NCBI RefSeq assembly: GCF_032062105.1
Contig: NW_026940736.1
Span: 868,001 to 932,000, forward strand
Source: Saccostrea cucullata
Lineage: Eukaryota
Length of the DNA stretch: 64,000 bases
Direction of reading: 5' to 3'
The translations under genes were made by a program, and so were the position numbers. The notes under the pieces were generated by a model. That model was given only the letters and a program-made list of their open reading frames with translations, was not told the DNA's origin and ran no database searches. Of the stretch, positions 1-64,000 are shown in pieces. Numbering within the stretch: position 1 is the stretch's first letter; each line of letters opens with the position of its first letter.

Positions 1-67
1 TTTAGAATCTGAACATATTAAAATAAAAACAGCTCAGTATATTAGCATAACTAACTTTTTTTTGCAG

Positions 68-3000
68 ATGTGTATTCAGCAGATACAACAGTTAACATAG
101 AAAACCAAGAAAAAGATACATGTAGATTGGTTGTTGAGGATATAGGTAAAATTTGGATGAAATTTGCATATTATTTACACAATAGTACCTTATTAACATA
201 TGAAATGAATTAATTATTATCATGATTGTCTTTTTTGCAATTGAAGTAAGAGTAAAACTTTTATATACTATGATTTCTTTTATCATTGTCTCTGAAAAGA
301 ATGTTGCAGTTTTAGATTGATTTCTTTCATTTTACAAGAAAAATTTGTGAATTTATTGTTGTCAACACATGATCTAAATCAGCAATCTGAATCTTCATGT
401 TTAATTACATTTATAGCTTACAATCACATGTAGTTCACGCAAGGAGAGAGAAATTCTTAAATTCATGAAATGTGTTTTTTGCTTCAGAAACAATTTTACG
501 TGGAAATTTGGAGGACGCAGAATCAGACAAACAAAAGACAAATGACGAGATTAGTTCTGAACCTGACAATGTGTCTGATTTTGATCCCATTGAAACGTTT
601 GAAGATGAACAAGATAGTTCAAGTACAGACCATCTTTCCAAGGAAGAAAAATCTGACAATGAGGCACTGGTTTATAATAATATCCCAGAAAAACTTGAAG
701 ATAAGGAAATAAGTGTAAAGAATGATGTCTGCAGTCCTGGATCTTTGCAGGCCATAAAAAAGGTACAGAATAACAGTAAGAAGAGTTCAGGGGAATTACA
801 GGATACAGAAAAGAATGATGAAATGGAATTTGTACAACGGTCAGAATTGAAAAGGAAAGGGAAGAATCTAAGACAATCCAGCAGGAAAGAGCGTAAATTT
901 GATGGAATTATTCAACAGGATGAAATAAATCATCAGAATGAACAAATGAGAGAAAGGTTAAGAAGAAGGTCTGAACCAGTTGAAAAGAGAAAAAAGAAAA
1001 ATGTTAGTGAGGAAAAAGATGAAAGTAAAAATAACAATATGGAGGAGGTAGAAAAGTCATTGGGACATAATTGTCTGTTTTGTGATAAACAATTGAAGAA
1101 TAGAAAAACTTTGATTCAGCATGTTGTCAGACATGCAGGGCAGAAACTTCGATGTAAAATTTGTGACACTATGTGTAATAAGAAAAATATACTACAGGAG
1201 CATGTTAGAATGCATGAATTTCAGACCAGTGGACCCGGTTTGGACAACAGTGAGATGTATGATGTTGAAAGTAGAACATGTAAACTTTGTCAGGTTCAAC
1301 TGGGCTCAGTTTTTTCTCTGAAGAGACATATGAAATGTCATGAAAACTTAAAAGATTTTAAGTGTTATGTATGTGCTGAGAATTTTCATACCGAAAAGGA
1401 GTTAGCTTTACATACGGCCATTCATATGGTGTCACTGGTGTACTCGTGTGGGACTTGCAGGATTGGATTCGATTCCGAGGAGGCTTTACAATACCATAGA
1501 GGAAAGAACAACTGTAGTGCTGCAGAGTTACCTGGGGAGACTAGCTTTAATTGTTCCGTTTGTGATAAAGGGTTTATGTACCAGAAAAATTTAGAAAAGC
1601 ATTTGGAAACGCATAAAAATAACCAAAATTCTGCTTCCAACAAAGGGTCGACGCTTTCAGAAAATACTGCTAAAACCAATGGGGGACAAAGTGGAATAGG
1701 TGCTGTTAACAGTGATTTGAGCCAGTTATCTTCACATAATGTCCAGCAACAAGACATGGAAACAGGCTCTTCTTGTTTTGATAGCAGGAACGTGGACCAA
1801 AAAAATGCAGCTGAAATTAATCCATCAACTGACATTCCCACCTCTTCATCACAGAGTGAGAAAAGTTCAAAAGATCTTACATGTAATTTATGTGGACAAA
1901 TATTCAAGAAGGCAATGGCCTTGTATCGTCACAAATTGGGGCACGACGGCACGGGAATGTTTCCGTGTAGGTTTTGTAACTTTGTGACCAATTCCAAAGA
2001 CAATCTGACCAGACATGCCAAAACACACTTGGCAAAGCTTCCACATATTTGTGACATCTGTGATAAAGGTTTTACAGAAAAGTGTCATTTAACTTTTCAT
2101 ATGAACTCCTCTCATTTTCATAAAAGGCAATTCCTCTGCGACCATTGTGGGAAATCCTTTCGTGCTCAACAGTCCTTGCTTGCTCACAAACGATCACATA
2201 TGGGTACCAGGCCCTATAAATGCAGGTACTGTGATCAGGCTTTCGTAACAGGAAGTGGGAAGAAAGAGCATGAGAAAATTCATCAGAATAAAAAGACCTA
2301 CATGTGTGATTCATGTGGGATGTCGTTTAACCAGAGGTGCGGTTTATACACCCATAAACTCACACACCATAATGATAAACCATCAAAGATCTGCCCGGAG
2401 TGTGGCAGGGCATTCAAAACTGATCATTACCTTAGATCCCATTTTGTCTCCAGGCATCTAAAACTGGAGGACGTGGATAATTACGGCTTTAAAGTCTATA
2501 CTTGTGAAGTTTGCCAAAAATTATTTTCAGACAAGAGCGACATGAAAAGCCACATGAATAAACATACAGGTATATATGTAATTTATTTGGTATATTTACA
2601 ATAATGATTTAAAAATCATATGAATATTTCAAATATTGATGTAAGATTTTTTTTGTTAAGTTTGAAAGTTTTCAGACAAAAGTTTTTTTCTAACTCGTGG
2701 CTTTTAAAAGCTTTTTTTTTTTTTTTTTTTAAGTTTCATTTTTTGTGGCAGATAAAACAGAGATGTCCCAATGTGATGAAATAAGTGTCTCATCGAATTT
2801 TCTCTACTTTTCCCCTCTATTTTAGGAGAGAAACCATTTAAATGTGCCTACTGCAACAAAGGCTTCTCTGACAGGAGTAACATGAGGGCCCATCAGCGAA
2901 TTCACCAGGAATACAGGCCCCATCTCTGTAATATCTGCGGGAAAGGCTTCATCTTCAACAGGGACCTCAAGAAGCACCTCAGAACCCACTCGCCTCAAGC

Positions 3001-3160
3001 AGACGACACAAACAGATTGCAGGAATCGGACACAGCTGTGGAATTTTTAAGGTCCTCATTAAACACAGATGATGCGGGGGGTGCTGAAGTACAGAACCCC
3101 AATACTGTGGGGGAGTTTGAAATTCAGGTCAAATTTTCTGAAGATTTTATGTATAAATGA
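68..3160 (+). CDS. C2H2 zinc-finger protein (~16 fingers), 5'-incomplete; exons 68-145, 488-2569, 2826-3160
   Basis: Repeated C-x2-C-x12-H-x3/4-H motifs in ORF 472-2604 and ORF 2882-3160. GT-AG intron 2570-2825 restores the canonical linker HTG|EKPF. Phase-1 intron 146-487 joins an open 78-nt upstream exon (acceptor gcttcag at 481-487). Stop TGA at 3158-3160. Confidence 0.9.
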
Positions 3161-3417
3161 TAAGAAAAAATTTTAATACACAATATTTTGTATGTTTTTG
3201 ATATTTCAAAATCTTTGAACATTTTCTTTGGTCATCTACCTTATTTTATTACTTTTCAAAAATCTGTGATCATGATATAAAAGAAAATGATTATATTTTT
3301 GTAACAGCAAATTGTTTTACATTTCTATAACATGTACAATTACTATTGTTTTATAATATGTGGATTAGAATAAAATTGTTTCTTGGTAGTGATAAGTGTA
3401 GCAGTAGTTGAAACTCC

Positions 3418-4660
3418 TTTTTTAGCTCACATTGGGGCCATAAAACTTAGACAAGCTCACTTTTGATCTCAGTCTCACTTTTAACAAAGGTATATAGAGT
3501 GGAAAAGTGAGACTGAGATCAAAAGTGAGCTTGTCTATGTTTTATGGCCCCTGGCATGGTGTCTGGCATCCAGTCATCCATCTGTCAAATTGTCTAGAAA
3601 TTTTTCATTTTTACAGCTTCTTCTCAAGAACCACGGGTCCAATTTTTACCAAATTGGTACTAATTAAAGCATCCCTGAGTGAAGGAGATTCTAAATTGTT
3701 AAAATAAAGGACCAATCCCTCTTCCAAGTAGAGATAATCAAGAGAATGCAAAAATAGGGTGGTGTCATTCAAAATCTTCTTCTCAAGAACCACTGGGCTG
3801 GGCCAGAAAAGATGATACTTAGGTGGAAGCATCCTGGAGTAGTGTAGATTCTAAATTGTTGAAATCATGGCCTCCAGGGATAGGACGGGGCCAAAACGAA
3901 TCAAAGTTTAACATAGAAATGAGGAAAAAATATTTGAAATCTCAGAATCTGATGGGCCATGATGTGGAAAGGACAAAGATAGGGAAAGACCCCTTTTAGA
4001 TTTTTGATGTCTCCAGGACATGCAATATTTAATCATTAGAAACCTGTTGCCATCCCTCATGAAATTAATATGCATTCTAAGTCTTGGGGTACACAAGGGT
4101 CACAGGAATGTCAAAATTATGTCAATTTCCGAATTTTCTCATTTTTATGCAAATTTTCATTATTTTATAACAAATTTGGTTTCAGAAAACACAGAACACA
4201 AGCTTGCCTATCTACCAGATTCAATGCACTAGTATCAAGTGGTGCTTCTTGTGTGTGAAAATTCCAGTAAGACAAGCCAGTGTTCTATGTTTCCTGCATG
4301 ATGTTAAAAGATCTAAAATTCGACAAATTTCCATCAGAATTGAGGACATTCAGTAAAATGTCCAACTTTGACACACTATAGATACCTCTCTGTAATCCCT
4401 GAATCATTTTTTTTCGCTGGTTTCAAAACAAGCAACATTTAAAGTTCTTAGGTGCAAACTGAAACAATGTTATCTGTGTTTTAATTGGCCGTTACTGTAC
4501 CTTGTCCTTTCAAGTGTGGAAGTATCCTGGGGTAGTGTAGATGTAAATTTGTTGAAATCAACCCCGAGGGTAGGGCGGGGAAACAGGGGGTAAAATCTTA
4601 TAAAGAACAACAGGGCTAAAGTTAATACTTACGTGAGCGTTGTGACCTATGGGCATCTTA
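3418..4660 (+). mobile_element. Degenerate helentron-type non-autonomous element (HINE, Cg170-related) with nested insertions
   Basis: Starts tttttagctcac; contains cttcttctcaagaaccac / gtagtgtagatt monomer pieces like those at 6865-9167; ends with a degenerate gtgagcgttgtgacctatgggcatctt 3' hairpin. Confidence 0.6.
3434..3551. mobile_element. Palindromic MITE (~118 bp) inserted in the helentron 5' end
   Basis: ggggccataaaacttagacaagctcacttttgatctcagtctcacttt and its near-perfect reverse complement, around a short loop. Confidence 0.75.
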
Positions 4661-5100
4661 TTTATGGGAGTTCTTCAGTAATGCAAGTTGTGTGTTTACT
4701 AGTATGTCCAAAGTCTTTAATTAAGATAAAAACAAAGGCTTTCATTGGCTTTTAATTTTTGTCTATTAACAGTGGGAAGGGTATTTCAAACACATTTATA
4801 TCTTCCAAAATTTCTTAAAGCATGATATTGGTTTTGGCTTTTGACAAATTTGCTCTTGATACAAGAAAAGCAAGACTCTTTTCCAGTTATATGCATATAG
4901 TCGGTCTTAAAGGTACTTGGACACAGATTTGAAGTTAATATTTTCTCATTTTTTCTGTATAATATCACGAATTATATATTTTAATAGCATTTCACACAAA
5001 AATTAATTAAAAATCTTATTTCATTTAAAAGTTATTAAAACTTTAAATTTTTTGGCGGGTTTGATTGACACATCCTTGCACTTTCACAAATTTTAACTTC

Positions 5101-5510
5101 ATTCTTAAGCCTTAGGAAAAGTGGCAATTTTGATGTGTTTTAATGAGAAATATTAAAACTTTTATCAAGAAAAATAATCTTATTCAGAGTAGAAATGTAA
5201 GAAAGCAAAACACCTTCACAAGTATCGTCATTCCGAACTAAGAGATGCGAACAGAGTTTAGCAAAACGAGCACACTCGTGTTATGTACACAGTTTTTGTA
5301 AACAGGGCTCGAGTTCTGTTATTGTTTATATTTAGAATTCACCGGGTGCATTCAATCGTCACAGTCTGCTTACCACAACTGCACGGACTGACAATATATT
5401 GTGTGTTTGTTTTGCTTTCGAACGTGTCTACTCTGAATTTTCTGGATTATAGTATTAATATTTTTCATTAATACAAAACGAGATTGCCACTTTTCCTAAG
5501 GATTAAGAAT
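5101..5510. mobile_element. TIR element/MITE (~410 bp)
   Basis: ~50-bp imperfect inverted repeats: attcttaagccttaggaaaagtggcaat... and ...attgccacttttcctaaggattaagaat, with TTAA near both ends. Confidence 0.55.
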
Positions 5511-5517
5511 AGAAATT

Positions 5518-6862
5518 GTTCATACGTAGAGCATGCTCTTGCGTATCGAATCAACTGAGATATATACACTACGCATGCACCTGATGAAGGTATATTGCTG
5601 CATTAATAAGGGAAGTCGACAATAGAAAAGTTAAAGTCATCACGATTATCATATAACTTGGTTGTTAGATTACCGTTTACGTCTTTTTCAAGTAAAATAG
5701 CCTAGATAAAACAGATGTGTCAGACTCTGTGGTATCTTTTATCTCAAGCTCACCAGGATATATCGTATCGACATAGGAATGGAAATCACCATTGTTAATT
5801 GGCAATACGTCGTCGATATATCTAAATGTGGAGTTGAAGGCCACAGCAAGTGTTTACTTCTTTTCAGGCATAAAATTTCGCACAAATTCTGCTTCATATG
5901 AATATAAAAATAGGTCTGCTAATAACGGAGCGCAATTGGTACCCATGGGAATTCCAATAGATTGTTGGAATACCTGATCTCCAAGAACCACATTGATATT
6001 GTCAATCAGAAACTCAAGCATCTCTTTGATGTCAACTTCAGAGTACTTGTGTGTGCAATCAGAATGTGTTTTAACAAAATAATTTTGCAAATGACCAATG
6101 GCCAGGTAAGTAAATTTACGAGTTCCAGTTTTATTGAAAAAGCAGCTGTCAATGATATCAAAAAGCCTGGACTGTAATTTATCATGGGGAATGGTGTTTA
6201 AAGTTGAAAAGTCGTAAGTTTTTAAGCTGTTGATTTTGGTAAATTGTTCATAAGTTCTTTTTTGAGTATCCACATCTGATTTATACCACTTTTTGAAAAT
6301 ATTGTTGCACAGTACTCTTGAAGTTTTTCCTTCACATTGTCAATATCTTAGTGAGGAGTAACGAAAGAGGCTTGGTTGAACATTTACTGGAACCCGCAAT
6401 GTATCTTTATTTGTAAGGATTTTTATGAAGTTTTGGAATCCAATATATATAGAAATATGTGGAATATTAAAACTATTTAAAACTGACATATGATTTTGAA
6501 GAATTTCTTCCTCAGAAAGGGAAGTATGGAGTTTAAGTAGGATTTCTACTTGTAGAATTAAATCCAAGTTCTTCTAAAATACAATTTATATAAAGAACCT
6601 TACAAACGAAGAAAATGTTGTTACTTGCTTTGTCGGCAGGGACCAGTACGTATTGATCATGTAATCTATCTAATTCTTTTTTCACTTCTAGATTATTGAA
6701 TACAGAAAGATAGATGGTTTTCATATTGCCCTCAATCTTTTAATATGTGATTTTAACATGGACCTGATACATTTAATCCATTCTGACAAAGTGTCAACGT
6801 CTTCTTTTTCATATCTGGCCCATCGTCTGGTGTAATTTTCAACAGAATCCAAAGGAAGATGC

Positions 6863-6864
<2 letters not shown>
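5518..6864 (-). mobile_element. Degenerate Penelope-like retroelement reverse transcriptase
   Basis: Frameshifted pieces encode VPADKASNN, KTYDFSTL-TIPH, GIPMGTNCAPLLADLFLYSYE, a YIDDV-type motif and VYISQLIRYARACSTY, all typical of Penelope-like RTs. Confidence 0.8.
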
Positions 6865-6911
<47 letters not shown>

Positions 6912-6978
6912 ATTTTGTCCGGCGTCCGTCTGTCTGTCCGTCTGTCTGTAAACTTTTCACATTTTCGACTTCTTCTCA

Positions 6979-7009
<31 letters not shown>

Positions 7010-7026
7010 CCACAAAGTATCCTTGC

Positions 7027-7064
<38 letters not shown>

Positions 7065-9132
7065 CCCTAATTCAAGGGGAGATAATTGGGAATTAATGAA
7101 AATTTGGTGTCATATTTTAAAAATCTTCTTCTCAAGAACCACTGTGCCAGGAAAGATGAAACTTATGGTGAAACATCCTCAGGTAGTGTAGATTCAAGTT
7201 TGTTCAAATCATTACCCCCGGGGTTAGGGCGGGGCCAAAATGGCCGACCAAAATTTTACATAGAAATATATAGGAAAATTCTTTAAAAATCTTCTTCCCA
7301 AGAATGACAAAGCCATTATTCATCATATTTATATGGAAGCATGCTCAGGTAGTGTAGATTCAAGTTTTGTTCAAATCATGACCCCCGGGGGTAGGGCGGG
7401 GCCAAAATGGCCGACCAAAGTTTTACATAGAAATATATAGGAAAATTCTTTAAAAATCTTCTTCTCAAGAATGACAAAGCCATAATTCATCATATTTATA
7501 TGGAAGCATGCTCAGGTAATGTAGATTCAAGTTTGTTCAAATCATGACCCCCTGGGGGTAGGGCTGGGCCAAAATGGCCGACCAAAGTTTTACATAGAAA
7601 TATATAGGAAAATTCTTTAAAAATCTTCTTCCCAAGAATGACAAAGCCATTATTCATCATATTTATATGGAAGCATGTTTAGGTAGTGTAGATTCAAGTT
7701 TGTTCAAATCATGACCCCTGGGGGTAGGTTCTTTAAAAATCTTCTTCTCAAGAATGACAAAGTCATAATTCATCATATTTATATGGAAGCATATTCAGGT
7801 AGTGTAGATTCAAGTTTGTTCAAATCATGACCCCCCGGGAGTTACTAGGGCGGGGCCAAAATGGCCGACCAAAGTTTTACATAGAAATATATAGGAAAAT
7901 TCTTTAAAAATCTTCTTCCCAAGAATGACAAAGCCATTATTCATCATATTTATATGGAAGCATGCTCAGGTAGTGTAGATTCAAGTTTTGTTCAAATCAT
8001 GACCCCCGGGGGTAGGGCGGGGCCAAAATGGCCGACCAAAGTTTTACATAGAAATATATAGGAAAATTCTTTAAAAATCTTCTTCTCAAGAATGACAAAG
8101 CCATAATTCATCATATTTATATGGAAGCATGCTCAGGTAATGTAGATTCAAGTTTGTTCAAATCATGACCCCCTGGGGGTAGGGCTGGGCCAAAATGGCC
8201 GACCAAAGTTTTACATAGAAATATATAGGAAAATTCTTTAAAAATCTTCTTCCCAAGAATGACAAAGCCATTATTCATCATATTTATATGGAAGCATGTT
8301 TAGGTAGTGTAGATTCAAGTTTGTTCAAATCATGACCCCTGGGGGTAGGTTCTTTAAAAATCTTCTTCTCAAGAATGACAAAGTCATAATTCATCATATT
8401 TATATGGAAGCATATTCAGGTAGTGTAGATTCAAGTTTGTTCAAATCATGACCCCCCGGGGGTTACTAGGGCGGGGCCAAAATGGCCGACCAAAGTTTTA
8501 CATAGAAATATATAGGAAAATTCTTTAAAAATCTTCTTCTCAAGAATGACAAAGTCGTAATTCATCATATTTATATGGAAGCATGTTCAGGTAGTGTAGT
8601 TTCAAGTTTGTTCAAATCGTGACCCCCCGAGGATAGGGCGGGGCCAAAAGGGCCGACGAAAGTTTTACATAGAAATATATAGGAAAATTCTTTAAAAATC
8701 TTCTTCTCAAGAATGATAAAGCCATAATTCATCATATTTATATGGAAGCATGTTCAGGTAGTGTAGATTCAAGTTTGTTCAAATCATGACCCCCGGGGGT
8801 AGGGCGGGGCCAAAATGGCCGACCTAAGTTTTACATAGAAATATATAGGAAAATTCTTTAAAAATCTTCTTCTAAAGAATGACAAAGCCATAATTCATCA
8901 TATTTATATGGAAGCATGCTCAAGTAGTGTAGATTCAAATTTGTTCAAATCATGACCCCCAGGGGTAAGGCGGGGCCAAAATGGCTGACCAAAGTTTTAA
9001 AAGATATATATAGGAAAATTCTTTAAAAATCATTTTTTCAAAAAATAGCAAATCCATGATTGGTCATGGGACTATTTTTGGATTTAAACTTTACAATAAA
9101 AAGCCATTTTCTACTTTTTCCTACCCTTAGTG

Positions 9133-9167
<35 letters not shown>
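6865..9167 (+). mobile_element. Helentron HINE carrying a tandem array of ~167-bp Cg170-like satellite monomers
   Basis: 5' tttttagctcacctgagc sub-terminal IR, gtcc/gtct microsatellite, ~12 monomers, 3' gctcaggtgagc (9132-9143) and ggcccatgggcc hairpin (9149-9160), inserted in a T-run. Confidence 0.9.
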
Positions 9168-9169
<2 letters not shown>

Positions 9170-10394
9170 CAGAATATACCTTTGTTCCTTATCTTTAGAC
9201 CCTAAACTTGTAGTCCGCCTCGGAAAACACATTCTTCAAATATCCTATAAATAAATATCCTCTCAATAAAGAATTGAATTGAATCATAAATGACTATGTG
9301 AAATATATAGAATAGTAAAACTGTAGTAAAACATGCTTATTACGAAGTATCACGGGCGTACGATTAATCGAAAAGTTTACAATACATTTATATTCTAAAG
9401 TTATGGGGAGTGAAAATCACATGATATTAAAAGCGTCAATTCATCACAAGCGTCCTTTCTTGCATTTATTATTATCATCTTGTGGTTCCTAAAATATTTT
9501 CAATTCGTCTTAAGAAAGAAGTACACTGTACGCCAAAATATTGACATTGATTTCCGATAGGACATAGGAAACGGAATCCTTTGATACCTTGCAAATTTAC
9601 TGGGGAGAGGGGGGAGGTTGAGTAAATTTGTTAAGGTTGGAATATTTTAATAACGATTGTTAACGAGGGAAGTTATAAATATTGTCATGTTTTGTTTTGT
9701 TTTTTAGAAAAAAAAGGAAGACACAACTATGCACTGATGGATTTCTTAATTTATTTCTTTCAATTTGTCCTTAGATAATTAATCATCTTGTTACAAAAAA
9801 GTTTCTGTTTTGTTTTCTTCCCTTTTTGTGACAAAACCAGGATTTAGCTTCGAGACTGCATGAATGGCACTTTTAATACATGAAAACTGATTGTCAATAA
9901 TATTGCTAACAATTCAGATTCTAGAATTATGTCAGTTCGATTTTAGTAGCTCCTTGTTGAGTTTAAATAAATAAAGAGGAATTCAATTCCAAAGTCTGTC
10001 TTTTTATGTTTTGGAGTTTAGCATGGTTTAGATCGATTGCAATCTCTTGCTTTTGCAATGCAGCCATTCAGACTCTTATACTCACAAGGAAACAGTTACG
10101 CTCGATGTGCTTCTTCGGCACATTGTTTCATATTATAGATCATCTTTGCAGCGTAGAATAACGGAAGAAAAATGTGCCAAAAAAGTCTATATTGTCGCTT
10201 TCCACTTCCAGGAAGTATCTATAAATAGAAACTTAGATTTTGGATTACATGCTGCAATACTGTGAAAAAATGTAACATTTCTGTTTTAATCACTTGGCTT
10301 GCAGATAAGCACTCTTTAAGTTAATAAAGTTCGTTCTTTTAATAAAGTTGCATGTCCAAATTCTATTTACACACTGGGGCTGGGGTGATTGGGG

Positions 10395-11966
10395 TTAAAA
10401 CGTATTTCTGATGAAATTGTCTCGAATTCGAGTCGACTCCTCCCGACTTGACGACGAACCAGTCAACATGTCCCTTAGTCCACTACCGAGATCAAACCCG
10501 TCTGGGAGTTCCAACCCTCCCGAGCTCGACCCCCCAACTCGTAGCACGCCGAGCCCTCTGAGGTCGTCCATAGACAATGTACCACCAAGCGGCACCTCTA
10601 TACCACGTGATTCCTCTGGCCCAAGGAAATTGTAGCGTTCCATTCTGAACACTCTAATCTGGCCAGAAATATCGCCTATCCACAAATTTTCATGTGAATC
10701 CACGTTGAAACAACTTATACTGCCAGACATGTTGGCTAGAACTATAGATTGAAAGGTTGCCTCTTCGTCGACAACATGGATTAGGTTTGTCCCTGCGTCC
10801 AAAATGTAGTAGTTGTCATTCTGGTCACTTGCAACTGACCGTGGTTGAAAGGGGTAGCTATTCGTGATATTTATACTATCATCCGATTGCTCAAGTCTTT
10901 TGAGCCCCCTCTTCCCAGTATATTTCTTAGGATACTTCAATTTTTTGACTGTCGATAGTGTCGTACTGTCTATAAAAAATACGCACTTCTTTGTCGTTTC
11001 GCAGAGAGCGATCTGTCCGGTCTTCTCATTAACAGTCATAGATGATACCTCATGAAGCTCAAGGTTCACATCCAGTGGTTGGATCTTCTTCAACATTTGG
11101 TCTGTGATAAATAGACCACTGTTGTTTAAATGTGTGTTATCAGAGTGACGACGCGTTGCAATCAGCAGACGACCATCATCGTACGCGTATAACGAGATGG
11201 GAACGCTGTTTTCTGTGGTTGTTACAAACCTTAGTTCTTGTTGATCGTTCAGCAACAGAATTTCACCACTGGAAAAGGCTAATACAAGTGTACCATCACT
11301 AAATCGAGCTATGTCCTGGAGTACATTTTCGACATATTTTCTGTACATCTCCTGGCCATTACGGGAAAACTTGGCAACGAAGGGTCTGTTTGTTAAAACC
11401 CAGCACTCATTTTTGTCGTCTGGAATTATCTTTCGAATACGCTCAAAATTATTGCATTTGAATGACGTACTAAGGTAAGCGAAGAACGCAGACTTCACGG
11501 TACTCCTGTAAGCATTTCCAATTCTTCGAAGAATTCGCAAATCTCGATGACCATCGTTTTCTTCGTCGCTGTCCTCGTCGAAATCGCCAAATTTTTTCTC
11601 ATCCTTGTGATGATGACTTTTGTGGCAACCGCTGCAGAGGATGCTGTTACACTCATGACAGTGCTTCAGTTTTCGTACCTCCCTTGCTCCGCAAATATCA
11701 CACGTCTCCTCTTGTTGTGGCGCGGATTTAAAATAATTGTCAAAGAATCCTTGAACTCCATCTTTCGGAATGTAGACGTCCTGTCTGCAGATTGGACACT
11801 TGACGGAGGAATCTGAATTTGAAGGAGTAGCAGCTATAATGTTGTCAATACACGGACTGCAGAACGTGTGAGAGCAGGGTAGAATTTTCGGAACTTTATC
11901 TGGAGTTGAAAACTGATAAGCACAAATTGGGCAGTTTGAGTCGTCTTGTTGTTGTTGTTCATCCAT
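10395..11966 (-). CDS. RING-HC / B-box-like / NHL-like beta-propeller protein (TRIM-like E3 ligase), single coding exon, 523 aa
   Basis: RING motif CPIC...LPCSHTFCSPC...CPIC; CDIC...CHECNSILCSGCHKSH B-box-like motif; C-terminal beta-rich repeats such as PRSVASDQNDNYYILD and VDSHENLWIGD. Confidence 0.88.
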   Translation of the reverse strand: MDEQQQQDDSNCPICAYQFSTPDKVPKILPCSHTFCSPCIDNIIAATPSNSDSSVKCPICRQDVYIPKDGVQGFFDNYFKSAPQQEETCDICGAREVRKLKHCHECNSILCSGCHKSHHHKDEKKFGDFDEDSDEENDGHRDLRILRRIGNAYRSTVKSAFFAYLSTSFKCNNFERIRKIIPDDKNECWVLTNRPFVAKFSRNGQEMYRKYVENVLQDIARFSDGTLVLAFSSGEILLLNDQQELRFVTTTENSVPISLYAYDDGRLLIATRRHSDNTHLNNSGLFITDQMLKKIQPLDVNLELHEVSSMTVNEKTGQIALCETTKKCVFFIDSTTLSTVKKLKYPKKYTGKRGLKRLEQSDDSINITNSYPFQPRSVASDQNDNYYILDAGTNLIHVVDEEATFQSIVLANMSGSISCFNVDSHENLWIGDISGQIRVFRMERYNFLGPEESRGIEVPLGGTLSMDDLRGLGVLRVGGSSSGGLELPDGFDLGSGLRDMLTGSSSSREESTRIRDNFIRNTF

Positions 11967-26058: not shown

Positions 26059-26204
26059 TAGATTTTATTTTAAATCATTCTGATAAAAAAAATGCTGAAA
26101 ATGTTGAATTAATCAAACAAAGACTTGTACTAGAACAGCATTAGGGATTTTTGTCAATATAATTAAAATCAAATGTTAGATCTGCGCGCGTATTGGCTAA
26201 AATC

Positions 26205-26940
26205 TAGTCCGAAAATCTGACGTTTTCCTATGGCACGCCAAATTCACAAAAATGAGATAAACCTAGTTTCACAATTGATAAACTAGGTTTAACGATTGTA
26301 AACTATAGTTAACGATTCGTAAACTATAATTAACGATTCGTTAAGTATAGTTTTCATCTGTAAAACTATATTTAACGGTCGTTAACTATAGTTTACGAAT
26401 GATAATCTAAGTTTATCTGTCTGAATAAAGCGTTAACAATAGATTTTGTTGATAAACATAGATTCACGTTTGTAAACTATAGTTTACACTCGTAAACTAT
26501 AGTTAAGAGTTGTTAATCATAGTTTCACAAATCGTGAAACTATATTTATCAGATCGTTAACTATAGTTAACGGTTTGTAAACTATAGTTTACAAATCGTG
26601 AAACTGTATTTATCAGATAATCTATGTTTTGCAATCGCAAATGATAGTTTTCGGTGTTAAGTATAGTTTACGGTTGTGAAACATAGATTATCGCGATAAC
26701 TATAGTTTACAGATGTAAAATATAGATAAACGTTGTCAACTATAGTTTACAGTCCGTAAACTATAGTTTACAACCGATAAACCTAGTTAATCGATTGTGA
26801 AACTATGATTATCTCATTTTTGTGAATTTGACGTGCCATATTTTCCTGGCTTTTTTTTACGATTTTGATATTTTACATGCCTGGCATGTAAAATATCAAA
26901 ATCGTAAAAAAGCCAGGAAAACGTCAGATTTTTCAGACTA
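26205..26940. mobile_element. Palindromic MITE with TAG..CTA ends and a 9-bp TSD (AcademH- or MULE-like), interrupted by a nested element
   Basis: TSD gctaaaatc at 26196-26204 and 26941-26949; without the insert it is a near-perfect ~120-bp hairpin centred on catgcc-t-ggcatg. Confidence 0.8.
26229..26840. mobile_element. IS3EU-like non-autonomous element filled with ~21-bp palindromic repeats
   Basis: TATGG...CCATA termini, ~50-bp TIR, 6-bp TSD ttttcc (26223-26228 and 26841-26846); the interior is ~25 copies of GTAAACTATAGTTTAC-like palindromes. Confidence 0.8.
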
Positions 26941-27552
26941 GCTAAAATCTAACAACATCTTGTAGAGTGTCACGTCAGAGGTCAAATTCTATCAACAAAT
27001 CAAAAAGTCGACTGCAAAATTATCGTATTTTAATTTTTTTAATATATTGAAACGAATAAGTCAATAGTTGTTGCGTATTTGATATCTGATGGGATGTTCT
27101 TAGATGATGTGTAGCGAGTATGCGAGAGGATCAATCATGCTATTTTACTTAGGTTGCGATTTTGTTAAACTATATTTATATATTTTCAGTAGATTCGAAT
27201 AACTGATGAGCAGGTCAATTCAACTTGAACATGATATCATTTCTCCAAGGATGAAATAAGTATCTCTGTACTCAAGCATTGATATTTCTAAACTGAAACT
27301 GAAACCGGTCATACATGCAGACTACTGGTCCACTAAATCAAAAGTTATGGACAAGGTTAAAGTTTTTGCAGACAGACAAACAGCTAAACAGACAGACGGA
27401 TGGACATGACAAAACTATATACATGTATATATCCCTGAAACTTCGTTTACGGGGGCATAAAGATACGTTTTACATAGTAAATACATAGAAAATAAATGTA
27501 ATATTGTTTATAAATGTATTTTCAGGTACTGTTGGACTTGAGTTCGTAGTTA

Positions 27553-28501
27553 TTATGCCCCCGTAAACGAAGTTTTGGGGGTATATAGTTTTTGTCTTGT
27601 CCGTCCGTCTGTCTGTCTGTCTAGTTGTCTGTATGTCTGCCTATCTGTTTGCCCGCAAAAACTTTAACCTTGCCCGTAAATTTTGATTTAGTGGAGCCAT
27701 GACTTTCATATTTCACATGTGTATTCCTTGTGACAAGACATTTTGTTGGGTACCACAAAATTTGACATTTTGACATTGACCTTGGAATTTGACCCACTTT
27801 TACATGAAAATTTAAACTATTTCTTTGGCCATATCTTTTTAACAGTTTAAACCAGGACCTTTATACTTTACATATGTATTTTTTGTTGAAAGAACTTTCA
27901 CTGGATGCCAACAACCTTGAACCTTTGACCTTGACCTTGTATATTTCCGTACTTGTGAAAGAACTTTAACCTTGGTAATAACTTTTGAAAGGTAAGGGAT
28001 AGGGCTTTTATACTTCAAAAGTGTAATTCTCGTGAAAAGACCCTTTATTGGATGCCAAAAACTGTGACCATTTGACCTTTACCTCTGAGTTTGACCTACT
28101 TTAAAAAGCAATTACTGACCAAAACTTTTAAAGGGTTAAGGTTAGTGTTTTCATACTTTACATATTTAATCCTTGTGACAAGACCTCTCATTTGATAACA
28201 AGAACTTTGACCCTTTGACCTTGCAGTTTGACCTACTTAAAAAAAAACAACCTAGGCCATAACTTCTGAACGGTTAAGGTGAGGGCTTCCATATTTGCGT
28301 ATTCTATGTGACAAGACCCTTCATTGGATACCAATTACCTTGACCTTTTAACATTGGCCTACTTTCAAATTTCACAAATGTTTTCCAGTGAGAAAACCCT
28401 ATTTTTGGTACCAATTAATTAAATTTGCATTTAGCAAAAGTTTAATCTTTGCTATGTTGCCATACGGGGGCATCAGTGTTGTTTCACAAACACATCTTGT
28501 T
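27553..28501 (+). mobile_element. Helentron-like non-autonomous element
   Basis: atgcccccgt...gggggtat 5' end, gtccgtctgt microsatellite, tgaccttga tandem units, gggggcatcagtgt...ttcacaaacacatcttgt 3' end. Confidence 0.75.
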
Positions 28502-28808
28502 TGGTGATCGAATTGTTTTGATTAATTTTTACAGTTTATAATTTTATATACTTTTATTGCCAGGGGTATACAAGTTTTGAAGGCCTGAGTTATTATAACC
28601 CCATTTAATAATTTAACGAGATTCACACACATATACCGGTATATGAAGCTTGGAAGTACATTGTATTTTAAAAGAACACAGTTGATTCAAAATCTGTTTT
28701 TACTGGGCACTCCACAAATTAACCAGTAATTACGGAGTAAGTATGTGATTATTCTTCTTGATTGCGACAAATATTTGGGGCTAAAAAAAGTTTCAGAAAC
28801 AAGGAAGA

Positions 28809-30170
28809 CAAGATGTGTTTGTAAAACACAAATGCCTGCGTATGGTAACATAACGAAGGTTAAGCTTTCTCAAATGTAAGACCTTTTCACAAGAAATACA
28901 AATGTGAAATATGACACACTATCACCACCTGATCAAAGGTTATGACCAAGGTTAACGTTTTTAAAGGTAAGACAAACTCTGGGGTCAAGATCAAAGGGTC
29001 AAAGTTGTTGGTTTCTAAAAATAGACATTGTCTCAAAGATTACATATGGGAAGTATAAAAGTTATGGCCCTTACCGTTCAAAAGATATAGCCAAGGTTAA
29101 GGTTTGTTATAAGTACATGTAAGTCAAACTTCAAGATCAAGTTTAAAGGGTCAAAGTTGTTGATATCCGATGGAATATCTTGTTCAAGAATTACATATGA
29201 GTAGTATGAAAGCTCTATCCCTTACTGTTTAAAAGTTATGGCTAAGGTTAAAATTTGTAAAAAGTAGGTCAAACTCCAAGGTCAAAGTGTAAAAGATGTT
29301 GATATCCTTGAAAGGTCGTTTTACAAAGATAACATTTATGAAATCTGAAAGCCCTAGCCCTTATCGTTCAAATGTTATGGTCAGGGTTAAAATTTTATCG
29401 TAAGTACGGAAATGTCCACAATAAAGGTCCAAAGGGCAAAATTGTTGGTTTCAAACGAAATTGCCACAAAGAATTAATATTTGAAACGTTTAAAAATGAG
29501 TGCAAAAGTAAAAGTTTGTATTTTTGTGTAAAAATGAGTCAAACTCTAAGGTCAAAGGGTCAAGGTTCTTGAAATCAAATGAAAGGGCTTGTCATGGTTC
29601 CTTTTGGTTCCTTGTGGAACATAGAGCTTAGGTAACAGTTAAAAAGGCTGGTCACCAGGATTAAATATGTGAAGTACGAAAGCCCTAACCCTTCAAAATT
29701 ATGTCCAAGGTTGTGTTTGAAGAGTAGGTCAAACTCCAAGGTCCAAGTCGAAGGAACAAAGGTCTTCGTATCCAATAAAGCGTCTTCTGACAAGGATAAC
29801 ATAAATGAAATCCTAATTCTTAACATTCAAAATTATGTCCAAGGTTTTATTTGAAGAGTAGGTCAAACTCCAAGGTCAGAGTCAAAGAATCATAGGTTTT
29901 CGTATCCAATAAAGCGTCTTCTCACAAGGATTACATACCTGGTGTGTGAGGTATGAAAGCCTTAGCCCTTACTGCTCAAAAGATATGTCCATAGTATAAG
30001 TTTGGAATTTTGTGTAAAATAGGGTGAAACTCTGAGGTCAAGGTCAAGAGGTCAAATTCGGTGGTACCCAAAGAGAGTTCTTGTTACAAGGAATGCAAAT
30101 TCAAAAATTATGGGCAATGTTAAAGCTCTTGCAGACAAACAGACAAACAAACGAACGGACAAACAATATA
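28809..30170 (-). mobile_element. Helentron-like element related to 27553-28501, in inverted orientation
   Basis: Begins acaagatgtgtttgtaaaacac (reverse of the 3' end above), carries caaggtcaa units, ends with an acagacaaac microsatellite. Confidence 0.7.
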
Positions 30171-30552
30171 CTTAGCTTAGTACCCAAGAAACTACGTTTA
30201 CAGAGTCAAAAAATACTTCGTTTAAAAACAAAACACTGAGTAATATATACAATAGACATACATGGAAATTTATGTACGGCATAGAAGTACTTAAAAGGCA
30301 AACTGCTCCATAAACTGTAACCTGGGACGGCGGCGCCGAGAGTATCACATATAAAGTTCCCCCTAACTTCGTTGAGGTCAACTAAAAATTAAAGAGAGCA
30401 TGAATTATTCCCTGTCCAAAGAAAAAAGGAACACAGAAGCCGCCTAAAAATATCAAGCAGAAAATAACCCAGTATATCTTTGAATTGTTTTCAGATGCTT
30501 TTTTGCATTAACAAATGACGACAAGAAATCAGCCTGATGACAAAAAATACAC

Positions 30553-31700
30553 ATGTGTGGATCCAGAGGGAGTGGGGGTGGGTGGGTGGGGGAGTCAGAA
30601 CCCCCCCCCCCGGAATTTACACGGTTAAAAAATGTCTATACTAAAGAAAAAAGTGTTACCATGGACCCCCCTGGTAAACGCGAATATATGTGATATGGGT
30701 ATGAAAAGTGAAAGATTTGAGGCAATAGAAGTCATAGACTAAAACCCCAGTCACATTTCCAAAAACGACCAACGGCCGACGGGTTTCGAAGCAAAAGTGG
30801 GATTCTGCGGGTGGCAGTCGTCAGTTCATCGGCCGTTGTCTTGCCCGATTTTGACCATTTTTTTTTGTCGGCCGACCAATTTTGTGTCCATCGGTCCAAG
30901 TTATAATTTTTTAAGCATCGGGGGCCGATTCCTTCAATTGAAGTTATCCGTCGACCAACCTTCGATCATCGTTCGACCATCGGTGGTCAGTTTATTAAGT
31001 CGGTCGTCCGTCGTTGGACAAAAAGGGTGTTTAAAATTTCGGCCGATGGTTAAAATCAAACTGTAGCTCAGAGCTCGGACGACGATTGGCCGACTTGTGA
31101 TTATTTAACCTGGTAAGAAAACATAACACAAACAAAATTTTGATGCATGGATTGAAATAAAATTTTTGAACGGAAATAACATGAATAATTAATCCGTAAG
31201 ATATAAACAAATCTTAAGCATTCTTTGCTGCTTAGATATGCACCATTTGTCGTTTTTATGCAATTTCATACAAAATTTTGCACACATTTTCAACATTGAG
31301 TAACAATTTTATAAGATTCTGCCACTTAGCCTTGCAAACATTACTCACGTCACCTATCTGAATATAGAACTATGAAAACATATTGCTGAATTCTAAAGAA
31401 AACAGATTTTTTGTGTTATTTATCCAAATTATCGGTGTCCCTAGGAATTAATGTGACTGCTCAGTGTCGACCGATACTGTATCGGCCGATAATGTTCTTT
31501 CAGCCGACAAGATCAAAAAAATTTAGTCGCCCGACCATCGGCTTAAATGTGACCTAGGCATAACCCCCCCCTCTCATCCCAAACGAAATAGGTTTTTGAC
31601 GTTTGGGCGAGTTTAGGTTTTTTCCTGCTTGTCAAGAAATTTCTGGGAGTGGATCCCCCCCCCCCCCCACCACCTGGAAAAAATTTCTGGATCCGCGCCT
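30553..31700. mobile_element. GGATCC-type MITE carrying a nested TIR element
   Basis: Ends atgtgtggatccaga / tctggatccgcgcct, with G- and C-runs typical of bivalve MITEs. Confidence 0.6.
30743..31560. mobile_element. PIF/Harbinger-like MITE (TAA TSD)
   Basis: Imperfect TIRs sharing gtcacattt / aaatgtgac; TAA at 30740-30742 and 31561-31563; internal ggccga/tcggcc repeats. Confidence 0.6.
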
Positions 31701-32002
31701 AAATACATGTACACAGCTGTTTGACCAATTTTTTTCTTTGTTTCTTTAGAGCTACATTATATGTACATAGTTAGCAAAATTGCAGGAACAAGGTCATCTT
31801 CGCTAGCCAAGGGTTTTTATGGGGAGCGGTGCGGACCGAAAACTCTTGGCTTGCGAAGATGGGACAAGGTGATCAGACCATACATGACTCTTTTTACGCT
31901 AGGAACGTGACATAATGTCGTCAAAAAACACGTTTTGTGATCAGTCAGATTACTGTACCTTGTCTTTTTGCATCGCACATTAATATGCGACGAAAAAGGA
32001 TG

Positions 32003-32105
32003 AGGTGGTCCGACTGTATCTATGACGTCACTTAAACGTAACAATCAGTGTGACGCAACAATCATAACTACAACAAAAAGCGGAGACGAGAGGCAAAACA
32101 CGGAG
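32003..32105 (+). promoter_or_regulatory. Putative promoter and non-coding exon 1 of novel gene copy B
   Basis: Highly similar to 15780-15882, including TGACGTCA (32023-32030), TGACGCAA (32051-32058) and the ggag|gtaaaa donor. Confidence 0.55.
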
Positions 32106-32246
32106 GTAAAAGTCACCCAGATATTTGTCTTTTTAGATCAAAACAGTGTCATACATTAGGATATTCTGTTTCAAACACGTGTAAGAAAATTAGGTACTTT
32201 TATCATGATAATATGTTTATTTTCTTTTCGTAGAAGAAGAAAAATC

Positions 32247-35200
32247 ATGGATTTCAACAAAATTTTGGATTTTGGAGATACCCCCGTTGCAGATGTGGTA
32301 AGTTCACTTAAATTCTCTCCTACGTAATGTTTACATTCATAACTTTATTGGAGCCCAAACCTTAATTTGAAAATGTCAAAAAATATATCCAATGCCGAGT
32401 ATTTTAGTTACTCAGTATTTCTGTGGTAAATAACTTTATTATTCTGGATTTCCCTAGCATCTAAAATTATGAATTATAATCCCGAGATCTGGCCAATACC
32501 CTCTTGTTTTTATATTGTCATACGGTTCTCAAATCTCTCCATAGTCAGATATCATTTAGGTGGTTGTTTTGTGTTTTAATGTTTTATTTTGTTTTCTCTT
32601 GCTGGACAAAAATGCACTCCTGTTAGATTTGGCTTTTTACAGACCTTCCAGGCCTAAAGCAAGCAGTTTCAATTGGGATGGAGGGGGGGGGGGGGGGGGG
32701 GGAGGTATGCACAACTTAACATATTTTGGTTGGACATTACAAAGTAAAAAAAAAAATCCTTGACATGCAATATATATATTGTAATATTTATCGGGTCATC
32801 AAAAGTAATTATTGAGGGGTACATTCATTCTTCCCTAAAGTGGTTATATCTGCCCATTATTTATGGTTAAAAGGGAGGGGGTCCACTTAGGTGTTAGTTT
32901 AGGTTTGAGGTTAAGTGTTTGAGTTTTTGGCAGCATTTCTCCTTATCTCCCATGTGTATAGATATTTTGAGATATAGGTAGGGTAGGGTCGTCATGTTTC
33001 AGGTTCTTGTATGCCCACTTTGCATTCTGTCAATCATTTCAATTTGCTGATCAAATAAATATTTTCAGGACACAAAACTGAGGATATTAAAGTTCGATTA
33101 TTCATGGAGTGATGCTGTTGAGGAGGAAGAGAGACGTGTGGAGGTACAGAATAGAAATTATCTCTGTATAAGTTATATATAGAAATTATCTATGTATTTG
33201 TTATATAATAGAAATTATTTGTGTATTAGTTTATATATAATAGAAATTATCTATATATAGGTTATATACTAGTAATAGAAATTATCTATGTATAATTTAT
33301 ATAATAGAAATTGTGTATGTTTAAGTTACAGAATAAAAATTATCTATGATTAAGTTATATAATAGAAATTATCTATGTTTAAGTTTCATAATTGGCATTA
33401 TTTATGTATATTAAGATACTATACATAGGAAATTTTCAATGTATAAGATAAATATATGGGAAATTATCTATGTTTTAGTTTACCAGAACTTTCATGTCTT
33501 TACATTTATAGAAAAATACCCCCTTTTTGAGTAATTGTAGGTTGTCATGTCAATAAATTTTGTGCCAATGGTTTTTTTTTATATAATTTTGTCTAAGAAA
33601 ATGAAGTTGATATACATTTCCATGCTGATGTTTCATATATCCACATTTTTTTGTCTTGAAGGAGGAACAAAAGCAAAAAATACAGATGGAGAAAAAGTTT
33701 GAGAAAAAAATTGCAGAGAAGAAAAATTACAACACAAATGACAACAGGTATGGTCATGCAATAACTGACCCCCAAATAACTATTCCAATATGCTATGTGT
33801 TCTGTTGTCAATGTTTGGTGGTACATTTAATGACAGGCTTTATAAAATATTGTAGTCATCTGTATTTTTGTAGATTTGCAACACCTTTAGATTTTGGAGA
33901 TGAGGCAGTGAAAAATTGGGTAAGTACAAGTATTGAGAATCTGATTTGTATCTTTTCAAATACTCAACACATATTGTTGCAAAAACATTTTCATTTCCAA
34001 TGTCTTTGTGCGAGATAAAACTACAAAAAAGATAATGACTTTATAACCCCATACAGAGATTTGCTAAGCACACAACACAACTTATTGCTTTTTTGCTGCA
34101 TGTTGCTTAGTAATACACCTGTTGGGGATGCTGAGATTTTCTACTAAAAGCTATTATTGAATATTATATAACTGAATCAAGGATCAGGTAAAAATTTAAA
34201 ATATAAGGAATAACTGTCTGTCTCTTTGTTTTTATTATGATGATCAATCAATTTGCTCCAGTGATAATTTTACATAAATTCTTTCAGCGTATATGCAAAT
34301 TATCATGGAAGCGAATGGATTGATTGCATCAGTTTTTGCTAAATAATACCCATCAGACAGGAATATTTTGATAATCAATGTTTGTACATGCAGGTACATC
34401 AAAACATGTTAAGTCCAACTTTATATAATTTGCAGGTTTTCATGCATTTGAAGAAATAAATAAATAATACATGTCTATATGTTTAACATGTTTTTCTATT
34501 TTGTTCTGTATTTAGGAAACAAAGCTCCAGATCCTCAAGTTTAGTTATAGCTGGGCAGATCAGGTTGAAAAAGAAGAAAAAGCAGCAAGTCAGGTAACAT
34601 TTCTGCTAAATGAATCAAATTTCAAATTATAATACCACTCTGACATGCATTTGGGATTATTTTCATACATTTGATATGGCAACTCTGACATCCCAATTAC
34701 CATTTTATTTGTGTAGGAGGCAAAACCTGCAGAGAACAGAGTTCCAAAGGAAGAAAATAAAACAAATAATAGAAGCTTTGGAAAAACCCTGACAAAAGAT
34801 GAAGTAAACTTTCTTTTGGAGGGAAATAAAAACTCTCCAAGGGGGTTAGTCACTTTTTTAAACTTTTGACATTGTAAAATAAATATTAAAATCTTTATGG
34901 TGTTTATCAGTACCCTGCAATATTTTTCCACAGTAATAATTTAAATATCTGAGCCATAAATAATTGTATACCTCAAGGATGATGCACTTAACTTTGAAAA
35001 TATGTATTTGAATTTTTTTTAACTACTTTAATTTATGGCAATTAAATATATACATGATATATAAGCTTGGAAACTTACTTAATTTAATCAATTACAGGAG
35101 GCTAAAAGCTTTCATAAGAAAGCGGAGAGAAGAAGAAGAAGCCAAGGCCTGTATCAACGAGGAAAACAAAACAAAGACTTCTAGAAATGGTGGAACCCTG

Positions 35201-38200
35201 ACAAAAGACCAGGCCATTGCAAAAAAGTCTCCTAGGGGGTTAGTCACCTTTTTCAGTTTTTAGGTCACCTGAGTAAACTCGGGTGACCTATTGCTATTCG
35301 TTGTTGTCGTCTTCGTGCGTCGTCTGTCATGCGATAACATTTGAACATTTTCAGCTTCTTCTCTGAAACCGCTCAACCAATTTCAACCAATTTTGGCACT
35401 AAACATCTATGGGTAAAGGGGAACATAAATTGCGAATTTCATGGTCCCTGCCCTCCCTTGGGGCCTGGGGGTGGGGCCAAAACCACTAAAATTAGTGCAA
35501 TTGTAGAAGTTCGGGCTTTACGGACCGTGGATATCGGCCTGGATAGCTCAGTGGTTAGAGCACCTGACTAGTAATACAGGGGTCCCGGGTTCGATTCCCG
35601 GTCCAGCCATATGTTTTTCTTCGTGCATTTCTCCTTTCCTACTACATTTGGTGGCCAGTGTGGGGGGCTTTGTTCAGGTTTCAGTGTATGTGTAAATTAG
35701 TAATTCCTGGCAGGGCCCTAGAACTTGTGTCTTCGAGGTCGAAGACTGTTTAAAGAGGGAGGAATGTAGAAGTTCGGGCTTTATGGACCGTGTATATCGG
35801 CCTGGATAGCTCAGTGGTTAGAGCACCTGACTAGCAATACAGGGGTCCCGGGTTCGATTCCCGGTCCAGCCATATGTTTTTCTTCGTGCATTTCTCCTTT
35901 CCTACTACACAATCTTTAAAAATCTTCTATGAATCTGGACATCAAGCAATCAAACTGTTGGCATGATTGTGATCAGCATTGAGTCCTCTACCAAAATTGT
36001 GAAATCCATGGCTCCAGGGACAGGGGTTCTAGTGCTAGGGTGGGGCTAAATAGGCTGTATAGTGAAAATGCATTATTTCTTTGCAAATTTTCTTTTCTGC
36101 TCCTGGGCATTAAATAACCTAACCAAGTATATAGTTATGTTGAATAAGATTGCCTCTTCCAAAATTGTGAATTTCATGAGCTCAGGGTCAGGGGTTCTGG
36201 TGTTAGGGTGGGGTTCTGTTGATTATATACTGAAAATGCATAAATTCTTTAAAAATCCTCTCATATGTTCCTGGGTATAAAACCAATGAACTGTGTATAT
36301 AGTTATGATGAGGAAGGATGCTTCTTCCCAATTTATGAATTTCATGACCCCTGGGTCAGGGGTTCTGGTGTTAGGGTGTGGCTCTATAATGATTATATAG
36401 TGAAAATGCATGAATTCCTTGGAAATCTTTTCCTTTGCTCCCTGGTATAATGCCAATGATTTAACTATATATTTATAATGAAGAAAGCCTGATGTTTCCA
36501 AATGATTAATTTCAGAGCCCCTGCATTAGGGGTACTGCAGACAGGGGTAGGGGGTTACATATCCTGAAAATATAGTAATGCTTTGAAATCTGCTCTTTGA
36601 TATCAATCACCCATTTCGGATAAAATGAAATTTATAAAATTTCCAAAATGTTGAAATATGTGGCCCCAAGGTCAGTGGTTCTTCTGGGTTGGTGTGCACA
36701 ACTGGTGGTTATAAAGTGGAAATGCATTTTCTCTCTGTTACTCTGATCTGCCTTTGGGTATTAAGTAACCAAAATAAGCATGCTAAGTGTAAAGTTTTGA
36801 TAAACAATGGTGCCTTTTTCAAAATAGTGAATTACGAGGCTTTTGGTTTAAAATAGTCAAACCAAATTCAGTTGTTGGAGAATTGTTACATGTTCCTTAG
36901 GTGACCTATAAGGCCCGTGGGCCTCTTGTTTTTTTCAGTTTTGACATTGTTAAGTAAATATATTATTTGCATAATTAAGGGTTTTCCTCCCTTTCTTTCA
37001 ATTAGTACTTTGATATATATTTATACCCCTCGCTTGAAAAGTGGGAGGGTATACTGTAATTGGAATGTCTGTCCGTCTGTATAGCAGTCCATCTAAATGT
37101 CTTTCTGTCCATCCATCTGTTACGTTTTGGGGTACCCATCTCTTATCTGAAACTCCTCATATACTACTGAGTGAAATTTAATGAAACGTTCACAGAATCT
37201 TTATGACATATTTCCAATGTCAACCTCCTATTTTAGTTTTTGATCGGACACATATTTCGGGTTTCCATAGCAAAACATGGACACTGCCTTTTTATACATA
37301 TGGGAGGCGGGGGTATCATATAGTGAGCTCATTGCTCACAATACATCAATCCTGATACTAAAACCTAGGAAAATATCGATATGGATTTCTGACATATAAC
37401 TTAATTTTAAGCTTGCAAACTTATTTTAAATAATTTATTTATTTACAGAAAGCTAACAGCATTTATCAAAAAACACAAAGAAAGGGAACTTGCAAAGGCC
37501 TTGATTGAAAGAGAAAACATAAAGAAAGTACAGGTAAAATGATCATTTCTTTATTAGACAACTGTGATTTACTTGTTTAAACTTTTTCTGAAAGCTATTT
37601 GAATGGAATAAGAACCAAAGTTACAATAATAAGATTATTATTGAGTATAATACAAACAAAATGGTAAACAAACCATTTCTTCCATTATTTAAGGCTGCTG
37701 ATTTCACAAAACAGAAAGATGCAGTGAATACGGAAAAGGCATTAGATCAAGAAGCTTTTGGAGATGAGAAGGAATCCCCTGTTCTAGAGACTCCAACATT
37801 TGGAGATGAGAAGGAATCCCTTGTTCTAGAGACTCCAACATTTGGAGATGAGAAGGAATCCCTTGTTCTAGAGACTCCAACATTTGGAGATGAGAGGGAA
37901 TCCCTTGTTCTAGAGACTCCAACATTTGGAGATGAGAAGGAATCCCCTGTTCCAGAGACTCCAACATTTGGAGATGAGAAGGAATCCCTTGTTCTAGAGA
38001 CTCCAACATTTGGAGATGAGAAGGAATCCCCTGTTCCAGAGACTCCAACATTTGGAGATGAGAAGGAATCCCTTGTTCTAGAGACTTCAACATTTAGAAA
38101 TGAGAAGGAATCCCTTGTTCTAGAGACTCCAACATTTGGAGATGAGAAGAAATCCCTTGTTCTAGAGACTTCAACATTTAGAGATGAGAAGGAATCCCTT

Positions 38201-39026
38201 GTTCTAGAGACTTCAACATTTAGAGATGAGAAGGAATCCCCTGTTCTAGAGACTCCAACATTTGGAGATGAGAAGGAATCCCCTATTCCAGAGACTCCAA
38301 TGGATGTGAAGAAAGATAGCCATAAACCGGAAGAGCTCTTGATGGATGAAAAAATAGCAACACCAATTGGAGATACCGAAGTCTTAGAAGTCAACAAGGA
38401 TCTGAAGATAACACTTGAGGTATTAAAACACAGCATTCACATGTATTTGCAGATGAATTATGAATTACAATTAGGCAAAAGAGATTTGTAAAAATTCCTA
38501 TTCATTTACACTTTTAATGTTCTTTCTATAATTTTTGAAAGTTGTTAAAATATTTTTGTTAACTATCACTTTCAGCTTTTGAATAAGGATGATGATAAGT
38601 ATGGTGATGATGAAGATGACATTGCTGATGATGATGATGATGATGACTGCTTATTTGGGCCAAGAAAGCTATTCTTCTTTGGCATAGATTATTTTAAGGT
38701 AAAGCAAATCTTCATTATTTCATAACTTTCTCAATTTGTATAGTGAGAGCCTGAGAGGAGGAAAAATATTTTATTTTTAGTGACAATGTAAATTATTAAA
38801 TTTACATCAATATCTTTATTGTCTTTACAAATATTTCAAAGACTTCCAATCAACCGAAATGAAAAAAAAAATGTCACCCCCTTCCATCCTAATGTTTAAT
38901 AAAGTTCAGTTTAATTAACATAGTAAATAAAACTGATTAAATTCAATTCTTGTTAAAATATTTCATTAATGATTTTTTTTCCTAATTTTTCATCTGATAC
39001 AGGATGCTGGAAAAGCTGTGTGGTGA
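32247..39026 (+). CDS. Uncharacterised multi-exon protein, copy B (~520 aa); coding exons 32247-32297, 33069-33143, 33662-33747, 33874-33919, 34516-34593, 34717-34844, 35098-35238, 37449-37533, 37694-38419, 38576-38698, 39003-39026
   Basis: Same 11 coding exons and phases as copy A; all indels are multiples of 3. MDFNKILDFGDTPVADV-DTKLRILKFDYSWSDAVEEEE...; ends DAGKAVW* (TGA where copy A has GGA). Confidence 0.8.
35536..35609 (+). tRNA. tRNA-Thr(AGT)-like sequence within the 5' LTR, probably not a functional tRNA
   Basis: Cloverleaf with A box TAGCTCAGTGG, B box GGTTCGATTCC and T5 terminator at 35614-35618; one-nt bulges in the acceptor and anticodon stems. Confidence 0.6.
35799..35872 (+). 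tRNA. tRNA-like copy within the 3' LTR (anticodon position reads AGC)
   Basis: Identical to 35536-35609 except AGT to AGC. Confidence 0.55.
37757..38302 (+). repeat. Coding minisatellite, 13 x 42 bp (FGDEKESPVLETPT)
   Basis: Units start at 37757, 37799 ... 38261; copy A has one unit in the same exon. Confidence 0.95.
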
Positions 39027-39559
39027 AAAGAAGCAAGAGAGAAAGAATGGAACAGATAAAACTTAACGAAACTACTTAAGAAAGAAAGAAAGACTTAAGA
39101 AATTTTTTTCTCACAAAAATAAAATTTATACCAGAACTAAAGGTTTTTTTTTTCATTTTAAAGACATGTGTAGAGAAGCATCATTGATAGGTCCCTTGCA
39201 AAATCTTCCATGCAGTGAATGATGAAGCAAATCTGTACTGGATGTACATGTACTAGTATGACAAATAAAGTTATGTATGAAAATAATCAGACATTTTGAG
39301 GACCAATTTATATTTCAATTGATATGTGTGCAACAACTCTGTTGTTGAACTCAAAGTAATCTGAAGGTAAATGGACAAATTGACTGCAATTTTTTCTATC
39401 TAAATTGGAAAGACAAAAATATCTTGATCAACATCAAGTAAATACAATTACATAAAAACAATAGGTCCAAGGGCTTTGACAATCATTTGAGTTAATCTAA
39501 TGGATCCAAAGAAGTATAAAATAAAATAAAACTGACAGATGAAGCTATGAAGCCCAAAA

Positions 39560-40854
39560 CCAAGAGGAAAAGGTTGACAAGGGCTCAGCAATATAATGAG
39601 TCAGGAGAGCTGAAGGATCATGAACACATCAAATAAACACGGACAGGTCCTCGTGAAGGAACTAGCAAAATCTTAGTTTTCCAACAAAATGGCTTTAAAA
39701 AATACACAATAAAAACATGTTCATGTATTTTTATTGTAATGGTACAAGGTTCAAATAACATATATTGTATCCATCTCATTAAGAAATCCGCCAACAGTAA
39801 TTATATGTATTATAAAAACAAAATTCAAGGGAAGTAACCAGGTTACAACCTAATGTCAGAATTGTAAATTGAATACTCAATAAAATCCAGTATTAAAGAT
39901 AATATATTTATGTTTTGCCTCAACAAAATCCACTGATTAAAGATAAGTATTTGTAGCAATTTGTTTCTAGTTATTTTCATTATCCCCTAATTACAACCAC
40001 ATTTAAACTAAGTCAATGCATTCATAACATTTGTAGAAAAAAAAATTAAGAACAATCAATTCAAAGACTATGTACATGTAACTTTTACATTAAACTGTCT
40101 TCTGGTTATTTAAGCTTGAATTCTTGTAGATAATTTCATGAATTTGAATTTCACTCCTAACGAGAAATGATATGACAATATTGCAAGGAAAGGAAGGGGA
40201 GACAATTTATATAAGAAAAAAAGGGGAGTAACTCTTGCTGAGGTAATATTTGGAATTTATGAGATTTTCCAGGTGGTCTCTGAACAGATCAGAAAGAATC
40301 ACAAGTGCAATATTTGAGATTGTTTAACCATTTTAGATTTAATTTTATGCTTTATTTTCATGCTAAGCACGATTCCCCTTCCATCCTTGATTAAACAATT
40401 TTCAGAGGAAACGGCAAAATGCACTTTTACTTTACAAAAAAAAACCAAGATTTGCACCGGTCCCGTTACTTTGTAAAGAATTTGATAAAGCACCATTTTC
40501 TGAGTGACCTAATTCTGTATCACAGTCAATGTTGAACTCTGAACTCTGAAGTTTGCTGGGAGAACAGATTGGGGACAAAGTTTCGATGCACTGATCTGTC
40601 CCCGAGATCTGTCCATTCTTGGAGAGTTCCTCTGGGGATTTTGTTGTGCTTTTCTCTGGGGATGAACTGTCAAAAAGGGAGGAAGTTAAGACACTGACTG
40701 GGGACTTGCCTTCGATGATGTCGGACAATGTTCGGTTTAAGGTGTCGGGATTTTCTAAGTCTTCGTCACTTTCATCGTCACTTTCACTCAAAGAATCATT
40801 GCGATATGGTGGTCTTGATACTGAGGAATTATGGGTTAGCCTCAGCTGGAGTAC
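39560..40854 (-). pseudogene. EVI5: Duplicated EVI5 3' end: most of the terminal exon (40453-40854) plus downstream/3'UTR-like sequence
   Basis: Near-identical to 51846-52247 (SESDDESDEDLENPDTLNRTLSDIIEGKSPVSVL...) and to ~49880-50860. Confidence 0.85.
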
Positions 40855-41706
40855 CTAGAGAAACTTGGCAACGAAGGGTCTGTTTGTTAGAACCCAGCAC
40901 TCTGACTCATCGCCGAATTTTTTCTCATCCTTGTGATGATGACTTTTGTGGCAAACGCTGCAGAGGATACTGTTGCATTCATGACAGTGCTTCAGTTTTC
41001 GTACCTCCCTTGCTCCACAAATGTCACATGTCTCTTCTTGCTGTGGCGCGGAATTATAGTAATCGTCAAAGAATTCTTGAACTTCATCACTGTCACTGTC
41101 ATTTTTTATTATATGTTTCATCAGTGTAATTATATTTTTGTCATGAAATGAGAATTTATAGTAATTCTTTGATAGCCGACGATCATCGTACGCGTACAGC
41201 GAGATAGGAACGCTGTTTTCTGTGGTTGTTACATTTTGGACATATTTTCTGTACATCTCCTGGCCATTACGGGAAAACTTGGCAACGAAGGGTCTGTTTG
41301 TTAGAACCCAGCACTCTGACTCATCGCCGAATTTTTTCTCATCCTTGTGATGATGACTTTTATGGCAAACGCTGCAGAGGATACTGTTGCATTCATGGCA
41401 GTGCTTCAGTTTTCGTACCTCCCTCGCTCCACAAACGTCACACGTCTCTTCTTGCCGTGGCGCGGATTTACAGTAATTGTCAAAGAATCCTTGAACTCCA
41501 TCTTTCGGAATAAATACGCCCTGCCTGCAGATTGGACACTTAACGGAGGAATCTGAATTTGAAGGGGTGGCGGCTATAATGTTGTCAATACACGGACTGC
41601 AGAACGTGTGAGAGCAGGGTAGAATTTTTGGAACTTTATCCGGAGTGGAAAACTGATATGCACATACTGGACAGTTTGAGTCGTTTTGTTGTTGTTGTTC
41701 ATCCAT
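40855..41706 (-). pseudogene. Rearranged paralogue of the RING gene (RING plus two B-box-like copies, propeller mostly deleted); 283-aa open ORF, pseudogene or young chimera
   Basis: First ~128 aa nearly identical to 10395-11966; two internal in-frame deletions, an insert from non-coding DNA (41105-41178, matching ~41990-42060) and a duplicated B-box segment. Confidence 0.75.
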
Positions 41707-42147
41707 TTATTGTGACATCGACAAAAACAACAAAATATTATCATATATAAGTGAAACCCCGCACAATGTCCAAATGTTAGTTGTAACTCAGAACAAAATT
41801 TTCAACATCTAGTGAAAATTTTCCAAGTTTAAAAATAGCACCTGTTGCAGCTCACAAAGTCTGGAAGTGAATTTAAAAAAAACATAAACAACAACAACAA
41901 AAAAACCCCACATTTTTAACAGCATTATATTTGTTCTTAAAACATTTTATTGAAGTAATTGTACATATTGCTTTAATTCATTTTTTATTAAATGTTTCAT
42001 CAGTGCAATTATATAATTTTTTGTCATGAAATAAGAATTTATAGTAATTCTTTGATAGCCAATATAATTATCCGGAATTAAGGAAGCTCTAAACACTACC
42101 CGAACAAAGTTCAACAAAATGACTTTGAAAAATACATACTAAGAATA

Positions 42148-43649
42148 TACTCTTCAAAAAAAAAAAAAAAAAGAAACGCAAGTAGGAACAGTGCCCTGAA
42201 AAATGTTTGATAGTTTTATCATACCTTTTATTTTTGTATGGATACGATGTATTCGAGTGAAATGCATGATTTTTTAATGCAATTGTTAACTTTACAGCTA
42301 TTCTACAAGTCTCACAGACAAAAAGACCTGATTTTGCAAAATTTTCCCCAAAATGTTTATCTCAATTTTCATTTGTTGAATTCGGATGCAATTCCTTCAG
42401 GTACAAAGGGGCTATCAAAAGCGGGGGTTCTCTATATATTGAATATGGTTTTATCTGAAAAATGAGGCTTCCTAAAAATGCTGCATCTGAATGTTGCGTT
42501 GCAAAAAAAGGAAAATGGGTGACTGGAAGCAGTGGTACTGCAATCTACAATTGCAAGAGATTTTAATGTTACACACAGACAATATCTAACCTATAAAACA
42601 TAAACCATATATAAACAGCGAACACCCAATGTTCGCAAAAAATATAGTAGACTACGTGTGACATCAGCAGCACAGCATCACTTCCGAGGAATACGTAAAT
42701 TGCGTGAATGTAATGCAAGGACGTCATCTTAAGCATTAGCTATCTATGAACTGCATAGATCATCTAACAAGACCGTTTTCAGTTGACTATGAATTATTGC
42801 AAGAGGATTAATCATGCCATTGTTCCGACCCCACAACGCCCCATATATCGACTTCAAAGATCACAGATCAATAGAGTATGACCACAGCATCACTGCTGAA
42901 CATTTTGGTTAACCTACTAGTCCAGAATATTTTTATGAAATCTTCTTATAAGTTTAAGAGTGCTAATGCTTTGTAATGAATGTTAGACAGATAACTGCCT
43001 CCAAGGCGTTAAAAAAGTTGTTGGTGGTAGTGTAATGATATGGAAAACGGTATTATAAGAATGTAAGATTTATTTGGTTCGAATTCAATGGACTTTGATG
43101 GCAAAAGGTACTCTAACCATGTTCTACCTACACATACCCATTCAATTTTGCAGCTTCCTAGAGCCGTATTGCAATCTCACAATACACAGCCACATATAGC
43201 TCGTTTGACACACCTATTCTTGCAAAGAACAACAACCTGTTTCAACCACAGTCATCTAAATCGCTAGATTTAATCCAAATTAAGCTGCATTGGACAAAAT
43301 GAATTGACATGATTTGCCAAAGACAATCGCATCCCCAGACTCTGCAACAGCTGACCAAAGTTCTACATTTGAAGTGGGAGAGTATTCATATACAGTTTTA
43401 TTATACACATTTGCTTCCATTAGATGCCGTTTGTGGCTATCATTTGTGTCTGCGGGGGCATACCAGATATTGATCTTTAATGGTCGTAAACTGACTATAA
43501 TTTCAAAATTGTTTGTGTAATAATGACATTAAGATAGTATTCCTGCTGCTTACTACATTATTATTTTATCAATGCATCATTTTACTAAATAACCTTTATT
43601 TTCAATGTGTCACTAAAATTCTACTATGCGTTTCTTATTTTGATGAGTA
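42148..43649 (+). mobile_element. Degenerate Tc1/mariner transposon
   Basis: TIRs tactcttcaaaa...agaaacgca / tgcgtttcttattttgatgagta with TA TSDs; relic motifs GGSVMIW (~43024), HNTQPHIAR (DNARPH-like), SKSLDL (SPDLN-like) and GGHTRY* (stop 43471-43473). Confidence 0.8.
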
Positions 43650-43794
43650 TATATTCATAATGGTACAGGGTTCAAATAACATGTATTGTATCCATCTCAG
43701 TAAGTATATGTTATCCATCAACAGTAATTATATGTATAATTAAAAGAAACTTCAAGGGAAGTGACCAGGTTACAACCTAATGACAGGCTATTAA

Positions 43795-44319
43795 GGTATG
43801 TTAAGTACGTACCCTACCTACTGATAATATTTCTAGTCATTCTAAATTCAAAATTATAGAACCATTACATGTTCCTAGACAAATAATCAGCATGCGTTAC
43901 CAGAGGTTTTGAACATATATCAAATTATGAAAATTTTTGCATTATTCAAAGAAAAATATATAAAAATTACGAAACATAAATTTAAGATTTTATAAAAAAG
44001 TTGTCATAATTTACAGGTAAACCTCCCAACAGACCATGTGGTTTTATTTCAATGTTTTACAGTTATTAATTAACTTGTTCATATTTATTAAGAATTTTAC
44101 CGAGAACCCGGGTACTCGATCGGAAAAACGTCCGAGTAACCGAGTATTAAAAATTGACCGATTTGACATCCCTAGATTTTTTCCATCAAAATTTGTTTTA
44201 GAAGAGGTATACAATCCATATATAGACATTAAAAATATTGCACACAGGTCCCTCCTGTAGTGAAACTCTTCAACTCGAGGGAAGAGCTCAATAAAATTCA
44301 AACTACATTGCCTATGACC
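43795..44319. mobile_element. TTAA-flanked insertion with GG..CC ends (Kolobok- or Crypton-like non-autonomous element)
   Basis: ttaa|ggtatg...tgacc|ttaa; absent from the paralogous sequences at ~39860 and ~50262. Confidence 0.6.
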
Positions 44320-44460
44320 TTAAACTGAGTACGCAATAAAATCCAGTGTTGAAGATCAATGTTTATCTTTTGCTAGCAGGTATATATTGGTAGCTATAGG
44401 TTTCCAGTTTTTTTTTTGTTATTCCCTAATCACAACCACATTTTAGTCAATGCATTCAAA

Positions 44461-44882
44461 ACAAGAGATGTTTGTAAAACCCCTACCCCCTCCGCCCCCC
44501 CCCAACTGAAATTTTTCTAAGTCCAAAAGGGCATAGCTCTGTCAAAAATGGCGAGATCATACCCAAAACAGAACTTGACCTAGATATTTATCTGATAAAT
44601 CTATATACTAAATTTCATTTCAGTATGTGTAACTTCTAAGAAGAAATTGCAAATAACTGGAATTTTTCTAAGTCCAAGGGGCATAACTCTGTCCAAAATG
44701 GTGCAATCGTACCCAAAACAGAACTTGACCAAGATATTCATCTGATATATCTGCATACCAAATTTCATTTAAGTACGTGCAACGGTTGTGAAGAAAATGA
44801 ACGGAAACTAGTGGACCGACCGACAGACAAAAAGTAAAGCAATATGCCCTGCCTTCTTCGAAAGGGGGGGGGGGCATAAAAA
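44461..44882 (-). mobile_element. Short helentron-like element
   Basis: acaagagatgtttgtaaaac end, two internal repeats, gaccgacagac microsatellite and gggggcataa end; absent from the paralogous copies. Confidence 0.7.
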
Positions 44883-45230
44883 AAATAATCAATTCTAACA
44901 TATGTACATACATGGAACTTTTCCATTAACTGTAATCTGGTTATAATAGCTGGAATTCTTGAAGAAAATCTCATGAATTTGAATTTCATTCCAAAAGAAA
45001 AATGATATGAAAATATTGAAAGGAAAGGAAGGGGAGACAATTTATATTATAACAAAGGGCAGTTACTCTTGGTGAGGTAATATTTGGAATTCATGAGATT
45101 TTCCAGGTCATCTCTGAACAGATCAGAAGAATCACAAGTGCAATATTTGAGATTGTTTAACCATTTTAGATATATTTTCATGCGAAGCACAATCCCCTTC
45201 CTTTCAAAATAGATCCTAAATTAAAAAAAA

Positions 45231-47070
45231 ATGGAGAAAAATAAAACAAAGAATACAAGCATTCAAGGAACCTGTCCAAAGAACCTGACAAACTCTCATT
45301 TGGAGAAAAATAAATTAAAGAATACTAGCATTGGAGGAATCTTAACAAAAAACCAGGCAAACCCTCATTTGGAGGAAAATAAAACCAAGAATACCAGCAT
45401 GGAGGAACCTTACCAAAAACCCAGCCACTCATGGTGAGGAAAATAAAACCAAGAATATCAGCATTTGAGGAACCTCACCAAAAGACCAGGCAAACCCTCA
45501 TTTGGATGAAAATAAAACCAAAAATACTAGTTTTGGAGGAACCGTACCAAAAGACCAGGCAAACTCTCATTTGGAGGGAAATAAAAACCAAGAATGCCAG
45601 CATAAGAGGAACCTTACCAAAAGATCAGGAAATGTCTCATTTGGAGGAAAATAAAACCAAGAATACCAGCATTGGAGGAACCTTTCCAGAAGACCTGGTA
45701 AACTCTCATTTGGAGGAAAATAAAACCAAGAATACCAGCATTGGAGGAACCTTTCCAGAAGACCTGGTAAACTCTCATTTGGAGGAAAATAAAACCAAGA
45801 ATACCAGCATTGGAGGAACCTTTCCATAAGACCTGGTAAACTCTCATTTGGAGGAAAATAAAACCAAGAATACCAGCATTGGAGGAACCTTTCCAGAAGA
45901 CCTGGTAAACGCTCATTTGGAGGAAAATAAAACCATGAATACCAGCACAGGAGCATCGTCGGAAACCCACGGGTGATCTAGTCTTTACTTATCACCCGTG
46001 GGCAAACTCGCCGAAAAATCGTCGTATGTAATAAATCTGCATTGGTCATTTGATTGGCCGATTCACAGAGTCGCGATGCCAAACAACAAAATACAGTTCA
46101 CGTTACCAAATTCAATAATTGATATCGAGTAGAGACGACTATAAAGGGTTGGAGTGGACATATGCATGTTCGGCATTGCCAAAACATGAAAAACTCATTC
46201 CGTAGTGAACACAGATGATAAATCCACTCACCGGTGCATTTTGCAGTTAGAAAGAGGTACTCCTATAAAATATCTGACGGATATCAATGTCAGTGACCTG
46301 TACGAATTGACTTTCATAGTTTTAAATCAAACTTTGCACTGGAGTATCAACACTCAACTTGAGTTCACTCCAAAAAGGGAAGAAGAAGAAGAAGTTTTAA
46401 CGAGCGTCAAAATATTTACCATAAATAGCAAAGTAATAAACGTATTTTTCAAAAATGAAGATTTCCAATTTTCTGATTGGTTGACTAGAAAAACAAATTA
46501 GCATATTTTACGGCGATATTTCAGCGAGTTTGCCCACGGGTGATAAGTAAAAACGAGATAACCCGTGGGTTTCCGACGATGGCACTGGAGGAACCTTACC
46601 AAAGAACCAGGCAAACCTTCATTTCGATTAGGAAAAAACCAAGAAGACTTGGTAAACTCTCATATTAAAGAAAATACAACCAAGAATAATAGCTTTGGAG
46701 GAGCCTTAGCAAAAGACCAGGCAAACCCCCATGTTGAAAAAAATAAAACCAAGAATACCAGCATTAGAGAAACCTTACCAGAAGACCTGGTAAACTCTCA
46801 TTTAGAGGAAAATAAAACAAAGAGCACCAACATTGGAGGAACCTTACCAAAAGACCAGGCAAATTCTCATTTGGAGGAAAATAAAACCAAGAATACAAGC
46901 ATTCGAGGAATCTTAACCAAGGAACTGGCAAACTGTCATATTGAGGAAAATAAAACCAAGAGTATCAGCATTGGAGGAAACTTACCAAAAGATCAGGCAA
47001 ACTCTCATTTGGAGGTAAATAAAACCAAGAATTCTAGTACTGGAGGAATCTTACTTACAGACCAGGCAAA
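45231..47070 (+). repeat. 69-bp minisatellite (EENKTKNTSIGGTLPKDQANSHL), ~17 units, split by a MITE
   Basis: Period of 69 between 45641, 45710, 45779 and 45848. Confidence 0.9.
45954..46581. mobile_element. MITE with ~70-bp TIRs and a 9-bp TSD (AcademH- or MULE-like)
   Basis: catcgtcggaaacccacgggt... / ...acccgtgggtttccgacgatg; TSD gcacaggag (45945-45953) / gcactggag (46582-46590). Confidence 0.85.
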
Positions 47071-48662
47071 CTATATATCAAGGAAAAAGTGGATGATAAA
47101 CCAAATACCAAGGAGAAAGTGGATGATAAACCATATGACAAGGAGGAAATGGATGATAAACCAGGTATCAAGGAGGAAGTGGATGATCAACCAGATATCA
47201 AGGAAGAAGTGGATGATAAACCAGATACTAAGGAGGAAGTGGATGATAAACTATATACCAAGAAGGAAGTGGTTGATAAACCATATAACAAAGAGGAAAT
47301 GGATGATAAACCAGATATCAAGGAGGAATTGGATGATAAACCATATACCAAGAAAGCAGTGGATGATAAACCAGATATGAAGGAGGGAGTGGATGATAAA
47401 CCACATACCAAGAAGGAAGTGGATGATAAACCAGATATGAAGGAGGGAGTGGATGATAAACCATATAACAAGGAGGAAGTGGATGATAAACCAGATATCA
47501 AGGAGGAAATGGATGATAAACCAGATATCAAGGAGGAAGTGGATAATAAACAAGATATCAAGGAGGAATTTGATGATAAACCATATGCCAAGAAGGAAGT
47601 GGATGATAAACCAGATATCAAGGAGAAAGTAGATGATAAACCAGATACTAAGGAGGAAGTGGATGATAAACCATATACCAAGGAGGAAGTGGATGATAAA
47701 CCATATATCAAGGAGGAAGTGGATGATAAACCATATATCAAGAAGGGAGTGGATGATAAACCATATACCAAGGAGGATGCGTATGCAAAACCAGATAACA
47801 AGGAGGGCATTGAGGATTAACCAGATTCTAAGGAGGAAGTGGATGATAAACCAGATATCAAGGAGGAAGTGGATGATAAACCATATATCAAGAAGGAAGT
47901 GGATGATAAACCAGATATAAAGGAGGAAGTGGAGGATAAACCATATAACAAGGAGGAAGTGGATGATAAATCAGATATCAAGGAGGAAATGGATGATAAA
48001 CCTGATATCAAGAAGGAAGTGGATGATAAACCAGATATCAAGGAGGAATTGGATGATAAACCATATATCGAGAAGGAAGTGGATGATAAACCAGATATCA
48101 AGGAGGAAGTGGATGATAAACCATATAACAAGGAGGAAGTGGATGATAAACAATATAACAAAGAGGAAGTGGATGATAAACCAGATATCAAGGAGGAAGT
48201 GGATGATAAACCATATACCAAGGAGGGAGTGGATGATAAACCATATACCAAGGAGGAAGTGGATGATAAACCAGATATCAAGGAGGAAGTGGATGATAAA
48301 CCAGATATCAAGGAGGAAGTGGATGATAAACCAGATATCAAGGAGGAAGTGGATGATAAACCAGATATCAAGGAGGAAATGGATGATAAACTAGATATCA
48401 AGGTGGAGGTAGATGATAAACGAGATATCAAGGTGGAAGTGGATGATAAACCAGGTATCAAGGAGGAAGTGGATGATAAACCAGGTATCAAGGAGGAAGT
48501 GGATACATACTGACTTAACTTTTCTTTCATTAGTGTTTAGCTTTATTTGTCCATGTGACCTTGATAAACCAGATATCAAGGAGGAAGTGGATGATAAACC
48601 AGATATCAAGGTGGAAGTAGATGATAAACCAGATACCAAGGAGGAAGTGGATAAACCAGATA
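47071..48662 (+). repeat. 30-bp minisatellite (KEEVDDKPDI), ~50 units
   Basis: ccagatatcaaggaggaagtggatgataaa in strict 30-bp phase from ~47071 to 48506, plus ~3 units at 48562-48662. Confidence 0.95.
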
Positions 48663-51600
48663 TGTGAACAGTGCAATACAAGGACCGCTGTGGATAAGAA
48701 AATAACATCTCTGCACATAAAGAATGAATGTATTGATATAAATAAACCAGGGAAATGCACTTTGATGATGAATAATAATTATGATGGCAAAAGACTTTAC
48801 ATTCATTTACATGCTTTAAATGTTTTTTTTATAATAATAATTTTTGAAAATTATTAAAATAAGTTTGATTATTTTTTTCATAAAATACTTTCAGCTTTTG
48901 AATAAGGAAGATGATAAGAATGGTGATGAAGATGATGATGATAGCTTGTTTGGACCAAGGAAGCTATTATGCTTTGGCATAGATTATTTTAAGGCATAGC
49001 AAATGCATAATGCCAATTTTAGAGGTATTGGACATTGAAAAAATAGACTTAATCTCTCTCTCTCTACTTATTCCAAGACCAAGACCAATCTAGATAGTCA
49101 ACTTTTTCTGAAATTTCACAATTTGGTGACTTTTTATGATAACTTTCATCTACTTGACAAAAAAAAAAAGAAACATCTATGGCAGAATTACAAAAAATAT
49201 GGAAAAAATGTGATAATTTGGTGCTTTTCCAACAATTTTCCATAGGGTCTAATAGTAAAATTTGACTTTTCCAACAATTTCCCATAGGGTCTAATAGTAA
49301 AATTTGACAACTTTTGAGATGGACTCCTAAGAAATCGGAATGTAAACATTCGATATTTTACTCTTAAAACAATAAATTAATATAACAGTAAAAATTAATT
49401 AACTAAAAATTATCAAAATACTTAGGGAAGAAATAATAAGACTCAGCCTCGTTAAGAAAGAACATTTTTCTCACAAAAATAAAATTCATAACAGAAAAAT
49501 ATGTAGAAAAGCATCAATGATTAGATCCTTTGTAAAATCTTCCATGCAGTAATGAGGCAAATCTGGATTGGATCGACATGTACTAGTATGACAAATAAAG
49601 TTCTGTTTAAAAATTATCAGACATTTTGAAGACCAATCTATATTTCAATTGATATGTGTGCATCAACTCTATTGTTGACTACAGGAAGAATAGATAAATT
49701 GACTGCAAATATTTTCTAAGCAAAGATGGAAAGACTAAAATATCTTTATAAACATGAAGGAAATACAATTACATAAATTCAATAGGTCCAAGGGCCTTTA
49801 CAATCATTTGAGTATAATACAAAATATAATGGATCCAAAGAAGTTTAACATAAACTGACAGATGAATCTATGAAGCCCAAACCAAGAGGAAAAGGTTGAC
49901 AAGGGCTCAGCAATATAATGAGTCAGGAGAGCTGAAGGATCATGAACACATCAAATAAACACGGACAGGTCCTCATGCAAGGAAATAAAACCTTTTCCAT
50001 AGGAACTAGCAAGAGTTGCAGCAAACTCTTCTCTTAAATAATAGTTACTACATTCTCTTATTTAAGATCTTTAGAGTTTTCCAACAAAACAGCTTAAAAA
50101 AATACATAATAAAAACATGTTCATATATTTTTATTGTAATGGTACAAGATTCAAATAACATATATTGTATCCATCTCATTAAGAAATCTGCCAACAGTAA
50201 TTATATGTATTATAAAAACAAAATTCAAGGGAAGTAACCAGGTTACAACCTAATGTCAGAATTTTAAGTTGACTACTCAATAAAATTCAGTATTAAAGAT
50301 AATATATTTACGTTTTGCCTCAACAAAATCCAGTGATTAAAGATAAGTTTTTTATGTTTTGCAGGCATGTATTGGTAGCAATTGGTTTCTAGTTATTTTT
50401 GCTATTCCCTAATCACAACCACATTTAAGTCAATGCATTCATAACATTTGTAGAAAAAAAAATCAAGAACAATCAGTTCAAAGATTATGTACATGAACTT
50501 TTAAATTCAATGGTCTTCTAGATATAAAAGCTGGAATTTCTGTAGATAATTTCATAAATTTGAATTTCACTCCTAAAGAAAAATGATATGACAATATTGC
50601 AAGGAAAGGAAGGGGAGACAATTTATATCATAATAAGGGCAGTAACTCTTGCTGAGGTAATATTTGGAATTTATGAGATTTTCCAGGTGGTCTCTGAACA
50701 GATCAGAAAGAATCACAAGTGCAATATTTGAGATTGTTTAACCATTTTTGAAATATTTTCATGCTAAGCACAATCCCCCCTTCCAAAGATCATCCTTGAT
50801 TAAACAATTTTCAGAGAAAACAGCAAAATGCACTTTTTCTTTAAAAACAAAAACAAGATTTCGGCCATAATGAAGAATTGCCAGTATTTCTAGACTACTT
50901 CCAACAAGCCTCAATTGAAAAATAAATACCTTTTTTTCATGTAGCATAAACAATACTTGCAAAATTCTTTGGCACATTAACTCCTGTGAGTATTAACAAT
51001 ATTTGCAATAAATGGTAGTCTTATCCCCATTTAATATCTATATAAATTGTACAATTCAGAAAAAAAAAAAAGATTCAAAGTGAACAAGGCATAAGTTATG
51101 GTTGTGTGGACAAAACAATGTGTAGATCACAGGCAAAATTAAACTAAAATTTTGTTTCAATTAAGTCAGTCTGTCCTCTTTAAACAACTAATTGCATGAA
51201 AGAATGAGATTAAACCATCTCTTTTAACAAATAGATCATTATTTCATAAATACTATTCATAAGTCCCTATTTTCATTTGACTGAAAACAACAAAAAGATT
51301 GCTCTTATTTGTTGAAAGAAATCTACAGTAAAACTTTTTGTTCCCTTGGATATTAAGTTTACAAAAACAGAAATTTCTTTGTTTAAAATAAATTTGTCAA
51401 AAATGATTCTAACTTGTATGTTTCTAAGGGAAATCCTGCAATTTATTAAAACCATGAAAATATTTTAAGAATGGAGAATACATTTATGCATGTCTTGAAA
51501 AATAAATATGATAGGTTACACAGTATTTTTACAAGTACCTTTACAATAACCCAAAAATCTCCAGTGACATTCATCCAAATCTAAAATTCTTTAAAACTAA

Positions 51601-51716
51601 ACCATATAGTATCAATAAATTCTTTAATCTGGTAATAAATGTAAGAAAATATTTTTTTTGTGGAAATGTTTACAAATATATTCAACAAATATTCAGAACA
51701 GATTATCTCCATTTTA

Positions 51717-54700
51717 CTATGACACACTTTCTTGTGTTGAGCACTCTTGAGAAGTCACAGTGCGTTCGTTATTGGGATTGTTTAACTCCCCGTTAGGTAA
51801 ACTTGAGGAGAGTCCATTGCCTGAGTCACTATTTATCCCCGCCTTTGCACCGGTCCCGTTACTTTGTAAAGGATTTGATAAAGCACCATTTTCTGAGTGA
51901 CCTAACTCTGTATCACAGTCATTGTTGAACTCTGAACTTTGAACTTTGCTGGGAGAACAGATTGGGGACAAAGTTTCGATGCACTGATCTGTCCCCGAGA
52001 TTTGTCCATTCTTCGAGAGTTCCTCTAGGGACTTTGTAGTGCTTTTCTCGGGGGATGAACTGTCAAAAAGGGATGAAGTTAAGACACTGACTGGGGACTT
52101 GCCTTCGATGATGTCGGACAATGTTCGGTTTAAGGTGTCGGGATTTTCTAAGTCTTCGTCATTTTCATCGTCACTTTCACTCAAAGAACCATTGCGATAT
52201 GGTGGTCTTGATACTGAGGAATTATGGGATAGCCTCAGCTGGAGTACCTGGAGGAAAAAAAATACAAAAATAATTAAGTTTAATTTGCTAAGAACAAGAA
52301 TCTTTCAAAGAAGAACCGTTTTCTTTAGATTAACCTGTCAAGAAGTTACTTATTGTTGCTTTAAATAAAATCTTTAAAATGTTAACACTAATTTTCAAGG
52401 AAGTGTTGGTAGAAAAACAATCCATGCATGTTGTAAAGTTAAAGTAAGACAATGCTTGATAATAAAAGAAAATGTGTACTAAAACCGAAACTTGAGAAAT
52501 TTAAATCAATTTATTTTTTGAGAAAATAAGAAAGAACCACAGTGAATAGACATATAAATCAAATTTGAACTATGGATTTATATTCATGGTTATATAATAC
52601 AATATAAAGGATAATACATGTATATATATCTGAAGCCACAGATTACATTTACATGGGTAATGTTAAACTGTTTTTCAGGGTTTATTGAGGAAAGTATTAG
52701 GTACATGAAGGGATGAAACATTTGAAAGGTAACACTGTTTATGGCTCTTTTTTAACTTTACCATATTAGAAACCTACAAGTTCACTGTAGAAAATAGAAC
52801 AAGCAATGAACAAAATACCAATACTGTGTACCAATTTTGACTCCCTTTTTATCCATCAAAGCTGATTAATATATACTAAAGCTGAACAAGAGAGACATAA
52901 ATGCAGTGTGATCAAACAGGAATTTTAAAGACAGTTTCACTAAAGCCAAAGCAAAATATTTCACACATACAACAGCCAAACTGTCTCATAAAAGTAAGAC
53001 AATTTTTAGAGGATTCATCTCCCTTATATATTGAACCTGAAATTGGTTGTCTAACATTCACTATAGCTCTGTAACAACCTGTAGTCTTTAGCTTGAAAGA
53101 GTTTTATGGTCTGTTTAACAAAACTCAAAAGAATAATATAACAATCAAAGATTAGAAACATGATAAACAATTGCTCTTAAAAAAAAAAAAACACACACAC
53201 CGAAAACAAACAAACAAAATTTAAAACAAACTAATAAAATCAATTGGAAAATGCATGCAAAATTCCCAACTATTTCTAAATAAAATTGAATTAGTAAAAC
53301 ATTCACAAACTTCAGTTAAAATGTTACATATCAAACCTCCATTTTCATCTTTAAGCCTTAAACGGAAAATATTTTAACCCAATTTAACTTAAATAAACCG
53401 TTTTGAAGCAGGATGACATTAAATGCAGTACAGAAAGGTCAAAGGTGAAAAGGTTAGGACACCCACACACTAGGGTCACTGAGTGCAGAAGAGCCACATG
53501 CATCAATCAGACATACTTCATCTTGTAGATCATAGATTCGATTGGCCAAGTCCTGGCTTCCATCTTTCGCATCCAATCGATCAGCCGTGAGAAGTTCCTC
53601 CTTCTGCAAATTTTATTTCATTTGAAAATTAAGATTTTGGGTAACCACAGAAATACATTCAAATGAAATTTTGTGATCGCAATAAGTTGAAAAGACCGCT
53701 ATATCTGCCTTTAAATAAGATCATCATAACATATTATGTAGTGTATAGTACCTGGATTTCAAGTTCCGCTATCTTTCGCTTGAGTTCTGCCAAAGTCTGG
53801 TCTTGCTCAGCCTCTCTGATTTTGGTCATCACAGACTCTTCTTTTCTCTACAAGACAATGAAGACATGTATGCTTTCTCATTTAATGTTTCTTATCAATC
53901 GCATTTTGTATATGTCAAATAATTTTATTTATGTACCACATCTATCTGATTATGCACCTGAGATGGAATTGTGACAAGTCAAACCTTAATATTCTAATCT
54001 ATCACAATCTTTTGCACATTTCTTGATATCAAATACGAAATTTAAACCAAACCATAATGCCAAGAAACATAATGTATGAATTTAAACCAAATCCTAATGC
54101 TGACAATAATCACATATTTTTACCTGTGCCTCTAAGTTGTCCATTTTCCTACACATTTCTTTGATCTGGTTCCTGAGGTCCTTCTCCTGAGCCTCCTGTA
54201 GTTCTATCTGAGACTTCAGTGACTTGTTCTCCTCGTCCATTCTCCGGATCTGATTCGTGCAGATATGGTTCTGAAAAAAAGGATAAAATAATACAACCAA
54301 TCAAATTATTCGAATTTAATATGTACATTAATTTTGTTTAGGATACCAATCACTCTTAATCATATGGAATAAGTTTTTGATAAATTTCATCTCTTATTAA
54401 GACAAAAATTTTTCCTCTCATATCTATTATCCATGTAAGTTTCTTCTCTGTATTCTTTGCTCTTTGGTCTCTCAGACCTATTTTTATTACTCTTTTCCTA
54501 CCTGTGTTTCAAATTCCATGACTTTCTGCTTGGCCTCCTTCAGTTCTGATAAGCTCGCTGCCTCCCGAATTTTGACAGACATCACTTCCTCCTGAAGTTG
54601 CCGAATCTCGTGCTTGTTACTATTTTTATCTTTTGGGGAGGACGGGTCCTGATTGGACTTGATGAGGTAATCCTGAAACACCACATTGAAAATGCGTAAA

Positions 54701-56995
54701 AAACAAATTCTAGATTGGTTCTTCTCAAATTTCCTTTATTTAAAATTTTGCATAAGTCAAATAAATCATGAAAAACGTGATATAAAGTAGCTGTAATTAC
54801 CATTAAAACTGGAAACAAATAAGGTAGGGGTATAAATTGTTTTGATTTATCAAGATAAATAATTAAAAGAGATGAGTTACCTCCCATTGTGACTCTAGAT
54901 CGTAGACTTTGTGTTTCATTTCCTTCAGAGAGAGATTAGCCTCGGCCTCCCTCAGTTTGACTGCTATAAGTTCCTCTTGTAGATGTTGGACATCATTGCT
55001 GGGAGCCTTCTGTAGCTGTATGTTTGTCTACAAAATAAAATATATGTCAACATTCGATCATGATGCATATCGACTTAACAATGTGGTTTTGTACAGTGCA
55101 TCTTCTTAGTCATTTTACAGTACCTAATGCCTTCTTTTTTTCCTTGCTAAAGATCCCATCAAAGTAAGAAATACAGTGAAACACACTCATATTATAATGA
55201 AATGCCAAGGATAGACGATTTTGCTTTGTTATAAACATAATTCATTATATCCTTTATGCTTAGAATATATTCTAAATTATATCATGGGTAATAAAAATCC
55301 CTTTGCTGTAAGCATCAATTCCTTATAAGCGTGTTCGCTATCAAATGTTAAAGATACAATTTTTAAAATATCTTTTTTTATGTAAACATGTAGATCACAC
55401 TTACATCCTCTAATTCTTTGATTTTAGTTCGGAGCTCCTTGACCAGTGACTCTGTGTCCGCGTCCTTCAGTCGTAGAGCGATGACCTCTTCCTGAAGATG
55501 AGTGATCACGTTCTGAGCCTCATCTTCATCTAACGAGGAGGCTGAGGTGATACTGCTGGTCTGAAAGGAAAGGTGCATGTTTTATAATTATGTACATAGA
55601 GAAATGTTTACCAATATCACGTTAATTTTTTCATCCACTGTATCAAATTACATTATTTATATCTGAAATACTGTTTGATGGGTTTTACACACACCAACAA
55701 TTACCAAAGTTAGTAACTGTTTATTGTCCATTTACTTCCCATATAATGTAGAGAGAATATAGAAAGACACAACAATCATAGGTTTAAAAGTCCCTGTGTT
55801 TGAATGTAAAAATTTCTACCAAATAAATACTTTGACTTTTATAATCTGAATTGAAATTCGAAGTACCTTACAATTTTTAAATGATTTTACAAAATGATCA
55901 TGATATCAAGTAATTGCAATGTGCAAGGAATAATGCATAAAAGATTGAGAAGGAAACTATTGCACAGATATTGATTTTTCTTAGATATATGCAATATTCA
56001 CCTCCAGATGTAAATATATAAACATACAGTATGTAGGACTGTCGTGCAAGACATTCTGAATACAGTGCAACAGGACAATTAAGATATATACTTGTATTAT
56101 AAGACTTACAACTAAATTCATCTTCAACAGAATGAAAAAGGTTATGATGTTAATGTCTATTAAATAAATATTTCTTGAAAGTATCATACTCATAATATCA
56201 TATCTTTACACTGAAATTCCATTTAACATGAAGATGCGTTAACTTGATTGATGCAAAAAAAAATATAAATATATTTTGTTTACACTAGTAAGGATGCACG
56301 TTACACAGAATTTTCACTAATCAGTACTAACCCTATCCTTGATATCCCCTATAAGTGTATTGGCCTCCTCGAGTTTCCGTGACGTATCTAGGAGCTTCTG
56401 TTTGGTTGTGGACAGATTATTTTTCAGGGCGTACGTTTCTTCAGCTTCCTGTGCTCTGGTTACTTGGTACTGAATTAGTCTATCAGCTAACGAGGCCGAT
56501 TCCTGTCCAAATCAAGTTGTCAGTTCTCAATAGTTTTTTTTATGATATAAGTAATAGGATCAATATTTGCGATCAGTGCATATGAGAACAATATTTTTAG
56601 AGCTTGAATATGAACATGAATGCAAATACATCTTTTCCATTAAATCAATCTGTAATGTGAAAAGTTCCATTTTTCAAATAAATTTTCCAGCTCTCACCTT
56701 TTCTAGGGCATCAATTCGTTGACGAAGAAGTCTATTTTCTGTTCTTAATCTCTGAAAAATAGACAACATTTTACAAATTAAATGTATGTGTCCACACTTA
56801 CATGACTAGAATCAATAAATTATGCACTAGCCTTCATATTGAATGTTAGAGATTGCATAGATAGCCCCTAATCTTTATATTTGAAATTTTAAAAAATCTT
56901 TGTATTCACAAACAGAGATTCTAATTTTTTTTACCCTTAATTCTATCTGGTCTTCATTCTCTTTGCTTTTCAGTGCTGTGTATTCTTTCTCTATT
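51717..56995 (-). CDS. EVI5: EVI5 / EVI5-like Rab-GAP, C-terminal coiled-coil half (TBC domain outside the window); exons 56935-56995, 56698-56751, 56332-56502, 55405-55560, 54881-55027, 54502-54672, 54124-54270, 53752-53847, 53517-53603, 51717-52247
   Basis: Spliced translation IEKEYTALKSKENEDQIELR-RLRTENRLLRQRIDALEK-ESASLADRLIQYQVTRAQEAEE...LQEELIAVKLREAEA matches the EVI5 coiled coil; all introns GT-AG and in phase. Confidence 0.92.
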
Positions 56996-59768
56996 CTGAA
57001 AAGAGAAAATGATACAAGGGAAATAAATTATAATTAATTGAATACTCATTTTTCATAATTTAAAGACATTTTTTTCTTGAGTAAGATCACCATTACTTGT
57101 TTCCATTTAATATACATGTAATCACTGGGTACAACAGTTTAATTTTACAAGAAAGTTATATGATACAGCATAAATACAACTTGGACTTGCATTAAGAATT
57201 ATGACATTAGAAATTTCAAAATCTTCAAACTCCATTCTACTAGAATTGACAAGGACATATATATTCATTTTTGTAGAACATATTTTTTTCTTCAAATTAT
57301 TTTTGGGTTCACTAAGTATGACCTGTGTTATATCATACTGAAACAGAATCTGACAGCTGTGTTAACCTAGTTTTTTTGTTTTTAGGAGGTTGGAAAAGTG
57401 ACATAAGCAAACCACATTTGCACACCTTTCACCTAAAGGGCATACCAAGTACACAAAACACATTTGTAACCTGTATATTTCTTTCTTATGTAGCCTAATT
57501 TATTTGATGTTAATAGGGAACACAAAGAGAGAAAGTCAACTGTTTTCCCTCCCACCTTTTTATTCAGTAGATGTGTTATAAAATACAGATGGTTTATGAA
57601 ATACAGATGATCTTCTGATATGACCATTGCAAACCTCCCTCCCCCCCAAAAAAAAAAAAAATAATCATAATTATAAGAGGCACTTGAATTTTCATCAAGT
57701 CTTGTAATAAAATAGATCAAAGAAGTTGAAACAAAGTTTAACTGATGATTAACAAGTTCTTTCCATCTGTAAACAGATATACTAGTACATGTAATATGCT
57801 TTGTCAGAGGACTAAAGATAAATCAATGCGTAAAACGAATATAAAATAGACGATATTTCACATGAGAAACTGACATTTATCTTGAATCTATATAATATAA
57901 ATTATAAATCAAACATCCCTCGTAATATTTTTAAATTGCTTGTTTAAAAACTTAGTTGATCAATACATGTATGCACTTTCATAGTGGCACTGCAAGCTGT
58001 AAGATAAGTCAATTGGTCTGATCTTGTCATCATCTCAAATTACCTATAGGCTGTCGCAGGTATGCAAAGATCACCTAGATTAAATTCGCTCCTGTTCGAA
58101 AAAAAGTAAAGAAGCTACCAAAACATTTTGACAAGTCAGGTAAATTGTTGTAACATGAGCATGACAAATAGACAACAAGTAATCCATATTCGCAAATAGC
58201 TTCTCCCTCTTTTTTTAATGTCCCATAAATATCTAGTATCAAAACCTGTTTTTTAATACACAGATATCACCATTGTGAGACATGAAAATGAACATCTTCC
58301 TACAGTTTGTATCCTTCTTATTTTGTATGTTAATTAAGTCTTAATTATTACTTCCTTATAAGAATTTAATGATCCAAACATCTCAAAGGGTACCTTTTTC
58401 GAGTAATAAGGAGCAACATAAAATACTATATAGGTATATTGTAAACCAATTACCGGGGGTATTAATGTAATATTTCCTATCACTAAATTGCCAAAAGCTA
58501 TTCTTCCACTAATAATATTGGAGGTTTCCTGTTTCATTTATCTTTCATCAAGTCTTCATGAGTCTTGGACATATTAATACACTGTAACTATTTCATGGCC
58601 ATAGGCACTCGGCACACTGTAGAGCTTGGTATATCTGGGTTGTTTGTGAATGTTCCTCCTTTAAATTAGCATTATAAGTACCAAACAATATAGTGCACTA
58701 GTTTCTTATTCTATACCCCATATAACAACTTTTTTTTTTTTTTGAAATGTGATGCTTCACAAATTTCCATAATGTATTCATATATGCTTTACATAAAAAT
58801 AACATTACAAATCAGAAAACCACAAAACATTTAGGTCAAACTTTTGAAATTTAATAGAAAAGAAAGAAATATTTTTCATTCTTTTCAAAATCTGCTGAAA
58901 GGGCATGGTGATTTATTAATCTCTTATAAGACGAAGGATAATAAAATATTCCTGCAGGCTTTATGAACTGTGAATATCGAATATAAATGCTTGTAAGATA
59001 TTGTCTGCATCCAGGGTAGTGTTGACATTTTAAGCTGGTAACGATTGGTTGATAATCAAACAATGAAGAAAAAATTCGACCCCACAGCACAAAAACCAGT
59101 GTCAATTAAATGTCTCCTTCTTCAGTTTATCTTCATTTCTCTATCTCCCTCAGGGCATATGGCACAGACAGCACACACGCAGGAGATGGAAACAAAAAGA
59201 TGAACCCCGGCATTAAAGAGAGCTTTAATGGGTGATTAATCAACAAAAGAGATTCTGTCCACTTCACCTGCGATGTATGCTGGACCTTTAACAACAGAGA
59301 CCAGCGCCTGAAAGGCCAATTCCCCATAATGCCCTGATAACATAGAGATACTGGCCATTTTCGTATTCCAGCCTTTACAATGTACCCATTAGAGACCTTC
59401 TAAAATTCCCAATTAACCTTGAACTTTTTAAAAATAAATATTTTTAGTTTCTTTCATTTTTTTTTTAGAAACACTATATAAATACTGTTTTTTTATTCAA
59501 TATTTATTGTGGAATTTAATTTCACCAAATCAGGTATGATCTAATCAACTGTTATATTGTCTGCATTCTCCAAAACAAAGTTTACAAGAGGAATATGCCA
59601 ATTCTAATCATCGTTAGAGAACTCAGATTATTTAAAATGCAAAATTTTACATCAAAAACTCACACAGAAGTCACATCAAAACAACTGGACTCTCTGAACT
59701 TATAATGAGATACAAATGTATGAAGAATTCTCGTTAGTTCCATCTTTTTAATTAATTAATACACTTAC

Positions 59769-59827
59769 CCAGATTCTGAAAAACAGCTGTTTCCATAGTC
59801 GTCATCTCCATAATCCACAAAATCCAT
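59769..59827 (-). other. Candidate alternative first coding exon of EVI5 (MDFVDYGDDDYGNSCFSES-G)
   Basis: ATG plus 59 nt ending in a GTAAGT donor, phase 2, compatible with the acceptor at 56995. Confidence 0.4.
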
Positions 59828-62800
59828 TGAAAAGTCTTACATAGTGTAGAGGCTGCAGCCATTGGTCATACTAAACCACTGGTGCAACTCTACCCAGTCA
59901 TTATACCCACAACGAAATTAAAACTGCTGCATGTATAACATGCATATATATAGTCACCAGGCTATATAATACTGTCTATTGCATTACAGTTCACAGTTTC
60001 ACATGCGCAAATAAAATCACATTTTTTGGCAAAATTTGTGGAATAAATCACTTCATTAATTTCCTTCTGAAACAAGAAAGACCTTATTGATTAGGTGTTC
60101 CATAAAATTCGAAAAATTCCACCGAAATAAGTCTGGACCTTCCCAGCTGGTGTCAACGGACAATTTACACCTTACACTTCCTCAAAACAGAGCCTGAATG
60201 TAGGACCTTTAACACCACGTAACCACCCATCTATGACCTTAATGGTGTGACAAAATAAGATGTTCCATTATCATACAATGTGCTCAAATTACACACCATT
60301 CATTCTCAAAACATCGTGATCCCTTGAAATAAATGTGAAACTTTTCTCTCTCCCCAGGTAAAAATTGACTCCTTTGCCAACTTAAACAATGAATTATTCA
60401 ATGTTGTGTCACCCCTGAAACCCTATGTAACTAAGCTCATATTGAAACTTTGTTAATAATGTCAAGAGTTTAAGTAACCCCTCGTAAAATTTGGAAAAAA
60501 TTTCAATTCACACAACACCTGGTTTTCCTCTCTTTCAAATATTTAGCTTTGAGCTAATATCCCTCCAAATTTAAAAATTTCCTTGTAAATTAAAGAACCA
60601 TATTGGGTAAACTTTAACTCTAAGCTGTTTATACAAAATCCAAGTGGATAAAAAAAAGTTTACCTGCATGTACACATGAACTAGGTACAATACAATGATG
60701 CATAACACAGATTATATGAACACATGATTAAAATTCCAACAGCCCCTAAAGACCAATTGTTTACATAAACTTTCTATTCAATGCTTTAAAAGAGATGCTG
60801 GTCAAATTACATGTAGGCTGCACGTTTTGACTACTGGATATAATAAAATCAACTAGAAATATCACGTATGTACAGTCAATCCTTTTGTCACAGTAATCCA
60901 AAGTTTAAAAAAAATATTATCACCCAAATTCTAAAAATGACAACATTTGCTATAATACCATCCTAAATCCAACATTTTATACAAACCAAGAGAAAAAAAT
61001 CACAGATCACTTTATGTACTTTTCACATCGTAAGTTGCCATGAGACATCAAAGGAACAAAAAAATTTTAACTGACTTGTACGAGGTCATGAAAGGTCGGG
61101 GCAAAGCAAGCTAGGGTACTCATTTGTTATTCTAAGTGAATGTGCCTTTTTTCCTGAGGGGGTAAAACAATACATGAATTATTAATTCTGCTGCGTATAT
61201 CTGTGCACACTTATTCCTGAGGCTACATTTTTCTTTTTAATTGTAGAAAATGTGTGTATTTAACCAGCAAACATTTCAAACTGTTTTTAGTTATCTTTAC
61301 AAACCGAATCTTGACATGGTGTGTTTGTATTCATTTTAAGGAAATATTATAATAAGGACCTGTATAGATCAGTATAAGAGAAATTCTTCCTTATTTGAAG
61401 TTACTCTCTGACTCTTCAGGGATCCTTGCCCACAGAGTATTAAATAAGAGAATTAACAAGTTTACCAATACCAGGAAATTGCTTGTCTAATACTCTTAAA
61501 TTGAACTTGTATCAAAGGTATAAAAATCTGAGAGGTTAAGTTTGTTTGTGAAAATCAAATAATATCTCACAGTTCCTATTATGTATGACCCTGAAAATCT
61601 TTGAAAAAAATGAATGTCTCCCAAATTATGTCAAGTGATTTTTTTTCATTTCAAAATATTATTAATACACAATCAATAATTACTTTAACATAGGAATTAT
61701 GACTCATATATGAGGAAAATCGCTTTAAAATTAAAAAAGTTTTGAAAGAATCCTTTCAAACTCATTTCACAGATGTTACTAAATAATTAAGCTTGGACAC
61801 ACATATATTTATTTTTTGATACTATTAAATGCAATACATTTCAAAATTACACTGGGGAAGAGGAGGTTGTTCTTATACTAAGCATATTAAAAGCATAGAC
61901 ATTTTTACAACAGCTGTGTCAAGATATCCAATAAGAGATAGAGATACAATATCTATCTTGCAGAGGAGATAGGGTCTTTTCTTACTATGACACATGGTTG
62001 ACAATAAATGAAATCTATATCCTTAGGCATTGAACTAATAGAACGTTTCATCAGCTGCTCATATCAAAATATAATGGAAATCTAGCATCTTAAGATACAG
62101 GCATACAGCAATCGATTCATTTGCCTATACACAATTTATACAGGTCACATTTTCATTACAGTTCAAAAACAAAACTGTTGAAATGATTATGAAAAAAAGT
62201 TACTCAAAATGAGGAATTCTTTAAGTTTACATATTTTCAAGCATCTGTAACATTTCTCAAAATCATAGTTGTCTGATTTACTTCCAAGACAAAACACCCA
62301 CATAACCACACCATATAACAACCTGACAAATCTTGTAAAAAATGAATGAAGATTTCAACCATTAGGAGAGACTGACTCAGAAACTGCCGAACTATTTCCA
62401 ATATGCCAAATATTGATTGTGACACACACATACACTAATGCAGATGAACCCAGTAGAAAATTGCACTGAAGAGGGAAAAAAATCAACATTCCATCAGGTT
62501 ATATTCCTTTCACAGAATCAAATCTGTTGCAATTAAAATACAAAAGACACAATAATAGCTTGACATTCTTAGGCTATAAATATCACTTGAGAAACAATCA
62601 AATACCGCATATAAATTAAACAATATTAACATGAACAAACTGTGAAGTAAAAACTCCATAATTTCTCAAGTTGAAATTAACGAAATCATAACTGGAAAAA
62701 GAAAATCACATTATCTATACATCAATTCAAACCACAGATCAGAAAATTGGTCGTAAATCCTCACAGATTCCTTTACAAAACATCCATCCATTTAAATCGT

Positions 62801-63569
62801 CATCAAAGGCATGCAAAGATGAAATTTATAAAGAGAAAACGCAGGGTTCTGAATCAGAAGAGAGGCTCAAGAAGGAGACATTGACGTGTCAACGCAACAC
62901 CGACCACCTGTCAAACAGAGTGACCCACAATACCAATATGTCCAGGTAGAATTTTATGGTAAATAAATAAAGAGTAATCCCTGAAAACAAACAAGGCATT
63001 GTTACTTTCCACTGGAATCCTATCAGGCCCAATTGTCTGTTTAATCAAGCTAAAACTAAGGGAGATAACTTTTCAATAAATATGGTTAACTTTCGCCCCG
63101 AGTTTTCTGAGGCCCCCGTAGGATACTTTGTTTAAATAGCCATTTCCTTGGAATATATACTTAAAATGTAATGAAAATATTAGGTGTATCATTCCCAAAG
63201 CTTATCTTTAAAAGTCCCAGAATATCAATTTATCATTCTCCTTTGTAATTCTACCTGAAGATGAATTCAGAAGAGTTTGGGTGGAATAAATTACATGCTT
63301 TACAAAGTGTTAAATTCCACATCCCTTCATTGAATTCCATGTCATCCTTTTGTATACATAGAGAACACATAATTGCATTTCTGAAATAACATTCACACAA
63401 GGATTTTAACAGCTTGAAGACAATTTGAGGACTATAAAATTAGATCAGGTTATTCAAACCTTTAAATCACAGATTCTACATCTCAATATTTCTCAGGAAT
63501 TAATAATTTCAAAATAAATAAATTATTCTGTGTCATTTCTTATGGTTCATAACACATCATATGCTGTAT

Positions 63570-63591
63570 GAGAGAGAGAGAGAGAGAGAGA
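63570..63591. repeat. (GA)n microsatellite
   Basis: About 11 GA units. Confidence 0.9.
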
Positions 63592-63901
63592 AACTTTCCT
63601 TGGCATTCACAAAAATACTAGTACACTTTGTATCTTAATTAATGCTTAAAAAATAAGTTTCTCTTTTACAAAATTTATATTATATTATCATTAATTAGTA
63701 ATGTTCCACATCTTAAAACATTACCTTACTTTTTAAAACTTCAATGAAGATTTAACATTGTGAATCCATCAATTTATATATCTCAAGTCACACCGATTGA
63801 AAGAATATAGGTACTTAATTGCTTTTACATTGCATAATAATTTCCTTTAAATTAGAGTAAAATGCATTTTCCAATAAGAAAAAAAATCACAAAAAATATA
63901 C

Positions 63902-63960
63902 CTGGGTCGAACTTTCATTAAAGCAGCAAGCAATTCATCCAAGCTTTCCACAAGTGTCAT
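63902..63960 (-). other. Candidate alternative first coding exon of EVI5 (MTLVESLDELLAALMKVRP-R)
   Basis: ATG with an in-frame TAA 12 nt upstream, 59 nt, AG|GT donor, phase 2, compatible with the acceptor at 56995. Confidence 0.45.
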
Positions 63961-64000
63961 CTTTTTCTTTTAATATAAATATCCCAACTCCTTTATCCAG

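What the first reader, a model, noticed from the sequence alone, without database searches (positions are those of the whole stretch)
35502..35909. Complete 408-bp LTR mini-retrotransposon whose LTRs each contain a tRNA-like Pol III gene, with the empty site in the paralogue
Seen in sequence: TG..CA LTRs of 145 bp, a PBS 2 nt after the 5' LTR, a hairpin GTCTTCGA-gg-TCGAAGAC (35729-35746), a PPT abutting the 3' LTR and a 4-bp CAAT TSD. Copy A has a single CAAT at the equivalent site (20401-20404), which demonstrates a post-duplication insertion. Each LTR holds an A box, B box, tRNA-Thr-like cloverleaf and T5 terminator. Established knowledge (from memory): this is the architecture of Helenus/TRIMp3 elements, the tRNA analogue of 5S-bearing Cassandra, with 4-bp TSDs in animals. 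The class is described but little studied. Inference: it is Pol III-driven and mobilised in trans by a Gypsy-type element. The PBS looks tRNA-Ile(AAT)-like and matches the element's own tRNA 3' end for only 7 nt, so self-priming is unlikely.
Basis: partly seen in the sequence, partly recalled or inferred. Interest (0 to 1): 0.72.

Follow-up and report, generated by a model that had tools for sequence, protein, structure and literature searches.

The report
Known tRNA-bearing oyster mini-retrotransposon copy
This is a real, recently inserted copy of a small gene-less jumping element that carries a tRNA look-alike in each end repeat; the very same family (Helenus-5_SaGl) was published in 2024, so it is ordinary, and the only additions are a likely helper element in the same genome and one correction about its predicted stop signal.

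Summary
In detail: two 145-bp LTRs (3 mismatches) around 118 bp, a CAAT duplication, and an empty site at 20401-20404. It is already known. By eye it differs from the published Helenus-5_SaGl consensus (Kojima 2024, PMC10886601, Data S1; 144+118+144 bp, 4-bp TSD) only by one extra T per LTR, two internal substitutions and three 3' LTR changes. The genome holds at least 52 near-full-length units; 15 of 21 loci examined have 4-bp TSDs, and one array has 10 LTRs. The PBS pairs 18/18 with the host tRNA-Ile(AAT). Correction: the family has T4 after the tRNA-like part; T5 in both LTRs was seen only in this copy (59 vs 2 exact hits). Addition: a young Gypsy family in this genome shares the PBS, 17/19 bases at the PPT and the terminal bases; its sister family has the same PPT with the His PBS of Helenus-1/-2. 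Pol III transcription and the helper's identity are untested. The scan has noted Helenus-type elements in other genomes.

The parts
35498..35501 (+). left target-site duplication CAAT
35502..35646 (+). 5' LTR, 145 bp, TG..CA
   Evidence: by eye equals the published Helenus-5_SaGl-LTR plus one T
35536..35609 (+). tRNA-Thr(AGT)-like module, with A box 35544-35554 and B box 35588-35598; irregular anticodon arm
   Evidence: Fig S1B of PMC10886601
35614..35618 (+). T5 run (family state is T4); predicted Pol III terminator
35649..35666 (+). PBS, 18/18 complementary to the host tRNA-Ile(AAT) 3' end plus CCA
35729..35746 (+). hairpin shared with Helenus-2-like copies; not found in the two candidate helpers checked (G1, G3); role unknown
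35752..35764 (+). polypurine tract abutting the 3' LTR (one private substitution at 35754)
35765..35909 (+). 3' LTR, 145 bp; tRNA-like module 35799-35872, T5 run 35877-35881
35910..35913 (+). right target-site duplication CAAT
35262..36925 (+). host repeat: HINE-type non-autonomous Helentron (5' inverted repeat, microsatellite, 168-bp tandem array, 3' subTIR plus palindrome); end approximate
   Evidence: read depth; structure as described in passages of PMC7492417
20401..20404 (+). empty site (single CAAT) in the duplicated copy A

Best explanation
It is a young copy of the published non-coding LTR retrotransposon family Helenus-5_SaGl, whose RNA is likely made by RNA polymerase III from the tRNA-like module and likely copied and inserted by the proteins of a Gypsy element of the same genome. 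Shown: structure, family, TSDs, PBS match to a host tRNA, and coding Gypsy elements with the same PBS. Inferred: Pol III starts in the 5' LTR tRNA-like module, partly reads through the T4 behind it and stops at the same T4 in the 3' LTR, giving an RNA of about 345 nt with the tRNA-like part as R. Host tRNA-Ile(AAT) primes minus-strand synthesis and the PPT primes the plus strand. The best helper candidate is Gypsy family G1 (L051), which shares PBS, PPT and terminal bases. The extra T in both LTRs of this copy likely arose once during reverse transcription and was copied to both ends; it may make this copy a poorer donor.
For: Near identity to the published consensus, read by eye. The same three differences separate this copy from its sister copies in the genome. 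At least 52 near-full-length units. Exact 4-bp TSDs at 15 of 21 loci, 14 of 20 distinct insertions; outermost LTRs differ at 0-4 positions in 20 of 21. PBS 18/18 to a tRNA-Ile(AAT) gene found at 28 places. G1 has protease-RT-RNaseH-integrase order, 883-bp LTRs 98.75% identical, a 4-bp TSD, the same PBS and 17/19 bases at the PPT end (0 of 300 shuffles reached that score). Sister family G2 (pol 40-62% identical to G1 in the main blocks) has the same PPT with a His PBS, mirroring Helenus-1/-2_SaGl. T4 follows the tRNA-like part in Helenus-5 and in 21 of 21 matched Helenus-2-like LTR hits, from 12 of 16 loci, two of which overlap.
Against: No RNA evidence for Pol III: the only raw-read run is oligo-dT, shows about 4+4 reads of depth on the internal part on both strands, and no sharp ends. 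G1 has almost no reads over its coding region in that run. Beyond PBS and PPT, G1 shares nothing with Helenus-5, including the hairpin. A second Gypsy, G3 (L053; LTRs 100% identical; similar LTR termini), has the same PBS but a different PPT, and the G1 PPT is shared with G2, so no single trait singles out G1. The lack of other T4 runs in the unit is not significant (1 observed, 1.85 expected, P=0.37). Six of 21 loci lack a called TSD: two abut another PPT, one is truncated, three are unexplained. That T5 terminates better than T4 is recalled; my search found no suitable paper.
Confidence: 0.8

Rival explanations
1. Same family, but the donor RNA comes from Pol II (read-through from host transcripts or a cryptic LTR promoter); the tRNA-like part is a passenger or yields only short RNAs.
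For: A Pol III terminator-like T run sits in the 5' LTR ahead of the PBS. Oligo-dT reads cover the internal part on both strands. The paper gives no experimental proof of Pol III use.
Against: A and B boxes are intact and conserved across Helenus families. The 34 bp upstream of the tRNA-like part leave little room for a Pol II promoter (inference). Cassandra is reported to be Pol III-transcribed.
Confidence: 0.15
2. The helper is G3 (L053) or several Gypsy families, not G1 alone.
For: G3 has the identical PBS, a 2-nt LTR-PBS spacer like Helenus-5, LTR termini close to Helenus-5's, and 100% identical LTRs. The PBS search was exact-match and excluded one base at one upstream position, so other families may be missed.
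Against: G3's PPT region scores no better than shuffles against Helenus-5 (196 of 300). Its pol is only 34% identical to G1.
Confidence: 0.3
3. Local tandem duplication of a tRNA-SINE, or a functional tRNA gene pair.
For: Rfam tRNA score 54 bits; tRNAscan-SE called this family tRNA-Thr in the paper.
Against: Dispersed copies with their own 4-bp TSDs, PBS, PPT and TG..CA ends; irregular anticodon arm.
Confidence: 0.02

Closest known systems
Helenus-5_SaGl (Kojima 2024, Biology 13:119, PMC10886601; Data S1, Table S1, Figs S1B, S2C)
   Same: LTR 144 + internal 118, 4-bp TSD, tRNA-Thr-AGT-like LTR, tRNA-Ile-AAT PBS, hairpin and PPT; near-identical sequence (compared by eye).
   Different: This copy has T5 rather than T4 in both LTRs (408 vs 406 bp), two internal substitutions (35681, 35754) and three changes in the 3' LTR.
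Helenus-1_SaGl, Helenus-2_SaGl, Helenus-4_CVi
   Same: Related tRNA-like LTR, the same or nearly the same PPT, T4 after the tRNA-like part; the hairpin in -2 and -4_CVi.
   Different: tRNA-His PBS and different internal sequence.
Gypsy-167_CGi (Repbase; named in Fig S2C; the main text says Gypsy-157_CGi)
   Same: Same Ile-AAT PBS as Helenus-5 and as G1/G3 here.
   Different: From another oyster and linked by PBS only. I could not compare it with G1, as Repbase is not available.
Cassandra TRIMs (plants)
   Same: Small-RNA-derived Pol III promoter in each LTR; tandem LTR-internal arrays (passages of PMC7215508).
   Different: 5S-derived, not tRNA-derived; plant; transcription is reported for Cassandra.
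biv-TRIM (PMC6934838)
   Same: Bivalve TRIM with tandem forms and an internal hairpin (passages).
   Different: No canonical PBS identified; no sequence comparison was made.

Membership tests
Helenus (TRIMp3) | Non-coding TRIM under 1 kb with two LTRs | tested here: met
   408 bp, 145-bp LTRs, 118-bp interior; no ORF of 110 aa or more overlaps it
Helenus (TRIMp3) | tRNA-derived sequence with A and B boxes in each LTR | tested here: met
Helenus (TRIMp3) | PBS complementary to a host tRNA 3' end, not to its own tRNA-like part | tested here: met
   18 nt to host tRNA-Ile(AAT), 7 nt to itself
Helenus (TRIMp3) | PPT abutting the 3' LTR | tested here: met
   35752-35764
animal Helenus | 4-bp TSD at dispersed copies | tested here: met
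   15 of 21 loci; no other length from 3 to 7 matched
Helenus-5_SaGl | Sequence identity to the published consensus | tested here: met
   By-eye comparison with Data S1: one extra T in the LTR, 116 of 118 internal bases; no computed alignment
TRIMp3 | Transcription by RNA polymerase III | not testable with these tools
   Only oligo-dT raw reads and contigs were available
animal Helenus | Mobilised by a Gypsy element | tested here: inconclusive
   Gypsy families with the same PBS (G1, G3) and PPT (G1) exist; sequence sharing only
tRNA-SINE (SINE2) | Single head, LINE-like or A-rich tail, variable long TSD | tested here: not met
   Two LTRs, PBS, PPT, fixed 4-bp TSD; defining features recalled

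The most novel reading that the evidence does not exclude
A small Gypsy clade that shares one PPT (G1 with an Ile primer, G2 with a His primer) drives the sister families Helenus-5 and Helenus-1/-2, so the TRIM's primer switch tracked a switch of helper. A conserved leaky T4 lets Pol III make a full-length genome from two identical LTRs, and T5 copies such as this one are dead ends. This would name same-genome helpers for an animal TRIMp3 and give a testable rule for its transcription.
Probability: 0.4. Interest if true: 0.42.

Novelty: already known. Interest (0 to 1): 0.16.

Why it matters
As a discovery it matters little: class and family are published. It has modest value as material. Kojima states that Pol III transcription of Helenus is unvalidated and that it is not known how TRIMs stay tied to a helper. 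This genome offers young copies, a natural T4/T5 pair, and paired Gypsy candidates matching by PBS and PPT. It also warns that tRNA finders will count these LTRs as tRNA genes.

Tried and rejected
Search for the hairpin in a coding element: my exclusion pattern was out of register and did not exclude Helenus. It gave 247 hits; of the 20 inspected, 19 aligned to Helenus and 1 looked like a truncated Helenus-2 fragment; 227 were not inspected. The hairpin motif was not found in L051-L055 outside Helenus, and G1 and G3 show no similarity to the Helenus interior beyond PBS and PPT; G2 was not checked for it. Test for depletion of T4 runs: not significant. RNA ends or strand: none seen. Polymorphism of this insertion: no listed contig spans a flank-LTR junction and the flank is a high-copy repeat, so it cannot be judged. 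G1 expression: 51 reads, nearly all in LTR or UTR; one tissue sample proves nothing. L097 and L098 are G1 fragments without a second LTR in the 10 kb fetched. Self-priming rejected (7 nt). The Rfam Plastid-ycf2 hit is the reverse strand of the tRNA-like part and is below its gathering score. No earlier scan note on look-alike sequence. Literature search on T4/T5 read-through gave only two off-topic reviews (listing only).

Full report
Observation. Every structural claim holds. The element spans 35502-35909: a 145-bp LTR, 118 bp of interior and a second 145-bp LTR with three mismatches, flanked by CAAT on both sides. Each LTR holds a tRNA-like module (Rfam tRNA 54 bits, gathering 29) with A and B boxes and a T5 run 4 nt behind it. 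ARAGORN cannot assign the anticodon. The paralogous site has one CAAT at 20401-20404.

Context. The target lies inside a HINE-type repeat: inverted repeat at 35262, a microsatellite, a 168-bp tandem array, and a 3' subTIR with palindrome at 36899, which fits the structure given in passages of PMC7492417. Contig depth over this flank is far higher than over the element's interior, and 105 RNA reads join the flanks across the element, so empty sites are common. The two window regions are still collinear beyond the repeat, from about 15.8-23.6 kb to 32.0-39.6 kb at 77-92% identity. LTR divergence (2%) is below flank divergence (about 8%), which fits insertion after the duplication.

Family in the genome. 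A DNA search gave 59 matches, 52 near full length at 93% or more; only 40 of 1490 candidates were scored, so this is a lower bound. Of 30 loci fetched I dropped 9 that overlap the same arrays. Of the remaining 21, 15 have an exact 4-bp TSD and none has another length from 3 to 7. Two of the 15 share flanks and are one insertion seen twice (14 of 20 distinct). Two loci without a TSD abut another PPT, one is truncated and three are unexplained. One array has 10 LTRs and 9 interiors inside a single TSD.

Identity with a published family. Kojima 2024 (PMC10886601; I read parts 1-5 of 6 of the text, supplement parts 1 and 10 of 11, and search hits in the supplement) lists Helenus-5_SaGl: LTR 144, interior 118, total 406, TSD 4, tRNA-Thr-AGT-like, tRNA-Ile-AAT PBS, set beside Gypsy-167_CGi. 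By eye, the window's 5' LTR equals that consensus plus one T, and the interior differs at 2 of 118 positions. The same three differences separate this copy from its sisters in the genome. The finding is therefore a copy of a named family.

Correction on the T run. Of 55 LTR rows, 50 have T4, three have T5 (both LTRs of this copy and one inner LTR of the 10-LTR array), one has T6 and one does not cover the site (two of these were read from the alignment differences). Exact patterns gave 59 T4 hits and 2 T5 hits, both in this window. In the RNA run 33 of 39 reads at 35614 lack one T. Helenus-2-like copies also have T4 in 21 of 21 matched hits from 12 of 16 loci (two loci overlap). A private change in both LTRs is what one round of reverse transcription would give (established mechanism; inference here). 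That T4 is leakier than T5 for Pol III is recalled; one search found no paper for it. A test for avoidance of other T4 runs was not significant.

Primer. A pattern search found 28 matching tRNA 3' ends; ARAGORN calls them tRNA-Ile(AAT) in the 3 loci scanned. The PBS pairs with this tRNA plus CCA for 18 of 18 bases, against 7 for the element's own tRNA-like end. This improves on the paper's comparison, which used an Aplysia tRNA.

Candidate helpers. Six PBS hits outside standard Helenus-5 junctions were found: two degenerate Helenus copies, three copies of Gypsy family G1 and one of G3. Both have pol in protease-RT-RNaseH-integrase order. G1 (L051) has 883-bp LTRs at 98.75%, a 4-bp TSD, TGT..TACA ends and 17 of 19 bases shared with Helenus-5 at the PPT (0 of 300 shuffles); G3 shares the PBS and similar termini but not the PPT (196 of 300). 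A PPT search gave 18 hits: 7 G1, 8 Helenus or Helenus-like, and 3 of a further family, G2. G2 has about 960-bp LTRs, pol related to G1, and a His PBS like Helenus-1/-2_SaGl. So two sister Gypsy families mirror the two primer types of the sister Helenus families. Against this: nothing else is shared, the hairpin is missing from G1 and G3, G3 remains a rival, and G1's coding region has almost no reads in the one raw RNA run. My searches (listings) found no paper naming a same-genome helper, but Repbase was not available and may hold these families.

Mechanism. Most likely Pol III transcribes from the 5' tRNA-like module, reads through T4 part of the time and stops at the 3' T4; tRNA-Ile primes; Gypsy RT and integrase act in trans. 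Structure, family and primer match are shown; polymerase and helper are inferred. The paper itself says Pol III use is unvalidated. Passages of PMC7215508 and PMC6934838 show that tandem arrays are known for Cassandra and bivalve TRIMs.

Verdict. Earlier scan notes report Helenus-type elements in other genomes (56 notes, 8 shown); I did not test them and they did not change my reading. Interest 0.16.

Noticed in passing
G000:C15149:65541-98224: Tandem array of about 1.22-kb units, each with tRNA-Ile(AAT), -Arg(ACG), -Asp(GTC) and -Gln(CTG) genes in the loci scanned; 23 Ile hits on this contig.
   Followed up: partly
L015 (G000:C19320:24491-26991): Helenus-5 array of 10 LTRs with one GTTG TSD; the variants repeat every four units, suggesting higher-order duplication.
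   Followed up: partly
L053 (G000:C14372:4901-14900): Gypsy element G3 with 100% identical LTRs, 447-aa gag-like and 1350-aa pol ORFs; its flanking 4-mers match at only 3 of 4 bases.
   Followed up: partly
L051:2192-2761 (-): 189-aa third ORF after pol in Gypsy G1, with no Pfam match; a similar stretch appears in L052 and L054.
   Followed up: no
L094-L096: Gypsy family G2 with His PBS and the Helenus-type PPT; its LTR end resembles that of Helenus-1_SaGl.
   Followed up: partly
window 10395-11966 (-) and 40855-41706 (-): Two related ORFs with an N-terminal RING-like Cys pattern (read by eye): one 523 aa without introns, the other shorter and internally repeated.
   Followed up: no
window 469-3160 (+): Long C2H2 zinc-finger-like ORFs (711 aa and 126 aa).
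   Followed up: no
window 45099-48513 and 37673-38386: Tandem repeats with open frames: 69-bp and 30-bp units (acidic, Lys-rich), and a 42-bp unit present in duplicate B only.
   Followed up: no
PMC10886601: The main text names Gypsy-157_CGi as the Ile-primed element, while Fig S2C shows Gypsy-167_CGi.
   Followed up: no
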